Source: a virus (lineage: Duplodnaviria; Caudoviricetes). From it: a stretch of 59,803 nucleotides of DNA. The position numbers and the translations under genes were made by a program. Positions 1 through 59,803 of this stretch are shown one piece after another. The stretch lies in the IMG/VR virus record IMGVR_UViG_3300033993_001438, positions 1-59,803 of that record. One strand, written 5' to 3'. The number at the start of each line of letters is the position of its first letter. Position 1 is the stretch's first letter. The notes beneath the pieces are model-generated. The model had not been told where the DNA came from and searched no databases. It saw only the letters and a program-made list of their open reading frames with translations.

Positions 1-132
1 CTTTTTGTACAGCGGCGACACAAACTGGTTCGGGTCTTTGACGCGAACCGTGTCTCCCTCAATCGGCTCCCACTCATCGGCATAACCAGCGGATGCAGGA
101 GACGGCTCGTTGGCGTCATTTGGTGTAGTCAT
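1..132 (-). CDS. Cassette-borne hypothetical protein, 3' end outside the window (MTTPNDANEPSPASAGYADEWEP...)
   Basis: ATG at 132 preceded by GAGGAGAAAAC inside the attC loop; the frame stays open to the window edge. Confidence 0.6.
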   Translation of the reverse strand, partial: MTTPNDANEPSPASAGYADEWEPIEGDTVRVKDPNQFVSPLYKK

Positions 133-169
133 GTTTTCTCCTCGCCGCTCCTGATCCGTAGCGTTCGCC
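80..169 (+). repeat. attC-like recombination site 1
   Basis: GCATAAC-CAGCG-GATGCAG-GAG-A-CGGC...GCCG-CTC-CTG-ATC-CGTAGC-GTTCGCC: R''/L''/L'/R' spacing with two extrahelical bases, as in canonical attC. Confidence 0.85.
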
Positions 170-171
170 AA

Positions 172-450
172 CTAGCCAACAACCACGCCGGTGTATTTTT
201 CCGTCTCCGCGAGCAGTTCTTCGGCTCTCTTGACAGCCAAGTGCCTGTCCTCAAACCACTGCTCAAAAGACTCGGCGTTGTCTTGTCCGCGACCCTTCTT
301 TGGGAAGCCGTCAGACAAGACGCCGTCCAACATCGACGCGACCGACCGCAGTTGCGCCCGCAGGCTGCAAATCGTTTCAGTCATTTCTGCTTCGGCATGT
401 GTCATCGCTTTCTCCTTTGTTGTTTCTGCCACGCCAGTGATTTTACTCAT
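172..450 (-). CDS. Cassette-borne hypothetical protein
   Basis: 92-aa ORF filling the interval between attC1 and attC2; stop codon next to R'. Confidence 0.7.
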   Translation of the reverse strand: MSKITGVAETTKEKAMTHAEAEMTETICSLRAQLRSVASMLDGVLSDGFPKKGRGQDNAESFEQWFEDRHLAVKRAEELLAETEKYTGVVVG

Positions 451-518
451 GCCTTGTCAAGCGTAAACCTTGGCGAACCAACGGATGCAGCGGACAGCGT
501 TGCATCGTCTTTAGGCAT
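447..518 (-). CDS. attC-encoded leader peptide MPKDDATLSAASVGSPRFTLDKA
   Basis: AAAGGA RBS and ATG in the attC2 loop; its TGA overlaps the ATG of 172..450 (ATGA). Confidence 0.5.
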   Translation of the reverse strand: MPKDDATLSAASVGSPRFTLDKA

Positions 519-560
519 GGTGAGTCCTTTCATCGCTGCCGCTGATCCTGCGTGTTCTCA
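472..560 (+). repeat. attC-like recombination site 2
   Basis: GGCGAAC-CAACG-GATGCAG-CGG-A-CAGCG...CGCTG-CCG-CTG-ATC-CTGCGT-GTTCTCA. TTGGCGAAC is the exact complement of GTTCGCCAA at 163-171. Confidence 0.88.
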
Positions 561-812
561 GCCCAGCCGTTCCAGCAACCCGCGAAGGGTTGCAATGTCT
601 TTCCTGCCAACGTCTCCGATCTGACTGTTGTCCTCGCACCATTGCAGCCAAGACAAGTCTCTCTCAATCGCCTCCCGCTCCTCGTCGGTGAGCCGCAGCC
701 GTTCGATCTCCCTCGCGGCGTCATGGCACACCCAGTAGCGTTCCTCATCATCTGTGCCGATGAGGTTCGCTGGTGCCAGCCGCAGTCGGTCGCAGATGTC
801 CACCTTGCTCAT
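558..812 (-). CDS. Hypothetical protein, EIERLR/LTDEERE/RGLLER family
   Basis: ATG 812 after AGGAG in the half-attC; paralogous to 1130..1381. Confidence 0.75.
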   Translation of the reverse strand: MSKVDICDRLRLAPANLIGTDDEERYWVCHDAAREIERLRLTDEEREAIERDLSWLQWCEDNSQIGDVGRKDIATLRGLLERLG

Positions 813-816
813 GTTT

Positions 817-843
817 CGCCGCTCCTGATCCTTCACGTTATGC
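817..843 (+). repeat. Half attC site (L'-R' arm only)
   Basis: CGCCGCTCCTGATCC-TTCAC-GTTATGC, nearly identical to the right arm of attC1; no left arm upstream. Confidence 0.7.
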
Positions 844-1059
844 CCCAGCATCCGCCGCCGCGTCGATCAGCGCTTTGCCGAGCAGCCTTGCCAACTCCGG
901 AGACACCGTGAAACGAATGTTTCCAAAATGCTCCTTGCTTGCAGCGTCCGGCGTGCAGACCCCAACGCAGCCCAGCCCGTCGCCGTCAGGGCCAACCTCA
1001 ATGCAAGCTCCGCAGGCGTCGTCGTAGATTCGGCGGCTAAGTTCCACGCTGTATGCCAT
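838..1059 (-). CDS. Cassette-borne hypothetical protein (MAYSVELSRRIYDD...)
   Basis: AGGAGAAAGGA RBS before ATG 1059; the TAA stop lies within the GTTA of R'. Confidence 0.75.
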   Translation of the reverse strand: MAYSVELSRRIYDDACGACIEVGPDGDGLGCVGVCTPDAASKEHFGNIRFTVSPELARLLGKALIDAAADAGA

Positions 1060-1086
1060 TCCTTTCTCCTTTTGTGAATCCACCCG

Positions 1087-1134
1087 GCATAACCACGCGA
1101 TGCTGCGGACGAGCCGCTGATCGCATCGCTCACT
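1087..1134 (+). repeat. Short degenerate attC-like site
   Basis: GCATAAC-CACGC-GATGCTG-CGG-A-CGAG-CCG-CTG-ATC-GCATC-GCT (GCT in place of GTT). GGCATAAC complements GTTATGCC at 837-844. Confidence 0.65.
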
Positions 1135-1381
1135 TCGTCCGCTCCAGCAGCCCCCGCACCACTCGCTCGGTGAAGTCCACGCAACGGTACGATGCGTCCT
1201 CCGCGACACCATGCAGAACATCCCGCTCCTCGTCGGTGAGTCGCACCGTTTCGCGCCCATCTACTGCACCGTTTCGCAGCCGCTCAATCTCATTTGCGGC
1301 CCGCTCGCAAAGCGTGTCAACGACCTTGCTGGAGTAAGCCCGGTCGCGCAGCTGTTGGACGATGTCTGTCACAGATCGCAC
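1130..1381 (-). CDS. Hypothetical protein, paralog of 558..812
   Basis: Shared AANEIERLR, RLTDEER and RGLLER motifs. Confidence 0.75.
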   Translation of the reverse strand: MRSVTDIVQQLRDRAYSSKVVDTLCERAANEIERLRNGAVDGRETVRLTDEERDVLHGVAEDASYRCVDFTERVVRGLLERTK

Positions 1382-1578
1382 TCCAGCAGGCCGGCAGGGA
1401 TCATGTTGCGGATCGTCTCTGCGAGGTCCATCGCTTCGCTGTCGGCGTCACTGTGCTTGACAAGAGATCGGCACTTGTTGTCGATGTCTGACAAGGCCCG
1501 CAACGCCTGATGGCCGGACAGCGCAGCATGAAACTCATAGTCGTCGTCAGGCAGCGTGAAGTTTAGCGAGGCGCGCAT
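1369..1578 (-). CDS. Small phage hypothetical protein (MRASLNFTLPDDDYEF)
   Basis: Resembles a common small phage protein N-terminus; overlaps the next gene. Confidence 0.7.
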   Translation of the reverse strand: MRASLNFTLPDDDYEFHAALSGHQALRALSDIDNKCRSLVKHSDADSEAMDLAETIRNMIPAGLLECDL

Positions 1579-1646
1579 GGTGGACTCCAAAGGTTAACGA
1601 GAAGCAAAAGCGCGGCCAGCACCGCGTAGAAGTAAAGGTCCGGCAT
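1563..1646 (-). CDS. 27-aa hydrophobic peptide
   Basis: MPDLYFYAVLAALLLLVNLWSPPCAPR fills the gap between neighbouring genes. Confidence 0.35.
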   Translation of the reverse strand: MPDLYFYAVLAALLLLVNLWSPPCAPR

Positions 1647-1660
1647 TGTGTCGATGTAAT

Positions 1661-1927
1661 TCATGGCCAGTTGGGGTACAGCAGTACGCCGCACCGCGTC
1701 TCAGGGTCAAGCACCTCCACCGCGGCGGTGCGTGGGAATGTCGCACTTACAAGGGCGCAGATTTCGTCATACGGCAGGGCGTCCAGGACCTCCGCATGCT
1801 CATCCGCCCAGGTCTGCACGGTCGCGTGATCGCACGCAAACCCGGGGTCCTCGTCGCCGCAGTTGAGCCACAGCCGCATGGAAAACCGCGGCTGATGGAT
1901 CATTACCATGTTCTCCCTAACTACCAT
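1661..1927 (-). CDS. Hypothetical protein
   Basis: GGAGG RBS upstream of the ATG; co-oriented with the operon. Confidence 0.6.
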   Translation of the reverse strand: MVVRENMVMIHQPRFSMRLWLNCGDEDPGFACDHATVQTWADEHAEVLDALPYDEICALVSATFPRTAAVEVLDPETRCGVLLYPNWP

Positions 1928-1986
1928 GATGGACCTCCTTGGTGTCCTTGCAGTAGTAACCATCCCCGGGGACCTCTCCCCAGGAA

Positions 1987-2649
1987 TCAACCAGGCTCTT
2001 TCGGAGCCTTGCGACCTCTGCCTCTAGGGCTCGGATCACACTTGTCATCTCCGCCGCCCGCCTCTCCGAACGCTCCAGACGCTCCGTCAACCCACTGCAG
2101 GCCGGAGGTGGAGAACAGCAGCTCGCAGAGCTGAGAGGCGGGCCGGAGGAACTTGGAAGGGGCGACGAGGGTGGGCATGGCGAACCCTCGCATGCTGTCA
2201 AAGACGACACGCTCCTGCCAAGATCCGTCGCGGTCGATTGCGCAAAGCCACACCCAGTGACCCGTGACCTGCGAGATGTAGACCCAGGCGAACGGCTGCT
2301 CGCCTCGCCTGAGGCCGGTGACGTCATCGACAAAGACGGTGTCATAGGGGAAGTCTTCCGGTCCGGTGAACTCAAGGTTGCGGAGCTTTATTTCGATGGC
2401 CACCGCCGCCACTGCGTCCGGGGTTGGACAGAAGTCCGCTCTTGGATTGTGGTCCGGGAGGACGAGCTTGACCCCGTTTGCGACAGCGCGACCGTGGGTC
2501 GTCCTCATCTGGGCCACCCACTTGCCCTCGGCCTGGTGGGCTTTGCCCAGGACTGCCAGGAACTTCTCCTTGGACCATCCTTTCGATGTTGATTTGCCGG
2601 ACGCGGGCTGCCCTCCTGGCGATTTCCGCGGGCCCCATTTCTTTGGCAT
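1987..2649 (-). CDS. PD-(D/E)XK nuclease-like protein
   Basis: AEGKW...PDAVAAVAIEIK motif pattern. Confidence 0.55.
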   Translation of the reverse strand: MPKKWGPRKSPGGQPASGKSTSKGWSKEKFLAVLGKAHQAEGKWVAQMRTTHGRAVANGVKLVLPDHNPRADFCPTPDAVAAVAIEIKLRNLEFTGPEDFPYDTVFVDDVTGLRRGEQPFAWVYISQVTGHWVWLCAIDRDGSWQERVVFDSMRGFAMPTLVAPSKFLRPASQLCELLFSTSGLQWVDGASGAFGEAGGGDDKCDPSPRGRGRKAPKEPG

Positions 2650-3007
2650 CGATGTCCTCCCAAAGCTCCGTGCTAAGCGGCTCTGCCCTGCGGATGTCCG
2701 ATGACCTCCGCTCGCAATCCGCAACCTGGTCCACCGTGACCCTGAACGCACGGGCGATGTCAGCGTGGGTACGATCCGGATAGCCAAGACTCAGGACGAT
2801 CAGCCGGTCCCGGCTCGGCAGGCGATGCCTCCGCAGCAGGGCGACCATCTTCTTGCCGACGTCCGGGCTCAGATCTAGCGACTCCCACACCTTGCGGGCC
2901 GGCTCCCGGTTGACGAACACCCGCCTCCAGATGTCCGGCGCCACCGCGAGGGGCACGCCCAAAGAACCAATCCTTAACTCTTGTCCACAGCGAACGCTTA
3001 GGCTCAT
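2372..3007 (-). CDS. HTH-containing protein
   Basis: THADIARAFRVTVDQV HTH-like segment; AGGAGGA RBS; C-terminal part overlaps the next gene. Confidence 0.5.
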   Translation of the reverse strand: MSLSVRCGQELRIGSLGVPLAVAPDIWRRVFVNREPARKVWESLDLSPDVGKKMVALLRRHRLPSRDRLIVLSLGYPDRTHADIARAFRVTVDQVADCERRSSDIRRAEPLSTELWEDIDAKEMGPAEIARRAARVRQINIERMVQGEVPGSPGQSPPGRGQVGGPDEDDPRSRCRKRGQARPPGPQSKSGLLSNPGRSGGGGHRNKAPQP

Positions 3008-3066
3008 GGTCCTCCTCCTGAGGGGCGAAAGGGAAGGCTTCGTCAATCCTGAACACCGCAGCGATC

Positions 3067-4608
3067 TCATCGACCGTGTCCTGCAAGAGAGCGTCGGCGC
3101 GCCTTTTCACGGTGGAAGAATGACTTCTGCCATCCCTTGATGTTGGTCTGCCGTAACGCCCAGTCGATGTATCCATCGTCCAGTTCCCCCATGCGGCGAC
3201 CCGCGTTCCGCCCACGCAGCGGGCAGCGGTACTCGCTGATGCACTTCTTCTTGCCAACAAGCTCAACGTCATGGCCGTGCAGCGTGCCGGTCGCCTGGCC
3301 CGTCATGCCGCGGAGCGATTCCTCAAGCAGCTTGGCCTTGCGAACGTCGTCGGCCGCCTGGGCCAGGAGGTCGCCGGGATCCTCGGCGTCGCCTTCCTCG
3401 GCCCGCTTGCGGGCACGGATGACAACCTCCTTGTCCTCGTCGTCCTTGGCGAACATGTCCACCGCCGTGACGATGGAGTGGTCCTCCGTGGTCCCGGTGA
3501 TGTCCACAATCTTGAACCAGGGCTTATCGCCGGATGCGATAGACAGCAGCCTCGCGGCAACGCCCTCCATGCCTGGTGCAGACAGCTCGTCGCGGCCATC
3601 CACATCACCAGGGGCCGGGCGGGTTGCCCGTCCGATGACCTGCTTGAACAGCACCCGGCTGCGTGTCGGCCGGAACATGAACACCGTCCGCGTGACCGGG
3701 GCATCGAAGCCCATGGTTGCGATCTGGCAGTTGCAGAGCAGGTCGATCTCTCCGTTGCGGTACCTGTTGATGACCAGGTTCCTCTCGTCGTCGCTCTGGA
3801 TCCGCGTGTCGCCAACGATGTACGCCGCCCGCATGCCGTAGGCGTTCTGCGCCAGCTCTGCCAGGGACATGGCGGTGCGAACGCCAGGCAGGAACGCCAG
3901 GGCCGCACCGACGCGTTCCTTCTGGACGATCAGGCACATCTGGTGCAGCGGGCGAGCGGCGCCGAGGACCAGGTCCAGGTCGCCGGCCGAGAGGTCGCCG
4001 CCGGTAACCTTGACGTTCTTGGTGTCCAGCCCATCCACGCGGACAACCTTGGCCCGCGGCGACAGGCACCACCCCTCCTCAATGCCACGCTTCAGGTCGT
4101 ACTCAAACGCGACCGTCTCGTAGAAGTCCATCAGCCGCCGGCCGTCCATGCGGAACGGCGTGGCCGTGAACCCAATGACGATCCCGCCGTGGGCCTGGAA
4201 GTCCCGCAGCATGGCCAGGACGGCCTCTGAGAACTGCGTGTGAGCCTCGTCAACGATGATCAGCCGGTACCCAAGGAATCGCTTGTACCGCTTCTCCTTG
4301 CCGGCCAGCAGCGACTTGACGCACGCCACCACCACGCGGCCCCCGTAGGAGCCCGCCCACTGGTTGGCCATTTCCACTTCCGTGTACTCGCCGGTCACGC
4401 GGTCGGCCGTGTCGGCGCACTGCCAGACCAGCTCACGCAGCGGTGCGATCACCAGCACCTTGCTGTTGCTGCACATCCGTGCCAGCAGGCTGAAGACCAC
4501 CGTCTTCCCTGCGCCAGTGAACAGGACGGCCAAGATCGCCTTGGCCCCCTGGGCAATCGCTGCAAGGATCCGCTCGCAGCACTCTTCCTGATAGTCTCTC
4601 GGCTTCAT
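3067..4608 (-). CDS. SF2 DEAH-box helicase
   Basis: Q-motif RDYQ, TGAGKT, IVDEAH, TATP, MGFDAP, QVIGRATR. Confidence 0.93.
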   Translation of the reverse strand: MKPRDYQEECCERILAAIAQGAKAILAVLFTGAGKTVVFSLLARMCSNSKVLVIAPLRELVWQCADTADRVTGEYTEVEMANQWAGSYGGRVVVACVKSLLAGKEKRYKRFLGYRLIIVDEAHTQFSEAVLAMLRDFQAHGGIVIGFTATPFRMDGRRLMDFYETVAFEYDLKRGIEEGWCLSPRAKVVRVDGLDTKNVKVTGGDLSAGDLDLVLGAARPLHQMCLIVQKERVGAALAFLPGVRTAMSLAELAQNAYGMRAAYIVGDTRIQSDDERNLVINRYRNGEIDLLCNCQIATMGFDAPVTRTVFMFRPTRSRVLFKQVIGRATRPAPGDVDGRDELSAPGMEGVAARLLSIASGDKPWFKIVDITGTTEDHSIVTAVDMFAKDDEDKEVVIRARKRAEEGDAEDPGDLLAQAADDVRKAKLLEESLRGMTGQATGTLHGHDVELVGKKKCISEYRCPLRGRNAGRRMGELDDGYIDWALRQTNIKGWQKSFFHREKARRRSLAGHGR

Positions 4609-4698
4609 GTCGCCCTCCTTGTTGGCGGTGGCGCTGGGGGCATCCCACCCCCAGCGCCGTAATCCGTTCGCCAGCCGGCCTCATGCCAGCACAGTGCC

Positions 4699-5034
4699 CT
4701 AGAACGCAGACTCCTCCTGCCGCTCGCGGGCACCACCCAGCAGCGTCAGCTCGCGGACCTGAAGGCCCACGTGCGTCCGCTTCTGGCCATCCTTCTCGTA
4801 CGTGCGGCTCTTGAGAGAGCCGATCACACAGATCGTCTTGCCGCGGGTCAGGTACTCAGACACCTGCCCAGGCCGCCAGTAGTCGCAGTCCAGGAACAAG
4901 ACCTCGCCGTCCTTGCGGCCGTTGACCGCAATGGCGAACGAGGCAACCTCGTTCTCACCGACCATCTTGACCTCGGCATCGCGCGTGAGATTGCCGACAA
5001 ACGTGCAGTTGTTGACTCCGCTAGCCATCGTCAT
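4699..5034 (-). CDS. ssb: Single-stranded DNA-binding protein
   Basis: VGNLTRDAE, FAIAVN, YLTRG, GSLKSRTYEKDGQKR; acidic tail ending in F. Confidence 0.93.
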   Translation of the reverse strand: MTMASGVNNCTFVGNLTRDAEVKMVGENEVASFAIAVNGRKDGEVLFLDCDYWRPGQVSEYLTRGKTICVIGSLKSRTYEKDGQKRTHVGLQVRELTLLGGARERQEESAF

Positions 5035-5678
5035 GCCTCCTGGAAACGTGTGGAAACCAACTCACTCATCCGGTCGAACACGGCGGGATCGCACACACGC
5101 TCGCTGACGCGGAGCTGGATGCGGTCCAGGGTCTTCTGGGCGTCGGCCATGGTCTTGGCCTTGTCGATCTCACCCTTCGCCAGGGCTTCGATCTGGAGGC
5201 TCTTGTCCGTCCGCTGCGGGACCTTGGCCTTTGCCTGCGGCATCGCCTTCTGGGCGTCGTCGTCGTCCTCAGCCCACGCCCCAACGAGGCCCAGCAGCAG
5301 GTACTTCTTGGCGTAGGTGTAGGCAGAGCCCAAGGACTGCATGTCCTTGCGCTCGTTGCCCTCCTTGTCCACGCCCAGGTACACCGGGCACAGGCTGGTG
5401 ACGAACTCGCCGCTGCTGTGCCGCAGCGTGCCAACAGCAATCCACTCGCCGCCGACACGCGTCAGGCAGACCTGCGGCAGAGGGAAGCCGTTCTGGTTGA
5501 GAGGCTCACGCAGGGCCTCGCAGATGTCGCTGTATCGCATGTAGCGATACTTGCCGAACTTGTTGTCGCCGCCCTTCTCAACGGCAGGGAACTTGGCCTG
5601 AGCCTTTACCAGCGCTCCGACCAGCGTCATCGTCTCCGGGCTCGTCGTCAGGCCCGGCAATCCATGGTCAACAATCAT
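5031..5678 (-). CDS. ERF-family ssDNA annealing protein
   Basis: ALVKAQ..., N.FGKYRY, LRHSSGE, QSLGSAYTYAKKY, EDDDD motifs. Confidence 0.85.
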   Translation of the reverse strand: MIVDHGLPGLTTSPETMTLVGALVKAQAKFPAVEKGGDNKFGKYRYMRYSDICEALREPLNQNGFPLPQVCLTRVGGEWIAVGTLRHSSGEFVTSLCPVYLGVDKEGNERKDMQSLGSAYTYAKKYLLLGLVGAWAEDDDDAQKAMPQAKAKVPQRTDKSLQIEALAKGEIDKAKTMADAQKTLDRIQLRVSERVCDPAVFDRMSELVSTRFQEA

Positions 5679-6550
5679 CGCCTTCCTCCTGTGAAAAACG
5701 CTGGGAACTCCAGCTCCAACTCCTCGTCGTCCTCAGGCGTCCTGTACTCGCCCAGCTGTCGTCGCAGCCGGATCTGGTCCAGGGTCACCCTGATCTGTTC
5801 GCGAGCCTCCTCAACCAGCTCGTCTGGGAGGGTCACCACTCGCACGCTGTGCGGCTTATGCGTCTGGGCGAAGATGAACCGCAGCTGGTGGTAGTCCCAA
5901 CCGCACGCCACCGCCGCATCCACGTACCAGGCGGCTTGCCAGAGGTAGCCGTAGAGGTCGCATGACCTCCACAGTTCCTTCCAGTCAGAGGATGTGGTCT
6001 TGTAGTCCCAGAGAAAGCCTTCGGTCACGCCGTCGGCCAACGCCTTGCGCTTGTGGCCGTGCGAGTCCTCATGCCTAAACGTGGCCTGCATGTCCTTGGT
6101 GGCCTCAAGGATCTCGCGGGCACGCTTGTTCTTCAGCGTGTTCTCAACGATCCGGTTGAGCTTCCACCAGTCGCCGGCCGACACTTCCAGGCGGCCCTGG
6201 TTCTGCTCCTTCCACTCCGTGTACGCCTTGCCGCGGCGGGCCCCGTTCGACAGGACCTCCTCCGGCGGGATCACGTAGCGGTCTTCCAGCCGAACGCCGG
6301 CCACCACCATGGGAATGGCACGGTCCACCATCGATCCAAAGTCTGTCCCGGCGTTGCCGCTGAACAGACGTTCCCCGTTGTCCAGCGCCTCCTGGGCGAG
6401 CCCGCCGCCCTTGAAGACGGAGTGGGCAAACGAACGCGTCAGGTACCCGTCATCCACCCGGTAGGCCGCGTCGATGGCGTCCTGGTCCAGGAGTTTGCCG
6501 TTTGTGGAATCCAGGCAACCTGGGGTGTATGATCCAAAAGCGACGGTCAT
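5675..6550 (-). CDS. PD-(D/E)XK exonuclease (ExoVIII/DUF3799-like)
   Basis: KALADG...WDYKTT, YGYLWQAAWY; adjacent to ERF and SSB. Confidence 0.8.
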   Translation of the reverse strand: MTVAFGSYTPGCLDSTNGKLLDQDAIDAAYRVDDGYLTRSFAHSVFKGGGLAQEALDNGERLFSGNAGTDFGSMVDRAIPMVVAGVRLEDRYVIPPEEVLSNGARRGKAYTEWKEQNQGRLEVSAGDWWKLNRIVENTLKNKRAREILEATKDMQATFRHEDSHGHKRKALADGVTEGFLWDYKTTSSDWKELWRSCDLYGYLWQAAWYVDAAVACGWDYHQLRFIFAQTHKPHSVRVVTLPDELVEEAREQIRVTLDQIRLRRQLGEYRTPEDDEELELEFPAFFTGGRR

Positions 6551-6701
6551 CGGATCACCTCCCTCAGGCAGACGACAGCCTGGCGGGGGAAACCGATGAC
6601 GAGCAGCGTGAGGGCTGCGCCGCAGAGGATGGATGCAGAGGCGGCTAGAATGCCAAGCCTCAGGGCGGTGCTAGCCAACTGAGCTAGTTGCCCTGAGTGC
6701 T

Positions 6702-6730
6702 TGACAGAGCCGCAAAATGCGGAACTGTCA
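6702..6730. promoter_or_regulatory. Imperfect palindrome upstream of the tyrosine recombinase
   Basis: TGACAGAGCCG-CAAAATG-CGGAACTGTCA; overlaps a TTGACA at 6701-6706. Confidence 0.45.
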
Positions 6731-6739
6731 GGTATAGCC

Positions 6740-7558
6740 ATGCTAATCTCCGAGTACGCTTCCCGCTACGCCAACAGAATTGGGGCTTCCCCCGGCTATT
6801 TGGAGCAACTTTTGGTTTTCACCAGGCGTCTGCCCTGGCACGTGGAGGAGGTCACCACCGACATGGTGGACTCCTATCTCACAGATGCCCTCACCCATTT
6901 GAGGGCCCAGACAGTCGCCAATCACCGCAGGCTCCTCACAACCCTCATGCGTGATGCAGCCCGCAACGGACTGAACACGTGTATAGCACGCGGATTCCGA
7001 CGCGTCAAGGTGCCCAGGCCGGTTCCCAGAGCGCTGTCCCGGGACGAGATCCGTGCGGCGGTGGAAGCTGCTCGCAAGACCAAGGGTCATTTCCGTGACC
7101 TCCGCAAGTCCGACTTTCTTGTCGCCTGGTTCCTGACCGCCTACTGCACCGGCTTGCGGGCCGGCGACCTCATGGAAGCGCGGTGGGGTCAGGTTCGCGG
7201 CCGAAGAATGTATGTGCGTCAATCCAAGACGTCAACACCCCACGTGACGGTTTTTACCGACGAGGCTTTGGAGGCGTGCAAGGCCCTTCCACGCAAGCAG
7301 CGGATCTTCGGAGACTTCGCTGCGATGAACACCATCCAGCAGTGGGTCAAGGCCTGCATGCTGTCAGCCGGCCTGGACGCTAGCACCAAGTTTCTGCGGC
7401 GCTCGGCCGCGACTTATGCCAAGGTCCAGGGCAAGAACCCCAAGCACGTTCTCGGACATTTGACCGACGGGCTCGCGGAGCGGCACTACGTCGATCAGCT
7501 TCTATATGAGGAAGAGGCCGGCATCAACGGCGAGCCGCTGCCGTCAGTGCTGGGCTAG
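6740..7558 (+). CDS. Tyrosine recombinase/integrase
   Basis: TGLRAGDL (R), QSKT (K), KFLRRSAAT (K at the His position), LGH, RHY; lone plus-strand gene between two modules. Confidence 0.88.
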   Translation: MLISEYASRYANRIGASPGYLEQLLVFTRRLPWHVEEVTTDMVDSYLTDALTHLRAQTVANHRRLLTTLMRDAARNGLNTCIARGFRRVKVPRPVPRALSRDEIRAAVEAARKTKGHFRDLRKSDFLVAWFLTAYCTGLRAGDLMEARWGQVRGRRMYVRQSKTSTPHVTVFTDEALEACKALPRKQRIFGDFAAMNTIQQWVKACMLSAGLDASTKFLRRSAATYAKVQGKNPKHVLGHLTDGLAERHYVDQLLYEEEAGINGEPLPSVLG

Positions 7559-7836
7559 GTGTCGTTCTTGTACTCAGGCCTGTCGGAGATGCGGCCGACT
7601 CTGTAGGTGGGCCGAATCAGCCCGGGCTTGCCCTTCGCCCCGCTCATGGCCGGGCTGCTGATGTTCCGCGGCCGACGCTCTCCCTCGCCCTTGCGCCACA
7701 CGCCAACCTCTTTGCCTCGCCGGTACTCCGCAAGCGAGATGCCCAGCCGTTCGGCCTCGGCCTCGTCCGCGTACAGGTCGAACAGGTTCTCTTCTGGCTG
7801 GCGGAGCCGGCGGATGTTGTCTTCGGCGTTAGGCAT
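7555..7836 (-). CDS. Small basic late protein (MPNAEDNIRRLRQP)
   Basis: Last gene of the virion operon; overlaps the stop of the large protein. Confidence 0.6.
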   Translation of the reverse strand: MPNAEDNIRRLRQPEENLFDLYADEAEAERLGISLAEYRRGKEVGVWRKGEGERRPRNISSPAMSGAKGKPGLIRPTYRVGRISDRPEYKNDT

Positions 7837-10800
7837 TCTGCACCCCCAGGATGGCAAGCGGGTCGTTCTCCATCTTCTTCCGCTCGCGGGCCTTCTTTGC
7901 GGCCTCTGACTGGAGGACCCGGTACAGGAGGTACTGCCGCTGCTCCTGCGGCGAGAGCTTCACCAGTTCTTCCGGCTTGATGAACAGGTTTTCGTAGCTG
8001 CTCATTCCCTTGGCCTGGTCCAGCAACTGGTTCAAAGTGGTGCGGGCCGCGAGCCTGGCGGTCCGCTCCTGGTCAACGTCCTGCACCTTCACGCCGGTGA
8101 GCATGTTGAACAGGAACTTGGCCGCACGCTCCTGCGGGCTGATGCGGGTGTCCATGGCCTGGCGAATGGTTCCGGCAACCCGCGACCCGCCGGGGAGGTT
8201 GAACACAGCCTGGTCGATCAGCCGCCCGCCAGGCAGGTCCATCTGCTCGGCAAGCGAGTACAGGTCCGACAACTGCCGGCCGCTGTAGAACTGGCGGTTG
8301 GTAAAGAACTCCAGCGGCGCCTTGAACAGCGGGTTGGTCTGGCCAAGCAGGTTCTGCCCCGTCTTGGTCAGCATGTCGATTGCCTGGCCGGTGAGCGTGT
8401 TGCCCACGCCCGGCGTCAGGAGGTTTAGCAGGCCCTCATGCGGCAGATCGACGTTGGTGAGGACACGCGAGATGCCGGGCGTGTTAACACCAAGCAGCGG
8501 GAACGACGGGTCGATGGGGATCGCCGCAGACTGCCGCAGGTACTCCGGCGTGAATCGATCCTCCGACGGCTCGGAGAGTCGATTGATGCCGCGGATGCTC
8601 TGGCCCATGAGGCCAGACGGGTTGTTGATCAGCTCCTGGGCGACGAGCGGTGAGATGCCCTTGGTGTAGGAGTAGAACGGAATGAGCCGCTTCAGGATGT
8701 CCCGCTCAAACGCGGTGAACGCCTCCGGGCGGTAGTTCACCTGCGTCAGGTCAGCGACCGCCTTCGCCGCGGCGGGGGCGTCACCCTTGCGGACACGCGT
8801 GAGGTACGCGCCAATGCGGTTGAATGCATCGCTACCCTCCGCCGCCCGGTCACCCAGCTCAAGCAGCCAGTTCCTGTTGCCTTGCGCAGTGCGAAGGGCC
8901 CCCAGGTCCCACGGGATGGGCCGGCGCCGAATCCGCTCGCCCATTCCTTGGAAGATAGGACCTGCCCCACCAGGGAACGTCTCGTTGTACGTGAGGTTGC
9001 TGGCCTGCCGCCCCAGGTCGTCGGACACGGATCCGAACGTGAGCCCCTCGCCGGCCGCCTCCGTGAGGAACTTGCGAACACGGGCCTCGGAAAGCTGCTC
9101 GGCAGACGGTGCGGCGCCAACAGGGAACAGGTCATCGACCTGGTAGCCAGGCGCCCGCTCAAGCTGCCTGGCGAGCGGGCCGTAGTTGCCACCACGCACG
9201 CCCACAGCCGCCGCGGCGTCAAACGGGTTGAATGCCCCCTGCGTTGCACCGGCGAATGCACCGGAGTACATGTCACGCACGTAGCGGGCTGGCCATAAAA
9301 GTGCCAGCGACTTAAATCGCTGCGTGTAGTTGTCAATGCCTTTCAGAAGGCCTTCGGCCTCACGTGGCGCTCTGGCGCTTGTCAGGTTGGTGTTGAGCCT
9401 GTCCACCAGATCGCGCGAGAATGAGCGACCACTAAGCAGCTCATCAGGGCTCACGCCCATGCGGCGTGCCAACGCCAGCACGCCAGCGTCATCCTCCTTG
9501 GTCGCCATGAAGCCCAGCTCGCGGAGGGCTTCCAGGGGCGTGTAGACCGCACCACCCGGAACGTCGTCGGCGGCCTGGATCAGGGCGTTGGAAGACAGCT
9601 CGTCCAGGAGGATGTCGGCGGTTGCCTCTCGCCTGGCGTTGTGCCGCACGTAGCTGGAGAGGTCGTTGAGCGCGTTGCCGTACAGCGGGATGCCCTCGTC
9701 TGCCCGCTGCAGCGGCGTCCTGCGAAGGCTGTCTGCGAGGTCTTCGTAGGCACTCTGCTGGCGGCGGCCAACCTCGGCGGCCTTCTCCATGGCCTCGTCG
9801 CTGAGGTCCGTTGGGTCAAGGCCGGATGCCATGTAGTCGAATGGCATGCCGCCATCGCGGATCGGCCGGAAATCCGACGCGTTGGCGGTCAGCCAGTCGT
9901 CAAGAACCAGGCGAGCCTCGGTGTTGGGTGCGTTCCGGAGCGCGGCCTGGAGGTCCGCGTCCTGGTACATCTTGTTGAGTACCCACCGCGGGAATGCCTC
10001 GGTGTACCCACGGCGAGACGAGCGGGTGCCGTCGTTGATCGACGCCACCGCACGGTCACGCAGGGGGATGGTCTTGGTGCCCTGGAACCGCGGATCGTAC
10101 TTGGCCGCCGGGATGTCGGTGGCCTGCCGCGTGAAGTAGCGGATGAAGTTGGGCAGTTCCTTGTGCTTGAGCGGAATGCCGAGACGCTCGGCTCTCCCAA
10201 GCGCATCCCTCTGCTCGTCAATGGCGAACCGAACAGCCTGTCGCACGTTGGGGTCGCGGAACAGCCTTCGCATCTCAGGGGGAAGCTGGCGGGCCTGCTT
10301 CTCCATGACGTCACCAAACGCCCTGGCGAACTCCTGCGACCGTACTATCTGCTCGCCAGTCATACCGGCCAAAGTGGTGCCGGTAAACGCGTCTGGGTTG
10401 GCCTCGGCGTACCTGCCGACGTCCTGCATGAGCTGCGCGTGCATGTCCGCAAGACGGCGGTTCACATCCCGCATCGCCGTCTGCTCGCCGCTCGTCACCC
10501 GCCGTCCGAACATCTGCCCCTGTTCGTCGGTGAATCCCTTGACCCGCGAGTCAAACAGGGCCTGGGCACCCCTCAAGGCAGGGCCGATGACTGGCGTGGC
10601 ACGGGCGTTGGTCTGCAGCCAGTCGCTGCCGCGGGCGAGGTAGTCGCCCACGGTGGAGCCGTACATGTCGAACGCATCATCCACAAGGTACGGCACCTTG
10701 AGGTAGTTGCTCCTTGTCAGCGGCTGCGCCCATTGCTCGGCGGTCCCGCCGGCCTGCTCAAAAGCACGCCGTGCGCTCAGGAGCGACTCCTGGCGAGCGG

Positions 10801-11449
10801 CGTCTTCAGCCAGTGTGCGTACGGCAACATCATCGATGTCACGCCCAGCCCTCGTCGCAGCCTGCTCTGCCATGTCGTCGGCCAGGTAGGACGGCGTGGC
10901 GTTGCGAAGGAACGTCGCCGGGCCAGTGTTTGGCAATGCGCCAGTCTCTGCGGCGCGAGCGGCGCGCAGCACCAGGTCGTCGCCGGCCGTTCCCATGAGC
11001 CCCGCTCGCGTGGCGGCCTTGGCGGCGGCAGTCTTGGCCCCTGTACCCAGAAGTGCTGACAAACCAAAGGAGGCGTAGGTCAGGGGGTCCAAAAGAATTT
11101 CGGCCCCAATTCCGCCCGCGAAGTTGCCCCAGCTGTCTTCCGGGCCAGCCATCCCGTACTGCCGCAGAAGCTCGCGGCCGGTGACCCGCTCGTCGGCCGT
11201 GCCGAACACAGACAACGGATCGCCGGCCAGGACGCCGCGGACGAAAGCGCCGGGAGTGTCTAGCGCCCACCCAAACGCCGACAGGCCAGAGGAGCCCTGG
11301 TTGGCAAGCTCTCGGAGGAGGGAGTCCTTCTCCTCCTCCGGCATGAGGTCGGCTAGGGTGCGGCGCTTCCTGCGGGTTACAGGAAGTACGCCATACCCAT
11401 CGACCTCTAGCGGATCGTCATAGATGTCAAAGAGAGGGGACTGCGACAT
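7829..11449 (-). CDS. Large internal virion/ejection protein
   Basis: 1206 aa, Ala/Arg-rich, with a KRLIPFYSY-type C-terminal region; terminal position in a podovirus-like operon. Confidence 0.7.
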   Translation of the reverse strand: MSQSPLFDIYDDPLEVDGYGVLPVTRRKRRTLADLMPEEEKDSLLRELANQGSSGLSAFGWALDTPGAFVRGVLAGDPLSVFGTADERVTGRELLRQYGMAGPEDSWGNFAGGIGAEILLDPLTYASFGLSALLGTGAKTAAAKAATRAGLMGTAGDDLVLRAARAAETGALPNTGPATFLRNATPSYLADDMAEQAATRAGRDIDDVAVRTLAEDAARQESLLSARRAFEQAGGTAEQWAQPLTRSNYLKVPYLVDDAFDMYGSTVGDYLARGSDWLQTNARATPVIGPALRGAQALFDSRVKGFTDEQGQMFGRRVTSGEQTAMRDVNRRLADMHAQLMQDVGRYAEANPDAFTGTTLAGMTGEQIVRSQEFARAFGDVMEKQARQLPPEMRRLFRDPNVRQAVRFAIDEQRDALGRAERLGIPLKHKELPNFIRYFTRQATDIPAAKYDPRFQGTKTIPLRDRAVASINDGTRSSRRGYTEAFPRWVLNKMYQDADLQAALRNAPNTEARLVLDDWLTANASDFRPIRDGGMPFDYMASGLDPTDLSDEAMEKAAEVGRRQQSAYEDLADSLRRTPLQRADEGIPLYGNALNDLSSYVRHNARREATADILLDELSSNALIQAADDVPGGAVYTPLEALRELGFMATKEDDAGVLALARRMGVSPDELLSGRSFSRDLVDRLNTNLTSARAPREAEGLLKGIDNYTQRFKSLALLWPARYVRDMYSGAFAGATQGAFNPFDAAAAVGVRGGNYGPLARQLERAPGYQVDDLFPVGAAPSAEQLSEARVRKFLTEAAGEGLTFGSVSDDLGRQASNLTYNETFPGGAGPIFQGMGERIRRRPIPWDLGALRTAQGNRNWLLELGDRAAEGSDAFNRIGAYLTRVRKGDAPAAAKAVADLTQVNYRPEAFTAFERDILKRLIPFYSYTKGISPLVAQELINNPSGLMGQSIRGINRLSEPSEDRFTPEYLRQSAAIPIDPSFPLLGVNTPGISRVLTNVDLPHEGLLNLLTPGVGNTLTGQAIDMLTKTGQNLLGQTNPLFKAPLEFFTNRQFYSGRQLSDLYSLAEQMDLPGGRLIDQAVFNLPGGSRVAGTIRQAMDTRISPQERAAKFLFNMLTGVKVQDVDQERTARLAARTTLNQLLDQAKGMSSYENLFIKPEELVKLSPQEQRQYLLYRVLQSEAAKKARERKKMENDPLAILGVQNA

Positions 11450-11467
11450 TGGTCATGGCCTGCCAGG

Positions 11468-13738
11468 TCAGTACCACGGTGCAGGCATTGGCCCGCGTGG
11501 ACCTGACGAAGGTGCAGCTGGAAACGGCGAGGCAGGTTGTGCGGCTGCAGTCGCAGGCTCGCCAGCCGTCAGATCATTCATAATCGCATCGGCCTCAATG
11601 GCCGTTGCGCCTGCTCGCCGCAGCGCGTCACGGGCCCGCTTCTCCCGGGATTCGCCCGTCATGTTAAAGGTGGCGGTGTACGCCGCGCCAGCAGCCTGAC
11701 GCATGGACTGCATGCGAGCCTCCTGGCGAATCGCAGCAGCCTGGGCCGCCGCATCCCCGCCAAGCCCGCCGGCAAGAGCCTCGGCGTTCACAAGCTTATT
11801 GCCAAGGCGAAGCTCGTTGGCGCGCACATCGTTGGGAGTGGCCCCGCCAATGTCTCCGCCAGACAGGCGGTTTGCCATGACCTGGTTCTGCCAATCATTG
11901 GGCAGCATCCCAAGCCCAGCGGAGAACGCTCGCGTTCCTCCGGGCCCGCTCGTCGGCTGGCCGCCGGCAAGCATGGCAGCCTGGCGGGCAGCCTTGACGC
12001 GCTCCAGGCGGTCACGGTCGCGGTTGCCCTGCGCCAGTGTCCGCAGTGGCTCAAAGGTGGCGTGCGAGCCTGCCACGGCGCCATCCTGGCCCTCCGCCTC
12101 CCTAACCATCTTTTCCGCTTGGTCATACGGAATGCCGCCCTGCTCGGCAATCGCCTTGATCCGCAGCCGGCGGGCCTGTGGAGTTCCCGCAGCGTGCCCC
12201 TGGAACCCCTGCGGGACCGTCTTGAACGCACTCTCGGCAGACTCCGGCGTAACCTGGTACACCATCACTCGCTGGCCGCTAATGTCGGTCGCCATCTGAG
12301 GCGCGTAGCCGCGGGCGACAAGGTCAGGACGAGAACCCGGGCGGCCATCAGAACCGACAGGCGAGTCCGGATGCTCGGCTTTGACGAGGTAGGACACCTT
12401 GCCGTTTGGCATTGGGACAGGAACATACCCACGCCTGGCCATGTCGCGGTCACGCTGCGAATACTCTGCGTACCCTTCGGTCGCCATGCCATTCGGCACG
12501 GAGCCGGGCTCCGCGCGGTAGTCATAGTCATACGCTTCCGTCTCGCTCATCTCTCGCGAAACGCGGCTTGGCACGCCATCAAATCCACTGGGTCCTGGGA
12601 CAGTGTGGTTTCGGTATTCGCCAACGCGACCACGGCCGCCCTTTAGCCGAGAGTCAACCTCGGCCTGCGTAATGGTGGTGCCTTCCCGTGTCTGGCGGGA
12701 CTCCGCCACAAGCGCCTGCTGCCAAGCGTCGTCCAGGCCCATGTTTCTTGTTCGCACAAGGTGCGTGGCAAGCGCCCGCACTCGCTTGACGTCAGCTCCG
12801 TCGAAGGCCTTGTACCCAGCCCACATCTGCTCGTCTTCGCCTGCCGGCTGCCTGGGAGGCGGCGCCTTCGCTGGAACGCCACCCCGCCCGGGCCCGCGCA
12901 TCAGCATCACCTGGGCACGGGACCAGGCCTCGTCCCTGGGAATACCTTGCGACACCAGGTCGCCGGCAACCTCTTGCACGCGAGCTTCGTCCAAACCTTC
13001 CGACACTGGCGGCATGCCGTCGAAAGGCACCTCGCCATCGACTGGGAGCGGCAGGGACGCACCTTCGTTGCGGCCTGGAGCGGCCGGCTGCCGTGGCTGC
13101 TGGTAGCGTGGGGCGCCGTCAGAGGACACATCCGCAGTCGTCTCGCGGTACGCGTCAGCAACCGCCTTTCGCAGGACTTCCTCATGCATCTTCAGCACAT
13201 CAGGGCGAACGCGAGGAGGGTTGTCCAGGAAATCCTTGAGACGCGCCTGTGCGTCCTGCAGCTTGATCGCTGGGGAAAACTCTCGCGGCCTGGCAGGACC
13301 GGCAGACCTGGCAGCCTTGCCGCGGTTTCTCCAGGCATCCTCCTCCTCCATCACGGCACGCTCGCGAGCAGCATCCGGGTCCATCCCTTGCTGTCGAAAG
13401 TACCGCTCCATGTCAACGATCCGCTGCTCGCTGCGGCTGTAGCGCGGAACTTCCTTCTCGGCCATCTCAATCGCCATCTGGGGCGAGTAGACGCCGGGGT
13501 TCTCCACCATGATCTGCTCGGCACGGCTCTGGATGGACTCTTTCCGATCCCACACCGGGTAGCCGCCGGCATAGCCAAGCTCGTTCCTGCCCGGGTTCAT
13601 CCATTCGTCAGGGCCAACAGCTCCGCCGGGGATGTCCGGCAGCGGGTAGTCACGCCCCCACAGCTGCCGAGACATGCGGGCGCGCTCGTCTGCCTGCCGC
13701 TCACGCCAGGTCGCTTCGTCCATCCAGCCGGTAGGCAT
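11468..13738 (-). CDS. Putative internal virion protein
   Basis: 756-aa low-complexity ORF in the ejection-protein position. Confidence 0.6.
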   Translation of the reverse strand: MPTGWMDEATWRERQADERARMSRQLWGRDYPLPDIPGGAVGPDEWMNPGRNELGYAGGYPVWDRKESIQSRAEQIMVENPGVYSPQMAIEMAEKEVPRYSRSEQRIVDMERYFRQQGMDPDAARERAVMEEEDAWRNRGKAARSAGPARPREFSPAIKLQDAQARLKDFLDNPPRVRPDVLKMHEEVLRKAVADAYRETTADVSSDGAPRYQQPRQPAAPGRNEGASLPLPVDGEVPFDGMPPVSEGLDEARVQEVAGDLVSQGIPRDEAWSRAQVMLMRGPGRGGVPAKAPPPRQPAGEDEQMWAGYKAFDGADVKRVRALATHLVRTRNMGLDDAWQQALVAESRQTREGTTITQAEVDSRLKGGRGRVGEYRNHTVPGPSGFDGVPSRVSREMSETEAYDYDYRAEPGSVPNGMATEGYAEYSQRDRDMARRGYVPVPMPNGKVSYLVKAEHPDSPVGSDGRPGSRPDLVARGYAPQMATDISGQRVMVYQVTPESAESAFKTVPQGFQGHAAGTPQARRLRIKAIAEQGGIPYDQAEKMVREAEGQDGAVAGSHATFEPLRTLAQGNRDRDRLERVKAARQAAMLAGGQPTSGPGGTRAFSAGLGMLPNDWQNQVMANRLSGGDIGGATPNDVRANELRLGNKLVNAEALAGGLGGDAAAQAAAIRQEARMQSMRQAAGAAYTATFNMTGESREKRARDALRRAGATAIEADAIMNDLTAGEPATAAAQPASPFPAAPSSGPRGPMPAPWY

Positions 13739-13740
13739 AA

Positions 13741-14628
13741 CTATCTCCCGTATCGCTGCCGTAGGATCCGGCTGATGGCCTCAGACGGGCTCTCGTTGTC
13801 GAAAGAAATCGACGGGTCTTCTGTAAAAATGTCCGGCGTAGGCATGGGGTCAGGCGGAATAGATGGGTCCCGGAACTCCTGGATTGCGGCCTCCATAGGC
13901 CCTAGACCGGAGTCAAACGTGATGTCCTGGCCAAGCCCGTCCATGGCGGCCAGCATCGCTTCACTGGTCAGGCGGCGGCCCTCCAGTCGCCTGTCGGCAT
14001 CGTCGGCGTACGCGCGCTGGTCTTCCGACCGCATCTGCCTGTCGGCCAGGGCGTCGTACACGCCGACGCCTCCCGCCGCGGTGGCCGCCGCTGGCACCGC
14101 GTACTTGCTGGCCACGCGTCCGATGGCGTCCATGGCGGCCTGGGTCTGGACACGCCGGCGTTCAGCAGCGGCGGCCTGCTGGAGACTGGCGGCACGGGCA
14201 TCGTCCTGGGCCTGGAACGCCAGTGACGCGACCGACTGCGCTCGCTGCTCAGGGCTCAGCCTCTCCAGCCTGGACCGCATCAGGGCGTTCCCGCGGAGTG
14301 CATCCAGGGCCTCGGAGGACGGCGAATCTGCGTTCTCCAGGGCCTCCGTGCCGGCGGCGTTCATCACCCGCTCTTCGGCCCAGGAGCGGGGGCCGCCAAT
14401 CGCCGCATACTCCACGGACACGGGGTCCAGCGGCTGGCGGGGGACTTCGACCTGCACCTTGGGCGACTCAAGCTCCGCGAGCTTGCGGGCCAGGTCATCG
14501 ATCACATCCTGCGAGCGGCCAAAGTGAACGGCGTCGTTCATGGCCGTGCGGGCGAGGTTGCGGAGAACCTCGGCCTTGCGGGCCTCGTCGGCCATCTCGG
14601 TCAGTGCGCGGCGGATCAGGTCGCTCAT
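13741..14628 (-). CDS. Putative internal virion protein
   Basis: 295 aa, Ala-rich; start overlaps the upstream stop (ATGA). Confidence 0.6.
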   Translation of the reverse strand: MSDLIRRALTEMADEARKAEVLRNLARTAMNDAVHFGRSQDVIDDLARKLAELESPKVQVEVPRQPLDPVSVEYAAIGGPRSWAEERVMNAAGTEALENADSPSSEALDALRGNALMRSRLERLSPEQRAQSVASLAFQAQDDARAASLQQAAAAERRRVQTQAAMDAIGRVASKYAVPAAATAAGGVGVYDALADRQMRSEDQRAYADDADRRLEGRRLTSEAMLAAMDGLGQDITFDSGLGPMEAAIQEFRDPSIPPDPMPTPDIFTEDPSISFDNESPSEAISRILRQRYGR

Positions 14629-14867
14629 GCCTTCTTGCCCTTCTTCGGCTCGTCGTCGTCCATGGCGATCTTGCTCACGGAACCCCGCTTCTCCTCGCGG
14701 AGGTCAGCGAGGTCGTTGGATTCCTTGTGCGCCTGCTCAAGCTGATCCAGGACCTCCTGCTCCTCGTCGCCGTCCGAAGCGGCCATGAGCTGCTGGATAA
14801 TGCGGGCCATGGCTGACTTGGTGAGGTCGCCTGGAATCGCAACGCTAACGCTCTTTTTCGCAGCCAT
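14625..14867 (-). CDS. Small charged protein
   Basis: GAGG RBS; tight operon packing. Confidence 0.7.
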   Translation of the reverse strand: MAAKKSVSVAIPGDLTKSAMARIIQQLMAASDGDEEQEVLDQLEQAHKESNDLADLREEKRGSVSKIAMDDDEPKKGKKA

Positions 14868-14869
14868 GG

Positions 14870-15289
14870 TTACCTCAAAAGTCCTCCGAGAAGATTGCCT
14901 GCCAGCCCCAGCATCATGCCTTGGCGTTGGATCGCGTCCGCCTGGCGGTTGTAGGCGTTCTGCTGCTGAAGCCCGCCCAGCGCCTGGGCGTACTGCTCAT
15001 TGGCCTGCTGGCCCTGAAGCTGCATGTTGGCGTTGTATGCGTTCTGCTGCAGGTTCTGTGAGTAGGCGTCCGCCACGGCGTTCGCCATCTCGCTGGCGCC
15101 CTGGATGCCGGCCTGGTTCATCTGGCCGCGGCCGACAGAGACGCCGGGGCGGATCAGGTTGCCGCGCTTGAGAGCGCCACGTGGGTCGCCAAGGGCAAGG
15201 GCCTGTGCCTGGGCGTTGTTAAACACGGCACCGATCTGCTGTCCGCCAATGCCAAGCGGCGGCTGCGTGTAGACGTTGACGTTGTTCAA
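14870..15289 (-). CDS. Gln/Asn/Gly-rich putative ejection protein
   Basis: Composition; ends LLGGLLR. Confidence 0.65.
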   Translation of the reverse strand: MNNVNVYTQPPLGIGGQQIGAVFNNAQAQALALGDPRGALKRGNLIRPGVSVGRGQMNQAGIQGASEMANAVADAYSQNLQQNAYNANMQLQGQQANEQYAQALGGLQQQNAYNRQADAIQRQGMMLGLAGNLLGGLLR

Positions 15290-15621
15290 GAGAAAAGCCC
15301 CTGAAGGAGTGGGCTCACGGAGTTCAGCCGGGCGCTGGCAAGCTGACGCTGCTGATCTTCGGCCTGCGACATTTGCTGGAGCCCGGCCAGAGCGAGAGAC
15401 TGCTGTGCCCGCATCCGCTGCATCTCGGCGTCGGCGTTCTCCTTGCTCACCGCGGCGTCGAACCCAGCCGCATTGACGCTGCCAGCCGCGTCAAGGACGT
15501 CTTGCTGGTTCTGGCCGTACGCCGCGTAGGGCGACTGCATGTTCAGCCCAGAGAGAGCGGCAGCCCTCTGCTGAGGCGAGTACGGCACCGGCGGATTGAA
15601 CTGCGAGTTGTAGGAAATCAC
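15286..15621 (-). CDS. Gln-rich putative ejection protein
   Basis: Composition; ends LLQGLFS; resembles 14870..15289. Confidence 0.65.
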   Translation of the reverse strand: MISYNSQFNPPVPYSPQQRAAALSGLNMQSPYAAYGQNQQDVLDAAGSVNAAGFDAAVSKENADAEMQRMRAQQSLALAGLQQMSQAEDQQRQLASARLNSVSPLLQGLFS

Positions 15622-17309
15622 CGCGTCACCCTAGTCGGCCGGCGAGCCGGCGGGGCGATTCCTTCCCGCTGGCTACGAATGCGTTCGTTGCGCGCATCCT
15701 CAATCTCCCACCGCTCCTGCATGTCGGCAAGGGTGGGGTTGTTGGTCATGTTGCGAATAAACCGCTGCGCGTCGTTCCGGAAGTCATTGTTCATTTGGCC
15801 GATCTGGGACGACGCCTGCTGCAGGCCGCTGTTGATTCCGCTGCGGGCGCTGTCATAGCCGCTGCCGAGACGGCCCATTGCGTCACCGAACCCGGCGCCC
15901 ATCTGTCTCTGCGTTGACCCAAACCCTGCGCCCATGGCACCGGCAAGCGATCCAAGCTGGCCCTGGAGGCCGCCGAACGCGTTGCCCATCTGAGCGTTGG
16001 TGTCTCGCAGGTTTCGCCCCAGGCCTCCCGCGAACGAGCCAAGCTGCGACTGCGCCCCGTAGTACCCGGAGGAGAGTGCGGCAAGCAGACCGGACTGGTC
16101 GGTGTTGCTGCGATTCTGTGAGGCGTAGAACTGATCCATGCCGCGGCCAGCCTCGCCGTACGCGTCGCCAGCAAGGCCTCGCAGGCCAGACAGCGAAGAC
16201 TTGAGCATGTCGGCAGGCGTGCCGCGTGAAGTCATGTGCTGGGCGTTCAGGGCACCAAGCCCGGTCATGTAGTTGTTGCTCAGGCCGCCCGTGACGTCGG
16301 ACGACATGAGGTTCGACTGCAGGCCATCAAGCCCGCCGAAGGTCTGGCCGGCGAACCGCTCAGGGTTCGCCCCGGAACGCTTCGACACCTGCGTCGAAAG
16401 GCCACCGAGGGCCCCTCCGCCACCATAGCTGCCGTCGGCAATCGGACCGCCAACTCCAGTGGCCGTGAACCCGCTGCCTCCGCCGCCAGCGCCACCGTCC
16501 GACATGGTCATGTTGGCGTCAGAGAACGCACTTGCGTTGGCGAGGCCCTGGCCGGCGGATGCGTACGAGTTGCCAAGAGTCCCAAGCGCCGCATTGCGGG
16601 TCGAACCGTACGTCGAAAGAGCCTGCTGATTGGCGGCCATCATGTCCGCCATGGCGGAGTTGTAGGCCGTCTGATTGGCACCCCATGCGCCTAGCGCCGA
16701 GTTTGCCGCAGACCCATACGCGCCAAGGGCAGCGGCGCCGACGTTCCCCATGGCCCCCTGCCGGGCGGCTTCTGCCATGGCATTGGCGGCGGCGATGTTG
16801 GACCGCTCGTTCGCAGCCGCGGTGGCAGCGTTCCCAAGGCCAGATGCGTAGGCCCCGTACGCGTTTGCAGCGCTGCTGCCGAGGGCGCCGACGCCCTGGG
16901 CGTACCCGCCGTACGCGTTCCCAAGCCCGCCCGTGTATGCGTTGAACGCGTTTCCAGCCGTGTTGGCAAGACTTCCAAGGCCCTGGGCATAGCCTCCGTA
17001 AGCGTTGCCAAGACCCTGCGCATAGCCGCCGTAAGTCTGGCCAATCCCTCCAGCCAGGCCGTTGTAGGCGCTCGCAAGCGACGGGGCCGCAGCACCGTAT
17101 GCGTTGCCAATCGCGTTGGCGAACAGGGCCGGCTGGGAAAAGATCGTTGACAGAATGTCGGCTTGCGCCGCGGGCACAGCCTGGTTGGCGGCTGCCATGG
17201 CCCGCCCGCGGGCTTCGGCCTGGGTGGCGCGAACCATGGCGTCGCTCTGGTGCGCCTTGGTCGCGGCCAGTTGGCCGAGCGGATCCCCAAAAAACTGATA
17301 CTGCGCCAC
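15618..17309 (-). CDS. Gly/Ala-rich DNA pilot-like protein with 11-aa repeats
   Basis: Repeated YGGYAQGLGNA units. Confidence 0.7.
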   Translation of the reverse strand: MAQYQFFGDPLGQLAATKAHQSDAMVRATQAEARGRAMAAANQAVPAAQADILSTIFSQPALFANAIGNAYGAAAPSLASAYNGLAGGIGQTYGGYAQGLGNAYGGYAQGLGSLANTAGNAFNAYTGGLGNAYGGYAQGVGALGSSAANAYGAYASGLGNAATAAANERSNIAAANAMAEAARQGAMGNVGAAALGAYGSAANSALGAWGANQTAYNSAMADMMAANQQALSTYGSTRNAALGTLGNSYASAGQGLANASAFSDANMTMSDGGAGGGGSGFTATGVGGPIADGSYGGGGALGGLSTQVSKRSGANPERFAGQTFGGLDGLQSNLMSSDVTGGLSNNYMTGLGALNAQHMTSRGTPADMLKSSLSGLRGLAGDAYGEAGRGMDQFYASQNRSNTDQSGLLAALSSGYYGAQSQLGSFAGGLGRNLRDTNAQMGNAFGGLQGQLGSLAGAMGAGFGSTQRQMGAGFGDAMGRLGSGYDSARSGINSGLQQASSQIGQMNNDFRNDAQRFIRNMTNNPTLADMQERWEIEDARNERIRSQREGIAPPARRPTRVTR

Positions 17310-17342
17310 GTGCTTGTCTCCTACAACCTAATGTCTCTTTGG

Positions 17343-18266
17343 CTAGACATACACCACAGGTACCACCTGCTTGATGTTGTCCTTGGGCACAATCTGGCAG
17401 TCGTCCGTAAGCTCAAACTCTGGAATCTGGGCGTATCCGTTGTCCCCGTCGTTGCCCGGAGGCCCTGGGAATCCCGGGAGGGTGACAATGGTCGTCACGC
17501 CGTCCCGGCCTTGGATGCCCATGCGGCCCCGCCTGCCATCGCGGCCCCTGGCCCCGCCGAACCCGTCGAATCCATTGGCTCCGTTGAAGCCGTTGAGGCC
17601 GTTGTTGGCAATCCCATCAAACCCGTCGATCCCCGCCGCCCCTGGCGCACCAGCCGGGCCAACGGACACGCCGAATCCGCCGGTCCCGTTCAGGCCCGGT
17701 ATGCCGGCCGCACCAGTCGAACCCGCCGGCCCGGCTGGACCTGCCTGGCCTGACTGGCCGGGGGGATTGTTGTTGATGGTCCGGGCATCGATGTTTTCTA
17801 CGGTGATGTTGTCGCCGTAGGCATCGCCAAACGTGATGGCGCCGCCCACCTGGAACGTCGGCCCGCCGTACGTTGGGTAGGTGTTGAACGCCTGTGAGAT
17901 TGGGAGATTAAACGTATCGCCGCCGTAGCTGTGGAAGTTGGATGGGCCTCTTGAAAACCCAGGGACGTCAACGAACGTGCCGCCTGAGGAGCCGCCTCCA
18001 GGCCCCGGGAGGATTGGCGCAAAGTCCGCCGGGTTCCAGGGAGTCTGCCCCGGGAACCCAGGTGAGTAGCCTCCTCCAGGTCCTGCCCCGTACACGCCGG
18101 ACATGTGATACAGCGACAGGCCTGGCTGTATGGTTACGTTGCCGCGGTGCGTGATCGGCTGCGCGCAGTTACCCAGGAGCTGCATCAACGATTGTGCAAG
18201 CTGGGGAGGCAGTTGCCCGCCAGACAGGCGAGCGAGCGACGGCATGCTCTGGGTGTCAAAGCCCAT
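17343..18266 (-). CDS. Collagen-like (Gly-X-Y) virion protein
   Basis: GQSGQAGPAGPAGSTGAAGIPGLNGTG...GARGRDGRRGRMGIQGRDG tracts. Confidence 0.8.
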   Translation of the reverse strand: MGFDTQSMPSLARLSGGQLPPQLAQSLMQLLGNCAQPITHRGNVTIQPGLSLYHMSGVYGAGPGGGYSPGFPGQTPWNPADFAPILPGPGGGSSGGTFVDVPGFSRGPSNFHSYGGDTFNLPISQAFNTYPTYGGPTFQVGGAITFGDAYGDNITVENIDARTINNNPPGQSGQAGPAGPAGSTGAAGIPGLNGTGGFGVSVGPAGAPGAAGIDGFDGIANNGLNGFNGANGFDGFGGARGRDGRRGRMGIQGRDGVTTIVTLPGFPGPPGNDGDNGYAQIPEFELTDDCQIVPKDNIKQVVPVVYV

Positions 18267-21200
18267 TAGCCAGCCCCCTCAATGGCGATGCTGCGAAGCA
18301 CTACCGGCTCAGACGCAGTGCCGGCCACAATCGCGGCCATGTGCCGGTCGCCGCCGGCGGACTGGACGCCCGGGTTTCGCCCTGAGTAGCTGGCGCGGGC
18401 GACTCCGCTAGCGTCCCCCAGAGCCGAGCGGGTCAGCTTCATGTTGAGACTGGCGCCGCCGCCGGCCTCAGCAACAAAGCCAGACCCGCGGTCGCTGGAG
18501 ACTGCATTGGATCGCGGGCTGGCGGAGTTGTTGTACGCAAGCTGCAGCGACAGGGATGAGTCGTTGACAGTTGGCTTGTACAGGAACGTGATAGATCGGC
18601 TGCCGTCGTCGTTTGTCAGCGGTAGCTCCGCTGTCCGGTACGAATACGGGATGGCCGTGCCACTGTCGGTAGACCCTGAGGGCTTGAGGATCGCACCGCT
18701 GCCGGAGCCGTACAGAGGCACCTGCTTCCCAGACGCGTCCACGTAGCACCCGGCCGTGACCGGGAAGGGGAACGTCTCTTCCCACCACGCCTTGGTGGAT
18801 ATGCAGTAGCACAGCGCCCGCTGCGGAGTGGATCCGGTGTCGCCGGCCTGGCGGTAGAAGAACCGCACAACGCGGGCCCCGGTGTCGGCCTCCACGTGGA
18901 ACGTGCTGGAGGAGGCGAAGTCGATCAGGCCGTCACGCCAGAAGTTGTCGATGGGCACCGAGACGGCTGTCTCCGACTGCCCGTCATAGGAGTACATCCC
19001 AAACGAATCGACCAGGAACGCCTCGCCGCCGAGGACACACCAGCAACGGCTGTTGAGGACTCCGCGGTAGGCGCCGAGAACGATGGCCGCATCTATGACC
19101 GGCTGGGCAACGTATGAAAGTCTGTATAAGTGAGCCGTTTGCACCAAAAGCAACGACGGCCCAAGGGGAACCATGGCCGCAAGTTTGTCCGGTTCGCCAG
19201 TGTTCTCCTGGATGACAAGCTCGTTATCCACGGGGACGGACTCCGGCTCATCAATCTCGGAGAACATGACGGAGTTTGGCCGCTCACCCGTGCTGTCCAC
19301 GCCATACCAAGCGCGATCCTGGAACATGCACGCCACCTGGAACTCACCAGGCGGCACGGCAAACCTGCGAGCGTTGACCTGCCCGGAGGGGAGCGTGATG
19401 GGCAACAGCCCGTAGTCGGCCCGCGAGACGTCCGTGAGCTGCGTGTCGCTTGTTGAGTCCACATACGGCGACAGCCCGGCGAGCGGAAGGGTCGCCACCC
19501 GGAACAGCACTACGGACTGGTCTGCAGTTGTGCGCCACAGCTCAACGTGTGTTGCCCGGGCGTCTGCGTGCGTGGTGTTGACGGTCCACGTGATAGACCC
19601 TGAGCCGTCCGGGATATCGACTTCTGTGAGGTCGGAGATCGAAGACGGGATGGGGCCTCCGCGCGACGACGGCGTGGAGTCCAGATACCGGAACGCACAG
19701 CGGTACTTGCCGCGGAGTACGGGCCGAATGGTAGCGGACGCCCGGGAAGAGGTGTTTAGGATGACCGCGGTGGGCGGCTTTGAGTAAGCACCTCCCGCCA
19801 GAACGGTCACGCCCGTGAGCCTGCCCTTGGTGTCCACGCCACACGTGAGGGCCGCGCCGCCGCCAAAGAAGTCGTCCTTGGCAGGGATAATAGAAATGAT
19901 CGGCGGCGTCATGTATCCGCCGCCCGCCTCTGCAGGAGGTGGCCCTTCGCTCGGCCAGCCCAGGATGCCTACCTCTCCGGCTGGGTTCACAGATGCCACG
20001 GCAAAGAACTGATCGACCTCAAAGAGCCGCCGCGCAGTGTCGCCCTTGAGATGCACCGTCACGCCGGGTTCAGTGCAACCTGTTCCTCCGGACGTAACCA
20101 CCACGCCGTCGATCTTCCCGCCGCTAGTAAGGATCAGCCTGGCGTTCTGCCCTGTCAGTCCGTTTGTGACGCCCCACTGCAGCGCTTGCGTGGCCGCAAC
20201 CGAGGTTCCTCGCGCAGCCGTGGCCGCTGCCGTGGACGCGGGCGAGCCGCCAGAGAACGTCACAGACGGATTGCTGGTGTACCCGTAGCCACCGTTCACA
20301 AGGTTGACATGCGAAACCCGCGTCTCCATGGTGGCGGCAACCGTGGCGCCGGTGCCCCCGCCGCCGGACAAAAAGATCGCGGGGGCAGACGTATACCCAG
20401 ATCCGGGGCTGGCTACGTACACCGCCCCCACGGCAGATCCAGTCAGAGAACACGTGCCCGCTGCGCCGGTGCCGCCGCCGCCACTAAACGTCAACGTCGG
20501 AGCCGTGGTGTACCCAGATCCGCCGGCGACAATCCCAAGGCCGCCGACAACCTTGTGCATTACAGCAACCGCCGAAGCCCCAGTCCCGCCACCGCCAGTA
20601 AGCGAGACGGTGGGCGTGCTGAGGTACTGGGACCCCCCGCTGGAAACGTAGACGCCAGCCACTTCGTCTTCGTTGTTGCTGGCGACGACACGCACGCGGC
20701 TCACGCCGCCGACCAGGCCGACGCTGAACGTTGCGCCGCTGCCAATGCCAGATGCCAGCGAGACGGACGGAGTCTCCTGGTAACCAACTCCAGGGTCTTC
20801 GACAATCACGCCCGTGAGACGGCCGTCGGATATCTCGGCGCGAGCCCGTGCCGCCCGGCTCGGCGTGCCCCCGGTAAACACAACCGTGGGGGCGTTGTTG
20901 TACCCGGCACCGCTGTTGACAATCTGGACGTCTTCGACCTCGTAGCGGACCGTAGAGCTTTGCGTGATCGTAGGGCCAACCGCCGGCTGCGCGACGCCGA
21001 TAGGCTGGGCGGAGGCAGCAGCCCCGTCCCAGCGAATCCCACGCCCCATGCCGTCAACGCCGTAGACGTCTCCGTTTCGCCCCCGGAAGAACGTCAGGTA
21101 CTTCTGGCCAGACTGCACGTACGCAGTTCCTGCCGCACCTGTTCCGCCCCCGCCAGAGAAGGCCAACGTCGGAGCCGTGGTAAAGCCCGTCCCCTGCGAC

Positions 21201-21370
21201 CGGATGAGCAGCTCCGCCACGCGGGTGCCGGCCATCACGGCAACGACGGTCGCCCCCGTGCCGCCACCGCCAGAGACAGTGATGGACGGAGGGGCGGTGT
21301 ATCCGGACCCACCCGTGGCCACCGCGGCCCGGACAATGCCTCCGCTCGTACGGCTAGACAACACGCTCAC
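18266..21370 (-). CDS. Tail nozzle/stabilisation protein with Gly-rich SGYT.AP repeats
   Basis: Repeated GGSGYTxAPxxxxSGGGGTGA units; C-terminal propeller-like region (FQDRAWY, FSEIDEPES, VSVPIDNFW). Confidence 0.7.
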   Translation of the reverse strand: MSVLSSRTSGGIVRAAVATGGSGYTAPPSITVSGGGGTGATVVAVMAGTRVAELLIRSQGTGFTTAPTLAFSGGGGTGAAGTAYVQSGQKYLTFFRGRNGDVYGVDGMGRGIRWDGAAASAQPIGVAQPAVGPTITQSSTVRYEVEDVQIVNSGAGYNNAPTVVFTGGTPSRAARARAEISDGRLTGVIVEDPGVGYQETPSVSLASGIGSGATFSVGLVGGVSRVRVVASNNEDEVAGVYVSSGGSQYLSTPTVSLTGGGGTGASAVAVMHKVVGGLGIVAGGSGYTTAPTLTFSGGGGTGAAGTCSLTGSAVGAVYVASPGSGYTSAPAIFLSGGGGTGATVAATMETRVSHVNLVNGGYGYTSNPSVTFSGGSPASTAAATAARGTSVAATQALQWGVTNGLTGQNARLILTSGGKIDGVVVTSGGTGCTEPGVTVHLKGDTARRLFEVDQFFAVASVNPAGEVGILGWPSEGPPPAEAGGGYMTPPIISIIPAKDDFFGGGAALTCGVDTKGRLTGVTVLAGGAYSKPPTAVILNTSSRASATIRPVLRGKYRCAFRYLDSTPSSRGGPIPSSISDLTEVDIPDGSGSITWTVNTTHADARATHVELWRTTADQSVVLFRVATLPLAGLSPYVDSTSDTQLTDVSRADYGLLPITLPSGQVNARRFAVPPGEFQVACMFQDRAWYGVDSTGERPNSVMFSEIDEPESVPVDNELVIQENTGEPDKLAAMVPLGPSLLLVQTAHLYRLSYVAQPVIDAAIVLGAYRGVLNSRCWCVLGGEAFLVDSFGMYSYDGQSETAVSVPIDNFWRDGLIDFASSSTFHVEADTGARVVRFFYRQAGDTGSTPQRALCYCISTKAWWEETFPFPVTAGCYVDASGKQVPLYGSGSGAILKPSGSTDSGTAIPYSYRTAELPLTNDDGSRSITFLYKPTVNDSSLSLQLAYNNSASPRSNAVSSDRGSGFVAEAGGGASLNMKLTRSALGDASGVARASYSGRNPGVQSAGGDRHMAAIVAGTASEPVVLRSIAIEGAG

Positions 21371-21633
21371 TGCGGGCCCCTCGCTATCCTCACGCTGCCG
21401 TCCGCAGACTGGTAGATGACGCCCTCAGGCAAGCCAGGCAGTCGCATCATGCGGACGATGGCAGATGCGGAACCAGTGTGAGACGTAAACGAAACCGCCG
21501 CGGTGCCAGGCCGCAGCGAAACCTGGCCAGGAACAATGACCTGCAGGTTCACCTGCGTCACCGCTGCGCCCGGGGGTATGGCATAGGGGCTTGCGTTGGT
21601 CACCAAGCCGGCCCACTTGTCGATGACAATCAT
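21367..21633 (-). CDS. Small tail protein resembling a nozzle N-terminus
   Basis: WAGLVTNASPYAIPPGAA...NL...PGQVSLRPG; GTGA overlap with the next gene. Confidence 0.6.
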   Translation of the reverse strand: MIVIDKWAGLVTNASPYAIPPGAAVTQVNLQVIVPGQVSLRPGTAAVSFTSHTGSASAIVRMMRLPGLPEGVIYQSADGSVRIARGPQ

Positions 21634-22760
21634 CCGCCATCCGCCTGGAGCGGCGACCTCCATCCACCGTCATGCCAGACTTCCCGCGAACGCCCAGACA
21701 GCGGAGCTAGCTGGTCCATCTCCATCGCGAGCCGAAGGTCGCGCTGGTACAGCTGCGCCGCCTTTTCCACATCCTTGCCGCGAATCCTGGCAAGGAAGTA
21801 ATCGCACGCCGAATCCATCACGCCATACATGTGGGCCGGGATGTCGATTGGGTCCGTGATGAGATAGCGGGTTGTGCTGGCGATTGTCCCCGTGGCGTCG
21901 GTTTGCATTGAGGTGGCGCTGGTGCGCGTCGTAATCAGACTTTCCGCAACCCAGGGCGTCAGGGACTCAATGGTGCCCGGCGAGTCCGCAGTGGTGCCGA
22001 CACGCAAGATTGCGCCGGCTGCATCGGCCGGGAAGGCGGTTCCAGAGCCAGTGATGGTTCGCACGGAGCGAGCTATCGTCCCTTGGCGAAGCGCTGCCTC
22101 ATGCCCGGAGTACTTCAGCGGCCTGGCGGACCTGCGATAGGTGAAGTCGATGGTTTCGACGCCGCTGGGATATCCGACCAGCTTGAGCGCCCAGCCCGTA
22201 GACAGCGGATCCTTGATGACCGTCCAGTGATACGGCGCCCCAGCAGAGGTGTTGACGCGCTCTGTCTTCATCGCCTGGTCCGGAGTCACGTACATCCCAG
22301 ACCACCAGTTGAACTCGTCGGACGGCTCGTCAAGGTTCCGGAAATCGCTCGGCAGCGCGTAGATGCTCTTGTAAAACGTGAGCGTGTCGCCGGGCTGCAA
22401 GGTGTCTGCAGGAAGCGGAACGGCGGTGCTGATCGACCAGGCCGTGTTGGTGCCAGGATCAAGGCACTTTTCGATCTGCGCGACGCGGTCGCCGGCGCGA
22501 ATGTGCGTGTAGTCGCTTGCCGGCAATCCGGCCTGCGTGTAGACAACCGGGCCATCAACGTATGAGACAGATGCCGTCTGCGAGGGCCTGGTGATCACCC
22601 GGCCATGCACGTGGTAGTAGGACCAGTCCCTGATCGTCGTCAGCTCGTTGTACGCCCGGTGTATGGCCGTGCGAATGTCCCGCTGCTCCGCGTCCTGGGG
22701 GCCGCCGTAGGACGAGGTGATCAGCGACTCAACGAGATCGAAGTAGGTCAGGTAGGCCAT
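21630..22760 (-). CDS. Head-tail adaptor (tail tubular protein A-like)
   Basis: TYFDLV...AIHRAY..L...RDWSY and YALPSDF motifs; gene position. Confidence 0.7.
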   Translation of the reverse strand: MAYLTYFDLVESLITSSYGGPQDAEQRDIRTAIHRAYNELTTIRDWSYYHVHGRVITRPSQTASVSYVDGPVVYTQAGLPASDYTHIRAGDRVAQIEKCLDPGTNTAWSISTAVPLPADTLQPGDTLTFYKSIYALPSDFRNLDEPSDEFNWWSGMYVTPDQAMKTERVNTSAGAPYHWTVIKDPLSTGWALKLVGYPSGVETIDFTYRRSARPLKYSGHEAALRQGTIARSVRTITGSGTAFPADAAGAILRVGTTADSPGTIESLTPWVAESLITTRTSATSMQTDATGTIASTTRYLITDPIDIPAHMYGVMDSACDYFLARIRGKDVEKAAQLYQRDLRLAMEMDQLAPLSGRSREVWHDGGWRSPLQADGG

Positions 22761-22845
22761 GGAAATGGATCACAAATAGGTCACGGGCCTACAGACAAGT
22801 GCCCCTCCAGGCCCGGGGAAGAGCCTGAAGGGGCACCAAAACCGA

Positions 22846-23142
22846 TCAGGACTCCGAAACGAGCGTCACGCCCAGGCCGCTGGGGTCAGCCGGCGGGATG
22901 GTGTCCAGGGCCTCAAACGCCAGGGTGGCGGCGCCAGAGCGGTTTCCCGCGTCATCGACGTCCACCAGCGAGAGGATGACGTTCGCCCCCTGCGAGACGG
23001 TCAGCTCATCGAACTTGCTGGTATCGCCGGGGTACGCCTTGGAAGAAGACTCCCCGTCTACGGTCACGGTCAGCAGCCGCTCAACAACGTCCACATCGGA
23101 CGCAGGGGCGGCCACAATCGAATAGGTCAACTGATTGGGCAC
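22846..23142 (-). CDS. Small Fn3/Ig-like beta protein
   Basis: AGGAG RBS then GTG 23142; VDDAGNRS...DTIPP motif. An alternative start exists at 23229. Confidence 0.6.
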   Translation of the reverse strand: MPNQLTYSIVAAPASDVDVVERLLTVTVDGESSSKAYPGDTSKFDELTVSQGANVILSLVDVDDAGNRSGAATLAFEALDTIPPADPSGLGVTLVSES

Positions 23143-23236
23143 GGTCTTGCTCCTGGGGTAAACAGACAAACACTGCGGAACCAGCAAGGCGCGCCTGAGA
23201 CGATCAATCGCGCTTCCGGTCCACCACATATCAATG

Positions 23237-23551
23237 TCACTCTTGGGGGGTTTCGCTAACCACCAACCCCGCCACCTCGCTCATCGGCACCACCTCCACC
23301 TGCGCCATGATCTCAGGCGTCATGAACGCGAACGCCTGCGCCAGAATCCCTCCCTCGCCAACCTCCGATAGAACGTCGCCGCACAGCATCCAGCGGCCGT
23401 CGGTGAGTTGCCGCCCAGCCGGAACGTGACGCGGATCGCCATGCTCCTGTTGCACGCCGTACAGCGTGACGGCGACCTCGTAGGGGTAGACGAGCGCGAG
23501 GTCTTTGCACTCGGCGTAGGGCAGCGGAAGGGTGAGGCCGGAGAGGAGCAT
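23237..23551 (-). CDS. Tail fibre-associated protein
   Basis: Translationally coupled to the fibre gene (TGATG). Confidence 0.65.
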   Translation of the reverse strand: MLLSGLTLPLPYAECKDLALVYPYEVAVTLYGVQQEHGDPRHVPAGRQLTDGRWMLCGDVLSEVGEGGILAQAFAFMTPEIMAQVEVVPMSEVAGLVVSETPQE

Positions 23552-26500
23552 CAGGCGTTCCTGTTGAGGGCGGTCTGAAACGCCTGCATCGCAGTGTTGT
23601 ACGCGACGGCCTGATCGTCATTGAGGCCAAGTCCGATGCTGTACGCTCGCATCGCGTGTTCCCAAGGGCTTGCGCCCGCAGTTCCCGACACGTTCCGCGT
23701 AAATACCATGTAGGGGTGCGAGTTAGCACCAGGAGTTGTGGCACTGGTAGCTCCAGTGGCGATTTTGGTGCCGTTTTGCCACAGATACAACTCTGACGAT
23801 GAGACTCGCGTGCCGATCAAAAACGAAGCACTTGTCGATATTGGAAAATCGTTGATTGCCGCGACGGCACCGCCAAGAAGAACGGACATCGACGGGATTG
23901 TCGATGCCGGATAGCGGCACTGCATCGTATAGAAGTCATCGGAATCGCGCGTTCCCATGAACTCTCGCGTGGTGTTCCATGTGCCGCTTCCCTTGAACGC
24001 AGCCATATGAACAGTCTGCGGCACGCCCATATTGTCAGGCGACATTCCTGTGTTGAGATGCTTGCCGATGCCGTCACCGTCCAGGCCGTTCGACTCCGCG
24101 TAGTCCCCGCTAACAAACGGCCCGACGTTTGTATCCACCGTGCCGCCATACTGCGTCCCGCCCAGCGACGGCCCGCGATAGAGCGGAACGAGTGCGGAGT
24201 TGATGCCCGCCGCCGTGCCACTGGTGCCGCCGCAGAAAAGGTTCAGGCGGAAGAAGCGGTCGCGAATCGAAGCCGCTTCGATGTCCACGCAGAACTGGTT
24301 CACCGCAGCCGCCGTGCTGGCACTCACCGTGCCGCCGTTGGCGTAGACCCGGTTGATCCAGTCCTGCGCGTCGGCGTTGGAGACTTGCGGGGCGAGGGTG
24401 ATGCCCCAGCGAGATGCGAGATAGCGTTCAACGCGAGCAATCTGCGCATCCGTTAGGTCGGATTGGTAGACGAGCAACTCCGCTATCTGGCCGTTCCAAA
24501 ACTGGTCGTTCGCGCTATTCCTAAACCTACAGCCAACTCTATTGGCACCACCCGCGTCCTGCACGGCCACAGTGAACGGCAGGCCGCTGCCGTTGACTCG
24601 GCCTACGAGCCCGCCGCCGCCAGAAGACTGCGATGACGTAAGCAGGAAGGATGCGCCAAGTACGTCGATTTTGTCTGCGGTGAACGACGAGCGTGAGGAG
24701 TTGTGTGTCAGCCCAATCATCTGCGACGCGCCGGACTGTATGAACTGCGCGTGAATGTATGATGCACCGTCGCTGAAGGCGTATGGAGTTCTCGCTGCGG
24801 TCGTCGTTCCAGAGTTGTGCCGCACAACGCTGAAAACAGTGGCCGGTGTGGTGTCAAGTGCCGCTATGTCAAGACGGTCGTCAGAACCGTCGAAGCCCAG
24901 TGTTCGCCGCCCGTTCAGCGTAGTGGTGCTGACGGTCGGCCTATTCGCCCCCGTCGCCTGCGTAGCGTGCCTCGCGTTCCCGCTCTTGTCGCCCCAGTAC
25001 CCCACCGGAGGCGTGGGGTCAGGGACGTTGGCGATGCCCCATTTGTTCGCGAGGTACTTCTCCACGCGGGCGCGGTCAGTCGCGGAGAGGGCGGTGTTGT
25101 AGACGACGATCTCGGCGATGTCGCCGTTGTAGGAGTTGACAGTCGAAGCCTCAGACCCAACTGAAGCAAGCCCGGAGCCAGCGTTGGCTGGGTCGCCAGA
25201 ACTACCGGCCGCCCCATTGCCGAACAAGGCAATGGATACATCGCTTGCGATAACCCCTGCGGCGACGTTGAAAGACGTTGAGGATGCTCCTGTGGAGAAG
25301 TTTCCACTCCACCAACGCACCTCAGATGTGCCCGCGAACGCGCTTCTGTCCGCGCCGTAACTAAAGATGCGTTGCCCGCCAGTTGGCGATACAGCGCGAG
25401 ACACAATGAAGAAGGTCTGCTGCGACGAGTCTGCCAGCGTTGTCGCGAGGTGGTCGCCCGATCCATCAAACCGCACAACGCTTCTGCCGTTCTGCACTTC
25501 TACCTGAAGCGACGGTCTGTTGCCGGAAGTTGATTGAACGCCGTGTCGCCCGTTTCCGCTCTTGTCCTGCCACCTAGCCACCGCACCGCCCGCTGCGACC
25601 TGCGAGCCGCCGCTTGTTGCGTCGAACATTGAAGTCGCGTCGTCGCCGTCCAGCCACAGCGCACACCCGGCCAGTTCTGTGGGGCTACTGACAGGAGCGA
25701 TCTCGTCGCGAGCGGCGCGGTGGACGCCGCTGACGCCCCACTTGGCCGCGAGGTAGGCTTCGACGCGGGCGCGGTCGGCGGTGGAGAGGGCAGTGTTGAA
25801 GACTACGATCTCCGCGATCTCTCCATTCCAGAATCCGAATGTTCCGCCAGCCTGCGTCCCGACCGAGACAGAAGATGCCACGTTGTCACTGACGCCAGCC
25901 GCCATGTAGGTTGTGTCGGCGGCGTATGTCATTCCGTTGCGAAGGCCGGTCAACGACTGCGCCGTGTGATTGACAACGGCCGATTGAACAAATGCGGCTC
26001 CGGCTGTCAGTTCGCCGGATGTGCCGATGACGCTTTCCAGGGTGTCTCCGCCAACGCGACGGCCGCCAATAGACGAGCGGCTATCGGTCTGCCCGGAGCG
26101 GAACAGCACCGTTATCCCAACTCCAAATGCAAACCGTTCGCCAGCAGCGACTGTTGCCGTCCGCAGCACCTTGAACACGGTATAGCCTGCGAGGTTTCGG
26201 ACAACGTCCTGCGCCGCCGTGTTGCCGGTCATCGTCGTTGAGGAACCGTTGAACGTCACAGCACTGCGCGAGTTGATCGCCGTCGCCGTGAGCGTTGGCC
26301 GTGCCGTGCCTGTTGCCGTGAAGTCCCTGCCGTTTCCGCTCTTGTCCTTCCACGTTTCGACTAGCGATCCGTTCAGCGTCATGCTCGCCGCCGACGAGTC
26401 CGCACCGTCCAACCACAACGCACACCCACTGATCTCCGTAGGCGCACTCACCGCCGTCACCGGCCCCGCATCGGTGGTGTAGAGCGACGAGGCATCCGCG

Positions 26501-26586
26501 CCGTCCAGCCACAGGGCGAGGCCAGAGATTGAGCGGGGATTGAATCCGCTGCTCGCCGGTCGGAGGGTGCGTGGGGAGAGGGGCAT
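23551..26586 (-). CDS. Tail fibre/receptor-binding protein with three LamG/ConA-like modules
   Basis: Three sets of LWLDG.D, W.DKSGN.R, NG.IAE..V and RVE.YLA..WG motifs. Confidence 0.85.
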   Translation of the reverse strand: MPLSPRTLRPASSGFNPRSISGLALWLDGADASSLYTTDAGPVTAVSAPTEISGCALWLDGADSSAASMTLNGSLVETWKDKSGNGRDFTATGTARPTLTATAINSRSAVTFNGSSTTMTGNTAAQDVVRNLAGYTVFKVLRTATVAAGERFAFGVGITVLFRSGQTDSRSSIGGRRVGGDTLESVIGTSGELTAGAAFVQSAVVNHTAQSLTGLRNGMTYAADTTYMAAGVSDNVASSVSVGTQAGGTFGFWNGEIAEIVVFNTALSTADRARVEAYLAAKWGVSGVHRAARDEIAPVSSPTELAGCALWLDGDDATSMFDATSGGSQVAAGGAVARWQDKSGNGRHGVQSTSGNRPSLQVEVQNGRSVVRFDGSGDHLATTLADSSQQTFFIVSRAVSPTGGQRIFSYGADRSAFAGTSEVRWWSGNFSTGASSTSFNVAAGVIASDVSIALFGNGAAGSSGDPANAGSGLASVGSEASTVNSYNGDIAEIVVYNTALSATDRARVEKYLANKWGIANVPDPTPPVGYWGDKSGNARHATQATGANRPTVSTTTLNGRRTLGFDGSDDRLDIAALDTTPATVFSVVRHNSGTTTAARTPYAFSDGASYIHAQFIQSGASQMIGLTHNSSRSSFTADKIDVLGASFLLTSSQSSGGGGLVGRVNGSGLPFTVAVQDAGGANRVGCRFRNSANDQFWNGQIAELLVYQSDLTDAQIARVERYLASRWGITLAPQVSNADAQDWINRVYANGGTVSASTAAAVNQFCVDIEAASIRDRFFRLNLFCGGTSGTAAGINSALVPLYRGPSLGGTQYGGTVDTNVGPFVSGDYAESNGLDGDGIGKHLNTGMSPDNMGVPQTVHMAAFKGSGTWNTTREFMGTRDSDDFYTMQCRYPASTIPSMSVLLGGAVAAINDFPISTSASFLIGTRVSSSELYLWQNGTKIATGATSATTPGANSHPYMVFTRNVSGTAGASPWEHAMRAYSIGLGLNDDQAVAYNTAMQAFQTALNRNA

Positions 26587-26588
26587 GG

Positions 26589-26915
26589 CTAACCCTTGAC
26601 GCAGACGGTCATGGCACAGGTGGTGGCACCGGCGACCACGGGGGCAACGAACGGAAGCGCGAAGCAGGCGTCCGGGATGGGGTGAATGCCCACCGTCAGC
26701 GCAGTGGTCACCGCAGATCCGTCGGCGTAGATTTGCACAGGCGTGGCCTCTGGGGCGGCGGAGCCATGCCAGTTGATCTGCGTGGCGCCTCCGGTCGCGG
26801 CAATGACAACGCAGCCGCCCGCGAAGTTGCCGAATGCAATCCGCGGCGTGATGGTGTTGGCAGAGCTGGACGCCGTGATGGCGACGGTGTCGCGAAACCG
26901 CGTGATCTCGTTCAT
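26589..26915 (-). CDS. Small beta-rich virion protein
   Basis: Ala/Thr-rich; lies between the portal cluster and the fibre. Confidence 0.7.
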   Translation of the reverse strand: MNEITRFRDTVAITASSSANTITPRIAFGNFAGGCVVIAATGGATQINWHGSAAPEATPVQIYADGSAVTTALTVGIHPIPDACFALPFVAPVVAGATTCAMTVCVKG

Positions 26916-27436
26916 TTCTTCCTCTTCAGGGCGTGCTTGGAGATAACCATTTCCCGCAGCTCGGCGGTCTTCTTGCCAGGGTGCAGCTTGCGGTAGTGCC
27001 GGATGTCGTCTCGGATGATTCGTTCACTCAGGGCAGGGGGCCTCTGCGGGATCTGGGTGCCCTTGTGGCTGACGATTCCCTCCACCGTCAGGTTGCGTTT
27101 CTTGGCGACACGCAGGACGTCGGCGGTGGAATCCACCCACGCCTCCGGGTCCCGGTGGGCCCGCTGGTCGGCCAGCCCGCCAACGTAGGTCTTCCCATGA
27201 GGGTTAATGCCCGCGGAACGAGCATCGCTGAGAATCCTTTGGGCCTGACGCTTGGGCATGTCGTCCAGCCACTGGTCGTTCAAGCGGCCCTCCATGAACG
27301 CCCTGTCCGTTCCACGCGTGCCTGGCGGTGTCTGCGTGGCCACCATGAGGGCCCATCGCTCTCCGTAGGGAAGAGCGCGGGTGTAGGTTTCGACGGCGCC
27401 GGAGCCGAGGTCACTGACTTCCTGGGGGACCTGCAT
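26912..27436 (-). CDS. Hypothetical protein downstream of portal
   Basis: 174-aa ORF coupled to its neighbours. Confidence 0.7.
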   Translation of the reverse strand: MQVPQEVSDLGSGAVETYTRALPYGERWALMVATQTPPGTRGTDRAFMEGRLNDQWLDDMPKRQAQRILSDARSAGINPHGKTYVGGLADQRAHRDPEAWVDSTADVLRVAKKRNLTVEGIVSHKGTQIPQRPPALSERIIRDDIRHYRKLHPGKKTAELREMVISKHALKRKK

Positions 27437-29393
27437 TGGGTGCCGGCTCCTGCGGTGGTGGAGGTGGAGGCGGAATCAGGTACTTGGTGACGTCGATGTC
27501 CATGGCCCGGCCCCAGTCCTCCAGGAGCGCGTTCATCAGGCCAGGCTGGCCGGCCTGGAGCATGCCCTGGGCAATCGGCGCCATGATCTGGAGGGCCTGG
27601 TTGATCTGCTCCACCTTGGTGCCCTTGTTGGGCTTCCGGGCGGATCCGGCCTCCACGCGGAAGTCGAACTCACGCAGGACCTCGTCCGGGTTCATCGCCT
27701 GGACATGCATCTGCCAGGCCTGGGCGGCCATCGGGCCCAGGAGCGGCGCGACGTCCTCCGGGTTCACCAGCCACCGTGCCAGGAACGCTTCCTTCCTGGC
27801 CAGGGATGACAACGCGTCTTCCAGAGTGTTTGCCATGTCGTCCGGCCTTACAGAGATTTGCTCCGCCTTAGTGACGGCCTCTGCAGCACTCCTAAACTGG
27901 TTTCTGGACATGCCATAAACCAGCTCTGTCAAACCGACGCGGCGGTCGAAAAGCTCCGTCACAGCGGCAATGATGCTCCACATGTCGGACGAGACGCCCG
28001 GCAGGTTGAACACCGAGATGATGTCGTTGACGTTCCTGCCGATGGCCTCGCTGATCTCAACGATCTTGAACCCGGACTCGTCGGATTCCAGGATCTTGGC
28101 CTTGAGGTCGTTGTCCGCAGCCTTGGCCACGCCGATCATGGTGCTGGCCGAGGTGGCGATCTTGGTCGCCATGAAGCTCATCGCGTAGTTGATGAACCTC
28201 AGCTCGCCAATACCGGGCTTGATAAGCGAGATGGGGTAGGAATACCCAGGCTTCCCGTGCCACTGGAGGATGGTGCATGGCCAGCCCTCCGGCTCCGCCC
28301 AGAACGGGACGGGCCACTGCGCAGCCTGGAACAGCGATGGCGGGATGCCAGTCTCGTCCACTTCCTCCTGCAGGATCTGCGGAGGGATGTTCAGCGGGTA
28401 CTCCACGCCCTCGCAGACCACCAGGAAGCAGTAGGGCCCAAGGGCGTCGAACTTGCCCCTCAGCTCTTTGTCGCTGTCCTTGAGGCGGTCGCCAAACCCT
28501 ACCTTGCTGTAGACCTCCCAGTATGTGACGAGGTCCATCGACTTGCCGTTGCGTTGGCGAGTCTTGTAGCCCTGGTCGCCGGCCTTGCTGCGGGAATCGT
28601 AGCTCTCCGCAGAGCCCTTGAGGTCTTCTGTGGGAATGCCGAATCGGCCGGACACAAACTCCTTGGAGTGCGTGCGGCGGCGGGCGATCCACTGGATGTC
28701 CGCCTGGTCGTCGGCGTCAGGATCCCAGACGACGTTGTCGAACGTCTCAAAGAAGCTCCCGGCAACCCTGATGTCGGACCCGGGCGGCTGGTACAGCTCG
28801 GTGAACCAGCACCCGGCTCCCTTGATCAGGGCCTCGTCCACCACCTTGCGGGAGTGCGTCTTGAGGTCCAGTTCGTTGGGGGTGTAGTTCAGGTACTCTT
28901 CCAGCAGCTTGGAGATCAGCTGGCGCTTCTCCGACATGAACTGCGTCTGCTGGGTCATCTGCTGATAGAACATCATCCCCGGGTCCGGGGCCATGACGGG
29001 CTGCCCGTCAGGCCCAATCACCGGCTGGCCGTCCGGCCCCATCTGCGGCATCGGCGGCTGCGGGAAGATGCCCAGCATCTGCGGAGAGATGATGGGGTAC
29101 TGCCGCGGCGTGACGTTGCGGGTAGGGTTCCGGTGGTGAATCACGGATCCAAAGAGGCGGACGGCCTCCCAAACCCGGTTCACGGTCATCCGGAAGGCCG
29201 GCGGGGCGATCCCCTTAACAAAGCCCTTCTCGCCCCGGGTGTACTCGTTCCGGAACATCCAGGCGTTGTCGCCGTCATAGAACGACATGGCCTCTTCGGC
29301 GTCGTCCTGGAACGGCTTCTTGTGCTTGAGGGCTAGATCGATCTTGTCTAGCCACCCTCGCACAATGGGGCGGAGCGGATTTTGGTCGGCCAT
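27411..29393 (-). CDS. Portal protein
   Basis: 660 aa downstream of TerL; VVWDPDA, RSAAEA, FRVEAGS and a Pro/Gln tail as in podovirus portals. Confidence 0.85.
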   Translation of the reverse strand: MADQNPLRPIVRGWLDKIDLALKHKKPFQDDAEEAMSFYDGDNAWMFRNEYTRGEKGFVKGIAPPAFRMTVNRVWEAVRLFGSVIHHRNPTRNVTPRQYPIISPQMLGIFPQPPMPQMGPDGQPVIGPDGQPVMAPDPGMMFYQQMTQQTQFMSEKRQLISKLLEEYLNYTPNELDLKTHSRKVVDEALIKGAGCWFTELYQPPGSDIRVAGSFFETFDNVVWDPDADDQADIQWIARRRTHSKEFVSGRFGIPTEDLKGSAESYDSRSKAGDQGYKTRQRNGKSMDLVTYWEVYSKVGFGDRLKDSDKELRGKFDALGPYCFLVVCEGVEYPLNIPPQILQEEVDETGIPPSLFQAAQWPVPFWAEPEGWPCTILQWHGKPGYSYPISLIKPGIGELRFINYAMSFMATKIATSASTMIGVAKAADNDLKAKILESDESGFKIVEISEAIGRNVNDIISVFNLPGVSSDMWSIIAAVTELFDRRVGLTELVYGMSRNQFRSAAEAVTKAEQISVRPDDMANTLEDALSSLARKEAFLARWLVNPEDVAPLLGPMAAQAWQMHVQAMNPDEVLREFDFRVEAGSARKPNKGTKVEQINQALQIMAPIAQGMLQAGQPGLMNALLEDWGRAMDIDVTKYLIPPPPPPPQEPAPNAGPPGSQ

Positions 29394-29404
29394 GGGTATT
29401 CCTG

Positions 29405-29710
29405 CTACTTCTTATTGCCCCCGCTGGACTTCTCCAGGGCGGAAAGCCGCTCGGAGAGCTGGGAGATGCGGGGATCCCGCGGCCGGTGCGACCACGCCCC
29501 AAAGGCCTTCAGGTTGGGGTTTTCCAGGGCCGGATCGTCCTTGTGGTGGACGCTGGTGCGGTCCACGCCGCCGTACCCGGGGGACAGCGACCAGCATTCG
29601 ATGGTGACACGCCCCACCCGGGTGACGAACGCCATGATCGGCTCGGAGTTCTCATGCACGTAGTACAGGACCGTCTCGCCCACGCTCACTTCAGGCATCT
29701 GGTAGGACAC
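29405..29710 (-). CDS. Hypothetical protein
   Basis: Between TerL and portal; AAAGGGG RBS. Confidence 0.65.
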   Translation of the reverse strand: MSYQMPEVSVGETVLYYVHENSEPIMAFVTRVGRVTIECWSLSPGYGGVDRTSVHHKDDPALENPNLKAFGAWSHRPRDPRISQLSERLSALEKSSGGNKK

Positions 29711-29713
29711 GCA

Positions 29714-31402
29714 TCACCCCTTTCTGGTAGGACCCAAAACGACATACCCACGCCCGTCATCCCCCTGACGCTTCTTCTTCTCGGCCAGCCACTTTACGTA
29801 CCAGGGCTCGGCGCCCGGCATCGCTGGGGGGGCGTGATACTGTGGCTCGTAGGCGCAGAGGTACTCCAGGCACTGGACGGCGTGGACCTCGCCGCGAGTG
29901 TTGGGCATGTCCGTGATGAACGGACCGTTGTTGCTCTGCACAACCTTCTTCTTGTATCGCTTGATTTCCCGGAGCAGCTCAGGCGTGCCTCCCTCCAGGA
30001 ACTTCACCCGCGTGCTGCCGTCGCCCTGGATGTGCAGCATCTGCCGCACCAGGTTCGTACGGGCAATGATGTCGTCTGACCCAGGCACAAACTGGTAGCC
30101 GCTCATCTGGGCCTTGAGGTTCCGCGTGCGGAGCTGTTCGGAGTACAGGTCGCACGGGAGGCGTCCAGAGCCCAGGTCGCGCAGCGTGCCGCCGTGCATG
30201 TCCATGATGAACGCGTAGAAGTGCTGGTCCTGGGCCTTCTTGGCGAACTCCTCGCCCCAGATCAGGGCGTTGCAATTGCGGATGTACAGCTCGTCATAGA
30301 TCAGCAGGAACTTCTCGTCCGGGGGCACGGCCCCAAACACGCACGCCATGACCGTGTGGCCAGGGTCAATAGCAACATACTTGCACCAGTTGGGCGGTAT
30401 GCCGCCTGGCAGATCCTCCCGCTTGAGGACATGGACCGTGGGGTTGAACGACGGGTACATCAGGATGGAGTCCTGGGTGAACTCGCCTTCCGCCCGCATG
30501 CGAAGCTCGTCCACGCCCAGGGCAGACCACCGGCTGATGTTCTTCTCCTTCTCAGCTTGGTCGATATGGGCGTTATCCAAAAACCTGAAGACGAACTTCT
30601 TGATGATGGGGTTTTCTGTGCCAAGCTCGGCCTCGCGGTCGGCACGCTCACACAGACCCAGCAACGCGTCGTTCTTGGAGTGCGGCATTGCAGACCACAT
30701 CAGGCGGCCCTTGCGGTCTGCGAGACGAGCCTGCATTTCGCCCACCCACGCGGGATTGGAAACGTCCTCGTCCAGGTGGACCAAATCCGCCTGAAATCCC
30801 TGGGGAGGCTCACCCTCAGACGAGAAGAAGTTGATCACCCAGCCGTTGGCGAGCGTGACCTTCTGGCAGTAGCCGGCATTCTTCAGCACCCAGGAGGTGT
30901 CCACCACGTACCGCGGCGGGATCAGCGGCGGAGCCGGCTTGGCCTCGGCAATGCGATCAGCGTCCTGCACGGGGCGGAACGCACGCCAGTCGCCCGTCTC
31001 AAGGTCCTTGATGATCTTGAATGCCCCGGCCTTGAAGAGCATCGGATAGCACACCAGGCCGATGTGCGGCCAGTTCCGGCCAACGATGATCAGGATGCCA
31101 TCCCGCTCCGGGTACTTGCCGTACGGGTCCTGCCCCGTTGCAGCGCGGGCGTCCTCCACAAAGGTGCTGAGGGACTTTCCGCTGCGGTTGCCGCCAAGGA
31201 TGATCCGCTCAGAGCATCGCTCGGAGTGCATGGCGTCCTGGTGTGGCATCGGCTCGTACAGCCGCAACGCCTCAATGCGGCGGCTCTTTAGCTCGGCCTG
31301 GACTTCCTTGAGAACTCCCAGCGTGTGCTGGGTTAGCGCGGCCTTGATGTCCACCCCGTCAGGCTTGGGCGGATCAGGGATCTTGCGCGGGTGCTTCTTC
31401 AC
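29714..31402 (-). CDS. terL: Terminase large subunit
   Basis: Walker A GGNRSGKS, Walker B VHLDED, nuclease AIDPG and IYDELY; GGAGG RBS before GTG 31402. Confidence 0.95.
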   Translation of the reverse strand: MKKHPRKIPDPPKPDGVDIKAALTQHTLGVLKEVQAELKSRRIEALRLYEPMPHQDAMHSERCSERIILGGNRSGKSLSTFVEDARAATGQDPYGKYPERDGILIIVGRNWPHIGLVCYPMLFKAGAFKIIKDLETGDWRAFRPVQDADRIAEAKPAPPLIPPRYVVDTSWVLKNAGYCQKVTLANGWVINFFSSEGEPPQGFQADLVHLDEDVSNPAWVGEMQARLADRKGRLMWSAMPHSKNDALLGLCERADREAELGTENPIIKKFVFRFLDNAHIDQAEKEKNISRWSALGVDELRMRAEGEFTQDSILMYPSFNPTVHVLKREDLPGGIPPNWCKYVAIDPGHTVMACVFGAVPPDEKFLLIYDELYIRNCNALIWGEEFAKKAQDQHFYAFIMDMHGGTLRDLGSGRLPCDLYSEQLRTRNLKAQMSGYQFVPGSDDIIARTNLVRQMLHIQGDGSTRVKFLEGGTPELLREIKRYKKKVVQSNNGPFITDMPNTRGEVHAVQCLEYLCAYEPQYHAPPAMPGAEPWYVKWLAEKKKRQGDDGRGYVVLGPTRKG

Positions 31403-31901
31403 GGACCTCCGGCAAGGCTTCGACGGTGATCGTTCGCAGGGTTGCGGCCGTCTCAATCAGCCGCACCCTCAGCTCGTCCTCAAGCTCCTCCTCGCTCCAC
31501 AGCGTCAGAGGCTTCTTCGCCCCGCCCATCGCGGCGTTGTTCGTCACCAGGCGGACGATGGTTTCCAGCTGCTTTGTCCGGAACGCCCCGCCCGGCGGGC
31601 TATCGTAGTACTGCTTCATAAACAGATTGGCGAAGCCCCTGGTCCCGCCCATGTAGTCCAGCAGCGTCTCAAGCAGCTCAGCGCTGTGTGGGATATTCCC
31701 ACCACCAAGCCTCGCCGCCTTGCAGAACACATCGACCGCGTCTCGCTCAATCTGGTCAAGGCGGTCATCCTTCTTCTGCTTTCGCCTCTTGCGTTCGTAG
31801 GCCGTGCGGCAGGCCTTGCACCGCGGGTGACGCTTGCCGTCAGACGCAAGGTGGAACGCCTCGTCCGGCAGGTCCTTCTTGCACTTGACGCAGGTTCTCA
31901 C
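31374..31901 (-). CDS. Probable terminase small subunit with N-terminal Zn finger
   Basis: CxxC...CxxC; directly upstream of TerL; SEEELEDEL segment near the C-terminus. Confidence 0.6.
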   Translation of the reverse strand: MRTCVKCKKDLPDEAFHLASDGKRHPRCKACRTAYERKRRKQKKDDRLDQIERDAVDVFCKAARLGGGNIPHSAELLETLLDYMGGTRGFANLFMKQYYDSPPGGAFRTKQLETIVRLVTNNAAMGGAKKPLTLWSEEELEDELRVRLIETAATLRTITVEALPEVREEAPAQDP

Positions 31902-33310
31902 GGATTAGCCATCCACACGCTGCCTGCTGTTCGCCAGCCGGAAAACGCCTCGCGAACCGCCTTGCCCACGCCAGGGAAGACGCCGTAGTCATGTCCCGCG
32001 ATCAGGTGCTGTGCCATGGGCCGCCACATGGCGATGTCCTTCTTGACCGCCTCGTACGTATGCTCGGCGTCGATGTAGACGATGTCGAAATCCGTACCAG
32101 TGGCCAGGAAATGCACCGACGCCTCGGCGGAGCTTCCGCGGAACGGCTTGATGCTGCCGGCCTCGCGGTACCTGGCGGTGTTTCGGAGGAACGTCTGGTA
32201 CGCCGTCTCCGGATCCACTCCGGCTGTGCCGTCGTCATGCCGACTGCCCTGCCAGTGGTCTACGCAATACACCGTGGCCCCTAGGGATGCCATGAGAATT
32301 GCGGACCTGCCTGCCCATGATCCGATTTCTGCGATCACGGGATTCCGTTTGTGGGCGTCCTGGAAGTCTTTGATCATCCTCCGGATTGCGTCACAGTCCC
32401 GCTCCGGAAGCTCCATGCCAAGACCGTCAAAGGACGACTGCTTCTTGAGCGTGTCCAGCCACTCCGGTGCCTTGAGGTCGCAGAGCTTGACGCCGACTTC
32501 ATAGTTGCCGGACCAGCAGTCCTTGAGCTTGGCCGACACGCCAGCGGCATCGATGACCTGCGGCTTGCCGACACACTTGGGCTTCCAGTGACCAGCCCAC
32601 GCATCCCAGTTGCAGTACACCGGGTTGTAGCCCAGCTTCTGCGTGCCGACGAGCGACAGGTCGCGGGTCATGGTGACGTCTTCCGTGGACGCCTTCTCGG
32701 CACAGAAGTGGTCCTTCCACTCGTAGTAGAACCACGGCTTGTCGTCCGTCGTCTTGGGCTCCGTGAGCGAGAACGCCCGCATGTCATACATGATCAGCCC
32801 GGTGGGCAGTGCGGCGCACTCCTGGATGCCGGCCATCTTGACCGCCGTGTGCCGGTCATACATCTCAAGCTGGAAGTCCGGGCCAGGGTTGTGGCTCTGC
32901 ATGTTGTTCCAGCGGAACACGTACACGCACTCCACTGGCGGCGGCCCACAGTAGGGGGCGCCGATCACACATGGCCCCTTGGAGTAGTGGTCCACAAAGA
33001 AGTCGAAGCTGGTCTGGAAGAATGGCTTCGCGTCAGGTGCGCCAGCGTGAACGTCCGGGTGCATGTCGGAGTCCACCATCACCAGGCAGTCAACACCGTA
33101 CTCCCGGGCCATGACAACCGCCCTGTTGCGGGTCATGGTGATCGGCGTGTCCGCCAGGTTCCAAACGCGGATCTGGTCGATCCGTGAGTCCCTGGAGAGA
33201 TCAGCGACCAGCGGAACCATCCACTCCCGGATGTTGGGCACCTCAGACGAGATGCCGCCGTTGCCGCCGTAGGAGAAGGTCACAAAGCCGACGTTGAACT
33301 TCTGCTGCAT
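31898..33310 (-). CDS. GT-A glycosyltransferase fused to a class I SAM methyltransferase (Methyltransf_24-like)
   Basis: RNRAV, MVDSDM (DxD), PTGL, TEDV; then EIGSWAGRS, YIDAEHTYE, AGHDY. Confidence 0.8.
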   Translation of the reverse strand: MQQKFNVGFVTFSYGGNGGISSEVPNIREWMVPLVADLSRDSRIDQIRVWNLADTPITMTRNRAVVMAREYGVDCLVMVDSDMHPDVHAGAPDAKPFFQTSFDFFVDHYSKGPCVIGAPYCGPPPVECVYVFRWNNMQSHNPGPDFQLEMYDRHTAVKMAGIQECAALPTGLIMYDMRAFSLTEPKTTDDKPWFYYEWKDHFCAEKASTEDVTMTRDLSLVGTQKLGYNPVYCNWDAWAGHWKPKCVGKPQVIDAAGVSAKLKDCWSGNYEVGVKLCDLKAPEWLDTLKKQSSFDGLGMELPERDCDAIRRMIKDFQDAHKRNPVIAEIGSWAGRSAILMASLGATVYCVDHWQGSRHDDGTAGVDPETAYQTFLRNTARYREAGSIKPFRGSSAEASVHFLATGTDFDIVYIDAEHTYEAVKKDIAMWRPMAQHLIAGHDYGVFPGVGKAVREAFSGWRTAGSVWMANP

Positions 33311-33336
33311 GGAACACCTTGGGGGGAGGGTTCATT

Positions 33337-33365
33337 AGTGTACTTGCGTACATCTATAGCGTCAA
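33337..33365 (-). promoter_or_regulatory. Sigma70 promoter overlapped by a palindromic operator
   Basis: TTGACG-N17-TACACT, with TGTAC-N4-GTACA at 33339-33352. Confidence 0.7.
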
Positions 33366-33369
33366 CCGG

Positions 33370-35424
33370 CTAAAAAGCAGCCGTGGGGTTGAGCCTTCTG
33401 ACCATGTTTCGCTGCTGAGCGGTCAGCTGATCCCACTGCGTGCGATCATCATCAAGAGCAGATGCAAAATTCATAAGGTCGTTGTACTCGCGGTACTCCG
33501 GAGATTTGAAACCCCCTTCCCTGAACTTGCCAGCCTTCGCCCTCCGGAGAGCGGCTGTTCGCAGTTCCTCAAGCCGCTTTAGCTTTGCGTCAATGTCCGC
33601 CGACTGCGCCTGCTTGCGAGGGGCGTCTTCTTCCATTAACCGCTGAAGTCTCGCCGCATTTTCCGCGGCGCCTTCTGGGGTTGAGCCCCAGATTGTGTTG
33701 CCGGTGCGGCCCTTGCCGGTCCTGATTATCGGCTCCGTCCCGTTGCTTGCGTACACCTCAACAGGCTTACCGGACCAATCTAAGACTTGGTACTGACCGT
33801 TCGGCATCCTGCGAACCGTGTCGCCCACAAACAGGGACTTGTAGAACGGCAGAGAAGTCAGGTCGGTGACGGCGCTTGGATCAGCCGGCTGCTGGGGGGC
33901 AGGCGCGGCGGGCGGAGGAGGCGCTGGAGTGCCGTCCCCAAACCGCGATACGTCATAAGAAACTACGCCACTCACCGGGCTGGGTCGCCAGTTCCACTGC
34001 CCGTTACTGTAGGTAACGGCCTTGCCGGTTCCTGGGTCAACGCGGCTGGTGCCCTCGGCCGGCGGCTGATACGCCGCATTGCGATCCGCCTGATCCAACT
34101 CTCCCCGCAGCCGGGCCACCGGAGATTTTCCTGGCATCCATCCGGTCCCCGGGCGTGGGGCGATGCCGGTTCCGCCGTACTCCTCGCCGGTCTGCGGGTT
34201 GTGCCAGTCCTGAACTACCATGAGCTTGGGGCCGCCCGGGTTTGGGTCGTAGAAGTCTCCAGCAATTTCGCTTATAGATCGCGCGCGACGTTGCGGGGCC
34301 CCCTGAGACGGCGGAGCGACCGGGTTTGCTTGGCCGGGCCGGGAAGGAGGCATCATCCCCAGTTCCATCATTTTCTTTCTGGCGTTCTCCGCAGCAGGCC
34401 CGTCAGATTTCAGCGCCCAGTCGCGCACGCTAGGCGTGGACAGGTACTCCTTCCAGATGCCTTCCCCGCCGCCGGCGCTCCGGCCGGACCCGCCGCGGCG
34501 ATCTGGAGGCGCGCCGGACCCGGGCGCTGGCGCCGGGGCAAGTCCACCGTCAGGGCGCATGGGCCAGTTGCCACTGCCGACGCCCTTGGGGTTTGGCATC
34601 GGCCGAGGATACGGCGGCATGCCGGGGCCGTCTTGGTCCCTGTCGTCTACCCCGTCGCCGTCTGCATCACGCCAGTCCGCTGTCCTGTACCCGCCGCGGA
34701 GTTCTGGAGGCGTGCCGTACCCGGGCGCTGGTCCCTGCTGCCCGCCCATGCCGTACCCGTCGTTCATCGTTCCGCCGGGGTAGTAAGCCTCCGGTGGCGG
34801 GGCCATCAGGCCGGAGAAGGACGGCTGGGCAGGCGTGGCGAATGGGTTCTGCCACCCACCGGCAACCATTTCGTTCGCCTGGCCCAGGAGCGCGTTGAAG
34901 TCAAGCGGCTGGGGCGGGGGCGGAGCTGCGCCACCCATGTACATTCCGGAGTTGGCGAACATCGGCGCCCTCGCCTCGTTGATCCGTTGGATCAGGGCGT
35001 CGCGCTGAGCAAACGCTTGAGACGGGTCGGAGAACTGCTGGCCACCAACACCCACGGCAGACTGCGTGAACGGCACCTGCGGCTGCGCACCGACGGCAGG
35101 CGTCTCTCGCGGCGGCGCGGCCTTTTGCTGTCGCGGCATGGGGCCGGGACGCCCGTTGAAGTACGGCGTGCCGCCTGCGAACATGACATCCCCGCCAAAC
35201 TGCGGCGCGGAGCGCGGGGCACCCTGCTGCTGGTTGTAAGCCTGGAACGGCGTTCCCTGCGAAGGAGGCTGGATGGGCTGGGCACGGCCAGGCGAGTACG
35301 AAGACAGGTCCAGGCCCTTGGGCTGGTTGCCTTGCGGCTGCTGGTAGCCCTGCTCAAGCCCGCCAGCGTTTCCCCCAGCCTTCAGCGGGTTAACGCCCGG
35401 TCGCCCTGGCTGCTGCCGGATCAT
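33370..35424 (-). CDS. Pro/Gly/Gln-rich low-complexity late protein
   Basis: 684 aa; contains a DADGDGVDD DxDxDG motif. Confidence 0.7.
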   Translation of the reverse strand: MIRQQPGRPGVNPLKAGGNAGGLEQGYQQPQGNQPKGLDLSSYSPGRAQPIQPPSQGTPFQAYNQQQGAPRSAPQFGGDVMFAGGTPYFNGRPGPMPRQQKAAPPRETPAVGAQPQVPFTQSAVGVGGQQFSDPSQAFAQRDALIQRINEARAPMFANSGMYMGGAAPPPPQPLDFNALLGQANEMVAGGWQNPFATPAQPSFSGLMAPPPEAYYPGGTMNDGYGMGGQQGPAPGYGTPPELRGGYRTADWRDADGDGVDDRDQDGPGMPPYPRPMPNPKGVGSGNWPMRPDGGLAPAPAPGSGAPPDRRGGSGRSAGGGEGIWKEYLSTPSVRDWALKSDGPAAENARKKMMELGMMPPSRPGQANPVAPPSQGAPQRRARSISEIAGDFYDPNPGGPKLMVVQDWHNPQTGEEYGGTGIAPRPGTGWMPGKSPVARLRGELDQADRNAAYQPPAEGTSRVDPGTGKAVTYSNGQWNWRPSPVSGVVSYDVSRFGDGTPAPPPPAAPAPQQPADPSAVTDLTSLPFYKSLFVGDTVRRMPNGQYQVLDWSGKPVEVYASNGTEPIIRTGKGRTGNTIWGSTPEGAAENAARLQRLMEEDAPRKQAQSADIDAKLKRLEELRTAALRRAKAGKFREGGFKSPEYREYNDLMNFASALDDDRTQWDQLTAQQRNMVRRLNPTAAF

Positions 35425-35570
35425 CAGCGGTCCTCCTGCTGCTCAGTCACCATGGGGGATCCCTCTGTCATCACCATCCGCAGACGCTCCATGTCCATGC
35501 CGGGGACGTCCCGGCGAGCCTCAGCGATGAGCTGCCGGATGAACTCCAGGTTGGGGATGGCGGATTCCAT
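35424..35570 (-). CDS. Small hypothetical protein (MESAIPNLEFIRQL)
   Basis: 48 aa; TGATG coupling to the next gene. Confidence 0.5.
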   Translation of the reverse strand: MESAIPNLEFIRQLIAEARRDVPGMDMERLRMVMTEGSPMVTEQQEDR

Positions 35571-35589
35571 TGCGTAGTCCAGAAACAGG

Positions 35590-35624
35590 AAAAGCCTCTG
35601 ACCCAGTTGCCCAGGTCAGAGGCT
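35590..35624 (-). terminator. Intrinsic terminator after the capsid genes
   Basis: 11-bp stem AGCCTCTGACC/GGTCAGAGGCT followed by a short U-run. Confidence 0.75.
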
Positions 35625-35652
35625 CCCCCCTTAGCCCCCAAAAGGGCAAGTA

Positions 35653-36207
35653 TCAACTGCGGACGAGATTGACGATGGCGAGGACGTTCTGGGCGGTCGT
35701 ACCCGCCGAGATCGCCCGGCCGATGTAGCCGTTCTGCAGGAAGGTCGCGGCAGCCGTCTGGGCCTGGCCCGCCGTGGTGGAGTGCGTGCTGGCCGCAGCA
35801 GTGAGGGCCACCAGAGCGCTGTCAGCCGCAGCCGTAAGGCCGGGGCCCAGCTTGACCTCCGTCGGACCCTGCACCGTCAGCCAGAACACATCGTTGTTCG
35901 CCACGCCAGAGGCCGGCAGCCACTCGTCCACCACGCCGGCCGAGGCCGCGTCGGTCGCAGCGGTGTAGCCGTTGACCTCAGTGAAGCTGCCAGACTTCCA
36001 CGTGACCACTCGCTTGGGCAGCAGCCGGACGCCGGAGGTGTTCCGGACCGCGACGCACAGCTTGCGGCGATTAGACCGCACGGCGCCAGTCACGGGATTG
36101 ACGTCCGGGAACTCCTTGAGAGCGCCCACCCAGCTGCCGCCGTCGGCAAGCGTTTCGACGCCGAGAGTCTGGCCAAGACCGAACGGAGGATCATTCAGCA
36201 GAGACAT
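35653..36207 (-). CDS. Capsid decoration/cement protein
   Basis: Directly after the MCP; AGVVDE, FWLTVQGP; Ala/Thr-rich. Confidence 0.7.
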   Translation of the reverse strand: MSLLNDPPFGLGQTLGVETLADGGSWVGALKEFPDVNPVTGAVRSNRRKLCVAVRNTSGVRLLPKRVVTWKSGSFTEVNGYTAATDAASAGVVDEWLPASGVANNDVFWLTVQGPTEVKLGPGLTAAADSALVALTAAASTHSTTAGQAQTAAATFLQNGYIGRAISAGTTAQNVLAIVNLVRS

Positions 36208-36223
36208 TCTTCACTCCTTGGGA

Positions 36224-37333
36224 TCAGGCGTAGTTCTTCCACTTGATAAACGACCGCGGGCTCTTGAACTTGAGGTTGCCCAGCGTGCTTACCACGTACC
36301 TATAGCTGTTGGAAATTTCGTCGTAGAAAGGTCCCTCACTGTTGAACATCTGGCCTTCCATGTTCAACAGTTCGACGTTCCCAATCGCCAGACCGTACGC
36401 CGTGTTGGCCGGCACGCCGTACTCGGTGCCGATCTCCACGCCGTCGAACTCCACCGTGGTGAAGCCCAGCGACTTCAGGCCGTTCTCCTTGCTGACGATG
36501 AACCGCTGCTTGTCCTCGTACGCGTTGAGGAAGTCCGTGTACAGCTTCCGGTCCATGACGATCAGGTCGATGGCGTCTTCCTTGGTGTCGTTCCGCTTGG
36601 CCGTGTGGAGGCCCTCGCGGAGCGCCTTGATGCAGTTGGCCGCCCAGGTGGTGCTGCCGAAGAAGTTGCTGGTGTAGTTCACCAGGATCGGAGAGTAGAA
36701 GTCATACTCGCTCTCGGCTCGGCCGTAGGGCCAGACGCCTTCAAGCTGCGAGCCGCCGTAATAGCCCAGCTCCGTCGAAAGCCCAGCGTAGGTGTCGTTG
36801 GGGTACGCAAACGGATCATCGGCGCTGGCGGAACCACGGTCACCGCCGTTGGTCTTGTGGACCGTGTTGGTGGCGCCCATGAACGACTCAAGGCCGTGAT
36901 ATCGCAGCTCGTTGCCAGCGGAACTGCCGTCGATCCAGACCTCCTGCGCGAGGTACTGTTCGATGCTCGTCTGGAGACGCGAGGCCATCTTGCCGGCGAC
37001 GTTGATAAGCGCGCTGGTACCGCGGTTCTCCAGAAGCTCCTTGCGGTACAGGACGTCCGTCGCCTGATAGCCCCGGTACTCAAGGCTGGCGTTCTTCCAG
37101 AGGTTCTGGCGGCTGAAGGAACGCGGAGTCTCCCCGTTGTTCCCGGTCGGCTTATGCAGCCGGTACGACACCTCCCACTCAACGCCGCGCCCAGCCATGT
37201 TCATGCGAACATTGCCGCGCTGTTCGATGGCCGCGAGGACCATGTAACGCCGGAGGCTTGCCACCTCCTCCTCGCGGAGGTAGTTGACAATGGTCGTTGC
37301 AATAGAACGCGCGAAGTCAGTCGTACTGGGCAT
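36224..37333 (-). CDS. Major capsid protein
   Basis: 369 aa after the scaffold; GLES, LIVMD..LY, LGF..VEFDGVEI; followed by decoration gene and terminator. Confidence 0.88.
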   Translation of the reverse strand: MPSTTDFARSIATTIVNYLREEEVASLRRYMVLAAIEQRGNVRMNMAGRGVEWEVSYRLHKPTGNNGETPRSFSRQNLWKNASLEYRGYQATDVLYRKELLENRGTSALINVAGKMASRLQTSIEQYLAQEVWIDGSSAGNELRYHGLESFMGATNTVHKTNGGDRGSASADDPFAYPNDTYAGLSTELGYYGGSQLEGVWPYGRAESEYDFYSPILVNYTSNFFGSTTWAANCIKALREGLHTAKRNDTKEDAIDLIVMDRKLYTDFLNAYEDKQRFIVSKENGLKSLGFTTVEFDGVEIGTEYGVPANTAYGLAIGNVELLNMEGQMFNSEGPFYDEISNSYRYVVSTLGNLKFKSPRSFIKWKNYA

Positions 37334-37336
37334 GGT

Positions 37337-38335
37337 TTAGATCACTCCGTCCTTAACGAGTTGGCCCCGTAGTTGGTCCTCAAACGAACGCTTAGGCTTG
37401 GGAGCCCTGGGCTCCGTCGCCCCACCGCTCCTGCTGGGCGCACGCGTGGCACGCTCCCGCAAAAACTGCATGTTCGACTGCTCAACAGGCGACGGGGCGG
37501 GGGCCGGCGGCTCCATCGGAGCCTGCATCGGCGGCGGCGCCATCATCTGCTGATACCGCATGTTCAGCAGGTCGCGCTCCAGCATGCTGGTGGCGAATAC
37601 CCACCGGGCCTGCGGATCAGCGATACCTGACCGAGCTGCTTGATCGATGTAGTGCTGGATGGCGAGCCCCTCGTTGGAGACGCTGCCGTCCTGGTTGTAC
37701 AGCCAGTCGGAGTTCTGCTGCTCCAGCGACTGTACGTAGTTTTGTGTGGTGTACTGGCCCAGCTGCTGCTGGACGATTTCCTGGGCCTTCTGTTGGACCA
37801 GGTCCTCAACGAAAGGCTTGAGGGTGCCTTCCGGATCCGTGACGAACTTCTTGGCGAACTGCGCCGTGTAGGCCTGGTAGGACTTGATCGCGGCCTGCGC
37901 GTCCAGCGGAGCATCCTGGGCGATGATCTCGCGGCCAGACTCAGGGTCGCGAACGATGAACTGCTTCCACTCGTCGCGGACCTGCGGCGGATCCCACCAC
38001 TTGGGCTTCTGCGGCTGCGGCGGAGCGGCGGCCTGCTGCTGAGCGGCCTGCCACTTGCGGAACTGGTCGGCGTTGCGAGCGTACTCCGACGCGTACTCCT
38101 GGTACTGCCGGAGCTGCTGCTGGGCCTGACCGAAACCGTGGTAGGTCTGGTACAGGTTGCGAGCGATGGAGACGTCGTCCTGCCCGCGGAACTCAGGCAG
38201 CGACTTAAACGCGTCATACACGCTGCCCTGCGGCTGCGGAGACGCTTGCGTATCAGGCGAGTTGTCAACGATCTGCGGGGACGAATCAGACTCAGGGGCT
38301 TCCGCTACCTGGGACTGGATGTCTTCGTCGCTCAT
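37337..38335 (-). CDS. Capsid scaffolding protein
   Basis: Acidic N-terminus, Gln-rich coiled coil, Pro-rich tail; directly upstream of the MCP. Confidence 0.75.
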   Translation of the reverse strand: MSDEDIQSQVAEAPESDSSPQIVDNSPDTQASPQPQGSVYDAFKSLPEFRGQDDVSIARNLYQTYHGFGQAQQQLRQYQEYASEYARNADQFRKWQAAQQQAAAPPQPQKPKWWDPPQVRDEWKQFIVRDPESGREIIAQDAPLDAQAAIKSYQAYTAQFAKKFVTDPEGTLKPFVEDLVQQKAQEIVQQQLGQYTTQNYVQSLEQQNSDWLYNQDGSVSNEGLAIQHYIDQAARSGIADPQARWVFATSMLERDLLNMRYQQMMAPPPMQAPMEPPAPAPSPVEQSNMQFLRERATRAPSRSGGATEPRAPKPKRSFEDQLRGQLVKDGVI

Positions 38336-38442
38336 TACTTTCCTCTCTGACGGCAAAGGGGGTGCCTGAGGAAAGAGTGCCCCGGTGCGTCAATCCGCAA
38401 ACGGATTTTTCAGCGTTCTGGATTCGCGAACCTGGAACGGCG

Positions 38443-39216
38443 CTACGGGAGACGCAGCTGCGTGCGGACACTCGGCGTTGCGCGGAGCCTCCGGATCACA
38501 TCCCCACTGGAGTCGATGAGATACGCAGGCTTTCCCCCGCCGTAGCGAAGCGTTTGTGCCGCCCGCATGCCGCGGCCGATTGGCAGGCCGACGTACGTCA
38601 GCGGGTCTGTGCCGATGTCCAGGGCCATCACATTGCCGTCGCTGATCCCTAGGCGACTAGCAGACTCCCGCCAGTCCCGCGGTCCGCCAGGCCTGCCTTC
38701 GCCCATTGGCGGATACACAACGCCACCAAGGCCGCTTGCGAGAGATTGCAGTGCGCGGCCGGTGGCTCCAACTGCCTGGCGAGTCTCGTCCTGGCGTGGC
38801 CTGTCGGTGTATGGGTCAACCATCCGCCACTCGCCAGTATCAGGGTCCAGCATCTCGCGGGCGTTGTAGTCCTGGGCCGCAAGGATTGCTGCATCCCTGG
38901 CTCGCCCCGGGGCCCCAAACACGTAGGAGATCGCATCCAGCGGGAGGCTTGCGGCAACGCCCAGGTGCTGCGTGTACCGCGATGGTGAGTGCGTTGGCGT
39001 CGGCTCAAGGGAGCCGTAGTCCTGGGCCGCCCGGTACAGCACCTCCCGCTCGTCCACTGGAGGCCACGGAGATGGGGAGTTCTGCTGTAGGTGGCGGTAA
39101 ACGCCTCGGTCGCGTTCGATAACGCCCCTGGCAGTTTCCCACGCGTCTGCCTGGGCGCGACGCACACCAGCAATCTGCTCGTCTGTCAGCGGCGTCGGCT
39201 CAAAGTATCCGGCCAT
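38443..39216 (-). CDS. Hypothetical late protein
   Basis: 257 aa; its DPLTYVG motif also occurs (DPLTYAS) in the 1206-aa protein. Confidence 0.65.
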   Translation of the reverse strand: MAGYFEPTPLTDEQIAGVRRAQADAWETARGVIERDRGVYRHLQQNSPSPWPPVDEREVLYRAAQDYGSLEPTPTHSPSRYTQHLGVAASLPLDAISYVFGAPGRARDAAILAAQDYNAREMLDPDTGEWRMVDPYTDRPRQDETRQAVGATGRALQSLASGLGGVVYPPMGEGRPGGPRDWRESASRLGISDGNVMALDIGTDPLTYVGLPIGRGMRAAQTLRYGGGKPAYLIDSSGDVIRRLRATPSVRTQLRLP

Positions 39217-39218
39217 CG

Positions 39219-39560
39219 TCAGTACATCAGGGCACGGATGGCCGCGCCGTAGACGTCCGACTGGCTCTTCATCCGCATCAGCTCCTTCTCATGCTCCAGG
39301 CGGCGGGCTTCCCGGGCCTGGCTAGCACGGGACCGCATCTCGCCGTCGATGGCGCTGTTGACCTGGCCCGCGGCGGCGCCGAGCTGGCCGAAGTGCTGCC
39401 GAGCGCCCATCTGGGCCGTCACCGCTGGGTGGACGCCGCCCATGGAGTCGATGGCGTCTCCTCGCTCGCGGAGCCTGCGGTAGTAATCCTGGGCACGCTG
39501 CTGCCCCACAGCAGCCTGCTCGCGACGGATCTGAGCCAAAACGCCTTCGTCTTCGTCCAT
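39219..39560 (-). CDS. Hypothetical late protein
   Basis: GGAGG RBS; 113 aa. Confidence 0.7.
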   Translation of the reverse strand: MDEDEGVLAQIRREQAAVGQQRAQDYYRRLRERGDAIDSMGGVHPAVTAQMGARQHFGQLGAAAGQVNSAIDGEMRSRASQAREARRLEHEKELMRMKSQSDVYGAAIRALMY

Positions 39561-39572
39561 GGTGGTCCTCCG

Positions 39573-39959
39573 TTACCTATTGCCCTCTTTCCTCGCACGG
39601 CGAATCGCAAGCCGGACGAGCTGCTCTGCTGCCATGGGCACAAACGGCAGCAGGATCTTCTGCCGGGTATGCTCCTCCTGGAGCCAGCCGACGATTGTCT
39701 TGGCGTTCTGCTCGCACCAGTCGCAGCCCATGCGATCCATGTGGCTGGCTCGTCGCTCGCACCTGCAGCCCTTGCTGGGCTTCATGCCAAACCACGCCAG
39801 CATCTTCTTGAGCTGGGATCCGGCACCGCCGCGTGACAGCGCCGTCGCCCGGGGGATGAGCTGCAGGTCCTCGCGGGTGACCGGCACCCGGCCGCTTTCG
39901 ATGTGGTCGTACTTGCCGGGGAACCGCTTATGCAGGATGCGGACGTCCACGTAAATCAT
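39573..39959 (-). CDS. Cys-motif protein (GSQLK..L...G....CxC...A..MD..G.DWC)
   Basis: Resembles a family recalled from planctomycete (pro)phages; not verified by search. Confidence 0.65.
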   Translation of the reverse strand: MIYVDVRILHKRFPGKYDHIESGRVPVTREDLQLIPRATALSRGGAGSQLKKMLAWFGMKPSKGCRCERRASHMDRMGCDWCEQNAKTIVGWLQEEHTRQKILLPFVPMAAEQLVRLAIRRARKEGNR

Positions 39960-40258
39960 GGGCACTCCAGCTCCAAGCCCGTGTAGTTGGTGAAGTACGG
40001 CAGGGAGTCAAAGAACGGGAAGCAACGATTGTCGCAGCACCTTCCGGGTGCAGAGTCAACCACCGGAGCCCCGCAGATGTCGTTTCCAGGCGTGGACGCT
40101 ATTGACGAGGCGTACTCAAATGCGTCGTCCTCGTTGTCAAAGTACACATACAGGAAGTCGGCAGGGCACGTTGGATCGTCAATGTTGATGCTGCCTACGA
40201 TGTAGTAGTAGCAGTCCTCATCCACCTCGCATTCGCCCACACAGCATCTGCATACCAT
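39956..40258 (-). CDS. Cys-rich acidic protein
   Basis: MVCRCCVGECEVDEDC...; GAGGT RBS. Confidence 0.6.
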   Translation of the reverse strand: MVCRCCVGECEVDEDCYYYIVGSINIDDPTCPADFLYVYFDNEDDAFEYASSIASTPGNDICGAPVVDSAPGRCCDNRCFPFFDSLPYFTNYTGLELECP

Positions 40259-40316
40259 CGCGGCACCTCGGTCTGTCAGCAGTTCCAGGCTCGCCTGGCC
40301 TTGAGCGCCATGCGGC

Positions 40317-40637
40317 TCATCGGTATTCCGGCGGCAGCATGGGCGGCTCCTCCGCCGGAATGTACGTGTGACCGTACTGCCTGATCCAGTCGTTCATGCC
40401 GCTCGGCATCGCCCGGTTCGTCGTTTGCTCGCGGTGGTACAACCCTGCACGCCCGTCGCGCGGCCCAGCCAAAACGTCGCGCATCTGCATCATCCGCATC
40501 GCCTCGTAGTCGGATTCTGGCTGCAAGGGCGGCTCTTGGGGAAGCAGCGGCCCGACGTACAGGTCGCGCTCCATCGCTTGCCGGTTGAATCGCGGGTCGT
40601 TGACAAGTGATCGCAGATGTCGAATAAAATCGCTCAT
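40317..40637 (-). CDS. Hypothetical late protein (MSDFIRHLRSL)
   Basis: GGAGG RBS; TAATG coupling. Confidence 0.65.
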   Translation of the reverse strand: MSDFIRHLRSLVNDPRFNRQAMERDLYVGPLLPQEPPLQPESDYEAMRMMQMRDVLAGPRDGRAGLYHREQTTNRAMPSGMNDWIRQYGHTYIPAEEPPMLPPEYR

Positions 40638-40909
40638 TAGCACCTCCACGCTCGTAGGGACTTGTTGATCCGGCTGTCAGGGTCGTTGGCGGTTTCCTTG
40701 CTCGTCAGCTTGCGCTTCATGCCTTCCATCCTGGCACAGAACGAATCTCGGCGAGGCCCGCCCTCCGGCTGAGGCGCCTTGAGGTTCCCGCCAGTCTCAC
40801 GGTTGTAGGCCGCACGGCCTTTGGCATTGAGCCCGCCGTCTGGGTCCTGGCCTTCCCTGCGTGTCCACGCCGGGGATCGGAGGCGGCGGATGTTGTCCTC
40901 ACTTGCCAC
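40637..40909 (-). CDS. DUF6321-like small basic phage protein
   Basis: AWTRREG...GGLNAKGR...NLKAP...RRDSFCARM...DSRINKSLRAW.C. Confidence 0.8.
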   Translation of the reverse strand: MASEDNIRRLRSPAWTRREGQDPDGGLNAKGRAAYNRETGGNLKAPQPEGGPRRDSFCARMEGMKRKLTSKETANDPDSRINKSLRAWRC

Positions 40910-41045
40910 TGAGCTTCTCCCACTGCTTTTGGTCTGGGTAACTCTTGTCCCCAGGTTTGGCGGGCTTTTCGCCGCGCTCACGCCTGGCGTGGATGTTTGC
41001 CCACAGGCCCTTGAGCTTGCGGATCTTGTCGCCGTTCTCGTCCAT
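40899..41045 (-). CDS. Small basic phage protein (GLWANIHARRERG family)
   Basis: 48 aa, below the ORF-track cutoff; GGAGG RBS; resembles a common small phage family. Confidence 0.7.
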   Translation of the reverse strand: MDENGDKIRKLKGLWANIHARRERGEKPAKPGDKSYPDQKQWEKLSGK

Positions 41046-41094
41046 CAGTCCTCCATCCAGTCATCGGAGAAGAGGAAGTAGTAGGGGTCGTCCA

Positions 41095-42132
41095 TCACTC
41101 ATCCTCCCGGGGCATCATGGCCGGCACGGACAAGAGCCCGCCGTTGCGGATGAAGTTGCGGAGGACCCAGGCTGGAGTCTCGCCCATTCGCAGCCCCTGC
41201 TCCGCGGCTGTCGCCTCCACGGCATGCGGGAATGTGGGATCTCCAGACTCCACCCCCGTTACGTGCGCGCCGCCCATCCAGCGGGCCGACTGCAGCTCTG
41301 CCGGCGACAGGCCAGCCTGGTCAGCCAGTCGCTGCATCATCCGCTCGGCCACCACGTAGTCGTTCGGCGTTAGCTGGCCCTTGGCGTAGGCCTGCTCCCG
41401 CTTGTTCCAGACCTGCGGAACGCCCAGCCGCGCCCCCTCATGTCGGTCGCCGGTCCACGGGGCCAGGTTGCCTCTCAGGTTTTCTCGGAACGAGAGGATC
41501 TTGTGGGCCGCCCCAGGCTCAGAAGCGCGATGCAACTGATCGCCCCCAAGGAACCTGCTTGCCCACATCGCATCATTGATGCTGGCCACTGACCCGTACC
41601 CCGGCGGAGGCGGGTTGTCTGCAAGCCACTCCTTGGCTGCAGCCTTTGAGTCGATGTCCGACGGCAACAGCCCTTCCAGAGCCTTCTGCCGGTACCAGCT
41701 GGCCTTGCGGGTGTTGGACCGCACTGGGGCTGCGGAAGACGACCCAGCCACCATCGCGGTGAACAGGTCGAACTGGCGATTGCCCTCGCCCTCGCCAAGC
41801 TCCATGACGAACTGCTGCCGAAGCGGCTCGTTGTGGTACCAGGTGTGCGTACCCTGCTCCATGCCACGCTCAACGTCGCGAAGGATGGTCCTCTTGCGGT
41901 TGTTGAATCCGGCCTGGACGTCAGTCAGCGGCAGGCTCGTCTGGTAGCGGGCGATTGGAGACTGCTCCACGCCGACTACCGGAGCGACCTCGCGCATCTC
42001 CATCAGGTTCAGGGCAGGGGGGCGGACCTCTCTCAGCTGGCGGATGCGGGCCAGGATCTCATCGGCAGACCTGGCGGACGGCCGGACGGTCCACCTCAGG
42101 ACGTCGTCAGTGAGAGATGCTGGGTTGGCCAT
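41095..42132 (-). CDS. Protein resembling the HhH-glycosylase-like domain of phage polyvalent proteins
   Basis: TWY, A.SS...V..N, KILSF.ENL.G, TGDRH, ELQSARW pattern. Confidence 0.5.
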   Translation of the reverse strand: MANPASLTDDVLRWTVRPSARSADEILARIRQLREVRPPALNLMEMREVAPVVGVEQSPIARYQTSLPLTDVQAGFNNRKRTILRDVERGMEQGTHTWYHNEPLRQQFVMELGEGEGNRQFDLFTAMVAGSSSAAPVRSNTRKASWYRQKALEGLLPSDIDSKAAAKEWLADNPPPPGYGSVASINDAMWASRFLGGDQLHRASEPGAAHKILSFRENLRGNLAPWTGDRHEGARLGVPQVWNKREQAYAKGQLTPNDYVVAERMMQRLADQAGLSPAELQSARWMGGAHVTGVESGDPTFPHAVEATAAEQGLRMGETPAWVLRNFIRNGGLLSVPAMMPREDE

Positions 42133-42796
42133 ACAGACCAATGCACCCGGCGTCTTGCAACAAACTCAGGCGTGGTTTTCTTACGGCCAGAACCACGCGG
42201 CGCTAGAGGGTTGGAAAACTCCGGGCGGGCGACCACGTGGAGGAAAACCACGGGAAAGTAGGAGTTTTTGAAAAGTCCAGGGACAGTTATGACAACCAAC
42301 CACTCAGGTCTTGGGGGGCCTCCGGGGGTGGCCTCAAGCCCCCCGGCCGTCGCCGCAACCCGTGTCGTTGCAACGGGTTAGCCGTTCGGCCGGTCAAGCA
42401 CCGCCGAAAGCCGGGCCGCTGGTACGTGGCAAGGCCTGTCGCCACGGGCCCGGGCGGGATGCGGTGCATCGCCTCCCCTAGTCCAGTGTCCCGCGTGCGG
42501 TGTCCCGCGTGCGGTCCTGGTCCAGGTGCCGGGCACCGCCTGGTGCCGGTCGTCAGCTTGTCCGCCTGGTGGCGGTCGTCGTTGTACGGTTCCCGTGCTG
42601 AGCGGGCACGGGTCGCCCGCGGGTCGCCTGTCCGTCGCCTCCGACGGCTACCCCCCGCGGTAGGCTCGCCCGGTGCGGCCTGCTCATGGGCACGGCGGCG
42701 GGCGTCTGCGGTCTGCCGCTGGTCGCGGCGTGTACGGTCCCCCGGGCCGCGGGTGGGTCGCCTGTCTGGCGCTCTCTCACCCGCAGCCCGGTACGC

Positions 42797-43414
42797 TCAG
42801 CGACCGGCGTAGTACTCGGCCAGTTGGTCGCGGTAGTGGTCAAGGTCCGGCCCCTCCCGCCACACTGGGCCCGTACGGGCCGCGAGCGTGGCGTCAAGGT
42901 TGGGATCGGTCGCCAGCCGTGCGAAGCGGGCCCCTGCCACGGGCGTGGGCGTGGCCGGTCCGCTCCCGTAGACGCTGGGGGTGTGTCCCGGTTCGGCAAG
43001 GGCCCCCGGTCCGATCCCGTGAGCGGCGTGGATGCGGTCCACCGGCACCCCCAGCCGGTCCGCGTCGTCCGCCATGTCCGCGGGGCTGGGCGTTGTGCTG
43101 CGGCCCAGTGCCACGTTGACCACGTGGGCGTCCGCCTCGGCCTGTACCCCCTTCGTCTGCCTGTAGTTCGCCCGGTTGGCGTCCGGGTCCAGCACAATCC
43201 ACCCGCGGCGCTTCGCGAGGCCTACCATCCCCCACGCCGCATGGGCGGGGCCGTCCACCTGCTTACGGTAGGGTTTGGTGCGCTTCAGGATCGACAGCAT
43301 GGCATGCTGCGCCATGTCTTCGGCTCTGGCGTGGTCGATGCCTGCCTTGATGGCCTGCGATGCGACGATGCCACGGGCACGGGTCCACTCGGCGGCGGGG
43401 GCGTCTGCGAACAT
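42797..43414 (-). CDS. Early protein with a sigma region-2-like segment
   Basis: AEDMAQHAMLSIL resembles the ECF AEDLxQ motif; GAGG RBS; has its own promoter. Confidence 0.5.
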   Translation of the reverse strand: MFADAPAAEWTRARGIVASQAIKAGIDHARAEDMAQHAMLSILKRTKPYRKQVDGPAHAAWGMVGLAKRRGWIVLDPDANRANYRQTKGVQAEADAHVVNVALGRSTTPSPADMADDADRLGVPVDRIHAAHGIGPGALAEPGHTPSVYGSGPATPTPVAGARFARLATDPNLDATLAARTGPVWREGPDLDHYRDQLAEYYAGR

Positions 43415-43464
43415 GGTTCATATCCTCTGGGGTTTGGCTGCGGTGACTGCCGCAGCATGTGGGG

Positions 43465-43494
43465 ATTGTAAGCGGTGGGGGTGGGTGGTGTCAA
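43465..43494 (-). promoter_or_regulatory. Near-consensus sigma70 promoter
   Basis: TTGACA-N18-TACAAT, 50 bp upstream of ATG 43414. Confidence 0.75.
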
Positions 43495-43518
43495 GTTACA
43501 ATGTCGCAAGGCCCGGTG

Positions 43519-43734
43519 TCATACCCTCCGCCACTGCCACGTATGTACCACGCGACCGGCATCGTCCCGCATTGTAACGGCCATAGTCGCGGGGCGTCCG
43601 GCCTTGGTGATGCCTGCCCATACGTACCGGGCGTAGGCCAACGCGGCGGGTACGTGGGGCTGTCGGCTGGTGCGGTACCCTGCGATCCGGCGGTGGGCGG
43701 TGCGTGTCTCGGTCTGGCATTCGATCTGGAACAT
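43519..43734 (-). CDS. Hypothetical protein
   Basis: AGGAG RBS; 71 aa. Confidence 0.55.
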   Translation of the reverse strand: MFQIECQTETRTAHRRIAGYRTSRQPHVPAALAYARYVWAGITKAGRPATMAVTMRDDAGRVVHTWQWRRV

Positions 43735-43811
43735 GGGGACGGCTCCTGAGGGGGTGATACTCGCAGCCTCCCCCGGCACGGGCCCGGGGGAGGTTCGCGA
43801 GGGCCACCCGG

Positions 43812-44078
43812 TCAGGTCTTGCTCGCGAGCCGGTCGCCATTGGCGACCATGTAGGCGGTGATCGCCTGCACGTTGCTGGGGTCCAGCAGCCGTTCCCACT
43901 GGCTGCGGTAGAGCGTGACCGGGAACCGGCCCAGCCCGTAGACGCTGAGAGCGCCCTTTTCGCTCACCTTGTAACTGATGCGCTGTCCGGCGGCGGCGGC
44001 AGCCTTGAGCGTGGCCAGTTCGGCCCGCAGGGCCTCAAGTTCGGCGGCGGCGGTGTTGTCATTGGCGGGGCGGGGCAT
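43812..44078 (-). CDS. Conserved phage hypothetical protein (KVSEKGALSVYGLGRFPVTLY)
   Basis: Recognisable family motif; GAGG RBS. Confidence 0.75.
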   Translation of the reverse strand: MPRPANDNTAAAELEALRAELATLKAAAAAGQRISYKVSEKGALSVYGLGRFPVTLYRSQWERLLDPSNVQAITAYMVANGDRLASKT

Positions 44079-44333
44079 GGCATCGATCCTCTGAGTGTGT
44101 GACGTTCGGCGGCGGCGACGTTGCCACCGTTTCCCGTCACCATCACGTACAGCGGCGCACATTTCTTTTTCGTAAGGTTCCGCCGCCGCTGTACATGTAG
44201 ACGACGAGCGGCGGCGGCGTCCACGCGACGCAAACTCAAGCCCCGCCTGTACTTGCGGCTGGCATGCTGCCGGCCTTCCCACGGATTCCCCCCTTCCCGG
44301 GGGTTCCCAGTAGGCCCCCCCTGGGGGTGCCTC

Positions 44334-44377
44334 GTCGGTGCGGACAGCGGTTGGGGCTACCAGTCGGTGCGGACAGC
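44334..44377 (+). repeat. 15-bp direct repeat x2 upstream of the plus-strand early operon
   Basis: GTCGGTGCGGACAGC at 44334-44348 and 44363-44377. Confidence 0.7.
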
Positions 44378-44393
44378 ACAAGGAGTTACACCC

Positions 44394-45278
44394 ATGGCTT
44401 ACAAGATTGCGACGATCCTCCAGTCTGGCGAGGGCAATGCCAAGGTTTCCCACCATGGCACAGAGTACAAGGTGTTTACCATCTCTCTGGCCTCGTCTGA
44501 CTCATCTGGCCACAACGTATGCCCCAGGGCATTACGCCGGTCTGTCATGCAGTCCATGCTTGACGATGGCATGGACATCCATGAGATCGGCCAGTGGGCT
44601 AACAAGCGTGGCCTGTCTGTCTGCTCCGGGCCCTGTGTCACTTGGGAGGCAGGGCGGGGCAGGACTGATGCCGTGCGTGAGGCCAGGATCAACCTGACCA
44701 ACTGGCTGTTTGAGAACCCCCGTGGGTTCAAGGCGGCCCTGCTACGGCAGATGCATGGCCTGACCAAGTATCACACCGGGCAGCACATCGCCTGCCGGCC
44801 TGACCTGGACTCTGACGTCAAGTGGGAGAAGATCGCCCCGGAGATGTTCGACTATCCGTGGCAGTTCTGGGACTACACCAAGCTGTCTGAGCGTCTTGGC
44901 AGCGTCCCTGCCAACTACCACCTGACCTACTCCTACAACGACGGCACTACGGCCAAGGACTGGGAGCGTGTCTACCGCACCAAGTCCAGTATCGCCGTAG
45001 TGTTCGACTCCCTGTGGAACCCATGGGGCAACAAGTTTGGCTACCTGCCCTCCCATTGGCGTGATCCCAACGGGAAGGTCTGGCGTGTTGTTGACGGGGA
45101 TCGGCAGGAACTTCGGTTTCTTGACCCCACTGACGTCTGCGTTGGGCTTAGGCTCAAGGGCGACGAAGACAAGCGTGAGGATGCTTGCGAGGCGGAGTTT
45201 GCCGTGCCGTCCGGCCGTGACGGTGTTGGGGACATCCATCCGGCGGATGCCCCTGAGAACTACTACCTTTTGGCTTAG
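44394..45278 (+). CDS. Gp88-family protein
   Basis: SGHNVCP, C..PC....GRG, SDVKWE, FWDYTK, NYHLTYS, VDGD...LRFLD...VGLRLKG; AAGGAG RBS. Confidence 0.8.
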   Translation: MAYKIATILQSGEGNAKVSHHGTEYKVFTISLASSDSSGHNVCPRALRRSVMQSMLDDGMDIHEIGQWANKRGLSVCSGPCVTWEAGRGRTDAVREARINLTNWLFENPRGFKAALLRQMHGLTKYHTGQHIACRPDLDSDVKWEKIAPEMFDYPWQFWDYTKLSERLGSVPANYHLTYSYNDGTTAKDWERVYRTKSSIAVVFDSLWNPWGNKFGYLPSHWRDPNGKVWRVVDGDRQELRFLDPTDVCVGLRLKGDEDKREDACEAEFAVPSGRDGVGDIHPADAPENYYLLA

Positions 45279-45286
45279 GAGAAACC

Positions 45287-45646
45287 ATGCACCGGGAAAT
45301 CGCTGAACAGTGGATCGCTGCCCTGCGGTCCGGAAAGTACGAGCAGGGCCGCAACACCTTGCGTGACGGAGATTCCTTCTGCTGCCTTGGCGTGCTGTGC
45401 GACCTGTATGGCGCAACCTGGATTGAGCCCGGCGAGGATGCCGGGTGGATCTGCAAGGCAGGCAACAGCGAGACAGCAGTTCTGCCTAACGAAGTGCGTG
45501 AGTGGGCTGGCCTTATCGACGCTAACCCGCAAGTCACAATGCTTCATACCATTGCGGAACTCAACGACGGGGTCCTTGGCAGCCACAAGCCGTGGAGTTT
45601 CGACCGCATCGCCAACCTGATCGAAGAGAAGTGGAGTGCCCTGTGA
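45287..45646 (+). CDS. Conserved phage protein (W..ALRSG.Y.QG...FCCLGVLCD)
   Basis: Family motif; AGGAG RBS. Confidence 0.8.
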   Translation: MHREIAEQWIAALRSGKYEQGRNTLRDGDSFCCLGVLCDLYGATWIEPGEDAGWICKAGNSETAVLPNEVREWAGLIDANPQVTMLHTIAELNDGVLGSHKPWSFDRIANLIEEKWSAL

Positions 45647-45867
45647 GATACAGCGTTCGCATTGCCCCGCAGTACGAGGTCCGGTTCATCCGGCCCTCGC
45701 AAGTCCACTATGTCAGCGTGTGCTGGCATGCGTCCCGGGCCTACGGCTCCAGCCGGCATGAGCGCCTGCTGTACGTGGTCCGACATTTCGTCCGCAAGTT
45801 TCCTGAGTACGAAGGCCGTGCCACTGCCGTCTACAAGGACGTCTGTGGCCTTCTGGAGAACGTCTGA
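45643..45867 (+). CDS. Hypothetical protein
   Basis: GTGA coupling. Confidence 0.6.
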   Translation: MRYSVRIAPQYEVRFIRPSQVHYVSVCWHASRAYGSSRHERLLYVVRHFVRKFPEYEGRATAVYKDVCGLLENV

Positions 45868-46100
45868 TGGCACTGGATGAACTTGACGCACGCTCCCTGT
45901 CTGACCTGGACGAAGGCCGGGCAGTGGTTGTCCTGGGAGTGGACGGGACGACATGGGACACCATCGAAGGGTGCCAGGTCCGCATCTACTCCAACGACGA
46001 AGACTGGGACGTCAACGACGGCCCCATGGGTTACCGCGTCATCGACCTAGACGTACTTGTCCGACACTTCATCAAGACCAACCCCCTGAGGAACGCATGA
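45867..46100 (+). CDS. Hypothetical acidic protein
   Basis: TGATG coupling. Confidence 0.65.
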   Translation: MALDELDARSLSDLDEGRAVVVLGVDGTTWDTIEGCQVRIYSNDEDWDVNDGPMGYRVIDLDVLVRHFIKTNPLRNA

Positions 46101-46738
46101 AACTCCCCACGGCTATCGCCAAACTTGTCAACTGGACCGACCGTGACTCCAGCCGGTACGCCCTTGGTGGCGTTCGCATCGGACGCTCGTCCGGGCAGTG
46201 CTTTGCCGAGGCTACCGACGGCAGGCGCCTTGCCCTTGTGGAGTGGGCCGAGAAGGGCGGCGAGTTCGACGCCATCCTGAGCGGCCGGGAACTGGGCAAG
46301 GCAGCCCGTGCTTCCAAGCGGCAGAAGCCTGAGGTCACAGAGAAGGTCGAACACACGCCGATGGTGATCGACCCATTCGGCCACAAGAGTCAGGCACCGA
46401 CGGCCACCGTGGCCGTCAACGGGCAGCCTGTCCCTGTGGTGGATGGCCGCTGGCCCAAGACTGAGGAGCTGTTCGACCCGTCCCGCAGGGGTCCGCAGAC
46501 TGCGAAGTTCTCCTCCGCAGGGCTGAGGAACCTGGCCCGCCGTACGCCCGTCAAGGTGGGCGAGACGACGGTCCTGCTGGACGTCAACTACCTCAACGAC
46601 CTGGCCGACGCCATGGACGCATGCAACTGCGGCACCGTGACGATGCACGCCAGCGACGGTCAGTCGCAGGTGCTGTGCGAGGGCGACAGCGAGGCGGTCC
46701 GGCTGGCTGCGATCCTCATGCCGATGGCAGCCGACTGA
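46097..46738 (+). CDS. Truncated beta sliding clamp-like protein
   Basis: SRYALGGV, ATDGRRLA, D.NYL.D, ILMPM resemble DnaN domains 2-3. Confidence 0.7.
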   Translation: MKLPTAIAKLVNWTDRDSSRYALGGVRIGRSSGQCFAEATDGRRLALVEWAEKGGEFDAILSGRELGKAARASKRQKPEVTEKVEHTPMVIDPFGHKSQAPTATVAVNGQPVPVVDGRWPKTEELFDPSRRGPQTAKFSSAGLRNLARRTPVKVGETTVLLDVNYLNDLADAMDACNCGTVTMHASDGQSQVLCEGDSEAVRLAAILMPMAAD

Positions 46739-46788
46739 CCCAGTGATAGACTGAGTGTGGGGCAGCGGCTTCGGCCGCTCCTCTGGGG

Positions 46789-46832
46789 CCCCCGCCGGGG
46801 AAAAAGACTTAAGTACCCGGCGGGGGTTTTTT
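46789..46832 (+). terminator. Intrinsic terminator
   Basis: CCCCCGCCGGG/CCCGGCGGGGG stem followed by T6. Confidence 0.8.
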
Positions 46833-46850
46833 CGTATCCTGTTCGACACC

Positions 46851-46864
46851 TGTACGGAGGTACA
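46851..46864. promoter_or_regulatory. Palindromic operator TGTAC-N4-GTACA
   Basis: Second copy of the 33339 motif; intergenic, 17 bp before GTG 46882. Confidence 0.6.
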
Positions 46865-46881
46865 CCTCAGGAGATCGATGA

Positions 46882-47103
46882 GTGAAGACCATCGTCCACG
46901 TTAACCAGCACGTGATCCGTTCCAACCAGAAGACCGGCGAGCGTGAGCCGGTGCTGACCGTGAAGACCTACAAGGACAACCGCTACGCCCACTCTGTGCG
47001 GATAGACGGCCCTTGTGTTGTGCGATATGAGCCGGATGCCCCGCTCTCCTGCGGTGCCCGGGTGTGGATCGAAACCGACAGCAAGGTGGAGGTGGAGGGG
47101 TGA
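46882..47103 (+). CDS. Conserved phage protein (IHVNQH..R.N family)
   Basis: HVNQHVIRSN...PLSCGARVWIET. Confidence 0.8.
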   Translation: MKTIVHVNQHVIRSNQKTGEREPVLTVKTYKDNRYAHSVRIDGPCVVRYEPDAPLSCGARVWIETDSKVEVEG

Positions 47104-47339
47104 GCGGCTACTACTACATCCGTCTGGACGTTGTCATGCGTGACTGTCGCAGCGCCACTGACGCCGTAACCCAACTGATTCGGCTGATGCCTAACAAGCC
47201 AGACGAAACCACTGCCTTCATGGAGTCATGGGCGGTGGAGTCTGTGTCCACCCCTGAGGCGACGGTGTTTGACCGTTGCTGCGGTCTTGCCGAGGAGGAG
47301 CTTGAGGCCATGCTTAGCACCGCAGAGAGGGACGCCTAG
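47100..47339 (+). CDS. Hypothetical protein
   Basis: GGAGG RBS; GTGA coupling. Confidence 0.6.
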   Translation: MSGYYYIRLDVVMRDCRSATDAVTQLIRLMPNKPDETTAFMESWAVESVSTPEATVFDRCCGLAEEELEAMLSTAERDA

Positions 47340-47572
47340 TGCCACGCTCCATCCCTTACCAGCTAAGCATCGACTGGGCCATGCTGGAAGAGCAGAAGGA
47401 CTACCTGCTGCACCTGATCGACGCTGACTGCCGTGCCCCTGCCGGGCTGACAAAGTACGGGCCGTACTGCCACGGCGATCACCCGCTGGACGGCCTGGTG
47501 CAACTGATCGACGCCATCCAAGACGCCGGAGATGCTGCCGGCGAGAAGGTTTACGAGGAGGAGGAGGCATGA
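47339..47572 (+). CDS. Hypothetical protein
   Basis: Coupled ORF in the operon. Confidence 0.65.
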   Translation: MPRSIPYQLSIDWAMLEEQKDYLLHLIDADCRAPAGLTKYGPYCHGDHPLDGLVQLIDAIQDAGDAAGEKVYEEEEA

Positions 47573-47751
47573 AGCCGTCGGAAGCGTGGGACCTGGTAGG
47601 CGAAGCGAACGACCTGCTGGAGAAAGTGCGAGAGGCGTTTCCGTGCGAGCGTTGCGACGGCGAAGGAGAAGACTACCCGGGGCACATCTACCACCCGTGC
47701 TACGAGTGCGATGGAACCGGACACCAAATCCCTGACGAGGAGGACGAGTGA
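47569..47751 (+). CDS. Small CxxCxGxG zinc-finger protein
   Basis: CERCDGEG...CYECDGTG. Confidence 0.7.
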   Translation: MKPSEAWDLVGEANDLLEKVREAFPCERCDGEGEDYPGHIYHPCYECDGTGHQIPDEEDE

Positions 47752-48029
47752 CCAACGAGCAGTTCATCTTCGCCAACTTCAAGGGCCATGACTGGACTGA
47801 TCTCGGCGTCGATGGCATTGCCCCGTACCGCGTCTGGCGGATTGCGGGCAGCCGGAAGCGGCGTGTCATGGGGTGGAGCGACTGGAAGTTCTCTGGCCCC
47901 ACGCCGGAGAGGATTCCTCAGGTGATCTTCATGGTCACCACGGAAACCATGGACCCCATCCAGAAGTTCCTGAAACTGCGTGATGCGAAAGAGTTTGCGT
48001 ACCTATTGGCCACCGGGCAGGAGGACTGA
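47748..48029 (+). CDS. Hypothetical protein
   Basis: Coupled ORF with RBS. Confidence 0.65.
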   Translation: MTNEQFIFANFKGHDWTDLGVDGIAPYRVWRIAGSRKRRVMGWSDWKFSGPTPERIPQVIFMVTTETMDPIQKFLKLRDAKEFAYLLATGQED

Positions 48030-48247
48030 TGCTGACTGGAGATAAGCGACTGGCCCAGCAGGGCATGAGAGCGTGTCGATCATTCGCCACGGCCGACGAG
48101 ATCACCAACGACCAGGGCGCCGTGATGGAAACTCTGGTGGTCAGCATCATGCACCTGTGCGACCAAGAGGGGGTGGACCCATACGAGTTCATGCGTAACT
48201 GCATGCAGAAGTTCTACGAAACCCTTGTGGAGGAGGATGGCGAATGA
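48029..48247 (+). CDS. Hypothetical protein
   Basis: Coupled ORF with RBS. Confidence 0.65.
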   Translation: MLTGDKRLAQQGMRACRSFATADEITNDQGAVMETLVVSIMHLCDQEGVDPYEFMRNCMQKFYETLVEEDGE

Positions 48248-48600
48248 GCCTGGACTGGACGACATCAAAGTGCAACCCGCCGGCGCCGCAGACGGACCAA
48301 GAGAAGGACGACCGCACCGCACTGATTTGGGGCAGCCTGTGCGTTGGGCTGAGCAGCATCAAGGAGTCCAACGTGGAGGAGTGGGTGTGGAGGATGTGGC
48401 ACCAGAAGAAAACACTGGACCACATCTACCTGGGCGAGGGCACCACGCCGGACGATCTTCGCAAGTGGGTGACGCGATGGATTGGGCTCGGCACCAACGC
48501 TCCCAACCAGACGCGGACGCAATGGCTGAAGCGAGTGAGCGAGGCACTGGCCCGTGAGACAGACCGTGACGTCAGGAAGCAAGAACCCCAGGCCGTGTGA
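48244..48600 (+). CDS. Hypothetical protein
   Basis: Coupled ORF with RBS. Confidence 0.7.
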   Translation: MSLDWTTSKCNPPAPQTDQEKDDRTALIWGSLCVGLSSIKESNVEEWVWRMWHQKKTLDHIYLGEGTTPDDLRKWVTRWIGLGTNAPNQTRTQWLKRVSEALARETDRDVRKQEPQAV

Positions 48601-48761
48601 GTGGGGCCGGCATGAGTGGGTGGATAGTCCATCCACTCGCCGGCCGGGGTGGGTAGATACCCGCTGCCGCACGTGCGGCAAGCCGCTTGGACTACGCCCA
48701 GGCGACAAAGACCTATTACCCAGGACCGGGCAGCGTGGGCCCGGTGGAACGTGGAGGGGCA

Positions 48762-49427
48762 ATGCCCAAGACAACCAGCATCCTTGACGGCATCAACGAC
48801 GAGGCTCTCGCCTTTCGCAGGGCCCAGTCCCAGTACGACGAGGTGTTTCGCGGCTTCCTTATGACGACGCCTCGCCTGTCGCCGGAACACTTCTGGCCCA
48901 TGCTGGACGCGTTTCGGTTGACGGTACTGCGCACCGTGATGCTCCGCGAGAAGGTGGCCGAGGCTGCGGCCAATGAGTTCATGCGTGACGCGAAGGTCAA
49001 CAAGGGCCCAGGCGGCCTGGCTGCGGCCGTGCATTTCGCCATCTCCTACCGGGACTTCGTCCGCAAGGCGTACTCCGGTGGAGACAAGTGCGGTTTCGGA
49101 TTCGACCGCGGCGACGACGGGTACAGCGATCTCATGGATGCCGTCGTCATGCTGGGCCGGGAGTTCAACGAGCGTCTGTACGAGGGTGACTTCTTCAGCC
49201 TCGCTGAGTTCGGCCAGGCTGTCATGGACGCCTGCTGCAACAGCGTAACGGAGCGTGACTTCCCGTTCCAGTATGCGGATGACCCTGTCGGCAACCGCAC
49301 ATCGCTGGCGGGCAGGCTCCGCAAGTTTGTCCTGCATGGAGAGAACTACTTCAGCATGTCGCTGGAGGAGGCAGCCCAGAAATGGATTGCCCTCGCTGCG
49401 TCCGATGCCGCCAAGGAGAACGACTGA
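48762..49427 (+). CDS. Hypothetical protein
   Basis: GGAGG RBS; 221 aa. Confidence 0.7.
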   Translation: MPKTTSILDGINDEALAFRRAQSQYDEVFRGFLMTTPRLSPEHFWPMLDAFRLTVLRTVMLREKVAEAAANEFMRDAKVNKGPGGLAAAVHFAISYRDFVRKAYSGGDKCGFGFDRGDDGYSDLMDAVVMLGREFNERLYEGDFFSLAEFGQAVMDACCNSVTERDFPFQYADDPVGNRTSLAGRLRKFVLHGENYFSMSLEEAAQKWIALAASDAAKEND

Positions 49428-49660
49428 TGCCATACCCTGACTCTGAATACCCCAGCATCCTGCGGGGGAGAGGCAAGCGTGAGAGCCAGCGGTTGCTGGC
49501 GGCTGCGCCGGATTTGTTAGCGGCCCTGCACGGTGTCATGCACTGGGCCGGGTGTGAGTGCAAGTCCCTTGAGCGGGACACGCCGCTGCATGACGAGGCC
49601 CCGCTGTGCGATTACTGCGTGGCCCAGGCCGCCATTGCCAAAGCAGAAGGGAGGGAGTGA
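49427..49660 (+). CDS. AAAPDL-family small protein
   Basis: RLLAAAPDLL...AAIAKAEG. Confidence 0.7.
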   Translation: MPYPDSEYPSILRGRGKRESQRLLAAAPDLLAALHGVMHWAGCECKSLERDTPLHDEAPLCDYCVAQAAIAKAEGRE

Positions 49661-49812
49661 TGCGATACATCGTCACTGAGACTCGCACCTACTCGGTTGA
49701 CGCCCCATCCGAGGAGGCTGTGCGTGTTGTTCTTTCCCTTGCCGAGGGCGTCGGGGAACTCGTCGTTACGGAGGACGACCAATGTTCGGAAAAGCAAAAG
49801 GGGAGGGAGTGA
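49660..49812 (+). CDS. Small hypothetical protein
   Basis: TGATG coupling at both ends. Confidence 0.55.
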   Translation: MRYIVTETRTYSVDAPSEEAVRVVLSLAEGVGELVVTEDDQCSEKQKGRE

Positions 49813-50114
49813 TGGCAGCGATTCAAGGCAAGTGGTATGCGGCACCCAACGGGCATGACGCATACCCTGCGGATCCAGATACCGTGCGGTTCGTCTATGC
49901 AGACCAGCCGGACGGTGAGCGGTACATCGTCGCGAAGGTGTGGGCGGACGGCGAGGACTATGAGTCCAACGCCCGGCTGGTGGCTGCGGCACCGGACCTG
50001 ATGGCGGCGTGCGAGGAACTGCTGATCTACCTGGGCGACTGGGATGATCCTGAGAACGACACCTGTGTGCGAGCGAGAGAGGCGTTGGCCAAGGCAAAAG
50101 GAGTCAAGCTGTGA
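49812..50114 (+). CDS. AAAPDL-family small protein
   Basis: NARLVAAAPDLM...ALAKAKG. Confidence 0.75.
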   Translation: MAAIQGKWYAAPNGHDAYPADPDTVRFVYADQPDGERYIVAKVWADGEDYESNARLVAAAPDLMAACEELLIYLGDWDDPENDTCVRAREALAKAKGVKL

Positions 50115-50470
50115 CGCATACCAAGGGGCCATGGGTTGCCGCAGACGCAGAGTGGATCATGTCTCAGCGGACTGGCATGGGGTTCCGATACTTCCCAGTG
50201 CGTGGCGAGGGCCAAACGTGGGACATCTGCAACGTGTTTGCGGACGAGGACGACGACGAGATGCAGGCTAACGTGCGGCTGATAACTAACGCACCGGACA
50301 TGCTTGAGGCCCTGTGCGAGGTCCGCGATGCACTCGCCGCATTGGACTGGGAGGGCGACGAGAACTGGCGTCACTGGGACGCCACAAAGGTTGACCAACT
50401 ACTTGCCAGTACACGGCAGGCAGTGAACCGTACCATCAAACTCACCAAGGAAGGGAGGTCCGATGCATGA
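50111..50470 (+). CDS. HTxGPW/APDM-family protein
   Basis: HTKGPW...ANVRLITNAPDML. Confidence 0.75.
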   Translation: MTHTKGPWVAADAEWIMSQRTGMGFRYFPVRGEGQTWDICNVFADEDDDEMQANVRLITNAPDMLEALCEVRDALAALDWEGDENWRHWDATKVDQLLASTRQAVNRTIKLTKEGRSDA

Positions 50471-50543
50471 CGCTGAGCTGGTAGCGCTGATCGTCCGGCT
50501 GATTCTGGTGCTGGCAGGCAAGCTGATGCTGGCCATCAACTGA
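50463..50543 (+). CDS. 26-aa hydrophobic peptide
   Basis: MHDAELVALIVRLILVLAGKLMLAIN; GGGAGG RBS. Confidence 0.5.
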   Translation: MHDAELVALIVRLILVLAGKLMLAIN

Positions 50544-50637
50544 GGTTTTGCCCGTGCCTGAGTGAAGTTTCGGTGACTTCGGTCGCTTGAGTTTATTGAT
50601 CGCCGTAGCCTCGCCGGTACGGCACTGACTTGGTTTG

Positions 50638-50673
50638 CCCAGTCGGCAGCGTGCTGACTGGGTTTTCTTTTTT
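50638..50673 (+). terminator. Intrinsic terminator just upstream of the DUF932 gene
   Basis: CCCAGTCGGCA/TGCTGACTGGG stem followed by TTTTCTTTTTT. Confidence 0.8.
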
Positions 50674-50686
50674 CTAGGAGGTTCCC

Positions 50687-51415
50687 ATGACTGGCCTGAT
50701 TGTCCACGCTGGCGGCAAGGTGGTTGACCGCAACGACATCGACGCTGTCCCCGTTCCGGGCAGCACCCACACCTGGACCCCTGTCGCCCACGGTGACGTC
50801 GTTCGCATGGTCGAACGCTCCCTCACCACCAGCGGCATGGAGATCACCGACTCGTCCTTCGCCCTCTCTGCCGGCGGGGCCCGGATGTTCGGCGTGATCA
50901 CGCTGGGTGGCGGCACGGACTATGCCACCGTCGTCGGATTGCGTAACTCCCATGACAAGTCCTTCCCCGTGTCGTTCTGCCTGGGTTCCCGGGTGTTCGT
51001 CTGCGACAACCTGGCCTTCTCCGCCGAGGTGGTCGTCAAGACCAAGCACTCCCGCCTGGTGCTGGACCGCCTGCCTCGCCTCGTCAACGAGGGGGTTGCC
51101 AAGCTGATCGATCAGCGCGGCCACCAGCACAAGCGGATCGAAGCCTACAAGACCATTGAGGTCAAGGGGCTGTCGCACCTGCATGACCTGACGCTGCGGG
51201 CGTACCGTGCCGGTGCGATCCCGGCCCGGGCGATTGCTGATGTTCTCAACGAGTACGACAGCCCCCGTCACCCGGAGTTCCAGGAGCCCACCCTGTGGTC
51301 CTTCTTCAACTCCGTGACGGAGGTTCTCAAGGAGTACGGCGATCTGCCCCGCCGGACCCAGCGGCTGCACGGCGTGGCCGATGCGGAGTGCGGCAGTGTG
51401 CTTCTCGCGGTCTGA
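50687..51415 (+). CDS. DUF932-family protein
   Basis: TWTPVAH, GARMFG, GLRNSHDKS, RVFVCDNLAF, TLWSFFNSVTE. Confidence 0.85.
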   Translation: MTGLIVHAGGKVVDRNDIDAVPVPGSTHTWTPVAHGDVVRMVERSLTTSGMEITDSSFALSAGGARMFGVITLGGGTDYATVVGLRNSHDKSFPVSFCLGSRVFVCDNLAFSAEVVVKTKHSRLVLDRLPRLVNEGVAKLIDQRGHQHKRIEAYKTIEVKGLSHLHDLTLRAYRAGAIPARAIADVLNEYDSPRHPEFQEPTLWSFFNSVTEVLKEYGDLPRRTQRLHGVADAECGSVLLAV

Positions 51416-51447
51416 GTTCTTTCCATCCCCCAGCAAGGAGGTTCCCT

Positions 51448-51777
51448 ATGTCCAGGCGATATGACAAGACGGCGTTCATCGCGGCGTACCACCAGGCGTA
51501 CCTTGAGGGCAGAACTGCGGAGCAACTGGCGGCGGACCTTGGCGTCCCCTCCGGCACGGTCCACAGCCGGGCCCACTACCTGCGTGACAATGGCCTTCGC
51601 ATGCCACGCTTGCGGCGCAAGCTGGCGGCGAAGCCGGTCCAGGTGCGTGAGCCCACGTTGGGCGATGAGTTGGAGTTCGACACGGCGTTCCTGCACAAGC
51701 CCGTCAAGGTGATTGTGCATCCGCCGGTTTCGTTCACCATCACCATCACCCTGGAGGGCGTCGATGCTGCCGTCTAA
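51448..51777 (+). CDS. HTH DNA-binding protein
   Basis: TAEQLAADLGVPSGTVHSR; AAGGAGG RBS. Confidence 0.7.
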   Translation: MSRRYDKTAFIAAYHQAYLEGRTAEQLAADLGVPSGTVHSRAHYLRDNGLRMPRLRRKLAAKPVQVREPTLGDELEFDTAFLHKPVKVIVHPPVSFTITITLEGVDAAV

Positions 51778-51964
51778 GGTCGTCCTGGAACTGAGCCCGG
51801 GGGAGTTTGCGTACCTGCTCCGCACCGTGGAGCGGGACATTGCGGATGCCCAGGAAATCCTGCTGGTGGAGGACTGCGACTCCACCCAGGATGAACTGGG
51901 CCATGCCGTGCGGATGCAGCGGTTGCTGCAGCGGGTGGAGCAGGCGCAGGTCTACACCCACTGA
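51764..51964 (+). CDS. Hypothetical protein
   Basis: GGAGG RBS. Confidence 0.6.
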   Translation: MLPSKVVLELSPGEFAYLLRTVERDIADAQEILLVEDCDSTQDELGHAVRMQRLLQRVEQAQVYTH

Positions 51965-51999
51965 TCGATGGTCGGTAAAATCTCACCTCCGGAGGGCCT

Positions 52000-52338
52000 A
52001 TGGATTTCTCATCAATCACCCCTGACGACTGCATGCACAAGGTTTCCATGGAGGTAGCCGACGAGTTGCGGGAATCCCTCCGCAACATGTACGTAGGCAT
52101 GTACCAGCAGAGCGAAACCCTGGACGGTGCCATGCCAAACGTGGTGCTGACAGGGTTCACGCTCCTGTGGTTGGAGTCCGTACACGCCGTGTTTGGCACG
52201 GCCGATTACGAGACTGCCATCACCCTTCTCAAGAGCATTCGCCCCTCTGAGAAGGCGGTTTCCCTGGAGATGAAGCGGGCCGCCGGAGACTTCCTCCGCC
52301 GGTCGCGTTGGCTGCCCAAGAAGCGGAGGACCAAGTGA
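52000..52338 (+). CDS. Hypothetical protein
   Basis: GGAGG RBS. Confidence 0.7.
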   Translation: MDFSSITPDDCMHKVSMEVADELRESLRNMYVGMYQQSETLDGAMPNVVLTGFTLLWLESVHAVFGTADYETAITLLKSIRPSEKAVSLEMKRAAGDFLRRSRWLPKKRRTK

Positions 52339-52694
52339 GGTACCAGGAATACATCATCGGCCGGGAGCTTGGGCCTCGTCGCTATGACTTGCGCCAGTTC
52401 AGCGTGCCCGTCCACCAGGTAGACGGCAAGTGGGTGCCGGCAGGTGAGCCGTTTGAGGAGACGCACCTGACGGACCACCTGTCGATGATGATCTCCGTCG
52501 ATGAGTTCCAGATCCACACCGACAACACGTGCGGCAAACTTGACGACATGCCGTGCCCTGCCGGGTGGAAGGTGATGACCCGCGAGTGGCTACCAGACGA
52601 CTACACGCCACCCACCCAGGAGGAAGTTGACCAGCGTACAAAAGACGCCATCGACAAACTCCGCCAGATGGGGGTGTGGCGTGATCCATCCTGA
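52335..52694 (+). CDS. Hypothetical protein
   Basis: GGAGG RBS; GTGA coupling. Confidence 0.65.
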   Translation: MRYQEYIIGRELGPRRYDLRQFSVPVHQVDGKWVPAGEPFEETHLTDHLSMMISVDEFQIHTDNTCGKLDDMPCPAGWKVMTREWLPDDYTPPTQEEVDQRTKDAIDKLRQMGVWRDPS

Positions 52695-52754
52695 GGTTGT
52701 GTTCGCCCTGATCGTCGGAGTCCTGATCTTCTTTGGCACAACACCGAGGCACTG

Positions 52755-53522
52755 ATGGCAAAGGTATGGGGATACGTTCGCGTCAGCACCGACGACCAGG
52801 AGAACTCCGCACAGAACCAGGTGGAGATGATCAAGGAGCGGGCGGCCAAGGAGGGCCTGCCTCTCGCTCACATCTACGTGGACGAGGACGTCACCGGAAA
52901 GATCCCACTCCGCAACCGCCCGCAGGGTCGGCTGTTGTGGGATGCCATGGAGCCCGGCGATGTCCTGTTCTTCTTCCGCGTGGACCGCACGTTCCGTTCG
53001 GTGCGTGACGCCACCGACACGGTCCACACCTGGCTGGACAAGGGCATCAGCCCCGTGATCTTGGACCTGGGGATCGACCTGCGGACGCCTGCCGGCCGCC
53101 TGTTTTTCCACCAGCTCGCCTCTTTCGCGGAGTTTGAGAGGGAGATGATTGGCCAGCGGGTAAGGGAGGTCCACTCTTATTTAAGGAAGCACGGGCTGCC
53201 ACGCGGCAACCGCCCTTACGGCTGGCAACGCGACCGGCCTGGGAAGGGGGCGAGGTTTGTGCCCCTGGATTCCGAGCGGCAACTGGCCGAGCGGGTGGTT
53301 GCGATGCGGGAGGAGGGGATGTCTTACGCCCGGATCGCCTGGGCCCTGATGCGGGAGCGGGTGACGAAGCCGGGGAAGTCTCCGAGCGACAAGGGGAAGG
53401 GCGTTTGGTATTCGATCTCGGAGATCCACGGGCTGGCCAACGCTCATCTTCAGGGATACCCAATCGTCCCGCGACGTCACGTGCGAGCCGGCGGGACGCA
53501 AGAGATGCCGAGCGAATGTTGA
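52755..53522 (+). CDS. Serine recombinase (resolvase/invertase catalytic domain plus short C-terminal domain)
   Basis: GYVRVST..Q, RVDRTFRS, TPAGRL, FAEFEREMIGQR, PYGW. Confidence 0.9.
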   Translation: MAKVWGYVRVSTDDQENSAQNQVEMIKERAAKEGLPLAHIYVDEDVTGKIPLRNRPQGRLLWDAMEPGDVLFFFRVDRTFRSVRDATDTVHTWLDKGISPVILDLGIDLRTPAGRLFFHQLASFAEFEREMIGQRVREVHSYLRKHGLPRGNRPYGWQRDRPGKGARFVPLDSERQLAERVVAMREEGMSYARIAWALMRERVTKPGKSPSDKGKGVWYSISEIHGLANAHLQGYPIVPRRHVRAGGTQEMPSEC

Positions 53523-53961
53523 GCGAGAACTGCTCACTCATGTCCACAATCCTGGCCTTGCCGATAAACCGGGCCTCCGCCATCCGACGGTCCCGGTCCG
53601 GCATGCCTGCGATTGCGTCGCTGAGGTGGTCTATTTCGTCCGTAACGCCCATGTCGGACTCCGCCGCGTCCATGCCCACCCGCTCGCCCGGGGCCTTGGT
53701 GAGCCTCCGTATGGCCTTGAGCATGGCGTTCAGGATTGCCCTGGCAAAATACTTCTTGGGGTAGGGGAGCAGGGCAGGGTTGTACGTGCGGGCAGCCCGG
53801 CACATGGCTAGGTAACCCTCGCCCTCCAGGTCCGGGATGAGCGCACCCCGTTGCCAAGCCGGGCGGCTCTGGACGAAGTAACGGGCCGCCGTCGCGACCA
53901 GGTCGTAGTACTCAGTGACGAGTTGCTGCTGCCGCTTGGAGAGCTTGGATTGCCTGCTCAT
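53047..53961 (-). CDS. Sigma70-family RNA polymerase sigma factor
   Basis: Region 2: LV...A...DLEGEGYLAMCRAARTYNP...Y....I.NAM; region 4: AIAGMPDRDR....RF; low-complexity tail antisense to the recombinase. Confidence 0.75.
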   Translation of the reverse strand: MSRQSKLSKRQQQLVTEYYDLVATAARYFVQSRPAWQRGALIPDLEGEGYLAMCRAARTYNPALLPYPKKYFARAILNAMLKAIRRLTKAPGERVGMDAAESDMGVTDEIDHLSDAIAGMPDRDRRMAEARFIGKARIVDMSEQFSLNIRSASLASRRLARDVAGRLGIPEDERWPARGSPRSNTKRPSPCRSETSPASSPAPASGPRRSGRKTSPPPASQPPARPVAARNPGAQTSPPSQAGRVASRKGGCRVAARASLNKSGPPLPAGQSSPSQTPRKRRAGGKTGGRQASAGRSPGPRSRG

Positions 53962-54112
53962 GGTGGTCCAGTCTGGCCTGAGTCTCCCTCACAAACTCAG
54001 GCATGCCCTCCATGGCGTGCGCGATGAGCGCAACCTTGGCGTGGATCGACATGGCCCAGGGCACCACGGCGATCAGGACTGTCAGTGCGATCAGCATCTC
54101 GTCAGTACTCAT
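53912..54112 (-). CDS. Small TM plus coiled-coil protein
   Basis: LIALTVLIAVVPWAM hydrophobic helix. Confidence 0.6.
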   Translation of the reverse strand: MSTDEMLIALTVLIAVVPWAMSIHAKVALIAHAMEGMPEFVRETQARLDHHEQAIQALQAAAATRH

Positions 54113-54293
54113 TCCCTACACCCTCCGCGATCATCTCCAACATCCCGCCAGCCGCCTCGTCCGGCAGCTTTCCCTTCCTGGTATCAGCCATGATCCTGCG
54201 GACAGCGTCTGGCCACTCGGCCGGCGGGAACTGGTAGACCCACGCCTCGTTGTCCCCAAACGCCGTCAGCCTGATCACGGTTTTTTCGGACAC
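54102..54293 (-). CDS. Hypothetical protein
   Basis: Overlap-coupled ORF. Confidence 0.55.
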   Translation of the reverse strand: MSEKTVIRLTAFGDNEAWVYQFPPAEWPDAVRRIMADTRKGKLPDEAAGGMLEMIAEGVGNEY

Positions 54294-54508
54294 TTTCCGT
54301 CCGGGCAGTCGTCGGAAACCCTTTCCGTGCATGGGCAGTTCGTCCAGTTTTGGTTGTCGCCGGTCCTCACCTTACCAGTGCCCTTGCAGAGGCTGCAGTT
54401 CTTCAGCGGCGGCTTAGGGGCGGGCTTGGCTTCCTCCATCTGGGCGACGATGGCCGCCTGGACAGCGACGAGGGCGACGTAATCCGGCGTGTAGTCATTA
54501 ATGAACAT
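54275..54508 (-). CDS. Small Cys-rich protein
   Basis: CSLCKGTG...CPC...CPDGKCP; GGAGG RBS. Confidence 0.65.
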   Translation of the reverse strand: MFINDYTPDYVALVAVQAAIVAQMEEAKPAPKPPLKNCSLCKGTGKVRTGDNQNWTNCPCTERVSDDCPDGKCPKKP

Positions 54509-55458
54509 CAAATCCTCCCTATGGTTCCGAGATCCGGGAGCGTCTGGGGCGGGTATCCCTGGACGTCGGAGTACGCCCACGCATCCTCCGCCTCAATGCA
54601 CGTGGCGTAGCCGGCATCGTCGGTGACGATCATGCCTGGCACCTGGGGCGGGTAGTCCGCCGGCCAGTTGGGCACGGGCGTGTTCCACGCCGCCCAGCTA
54701 TTGGCTATGAACCAGACGCGGAACGGCCAGAAGGTATGAGTGTCGTCATAACCTACGGTCGCCATGTCATGGGCCCAGCCCGGAGACGAACGCGGGTGGA
54801 TGTTCTTCGCCCCCGGCTTGCTGCTCCACGCAGCCATCTGCCCGGAGTGGATGCCGTACCCGTTGTACAGGGCGTCCATCGCATCATCCATGCTCTTGAC
54901 GAGAGCTATGGTGCCAACCTTGTTCCGGTTGCACAGCGTCTGAACGTCTGGCGGAACGCCCCCGTTCCTGCCCCAGCGTGTTCCGATCTGGCCATCGTAT
55001 TTGGTCAGGTCCACCACGCCCGGGAAGTTGTCCCGCGGCATGAAGCCAACGTCACGCTCAAACCGGCTGGCCCTGGCGGGGCTCATGCCCTCGCCGCCGT
55101 GGCCGCGAGCCCCGTACGTGGGCTCCGTTGCAGTCCGCCTGAACCAGGAGAACGGCGACCCGTGTACCAAAAGTGATACAGCGCGAGTGCAATCCCTGGC
55201 GTTCCGGCTACCGTGGGAAACACAGTCTCCAACAGTTTGCCTTTCGGTAAAGGCAGCGGGGTCCAGCTTCAGGACATAGCCCCACAGCAAGGCACGCTTG
55301 CCCTTGCCAGAGTTGGTGGTGGAGAAGTACCTGACCGGATTGGTAGCCAGGAAGTCATCCCGGTCCTTCATCGACGGCAAGTAGCCGGCGAATCCGCCGG
55401 CCTCGTATGCCCTTACCAGTTCGGCAGAGCTGTTGAACAGATCCTCATCTTCCGGCAT
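54508..55458 (-). CDS. Papain-like (C1) cysteine peptidase
   Basis: Q..GDCVSHG (Cys), WAHDM..VGY (His), IANSW (Asn). Confidence 0.8.
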   Translation of the reverse strand: MPEDEDLFNSSAELVRAYEAGGFAGYLPSMKDRDDFLATNPVRYFSTTNSGKGKRALLWGYVLKLDPAAFTERQTVGDCVSHGSRNARDCTRAVSLLVHGSPFSWFRRTATEPTYGARGHGGEGMSPARASRFERDVGFMPRDNFPGVVDLTKYDGQIGTRWGRNGGVPPDVQTLCNRNKVGTIALVKSMDDAMDALYNGYGIHSGQMAAWSSKPGAKNIHPRSSPGWAHDMATVGYDDTHTFWPFRVWFIANSWAAWNTPVPNWPADYPPQVPGMIVTDDAGYATCIEAEDAWAYSDVQGYPPQTLPDLGTIGRI

Positions 55459-55951
55459 CTGCGGCAACCTCCTCCAGGGCCTTGACTAGGGAGGCCCTCT
55501 TGTCAGGCGACAACGCCACATCGTCCTTGCCAATCGCCTTGACCAGGACGTCTTCGATGGCCACATCTAGGCCGGCGTACTTACCGGGGAGGTCGGTGCC
55601 CTTGAACGCCAGGTCCAACGCGTTGGCGTTGGTCGTCCGGAACTTCCCCACCGTGGTGATGATGCGGTCGTCACGCCTGATCACATCCGCAAGCGAGGCG
55701 TAATACGCGCGGACGCGAGCCTTGTCCTGCTTGCTCGCTGACTTGAGGACCGCAGCCACCTTGCTCTGCTCCACGGCCGGCACGTTCACCGCAGCGGTGG
55801 GGAGAAACGCCGCCAGCAGCAGGCCCACGGCGACAATGCCGAGCAGGTTCTTGCCGAGGGCGGCGGGCGTCATCTTGCTGATCAGCGGCCAGGCGTAGAC
55901 CAGGGCCACGCATGCGGAAACGATCACGGCTGCGATTTGGTAGGGGGTCAT
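55445..55951 (-). CDS. Membrane protein with two N-terminal TM helices
   Basis: IAAVIVSACVALVYAWPLI and LLGIVAVGLLLAAFLP. Confidence 0.75.
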   Translation of the reverse strand: MTPYQIAAVIVSACVALVYAWPLISKMTPAALGKNLLGIVAVGLLLAAFLPTAAVNVPAVEQSKVAAVLKSASKQDKARVRAYYASLADVIRRDDRIITTVGKFRTTNANALDLAFKGTDLPGKYAGLDVAIEDVLVKAIGKDDVALSPDKRASLVKALEEVAADAGR

Positions 55952-56835
55952 ACGATTGCCTTGTGGGAATGCTCCAGGGCGGTCGAAGGATTGATCAGCC
56001 CCCAGCCGTACAGGTGGTCATGGCCGGGATCCCCAGCGTCCACGCTGGTGTTCTTGATGACTGCATGCGCCTTGCCTGATCGCGGCGGCGGCATCTGCGG
56101 GATCGCCAGGGCCATGACGCCGGCAACAAACGGCGCCGCCATGCTGGTGCCTGACAGAGTGGCGTACCCTCCGCCCAGCCAACAGGAGGTGATCTCCTCG
56201 CCAGGGGCTGCGACGTCGATCTCCCGGCCGCGGCAGGAGAACTCGCACACACCACCGTCGCGGCCAACGGCACCGACGGCAATGGCTTCCTCATAGGCTG
56301 CGGGGTAGGACACCCGCCCGCCGTCGTTCCCTGCGGCACAGACCAGGATCATCCCTGCCTTGTCCGCAGCACGCACCGCTTCGGTCAGCTCCTCCGTGCG
56401 GACAGGAGCCCCAAGGCTCATCACGCAGATGTCGCACTTGGCCTCAATGGCGAACAGGATTGCTCTGGCGACAGACTCCAGCGACCCGGCGCCGTTGTTG
56501 TTCAGCACCTTGCAGCTGATGATCTCGGCCTGCGGGGCAACCCCAGTCATGGGCCCGCGGGCAGCGATGACACCAGCCACGTGGGTCCCGTGGCCGTTGG
56601 TGTCCGACGCAGAGCAATCCTTCGTAAAGTTGCGATGATCCTTGACAACGCCAATCAGGGCAGGGTGGCTATCGTCCACCCCCGTATCCAGCACGGCCAC
56701 CCGCACGCCGGCCCCCTGGTGACGACTCCAGAGGGCCGGCAGACCGTACGCGGAAATGGACCAGTCCAGGCCTGAGGAGGGCAAGGCCTGTGCGACTGCT
56801 TCTACGCGGTACGGCGGCAGGTGAACGAGCATCAC
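55948..56835 (-). CDS. Subtilisin-like S8 serine peptidase
   Basis: VAVLDTG, NGHGTHVAG, AAGN, SGTSMAAP catalytic motifs; no obvious signal peptide or prodomain. Confidence 0.95.
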   Translation of the reverse strand: MMLVHLPPYRVEAVAQALPSSGLDWSISAYGLPALWSRHQGAGVRVAVLDTGVDDSHPALIGVVKDHRNFTKDCSASDTNGHGTHVAGVIAARGPMTGVAPQAEIISCKVLNNNGAGSLESVARAILFAIEAKCDICVMSLGAPVRTEELTEAVRAADKAGMILVCAAGNDGGRVSYPAAYEEAIAVGAVGRDGGVCEFSCRGREIDVAAPGEEITSCWLGGGYATLSGTSMAAPFVAGVMALAIPQMPPPRSGKAHAVIKNTSVDAGDPGHDHLYGWGLINPSTALEHSHKAIV

Positions 56836-57152
56836 TCATCCCTGGACACAAGGACACGGATGAGCGACGTCACAATCGGAGCCACCACGTTCAGGAGGAT
56901 CGGCAGGGCGATCCCCAGGCTCTGGATCTTGGCCAGGTCTTCCTGGGCCTCCTCCTCCGTGATGGCCTGGGCTTGGGCCTGGAACAGAGGGAAGGTTTCG
57001 ATGACGGGCAGCAGAGACTTGGCCACCAGGTAGACGATCTCCAGCTTCTCCGACAGCGTCGCCTCCGCCCACTTGGCGACGATGGCACTGATCTCACGCA
57101 GGACGCTTACGTTCTGCAGCAGCCAGCGAACGACAACAAACTTGTCAACCAT
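56832..57152 (-). CDS. Amphipathic/membrane protein, possibly holin-like
   Basis: GGAG RBS; C-terminal hydrophobic helix LGIALPILLNVVAPIVTSLI. Confidence 0.6.
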   Translation of the reverse strand: MVDKFVVVRWLLQNVSVLREISAIVAKWAEATLSEKLEIVYLVAKSLLPVIETFPLFQAQAQAITEEEAQEDLAKIQSLGIALPILLNVVAPIVTSLIRVLVSRDE

Positions 57153-57516
57153 GCTTTCTCCTCTCGCAGGCAATGGCGACCACCGCGTGGCCGGCAATGT
57201 CCATCAGGGTCTTCTGTCTAGTAATTGTCTCCAACGGCCCTCTGAGCCGCCGGGTTTTTTCACCGATCCGGGCCGCCTGGTAACGCCAGGCTTCGATGCC
57301 GTCCTGCTCCACACCCAGGGCGTTTTCCAGGGGGTCCTGGCCGCAGCCGTAGTAGTCCCGCTTCCTTGTCAGCAGCCGGTACAGCTCGTCGCACAGCTCC
57401 CGGTACGGGTCACCAGTGGACGTCACGGCTGGCGCTGACGATCCGGCCGTATTCGGCCCAGAAGCTAGCGGTATGCGGGTCTTCGTCGTCGGTGCAAAGG
57501 TACGCAGTTCTTGCAT
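57145..57516 (-). CDS. DUF1599-like nucleotide-modification-associated alpha-helical protein
   Basis: LL.RK...YG, RIGEK..RL, TLMDIAGHA. Confidence 0.65.
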   Translation of the reverse strand: MQELRTFAPTTKTRIPLASGPNTAGSSAPAVTSTGDPYRELCDELYRLLTRKRDYYGCGQDPLENALGVEQDGIEAWRYQAARIGEKTRRLRGPLETITRQKTLMDIAGHAVVAIACERRKHG

Positions 57517-57748
57517 GGGCCCATTCCTCACAGCAGGTGTCGATAAAACTGTCAGCTCCACACGTATTGGCAATGCAGATGACGCCACGGTTTTCCTCCT
57601 CGTCAAACGAAAAGTAACCCAGCATGTCAGGCATGCTTTTGGGCGGCCTCAGGTAGCACCTCAGGGGGAACGGAACCGGAAACCTCCGCTGCGCCCACCT
57701 CCGAAACCGCCTGAGCAGCAGCCTCCGCCAATCGCTGGACGAACTCAT
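57410..57748 (-). CDS. Zincin-like protein with a degenerate HExxH
   Basis: DTCCEEWAHA...H...FW. Confidence 0.5.
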   Translation of the reverse strand: MSSSSDWRRLLLRRFRRWAQRRFPVPFPLRCYLRPPKSMPDMLGYFSFDEEENRGVICIANTCGADSFIDTCCEEWAHARTAYLCTDDEDPHTASFWAEYGRIVSASRDVHW

Positions 57749-58049
57749 AAAGACGCTCCGCCGGCAGGGTTACCAACCATGGCGACCGGCTCTTCCTGTG
57801 CAGCACCACCGGGACCGCGGAGCCGGCGTCCTCCTGGGCCTGCTGCATCCAGGCTCGGATGGACTCCCGCTCCACAAACTTGACCTCCCAGTGAATGCCC
57901 TCAATGTCCACGCTGATATCCGCAGAGTCCGTTCCGCCCTGGTACTGGACGCCCCTGCGGGCAGGAGTTTCCAGCCGGAGCGCCGCCGTCAGGGCCTTGG
58001 CGGCGTCCCTCTCCCCTCGTTTTCCTTTCTCACGCTGGCTGCGGCTCAC
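57627..58049 (-). CDS. Holliday junction resolvase (PD-(D/E)XK, Hjc-like)
   Basis: KGKRGER, ADI, HWEVK, WMQQA, PVVLHR, WLVT. Confidence 0.85.
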   Translation of the reverse strand: MSRSQREKGKRGERDAAKALTAALRLETPARRGVQYQGGTDSADISVDIEGIHWEVKFVERESIRAWMQQAQEDAGSAVPVVLHRKSRSPWLVTLPAERLYEFVQRLAEAAAQAVSEVGAAEVSGSVPPEVLPEAAQKHA

Positions 58050-58309
58050 TTGAGCCTCACAAACAGGGGGCCGTTCTCCCCCACGTACGCGCCCAAGGTA
58101 TTGAACGACAGGTACTCCTCCGCCTCTTCCTGGGTCATGCCTGATTCCACAAGGATTTGCTCGCATTTGGCCAGGTCATACACCGCCACCACCGGGTGGT
58201 GATGGTTGGCGGTGCGGCCGATGTAGGCATCCTCAAGCCCGTCCGCCAGGAGGGCGTCAGGGTTCTCGTCCTCCAGGTCCCAGTCATCTTCGTTGCGGGT
58301 TGCGATCAT
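58046..58309 (-). CDS. Conserved phage protein (ADG.EDA.IG...EEA.EY..FN..GAYVGE)
   Basis: Family motif. Confidence 0.8.
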   Translation of the reverse strand: MIATRNEDDWDLEDENPDALLADGLEDAYIGRTANHHHPVVAVYDLAKCEQILVESGMTQEEAEEYLSFNTLGAYVGENGPLFVRLK

Positions 58310-58707
58310 GGCTTCCTTGCCCAGCTGAGATTGGCCTGCCTCTCGTCCATGTAAAACGCATGAGGCTCCTCAGGCTCATAGCCCAGGTGCTTCTTGTGTC
58401 TCAGGGACGCCAGGTAGGACGGGTCATAGTTCTCTGGATCCGACTGCTGCTTAGCCCACAGCATTGTACCTTTGTACAGTGGTGGGTAGTTCCCCGCAAG
58501 TTGTCCGTCATGCAGAACGTCATGGCACCTCCCGCAAGTCCGGAGGTAATTGCGAATGTCATGCTTGCGGCCAGCGCCCCCCTGCAGGTGGTGAACCTCC
58601 AGGCTTCTCCTGCCGTCTGACTCCGGCCACCAGCACACCGCACAGCAGCGGTGAAGCTGGATCCACTCCTCCAGCGCCGCCTTCTCAGCCTTGGTCATCC
58701 GTGCCAT
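58306..58707 (-). CDS. HNH-type nuclease
   Basis: CAVC...EVHH...N....CGRCH...H. Confidence 0.75.
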   Translation of the reverse strand: MARMTKAEKAALEEWIQLHRCCAVCWWPESDGRRSLEVHHLQGGAGRKHDIRNYLRTCGRCHDVLHDGQLAGNYPPLYKGTMLWAKQQSDPENYDPSYLASLRHKKHLGYEPEEPHAFYMDERQANLSWARKP

Positions 58708-58720
58708 AAGCTCTCCGCTG

Positions 58721-58963
58721 CGCAGACCCCTTCCCCGCTGAGAGGCACTGGTGACTCTCAGGTGGCCTTGTGGCCGCCGACGGTTGCCTTATCCTTAGGC
58801 TCTCAGCTATCGACCGGGACGCAGGGGGTTGCTGGATCTAGTACCAGCGCGTTGCCCGGGTTTCGCGCAACCGTCAGCCTCTTTGTGCGGACTAGCCGCT
58901 CCTGCCATAGGGCAGGCGTGTGTTTATGCTCGCGCTTTTGGTTAACTGCCGGCGGGTGCTGCG
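58721..58963 (-). ncRNA. Candidate multibranch structured RNA or ssDNA element
   Basis: Closing helix, 12-bp long-range helix and several nested hairpins; a G-U pair favours the minus strand. Confidence 0.5.
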
Positions 58964-59007
58964 AGAAAATGAACCGCCTCATGCGTCTCTGTATCACCGT
59001 GGCCTGG

Positions 59008-59223
59008 TCACGCAAGCGAACTTTCCAGTTCACCCACTCTTGCCCGCAAAGAACCAACCTGGGCCTTCTGCTCGGCAAGCAGATCCTCTAGCTCGCGGAT
59101 GCGAAACTGAGCCTCGCCAAGAGCCCCGGCCGCCAGCTTGAGCAGGCTGCGAGGGTCATGGTCCGAGGCGAACGGATCGGTGTAGCACTTGAGCAGGGTT
59201 GTGATCAGAGTCTCTGTGTTCAT
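59008..59223 (-). CDS. Small coiled-coil protein
   Basis: AAGGT RBS; ATGA coupling. Confidence 0.6.
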   Translation of the reverse strand: MNTETLITTLLKCYTDPFASDHDPRSLLKLAAGALGEAQFRIRELEDLLAEQKAQVGSLRARVGELESSLA

Positions 59224-59441
59224 ATGCACCTTTCCACTGGCACCTTAGGGTGCGGTATGTCGTACATTTCGTTCCCCATGACGCGGATCTCGGCCGCATC
59301 AACATGCACCACCTGGCCGTCAGCGAAATGCTGCACCACCCACACGCTGTTAAGGTGCGGGCCGTAGTCAATCACCAGCAGGGCGAAGCCCTCCCCCAGC
59401 GGCGTTGCCACCCAGATCGGCGGGTTTAGCTGCAGCATCAT
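59220..59441 (-). CDS. Conserved phage protein (MLQLNPP...TPLGEG.A...IDYG)
   Basis: Family motif; AAGG RBS. Confidence 0.75.
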   Translation of the reverse strand: MMLQLNPPIWVATPLGEGFALLVIDYGPHLNSVWVVQHFADGQVVHVDAAEIRVMGNEMYDIPHPKVPVERCI

Positions 59442-59625
59442 CCTTGATACCCCTGAGCATGTTGATCTCTCGGCATGCCGCCGCCGCCGATGCGGCGTAG
59501 CTGTCGATGACAGTGTGTAGCCGCGCAAGCTCCGCGGCAGCCTCATCCATCAGGTCGCTGGCGGGTTCGGCGTCCACCGCGTGGGACCATCGGCGGAGCT
59601 TGTTAATCAGGTATTCCCTGGGCAT
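59368..59625 (-). CDS. Small protein related to the left-end EAA.EI.RL family
   Basis: INKLR...DEAAAELARL. Confidence 0.6.
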   Translation of the reverse strand: MPREYLINKLRRWSHAVDAEPASDLMDEAAAELARLHTVIDSYAASAAAACREINMLRGIKDDAAAKPADLGGNAAGGGLRPAGD

Positions 59626-59694
59626 CTTTGCACCTGTTGCAGGTTTCGGTTTTGCGAGTCACGTTCTTGCTACCTGCCGCTGCCGGCGACAGGA

Positions 59695-59774
59695 GTGATA
59701 TGCAGCACTCGGTAACGCCGTGTCTCGCGTCACGCGGCCGTGCGGCGCGGAATCGGCGGGGTGATATGCAGCAC
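59695..59774. repeat. 14-bp direct repeat x2
   Basis: GTGATATGCAGCAC at 59695-59708 and 59761-59774. Confidence 0.7.
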
Positions 59775-59803
59775 GGGGGACGCTATCGAGAACCGCATAC
59801 TCA

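Follow-up and report, generated by a model that had tools for sequence, protein, structure and literature searches.

Positions 1-1137 of the window, by which we mean the whole stretch of 59,803 nucleotides analysed, very probably form part of an integrase-less cluster of attC sites (CALIN) in a phage. The cluster extends past the contig ends and probably depends on the integron integrase (IntI) of the host. The phage, of about 60 kb, is uncultured, and its host is probably a Cyanobium-like picocyanobacterium, an assignment made because of the similarity of the sites and one genome; when isolate phages were searched by blastn and tblastn with the module, the portal protein and the initial 6 kb as queries, no match was returned. 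A further proposal, to which we give about even chances, is that the attC sites are bifunctional, with one strand serving as the folded substrate of host IntI and as the mRNA ribosome-binding site, start and leader, and that a guild of picocyanobacterial phages (~60 to ~205 kb) shares the cassette pool.

The attC-like sites and cassette genes of the window

Sites were scored with two covariance models. R1 was built from phage modules only, and its training set included sites 1 and 2 of the window. R2 was built from 19 host attCs adjoining intI genes; because these attCs had been selected with R1, the reciprocal test is not fully independent. The two complete attC-like sites, the half site and the degenerate short site described in the earlier note were all found to be present. 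The features of the array are listed below.

1-132, minus strand: cassette gene D, 44 codons, truncated by the contig end; site 1 contains the start codon and the ~18 codons at the beginning of the gene
77-172, minus strand: attC-like site 1, complete (R1 86.8 bits; R2 43.7 bits, E 4e-9; DNA fold; sequence)
172-450, minus strand: cassette gene C, 92 aa, no known family, flanked by a 9-bp inverted repeat
447-518, minus strand: leader mini-ORF, 23 codons, starting in the loop of site 2
469-563, minus strand: attC-like site 2, complete (R1 75 bits; R2 32.9 bits, E 2.6e-6; alignment; fold)
558-812, minus strand: cassette gene B, 84 aa, starting at the ATG of half site 3
805-846, minus strand: half site 3 (sequence; repeats; R1 match at 771-846 of 10 bits, E 1.7, not significant)
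838-1056, minus strand: cassette gene A (72 aa), which has a ribosome-binding site of its own and complementary ends on both sides
1084-1137, minus strand: site 4, short (~55 nt), degenerate, attC-like (R1 15.9 bits, E 0.022)
1130-1381, minus strand: small gene directly upstream of site 4, from the LTDEER...GLLER cassette family
59695-59803, no strand assigned: far side of the array after wrap-around (comparison with locus L001)

The first 1.15 kb is the sole location in the window of both arm motifs (at most one mismatch), the left-arm repeat family occurring at 78-104, 470-496 and 1085-1111 and the right-arm family at 142-165, 533-556 and 816-839. All sites are co-oriented, with single small genes in between; as the earlier note had it, these genes are inverted relative to attC, all being on the minus strand, a statement that can be sharpened by placing the gene start within attC. 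On the + strand, the left arm of site 1 is composed of AAC (84-86), a 4-nt spacer, GGAT (91-94), an extra G (95), CAGGAG (96-101), an extra A (102) and CGGC (103-106), followed by the loop; the right arm is composed of GCCG (144-147), CTCCTG (148-153), ATCC (154-157), a 5-nt spacer and GTT (163-165). This gives a stem of 14 bp with two bulged bases, and the DNA fold was likewise a two-bulge hairpin; the minus strand carries GGAG, an ATG (132-130) and the leader of the gene at 1-132. The geometry proposed earlier was attC-like and stands as such, except that in this parse the extra bases number two instead of one and the spacers measure 4 and 5 nt instead of 5 and 6.

Site 2 has its AAC at 476-478 and its GTT at 554-556 (+ strand), and its stem shows compensatory changes relative to site 1 (GAG/CTC to CGG/CCG). 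Half site 3, which on the + strand amounts to a right arm plus GTT (837-839), is unable to fold because, of the mRNA-sense strand, it has retained no more than AAC, spacer, 5' arm and ATG; the same fusion was found in locus L058. Site 4 has lost the AAC at its mRNA-sense 5' end. Intact counterparts of site 4 are present in L001 (3488-3542), in L058 and in a Cyanobium integron (L107, 13779-13833); counterparts scored 26.9 and 35.4 bits with R1, and R2 gave the one in L001 29.2 bits. With R2, sites 1 and 2 were the only clear matches in the window, the next having an E of 0.31, and sites 3 and 4 were not detected at E<=1. An Rfam scan of positions 1-3000 (E<=10) yielded chance-level matches only and no attC family. 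Folding-energy z-scores against shuffles were -1.2 for site 1, -2.1 for site 2 and 0.1 for site 4, with half site 3 unfolded; taken alone, folding energy is not exceptional and is weak evidence. The hallmarks of attC are there, namely outer AAC/GTT cores, a second inverted pair behind unpaired spacers, and extrahelical bases on one arm; AAC and GTT are both present in sites 1 and 2, while site 3 has only one core and site 4 has lost one.

A CALIN is defined by two or more attC sites of one orientation that lie near each other and have no intI in the vicinity; in the window, two complete and two decayed sites lie within 1.1 kb on one strand with no IntI. This agrees with the earlier note, which had seen no IntI; a TIGR02249 search of the whole 59.8-kb record gave no match at E<=1, and none of five large related viral genomes (0/5) had an IntI by the same model. 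No attI was evident in the window, and the arrangement of a complete integron, with intI and attI adjoining the array, was not found.

A tyrosine recombinase of non-IntI type at 6740-7558 (+) had been overlooked in the earlier note, and conceivably this phage enzyme, not host IntI, recombines the sites. With PF00589 the protein scores 31 bits; in NCBIfam it comes closest to an Xer/integron-integrase-type model, a weak match of 27 bits. Its gene is 5.6 kb away from the array, and no other large gene of that region is on the + strand. The protein is also kept at 79-96% identity in seven of eight helicase-defined relatives, the eighth locus stopping short of the region. However, the protein is not an IntI: it has no TIGR02249 match (E<=1), and BLASTP showed no similarity between it and the IntI of Cyanobium. 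In two complete phage genomes of ~204 kb that bear the module, PF00589 was not matched at E<=0.001, and an IntI is absent from all five large genomes. The enzyme is more simply read as serving lysogeny or dimer resolution, and we hold its action on the sites to be quite improbable.

The contig ends ~10 nt short of the outermost AAC/GTT present in L001, and direct repeats (GTGATATGCAGCAC) were found at 59695-59708 and 59761-59774. Reading the contig as a closed circle, with a TGA formed directly across the ends, was rejected, for L001 has ~1.08 kb more array there. The ortholog of gene D in L001 measures 99 aa; where the window differs from L001 at gene D, the contig ends lie at the same place, which makes an assembly break, not a recombination event, the probable cause.

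The module family in viral genomes and Cyanobium integrons

In IMG/VR, 92 stretches matched the exact pattern of the ~95-nt module, the arrays being co-oriented without exception, and R1 gave 327 matches at E<=1e-3 in 100 viral loci (1.0 Mb in total). Strand mixing occurred in 0/52 loci with more than one nhmmer match, the median spacing was 400 nt, and each of five large viral genomes had a single module cluster. In an alignment of 75 modules, the 14-bp stem is 99% paired with compensatory changes at six pairs, and AAC and GTT are invariant (75/75). The alignment contains 27 G:U cells, for which pairing exists on the mRNA-sense strand only, indicating that this is the strand under selection. 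Two single-base bulges, 6 bp apart, lie on the 3' arm of that strand at positions identical in phage modules and host attCs, and the 5-nt and 4-nt spacers between the stem and AAC/GTT are non-complementary. The consensus of the attC outer core site is RYYYAAC. Next to GTT, departures from the purine-rich consensus are frequent (GTTCTCA, GTTCTGT), an observation that we counted against the attC reading; the core-site consensus is written GTTRRRY in a report on phage attCs (PMC9892861).

The possibility that the modules are chance inverted repeats or duplicated 5' ends of paralogs, with no role in recombination, would accord with the modest folding z-scores and with the fact that the loop codes for a similar peptide in different genes. 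Yet nucleotide-level conservation extends over phages with helicases of just 65% identity, the stem changes are compensatory with P/L codon swaps that preserve pairing, the proteins downstream of the modules fall into 21 unrelated clusters, and the sites were found by a model built from host attCs. Already contradicted by stem covariation, detection with the host model and complementary ends, such an origin is scarcely credible. The candidate explanation that the repeat is a conserved N-terminal peptide only was likewise rejected, on nucleotide-level conservation and stem covariation.

The strict module pattern had a single match in genome_contigs, a Cyanobium contig carrying an IntI (L107, 10020-10991) of 457 bits (cut-off 265). 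R1 identified six co-oriented sites on this contig, on the strand opposite to intI, four of them at E<1e-6 and two weak (E 0.13 and 1.1). A second host genome has 11 co-oriented R1 sites within 16 kb after intI, with the site directly 3' of an opposite-strand ORF in at least seven sites checked; in three further host arrays, 7/7 sites were on the strand opposite to intI, and R1 had no match in two other intI regions. When 151 genomes of the GTDB family of the Cyanobium genome were surveyed, 19 had an R1 match, and an IntI match was found in all 19 of these versus 27 of the 132 others (Fisher p 6.6e-12). The host attCs have the same geometry as the phage modules, being 96.5% paired with compensatory changes at 12/15 stem pairs; they carry no ORF, yet match the modules in bulges, spacers and AAC/GTT. 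The assignment of the window sites to the same structural family as the attCs beside integron-integrase genes in the GTDB family of the Cyanobium genome is supported.

Three consecutive phage-type cassettes were observed in the Cyanobium integron, the two longest BLAST matches between Cyanobium and viral cassettes spanning 359 nt (92% identity) and 196 nt (88%). At the junction, homology to the attC of another host genome begins exactly at AAC, and the bases preceding this AAC are the end of a phage-type cassette. Kinship with host integron attCs, phage-type cassettes within a host integron and junctions at AAC (on the other strand, G/TT) all favour the attC-cassette interpretation advanced in the earlier note, which is largely supported; the involvement of host IntI keeps the standing of a probable one.

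Cassette ends, crossovers and gene starts within the sites

Gene C is flanked by 9 complementary bp, GTTCGCCAA (163-171) and TTGGCGAAC (470-478), and gene A by 8 bp, GTTATGCC (837-844) and GGCATAAC (1086-1093). Both pairs follow the cassette rule by which the bases after the G/TT point of GTT are complementary to R'' of the next site, and the complementary ends announced in the earlier note can thus be read directly in the window. The unique GTT..AAC intervals of the viral arrays numbered 59, with 39 of at most 700 nt and 20 longer. At least seven complementary end bases were present in 30 of the 39 short intervals, with 22 distinct end words, and in 35/59 of all intervals, as compared with 15.6% when cassette ends were paired at random; the two flanks of the same module reached 7 bp in just 21/102. 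The same rule is obeyed in one host array. Of the intervals longer than 700 nt, 13/20 had only 3-4 complementary bases, and these were counted against the attC reading.

On the mRNA-sense (folded) strand, the module displays a ribosome-binding site, an ATG and a leader of 18-19 codons. An in-frame start inside the site was found in every unique module-headed ORF (104/104); 97 of these ORFs are complete, with a median for the set of 104 aa, and six of the 97 are mini-ORFs of at most 35 aa. In the window, the TGA of the mini-ORF at 447-518 overlaps the ATG of gene C (ATGA). The stop codon of the upstream gene lies 6-22 nt before the stem in 98/99 contexts, and in the commonest module variant the sole AGGAG sits in the stem arm. 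Gene B is a member of an abundant cassette family with the C-terminus LTDEERE...GLLER; no attC was detected by the R1 scan before the gene at 1130-1381. When 27 cassette proteins were compared with Pfam and PHROGs, only DUF551 exceeded the curated cut-off, further matches being sub-threshold zinc-ribbon-like ones and three unnamed PHROGs. The strand carrying the embedded gene start is the equivalent of the recombinogenic bottom strand of attC, and the site would double as a translation-initiation region and leader.

Variants internal to the modules (spacer, loop) showed no clear linkage to either flanking gene in a test of few pairs (small excesses of similar size, from 32 and 13 informative pairs). 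Variants unlinked to the flanks are not predicted by a strict single crossover point, but are predicted by homologous exchange or gene conversion. At half site 3 the junction is internal to the site, immediately following the ATG, and this was also counted against the attC reading. The expectation that gene-content breakpoints would fall at G/TT failed in this instance, and within the phage arrays the breakpoints could not be pinned to that point. Homologous exchange between near-identical modules may also be occurring.

Taken further, such exchange leads to an alternative in which the modules derive from or resemble attCs but are now non-substrates; they would act as portable translation-initiation hairpins, whose near-identity enables ERF-type annealing to swap genes by homologous recombination, in parallel to the PeSLs of T4-type phages. 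This would accommodate the ORF headed by each module with its in-frame start, the spacing of the upstream stop, the AGGAG confined to the stem arm in the commonest variant, internal variants not tied to one flank, and half site 3 as a module-internal junction. Genes for ERF, SSB and a PDDEXK nuclease lie 4-6 kb off (window 4699-6550), and a crossover anywhere in identical modules would likewise keep the end repeats of each gene. What it leaves unexplained are the family-specific complementary ends beside AAC/GTT (the 22 words), the match in bulge, spacer and AAC/GTT to host attCs that have no ORF, and the joining of phage-type cassettes to non-homologous host attCs at AAC beside intI; the modules, moreover, have neither a sigma-70-like promoter nor a terminator and so are not PeSLs. 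We consider that the sites are unlikely to have ceased to be integrase substrates in this way.

Proposed mechanism and comparison with known systems

A cassette read in gene direction (window minus strand) begins with the C of AAC, a 5-nt spacer, the 5' stem arm and the ATG-bearing loop, continues with the 3' stem arm containing two bulged bases, a 4-nt spacer and GTT plus 4-7 bases, and ends with the ORF body and stop, the reverse complement of those 4-7 bases, and AA. The mRNA-sense strand corresponds to the attC bottom strand and is the one on which the hairpin is conserved and whose 3' arm has the bulges. Host IntI is proposed to act on the folded strand in infection or lysogeny, bringing about cassette excision and insertion, such that phages and occasionally a host integron would share a pool of ~100-aa accessory genes. 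Homologous recombination between near-identical modules may add to the shuffling, the phage having ERF, SSB and nuclease genes in the region given above.

Integrons are viewed mainly as bacterial, and attC clusters in phages have until now figured in the literature as rare oddities. In the present case one attC family connects the chromosomal integrons of an abundant group of aquatic cyanobacteria with dozens of phages, all of them uncultured. If the host integrase acts on the sites, phages would shuffle accessory genes by a host recombination system, and genes would move from phage arrays to host arrays and back. A gene start encoded within a recombination site is a new design, one that bears on the expression of cassettes facing away from the integron promoter and on how new cassettes arise. 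Were the bifunctional attC confirmed, each cassette would be a self-sufficient plug-in translation unit, and the shared pool would be accessed via host IntI with host integrons occasionally capturing phage genes. The combination of defined sites, a defined integrase and visible population-level polymorphism makes a clean experiment possible.

PeSLs consist of a promoter and a terminator stem-loop and are exchanged by homologous recombination. They are known as regulatory cassettes of T4-type phages (PMC2839356). Like the modules, they are short stem-loops repeated on either side of small accessory ORFs in hypervariable parts of phage genomes, where a role in gene shuffling is assumed for them. 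The modules differ in having neither promoter nor terminator and in showing attC geometry and complementary cassette ends. A scan of positions 1-1600 revealed no terminator-like site in any module and one promoter-like site, at 467-440 (-), outside the modules, so that the sigma-70-type promoter and terminator expected in each PeSL repeat were not found.

Sedentary chromosomal integrons of the Treponema type have intI co-oriented with the cassettes, and their intI clade includes Synechococcus sp. (PMC3607928). The host arrays studied here are alike in that intI is on the strand of the cassette genes, an attC follows each gene and the complementary-ends rule is obeyed; the window departs from this type, with no intI, no evident attI and cassettes read from the opposite strand. 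As for translation, ORF-11/ORF-18 in attI1 of class 1 integrons drives or couples translation of the adjoining cassette (PMC8876359), and like the modules provides, within an integron recombination site, a short ORF together with its ATG and a ribosome-binding site. ORF-11/ORF-18, however, is described there as located in attI, on the top strand, and as serving the first cassette only (PMC8876359), whereas here every attC has the element, located on its bottom strand, and the cassette protein is usually an in-frame extension of it.

The statement in the earlier note that attC sites are known in phages is correct, phage-borne attC clusters having already been published. The portion of that work considered here reports 17 CALINs in phage genomes without intI, and phage attCs that recombined with IntI1 in 5/6 tested (Qi et al., 2023; PMC9892861). 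These CALINs, like the window, comprise at least two attC sites plus cassettes in a genome without intI. The same portion describes neither a cyanobacterial host nor an attC-embedded gene start. In contrast to those clusters, one attC family is found here in ~90 uncultured viral contigs of very different sizes, can be connected with chromosomal integrons in a single host family, and is associated with genes on the bottom strand that start within attC.

The cassette array at the left end of the window

The window spans an entire IMG/VR virus record of 59,803 bp and is that of a phage: a P22/SU10-type portal, ERF, SSB and an SF2 helicase are among its genes, almost all of which are carried on the minus strand. 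At the left end a repeated element of about 95 nt lies between small genes, as listed below.

1-132, minus strand: small cassette gene (D)
77-172, minus strand: complete site 1
172-450, minus strand: small cassette gene (C)
469-563, minus strand: complete site 2
558-812, minus strand: small cassette gene (B)
805-846, minus strand: half site 3
838-1056, minus strand: small cassette gene (A)
1084-1137, minus strand: short site 4
1130-1381, minus strand: small gene

Direct reading of the sequence bore out the site coordinates and complementary end pairs reported in the earlier note, and a scan of the whole window confined both arm motifs (at most one mismatch) to the first 1.15 kb. On the minus (mRNA-sense) strand, the complete unit is ordered as follows.

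Part 1: stop codon of the upstream gene, 4-7 variable bases, AAC and a 5-nt spacer
Part 2: 14-nt arm (most often GGATCAGGAGCGGC) and a loop of about 38 nt containing ATG and about 13 codons
Part 3: 16-nt arm pairing with the first apart from two bulged bases, separated by 6 bp
Part 4: 4-nt spacer, GTT and 4-7 variable bases, through which the reading frame continues

When 75 different units were aligned, neither AAC nor GTT varied and the stem pairing reached 99%, with compensatory changes at six stem pairs; in one variant the inner stem CGGC/GCCG was replaced by CATCGC/GCGATG. The hairpin is evidently under selection on the mRNA-sense strand, since the 27 G:U cells in the stem would be C-A mismatches on the opposite strand. 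Thermodynamic folding z-scores by themselves were unimpressive.

Both contig ends (window positions 1 and 59803) lie inside the array. A related viral contig, L001, has flanks 95–98% identical to the window and holds about 1.08 kb of additional array (L001 3951-5030) where the window ends, comprising the remainder of gene D and three further cassettes. As judged from these ends and this extra stretch, the window carries only part of the full array, and because so similar a contig is longer at this place the record is probably not quite complete, despite a CheckV rating of 100%. Window cassettes B and C are absent from L001; such heterogeneity would be expected of a cassette array that varies within a phage population. 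Direct repeats of GTGATATGCAGCAC (two copies, 59695-59708 and 59761-59774, 66 nt apart, non-coding) adjoin the far end of the array after wrap-around and could be candidate protein-binding sites, operator or attI-like. The sole sigma-70-like promoter match within 1-1600 (467-440, minus strand; TTTACG, 16 nt, TAAAAT; 9/12) lies just past site 2, upstream of an internal ATG at 405 in gene 172-450.

The unit was present at the corresponding place in eight relatives identified by their helicase, and a strict module pattern retrieved 92 stretches from IMG/VR, on contigs ranging from fragments of a few kb up to about 205 kb. The arrays were co-oriented (no mixed-strand locus among 52 multi-hit viral loci; median spacing 400 nt), and each of five large viral genomes contained exactly one cluster, of 2–14 sites.

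Relationship to host integrons and the probable recombinase

The strict pattern gave a single match among 185,579 species genomes, a 15.8-kb Cyanobium contig encoding a protein that scored 457 bits against the integron-integrase (IntI) model (cut-off 265). A covariance model trained on phage units only found six sites on this contig, four with E<1e-6 and two weak (E 0.13 and 1.1), all downstream of intI and on the strand opposite to it. In a second genome of the family the model found 11 co-oriented sites within 16 kb following intI, at least seven of which, when checked, directly followed an ORF on the other strand; this is a textbook integron array. All seven matches in three further intI regions had that orientation, and two other intI regions yielded no match. 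Positive genomes numbered 19 of the 151 sampled in the family; an IntI match occurred in all 19, and in 27 of the 132 negative genomes (Fisher p 6.6e-12). The host attCs are unlike the phage units in sequence, share their geometry and bulge positions, and show strong covariation. A reciprocal model, built from only 19 host attCs that had themselves been located with the phage-trained model, recovered site 1 (43.7 bits) and site 2 (32.9 bits), with no other match in the window below E 0.3; elsewhere its matches numbered five in L001 and three in another module-bearing viral contig, L007. On this evidence, the phage sites are very probably integron attCs.

In these host integrons, intI and the cassettes share one orientation. 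Two such host loci are L107 (G001:C39, the Cyanobium contig) and L121 (G088:C6:52500-70500); the arrays include a repeated cassette with two ~100-aa ORFs (copies at L121 12553-13163 and 17234-17844) that is toxin-antitoxin-like by arrangement only.

The bases past G|TT in an integron are part of the next cassette and hence match the R'' in the attC which that cassette itself carries. This rule is followed by the viral arrays. At least seven complementary end bases were found in 35 of 59 unique GTT..AAC intervals (15.6% for random pairing), and in 30 of the 39 intervals of up to 700 nt, which had 22 different end words; among the 20 longer intervals, five reached seven bases and 13 had only 3–4. 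By contrast with the interval ends, the flanks on either side of one module were complementary to that degree in just 21 of 102 modules.

Three phage-type cassettes stand in a row in the Cyanobium array, bordered on either side by ordinary host cassettes; their longest BLAST alignments with viral cassettes show 92% identity over 359 nt and 88% over 196 nt. Next comes a host-type attC. From AAC, the canonical attC crossover, onward into the next cassette, it shares about 90% identity with attCs of another genome, and the bases preceding that AAC belong to the end of the phage-type cassette. Since there is no homology between the bodies of the two attC kinds, the junction is best explained by site-specific exchange at AAC.

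As the earlier note had stated, no IntI is encoded in the window, a profile search having found none. A gene that it did not mention is the following.

6740-7558, plus strand: diverged tyrosine recombinase of 272 aa (PF00589, 31 bits), only weakly Xer-like and distinct from IntI

It is the only large plus-strand gene in the 5.5–8.8 kb region, is 79–96% identical in seven related contigs, and may serve as an integrase in lysogeny. IntI is absent from all five large module-bearing viral genomes, and no tyrosine recombinase was detected at E<=0.001 in two complete genomes, each about 204 kb. The simplest reading is a host enzyme acting in trans, because IntI is missing from the window and these viral genomes and scores above cut-off in 37 of the 151 genomes sampled from the presumed host family, that of Cyanobium, in which chromosomal integrons are common. 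Such an IntI would recombine the phage sites.

Certain features do not fit the action of an integrase alone. Half site 3 retains only AAC, spacer, 5' arm and ATG, and gene 558-812 begins at that ATG; it is a junction inside a site, and an old one, since the identical fusion occurs in viral contig L058. Site 4 is without its AAC, and intact counterparts are present elsewhere. Variants within the module showed no clear linkage to either neighbouring gene. Homologous exchange or gene conversion between near-identical modules probably acts too. A recombination module at 4699-6550 (minus strand; SSB, ERF and a PDDEXK nuclease of the DUF3799 family), immediately upstream of the helicase and array, might promote homologous exchange among the 95-nt units.

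Gene orientation, the embedded start and known systems

The inverted gene orientation described in the earlier note was upheld: phage array genes lie on the bottom strand and start inside attC, whereas host array genes occupy the top strand and run toward their attC. In the three phage-type cassettes of Cyanobium the gene likewise begins inside attC on the bottom strand. All 104 unique module-headed ORFs had an in-frame start within the loop; 97 were complete (median 104 aa), including six mini-ORFs of at most 35 aa, and the 91 longer ones formed 21 clusters after leader removal. A large protein family (~80–110 aa; C-terminus ...LTDEERE...(R)GLLER(xx)), represented by window genes 558-812 and 1130-1381 and at many viral loci, accounts for one cluster of 55 of these 91 ORFs and matched no Pfam family.

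If the crossover is at the 5' AAC of the mRNA-sense strand, each cassette brings an initiation region of its own. The sole AGGAG of the commonest variant is in the stem arm; in sites 1 and 2 of the window, GGAG or AGGA lies in the loop, 5–7 nt ahead of the ATG. A ribosome terminating at the upstream stop codon could open the hairpin, since that codon lies 6–22 nt 5' of the stem in 98 of 99 contexts, and translational coupling would result. At site 2 the leader is a mini-ORF of 23 codons, ending in a TGA that overlaps the ATG with which gene 172-450 starts.

The phage cassette array is a real finding. Phage-borne attC clusters lacking an integrase (CALINs) as such are already known: PMC9892861 describes 17 CALINs in a set of 21 phages carrying integron components, and IntI1 recombined five of six tested phage attC sites. 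Co-orientation of intI with the cassettes is likewise known in a clade including Synechococcus (PMC3607928). Literature searches that covered integrons in cyanophages, attC in Synechococcus, and attC start codons and the bottom strand turned up no account of such arrays in cyanophages, nor of a gene beginning within attC. For the attC-embedded gene start, the nearest precedent is ORF-11 in attI1 (PMC8876359).

Follow-up and report, generated by a model that had tools for sequence, protein, structure and literature searches.

In the textbook picture an integron cassette has no promoter of its own and its recombination site follows the gene, and how genes become joined to attC sites is an open question. 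Jacquier et al. 2009 is said to have described a short ORF starting inside an attC, ahead of the next gene.

Such short attC-start ORFs are described as anecdotal and belong to classical top-strand class 1 cassettes (PMC11511950). The site itself is defined by an AAC triplet in the bottom-strand R' box and GTT in R'', a length of 57-141 bp and a spacer usually of 5-6 nt, with bulges opposite the AAC and a 6-bp stem between them, the last bulge being a T and the outer one usually a G (Nivina et al. 2016, PMC5027507). Clusters of phage-borne attC sites lacking an integrase (CALINs) have been reported only recently, and their sites can be substrates of bacterial IntI (Qi, Rajabal, Ghaly, Tetu, Gillings 2023, PMC9892861). 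Recombination sites have also been designed into coding sequence, where attC served as a flexible linker (Nivina et al. 2020, PMC7439510), and IntI can insert cassettes at secondary genomic sites called attG (Loot et al. preprint, 10.1101/2022.09.11.507474).

In this work, we describe a different arrangement at the left end of the virus record IMGVR_UViG_3300033993_001438, the whole analysed stretch of which, 59,803 nt, is called here the window. The minus strand of positions 75-1138 quite probably carries a small integron-type cassette array without an integrase, in which bottom-strand genes lie behind their own attC; the carrier is a tailed, probably temperate phage from lake water. As in the published phage CALINs, arrays of at least two attC sites occur in phages without intI and DNA methyltransferases are part of the cargo, but whereas the cassettes of those arrays are arranged as is typical of bacteria, in the window the attC precedes the gene and would be partly translated (PMC9892861). 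The description of the arrays in that paper mentions no bottom-strand genes, loop start codons or common N-terminal leader, and we found no report of a reversed, start-in-loop layout in the literature.

The element is a CALIN and not a complete integron because no integron integrase gene accompanies it: TIGR02249 had no match in the window's record at E<=1, and the same profile had none in five of five other array-bearing phage records at E<=0.01. A classical integron has intI, attI and Pc, whereas the window element has none of the three. The tyrosine integrase encoded at 6701..7558 (+) is the phage's own and not an integron integrase (PF00589, 31.2 bits; phrog_1 integrase, E 2.9e-24), and its NCBIfam matches to XerA/XerC/XerD are weak. 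A blastn comparison of window positions 1-8000 with the INPHARED phages gave no match. The major head protein matched none of 301 Planctomycetota genomes at E<=1e-10, which has no bearing on the host.

The array contains two complete attC repeats (A and B), one minimal repeat (D) and one half-site (C), all on the minus strand, which is their bottom strand. Site A (75..173; cmsearch 87.8 bits) begins with the 5' box GGCGAAC (169-163, predicted crossover 164|163) and the spacer GCTAC, followed by a 5' arm (157-144), a loop with GAGGAG and ATG 132, a 3' arm (106-91) with a bulged T and a bulged C, the spacer GCTG and the 3' box GTTATGCC (86-79). Its RNA fold reaches -37.6 kcal/mol (z -3.9), with the Shine-Dalgarno motif (SD) and AUG in the loop. 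Site B (468..564; 93.0 bits), likewise a folded, complete attC, has the 5' box TGAGAAC with a predicted crossover at 555|554, the spacer ACGCA, a 5' arm at 548-534, a loop of ~36 nt with AAAGGA and ATG 518, a 3' arm at 499-483 with a bulged T and a bulged C, the spacer GTTG and the 3' box GTTCGCC (478-472); its RNA fold is -34.6 kcal/mol.

The two remaining sites are reduced, and both are probably inert. Site C (818..844) is a 5' half-site that lacks the 3' arm and gives no hairpin on folding. Its 5' box, GGCATAAC (844-837, predicted crossover 838|837), matches the 3' box of site D in reverse complement; GTGAA follows as the spacer, and then GGATCAGGAGCGGC (831-818) as the 5' arm, in which AGGAG would be the SD of ATG 812. 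In the covariance model search it scored 4.6 bits, below significance. Site D (1082..1138; 19.6 bits) is a minimal attC-like hairpin at the upstream edge of the array, about 57 nt long with a loop of about 2 nt, AGC instead of AAC in its 5' box, no start codon and GTTATGCC as its 3' box (1093-1086). Its E-value was 0.029 in one cmsearch and 0.00037 in another, and its ~48 nt from box to box fall under the published range of 57-141 bp.

Two repeat families found independently mark the same sites. Copies of the first span 142-165, 533-556 and 816-839, and those of the second 78-104, 470-496 and 1085-1111. The pattern goes beyond chance. Within the 59.8 kb, perfect matches to a 15-nt motif of the 3' arm are confined to sites A and B. 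Read on the minus strand, site B has a model score of 93.0 bits and site A one of 87.8 bits; the plus strand yields 12.5 and 11.8 bits. Fold energies computed for single-stranded DNA were unremarkable (z -0.7, -1.8 and -0.3), and Rfam gave no match at E<=1 for window positions 1-2000.

That these repeats are integron-type attC sites, as the sequence-only reading had proposed, is supported by a structure and sequence family shared with intI-adjacent sites and by the complementarity of cassette ends. We built a covariance model, R1, on a seed alignment of 18 sites, in which 14 stem pairs have 99.6% of their stem cells paired and compensatory changes occur in 4 of the 14; the covariation score of 0.184 (0.053 for shuffles) was reached by none of 500 shuffles. 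AAC and GTT are invariant throughout the seed (18/18) and both triplets are present in window sites A and B, while site C has no GTT side. Opposite the AAC, the 3' arm carries two bulged bases, an outer C and an inner T, which are separated by a 6-bp stem and occupy positions 16 and 23 when counted from the outside of the GTT box. Central spacers are 5 nt and 4 nt long and the box-to-box length is 91 nt in A and 89 nt in B.

The sites share with classical attC the triplets, the unpaired spacer, an L stem with bulges opposite AAC and a 6-bp stem between, the inner T and a variable loop; the classical outer bulge is usually G (PMC5027507). The extended consensus RYYYAAC / GTTRRRY is followed only loosely, with several positions off the R/Y pattern (GGCGAAC / GTTATGC in A, TGAGAAC / GTTCGCC in B), and the Phycisphaeraceae relatives have the textbook boxes GCCTAAC / GTTAGGC.

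Among 18 related phage contigs, 17 have same-strand arrays that the model R1 recognizes, and in a Phycisphaeraceae chromosome it found an attC array beside an integron integrase gene. Two bacterial loci that are not in the seed gave 14 (L072) and 6 (L085) same-strand sites with 25-41 bits, and IntI, with 308.6 bits vs a cut-off of 265, lies ~650 nt from the last site of L072. All five bacterial genomes with the attC type of the window have IntI above the curated TIGR02249 cut-off, or 4/4 without G002, which is flagged unpublished. Genomes of Planctomycetota, Kiritimatiellia and Gemmatimonadales have sites of the same attC family in their chromosomal integrons. Two sets of candidates were rejected: viral locus L011 matched a 20-nt pattern and was not matched by the model, and 82 of the 91 matches of that pattern in genome_contigs, having no 5' arm within 130 nt, were set aside as chance.

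Cassette ends follow the rule by which the 3' box of one site and the 5' box of the next are reverse complements of each other. In 34 adjacent phage pairs the mean common prefix was 7.24 nt vs 4.62 nt with shuffled partners, a value reached in none of 10000 shuffles, and at least 7 nt were common to 28 of the 34; the window pairs D->C and B->A have 8 nt and 9 nt. The 23 adjacent bacterial pairs gave 9.17 nt vs 5.57 nt. Complementary unit ends and the predicted position of the A/C crossover are the same as in classical cassettes (PMC5027507).

The sequence-only reading had also taken the cassette genes to be inverted relative to classical cassettes, and the orientation relative to intI in genome G001, together with the bulge rule (PMC5027507), agrees with it. 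In G001, ~650 nt separate the last site from the start of intI, which points away from the array, and from this position and direction the strand that matches the model is the bottom strand. The phage genes therefore lie on the bottom strand of attC, the reverse of classical cassettes, as shown by the position of intI and by the bulged bases opposite AAC. In the bacterial arrays the opposite strand has longer ORFs in 15 of 18 intervals of L072 and L085, and it is taken as the coding strand there on account of the position of intI in G001, the ORF lengths and the bulge rule. Pfam searches on 10 candidate ORFs from bacterial arrays returned two sub-threshold or implausible matches only. At locus L112 (G002, unpublished), one weak site lies past the 3' end of intI and carries no orientation information.

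On the bottom strand, the mobile unit would run from the C of AAC through spacer, 5' arm, loop, 3' arm with its two bulges, GTT box, gene body and stop to a final ...AA. This order places the attC in front of its own gene. In classical cassettes the gene comes before the site, whereas the window has a bottom-strand gene behind the site, with C as the outer bulge and a weak RYYYAAC (PMC5027507).

The minus-strand starts, stops and peptides listed by the sequence-only reading are all in place. An ORF of 83 aa upstream of the array (1130..1381), a member of a family of small proteins (LTDEER) with 49% identity to the cassette ORF of phage locus L012, ends in a TGA (1132-1130) inside the 5' box of site D. 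Cassette 1 (838..1059, 73 aa) starts at ATG 1059 with its own SD, AAAGGAGAAAGGA, and its TAA stop (840-838) is inside the 5' box of site C. Cassette 2 (558..812, 84 aa) is another member of the LTDEER family, with the ORF 1130..1381 as its paralogue in the window and relatives in six other phage cassettes, and its TGA stop (560-558) is included in TGAGAAC, the 5' box of site B. The TAG stop of cassette 3 (174-172) comes just before the 5' box of site A. Each of these stops was thus correctly placed within or beside the 5' box of a site. The sequence-only reading had further proposed that any order of cassettes would keep translation coupled. The stop and the ATG are 25-40 nt apart at A, B and C, and ~70 nt apart at D, so stop and start do not overlap at the sites.

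The three start signals fared differently. At site A, GAGGAGAAAAC-ATG (132-130, minus strand) opens the cassette 4 ORF (1..132), which reads as MTTPNDANEPSPASAGYA... through the 3' arm and the 3' box (EPSPASAGYA) for 44 codons to the end of the record; similar leaders are found in L008 and L016. At site B, AAAGGACTCACC-ATG (518-516, minus strand) is present and yields the expected arm peptide, MPKDDATLSAASVGSPRFTLDKA*, but the ORF (447..518) ends after 23 codons, its TGA overlapping ATG 450 as ATGA. Leaders of the site B type are fused to long ORFs in L005, L010, L012, L018, L019 and L020. At ATG 812 (812-810, minus strand) the start AGGAGCGGCGAAAC-ATG exists, but the site around it is only the 5' half-site C, without a hairpin. 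Within the window the full start-module pattern is accordingly limited to site A, with a 23-codon upstream ORF at B, a half-site at C and no start at D.

Cassette 3 (172..450) may be read as 92 aa from ATG 450 or as 77 aa from ATG 405, which has a strong SD of its own, AAAGGAGAAAGCG. The short ORF of site B and its ATGA overlap before the next gene are much like the short attC-start ORFs of class 1 cassettes, but the polarity in the window is reversed and most phage loop ORFs are the cassette gene itself (PMC11511950). Pfam and PHROGs assigned no family to the four window cassette ORFs or to the upstream LTDEER ORF.

Across the related phages, the proposal that each attC goes with the gene that follows it, and is able to give that gene its SD and ATG, is supported by the break points at AA|C, by the use of one frame and by gene bodies that have no other start. 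Among 41 distinct long-loop phage sites, 31-32 have a loop ATG in the conserved frame and 27 of these ATGs lead into an ORF of 79 aa or more; the other two frames have such ORFs at two sites and at none. One of 30 bacterial sites combines an in-frame loop ATG with an ORF of at least 79 aa. This site belongs to L105; a second one, in L067, has the pattern on visual inspection alone, and both are on phage-like contigs. SD-like motifs stand 5-9 nt ahead of the loop ATGs. The predicted leader, encoded by the 3' arm and the GTT box, is a stereotyped stretch of 16-21 residues rich in Ser, Ala and Gly.

A search for the leader on unrelated protein bodies, suggested in the sequence-only reading, found it ahead of a C5 methylase, of an HNH nuclease and of unknown proteins. 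The Pfam match starts just past it, at residue 22 in the C5 methylase and at residues 22 and 35 in HNH proteins, and one HNH zinc-finger motif, CFECGG, begins at residue 22, directly after the leader. HNH and N6/N4 methylase bodies follow directly with no alternative start codon. In the C5 methylases an in-frame ATG stands directly behind the site, at position 1 of the Pfam model, and translation could start there instead of in the loop. A conserved-frame loop start is missing from 9-10 of the 41 long-loop sites, a count to be read with the loop ATG at L008:6961 that the frame test missed, and from all seven complete short-loop sites; in these cases the next gene bears its own SD.

The loop ATGs would, on this evidence, be real starts, and the loop may keep the start accessible while a ribosome terminating at the 5' box would help to open the hairpin. 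Such sites are apparently natural, N-terminal counterparts, start signal included, of the engineered ones, with which they share a foldable site that also encodes a tolerated peptide (PMC7439510).

It is conceivable, though unlikely, that the cassettes are true attC cassettes whose loop ATGs go unused, translation starting downstream and the leader being simply what open frames across a conserved, GC-rich repeat happen to encode. All three frames are open through the 3' arm, and attC sites of L072 and L085 are likewise open in the classical direction, with spurious-looking extensions of genes through them, so an open frame alone proves little. The 23-codon ORF of site B before a gene with a strong SD at ATG 405, and the ATG behind the site in the C5 methylases, point the same way. 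Against this reading, the loop ATG keeps to a single frame at 31-32 of 41 sites and leads into an ORF of 79 aa or more at 27 (2/41 and 0/41 in the other frames), and SD-like motifs stand 5-9 nt upstream. The CFECGG HNH protein, a second HNH protein and the N6/N4 methylase come directly after the leader with no other start, and sites of IntI-bearing bacterial arrays lack the feature (1/30 overall).

We tentatively suggest that environmental phages own a class of reverse-polarity cassettes in which the attC hairpin is a portable translation start and N-terminal tag, and in which methylases, HNH proteins and small unknown cargo are exchanged among phages and with host integrons by a host integron integrase, during infection or lysogeny. 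If so, host integron integrases would be a driver of accessory-gene shuffling in phages, which may use them to swap such genes, including anti-restriction methylases. A DNA recombination hairpin would double as a translation start, very different proteins would tolerate one hairpin-encoded leader, and gene and attC would have become one mobile unit in nature, so that the layout of the window bears on how genes and attC are joined. The sites would also offer natural templates for recombination sites within coding sequence, so far known from synthetic designs only.

Movement of the cassettes is indicated by shared cassette bodies behind different neighbours (families F0, F1, F2 and F3). Family F0 ends exactly at ...GGTAGAA|C, followed by an attC in L007 and by non-attC backbone in L008 and L003. 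This recalls attG insertion, in which cassettes likewise enter without attI, although the attG work concerns E. coli and V. cholerae chromosomes (10.1101/2022.09.11.507474). In addition, contigs from four of 24 lake-metagenome runs that hold this phage were compared with the window, and one of 164 nt joins the end of cassette 2 straight to the spacer of site A, skipping 391 nt. The joint lies inside 4 shared nt at AA|C and retains site A's own spacer, and it comes from this single short contig, which has 26 nt to one side of the joint, in a run that is maybe the window's own sample. A natural variant thus exists that has lost one window cassette precisely at AA|C. Recombination of the folded bottom strand by IntI, with crossover between A and C, is a candidate behaviour of the sites, and a host integron integrase would move the cassettes in trans.

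Rather improbable, and slightly more so than unused loop starts, is the idea that attC-derived sites are now shuffled by homologous recombination between conserved arms, without IntI, the candidates being an ERF annealing protein and a PDDEXK exonuclease of the phage itself. The window does encode an ERF (5031..5678) and a PDDEXK nuclease (5675..6550), IntI is absent from all six phage records examined, and the arms are near-identical across 7-15 nt among sites. The joints of one metagenome class (150->542) share 7 letters and fall within the GGATCAG arm, off the AAC triplet, and a crossover anywhere between the boxes would also keep the complementarity of cassette ends. The loss of cassette 3, however, joins at AA|C and not in the longer shared stretches (7 and 9 nt), and F0 ends at AA|C against non-attC DNA (L008, L003), without homology there. 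Neither would homologous recombination select for bulges, 6-bp spacing and AAC/GTT, all conserved via compensatory changes.

Very improbable is a convergent likeness to attC of phage RNA hairpins for translational control or mRNA processing: the RNA folds are stable (-37.6 and -34.6 kcal/mol) and the repeats lie between genes of one transcription direction, but the same model finds dense arrays beside intI in a bacterial chromosome, unit ends are complementary as in an excised circle, breaks fall at AA|C and Rfam has no matching family.

In two metagenome runs, X3 and X4, no cover was seen over 201-400, the body of cassette 3, which alone is no evidence, and contigs of these runs that join 150->542 were deeper than the backbone and probably come from other phages.

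The attC array of this tailed phage lies at the extreme left end of the window, which is the downstream end of its minus-strand genes, and all four sites are on the minus strand. Sites A (173 to 75) and B (564 to 468) follow a common plan: a box with AAC at its end, a spacer of 5 nt, an arm of 14-15 nt starting with GGATCAG, a loop of about 36 nt, a complementary arm ending in CTGCATCC and broken by two bulges, a T and a C, with 6 bp between them, a spacer of 4 nt and a box starting with GTT. Exactly this hairpin was returned by folds of single-stranded DNA and of RNA, and the two sites differ by compensatory changes (CAGGAG/CTCCTG versus CAGCGG/CCGCTG). In the minimal site D (1138 to 1082), the loop measures about 2 nt, AGC replaces AAC and there is no start. 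Site C (844 to 818) keeps an AAC box and a 5' arm, and is devoid of the 3' arm and of a hairpin. An independent repeat search found one family of copies at 142-165, 533-556 and 816-839 and another at 78-104, 470-496 and 1085-1111. For the covariance model R1, built on these and related sites, the minus strand of the window yields 93.0 (site B) and 87.8 (site A) bits, and its plus strand 12.5 and 11.8 bits. What the sequence-only reading had observed is confirmed: the SD-ATG strings are present on the minus strand with ATGs at 132, 518 and 812, as are the stereotyped peptides (...EPSPASAGYA... and ...TLSAASVGSP...) and the stops of the upstream genes at 174-172, 560-558, 840-838 and 1132-1130.

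Relatives of these sites were found in phages and bacteria. A 20-nt pattern of the 3' arm had matches in 18 viral contigs and at 91 places in contigs of bacterial genomes, with a 5' arm at most 130 nt away in 16 of the former and nine of the latter; the 82 bacterial stretches having no 5' arm inside 130 nt were set aside as chance. In a seed alignment of 18 sites (14 from phages, the window included, and four bacterial), the 14-pair stem was 99.6% paired and four pairs were altered on both sides. The covariation score was 0.184 versus 0.053 for shuffled alignments, a value reached by 0 of 500 shuffles, and slid controls gave 0.016-0.058. The search with R1 returned 90 matches at E<=0.05 from 28 sources, including same-strand arrays of 3-7 sites in phage loci, and 14 and six sites in two loci outside the seed (L072 and L085) from a single Phycisphaeraceae chromosome.

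An integron integrase scoring above the NCBI curated cut-off was present in all five bacterial genomes with this site type, or in four of four when G002, flagged unpublished, is left aside. The Phycisphaeraceae intI is on the plus strand, starts about 650 nt past the final L072 site and points away from the array. Given the classical divergent layout, the cassettes there are therefore read on the minus strand, and the strand matching R1 is the bottom strand. According to the available text of PMC5027507, the attC bottom strand has AAC in R' and extrahelical bases on the arm opposite the AAC, at positions 16 and 23/24, with a 6-bp stem lying between the first base and the last one, which is a conserved T; the outer bulge is usually a G. 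The minus strand of the window has all of these features, except that its outer bulge is a C. The phage genes lie on this bottom strand, as seen for the entire gene set of the window and for four of four Pfam-supported cassette genes from other phages (a C5 methylase, two HNH nucleases and an N6/N4 methylase). Since genes and attC bottom strand coincide, the inverted orientation proposed earlier is right, as is the attC identity itself, which is borne out by the homology to sites in IntI-bearing genomes and by the bulges. A second same-strand set of six sites, L085 (G001 contig 10, 1944001-1952000; compare L072 at 1872001-1880000), lies about 65 kb past the Phycisphaeraceae intI on its far side, and represents either an independent CALIN or one portion of a very large rearranged array.

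Of 41 distinct long-loop phage sites, 31-32 carry a loop ATG in the frame in which the arm encodes ...S-x-A-S-x-G.... From this ATG an ORF of at least 79 aa extends at 27 sites and a short one of 16-28 codons at four, site B included, while the remaining two frames hold such long ORFs at 2/41 and 0/41 sites. A loop ORF of this length occurs at only one of 30 bacterial long-loop sites, on the phage-like contig L105, and at none of the 28 sites in the arrays of L043, L051, L063, L072, L076, L085 and L088; L067, phage-like as well, shows the pattern by eye. Ahead of the loop ATGs are SD-like motifs, some within the loop and others formed by the AGGAG of the 5' arm. The same leader, MPKDDATLSAASVGSA, stands ahead of a C5 methylase (L012, L018), an HNH nuclease (L005, L010, L020) and an uncharacterised protein (L019), and also on the 23-codon ORF of the window. 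Pfam matches begin directly behind it, from residue 22 in the methylase and from residues 22 and 35 in HNH proteins. No alternative start exists for the HNH and N6/N4 methylase bodies; the C5 methylases have a further in-frame ATG just past the site. The conserved-frame loop start is absent from 9-10 long-loop sites and from all seven complete short-loop sites, where the next gene has an SD of its own; L008:6961 is among these sites, yet its loop contains an ATG missed by the frame test. In the classical direction, frames through attC are likewise open, which warns that open frames through these repeats are alone no evidence of translation. Two top-strand ORFs of the classical Phycisphaeraceae array (L072 3939-4295 and L085 6857-7378, both minus) can be lengthened upstream so as to run through the attC before them, and then have about 23 attC-encoded residues in common (MYT..SPAGGRQLSRSSLGR) ahead of an internal Met. 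The Chthoniobacter MAG contig L067 and the viral L017 have long-loop sites that are almost identical and contain a loop ORF (MIEDTD... / MAEETD...LPASAGS/YA). L067 is probably phage or prophage, and if so, Verrucomicrobiota would be indicated as host of this phage group.

Within the window, only site A has the complete pattern, with GAGGAG and ATG 132 in the loop and a leader running through the arm into an ORF cut at the record end after 44 codons. The loop ORF of site B stops after 23 codons in an ATGA overlap, and a strong SD also stands before ATG 405 of the gene behind. Site B thus resembles the leader ORFs described for class 1 attC sites (Jacquier 2009, as cited in the available text of PMC11511950). 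At site C, the AGGAG of the retained arm is a putative SD for ATG 812. Pfam and PHROG searches gave no known family for the four cassette ORFs (838..1059, 558..812, 172..450 and 1..132) or the upstream ORF (1130..1381). Two of these, 558..812 and 1130..1381, belong to a small LTDEER-motif protein family common in these phage cassettes. This family has a conserved ...LTDEER...LLER C-terminus ending in the TGAGAAC box, and fills many cassettes (window 558-812 and 1130-1381; L005, L006, L008, L010, L012, L013 and L014). The highest summed contig depth in lake metagenomes, up to 2607 versus about 18 for the backbone, was seen in bins 601-700 and 1101-1200, which hold LTDEER coding sequence, the latter bin also spanning site D.

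An excised circle opened between AA and C (AA/C) would give a head GTT box that is the reverse complement of the tail AAC box. Such complementarity of cassette ends holds. Most neighbours in L072 have a prefix of 10-11 nt in common, and 34 non-redundant adjacent phage pairs have a mean prefix of 7.24 nt versus 4.62 nt for shuffled partners, a mean reached by 0 of 10000 shuffles; between the two boxes of one same site it is 4.68 nt. In the window, sites D and C have GTTATGCC in common and sites B and A GTTCGCCAA. Cassette bodies recur with differing neighbours: family F0 after F7, F3 or F54, the C5 methylase behind F6 or F25, and the HNH body behind F24, F16 or F22. F0 is identical across L007, L008 and L003 as far as ...GGTAGAA, and past the next C there is another attC in L007 and a common non-attC sequence in L008 and L003. 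The unit boundary is therefore AA/C, and each attC belongs to the gene behind it, with its putative SD and ATG; the earlier attribution of the start signal to the attC was correct. The loop ATGs are putative initiation sites, and the cassette genes may be translationally coupled to those upstream. The F0 junction in L008 and L003 resembles secondary-site insertion as described in the available part of the preprint by Loot et al.

At least about one third of the sampled words of window 1-3000 were found in 24 lake-water metagenome runs (half or more in five). In the four runs compared at contig level, contigs were long across the backbone and fragmented across the array, and many loose ends started at boxes and led into other upstream sequences. 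A 164-nt contig from run X1 covers 554-691 without a difference and then 137-162, skipping 391 nt, with four ambiguous letters at the joint. It amounts to cassette 2 joined at AA/C to site A's own spacer, with precise absence of cassette 3; the shorter side of the joint measures just 26 nt, and the window may itself derive from the X1 sample. Contig depths, which are crude, were 14.4 for the joint, 7.4 for the cassette-3-bearing contig and 18.7 for the backbone. A second class of joints, 150 to 542, sits in the arm with seven letters in common and may reflect other phages or homologous exchange.

The integron integrase model had no match in the window record at E<=1 and none in five other array-bearing phage records at E<=0.01, and the one tyrosine integrase of the window (6701..7558, plus) is of the ordinary phage type. 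We therefore infer, as the most economical explanation, that a host IntI acts in trans on the phage cassettes. Homologous exchange via the conserved arms, possibly by the phage ERF system, remains a rival that may explain part of the shuffling. Integrase-free attC clusters have already been reported in phages, and the available text of PMC9892861 describes phage attC sites that recombine with IntI1 and methylases in the cargo. In the open full-text literature we found no description of bottom-strand phage cassettes with a start codon in the attC loop, and we class the element as a reversed, start-in-loop variant of the phage CALIN, with a putative start module.

The window is an entire virus record of 59,803 bases, classed as linear in IMG/VR and estimated by CheckV as 100% complete. 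Nearly all its long ORFs are on the minus strand, and it encodes a portal protein, a major head protein and virion structural proteins, as well as a helicase. A recombination module of an ERF annealing protein (5031..5678, minus) and a PDDEXK nuclease (5675..6550, minus) stands back to back with the integrase, the sole plus-strand gene (window 5031-7558). Two exact copies of a 14-nt motif, GTGCTGCATATCAC, occur 66 nt apart at 59695-59708 and 59761-59774 (minus), upstream of the first ORF (ATG 59625) and right where the minus-strand gene set starts; the pair could be an operator, promoter or terminal element. Were the record closed into a circle, AAG (3-1) would run into TGA (59803-59801), and the ORF cut at base 1 would end as a 44-aa protein, which may be chance or a hint of a complete circular permutation. 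The array lies at most 500 nt from a contig end in 8 of 19 records (window, L003, L007, L009, L013, L015, L017 and L018), as would follow from assembly breaks at cassette arrays that differ among members of the sampled population.
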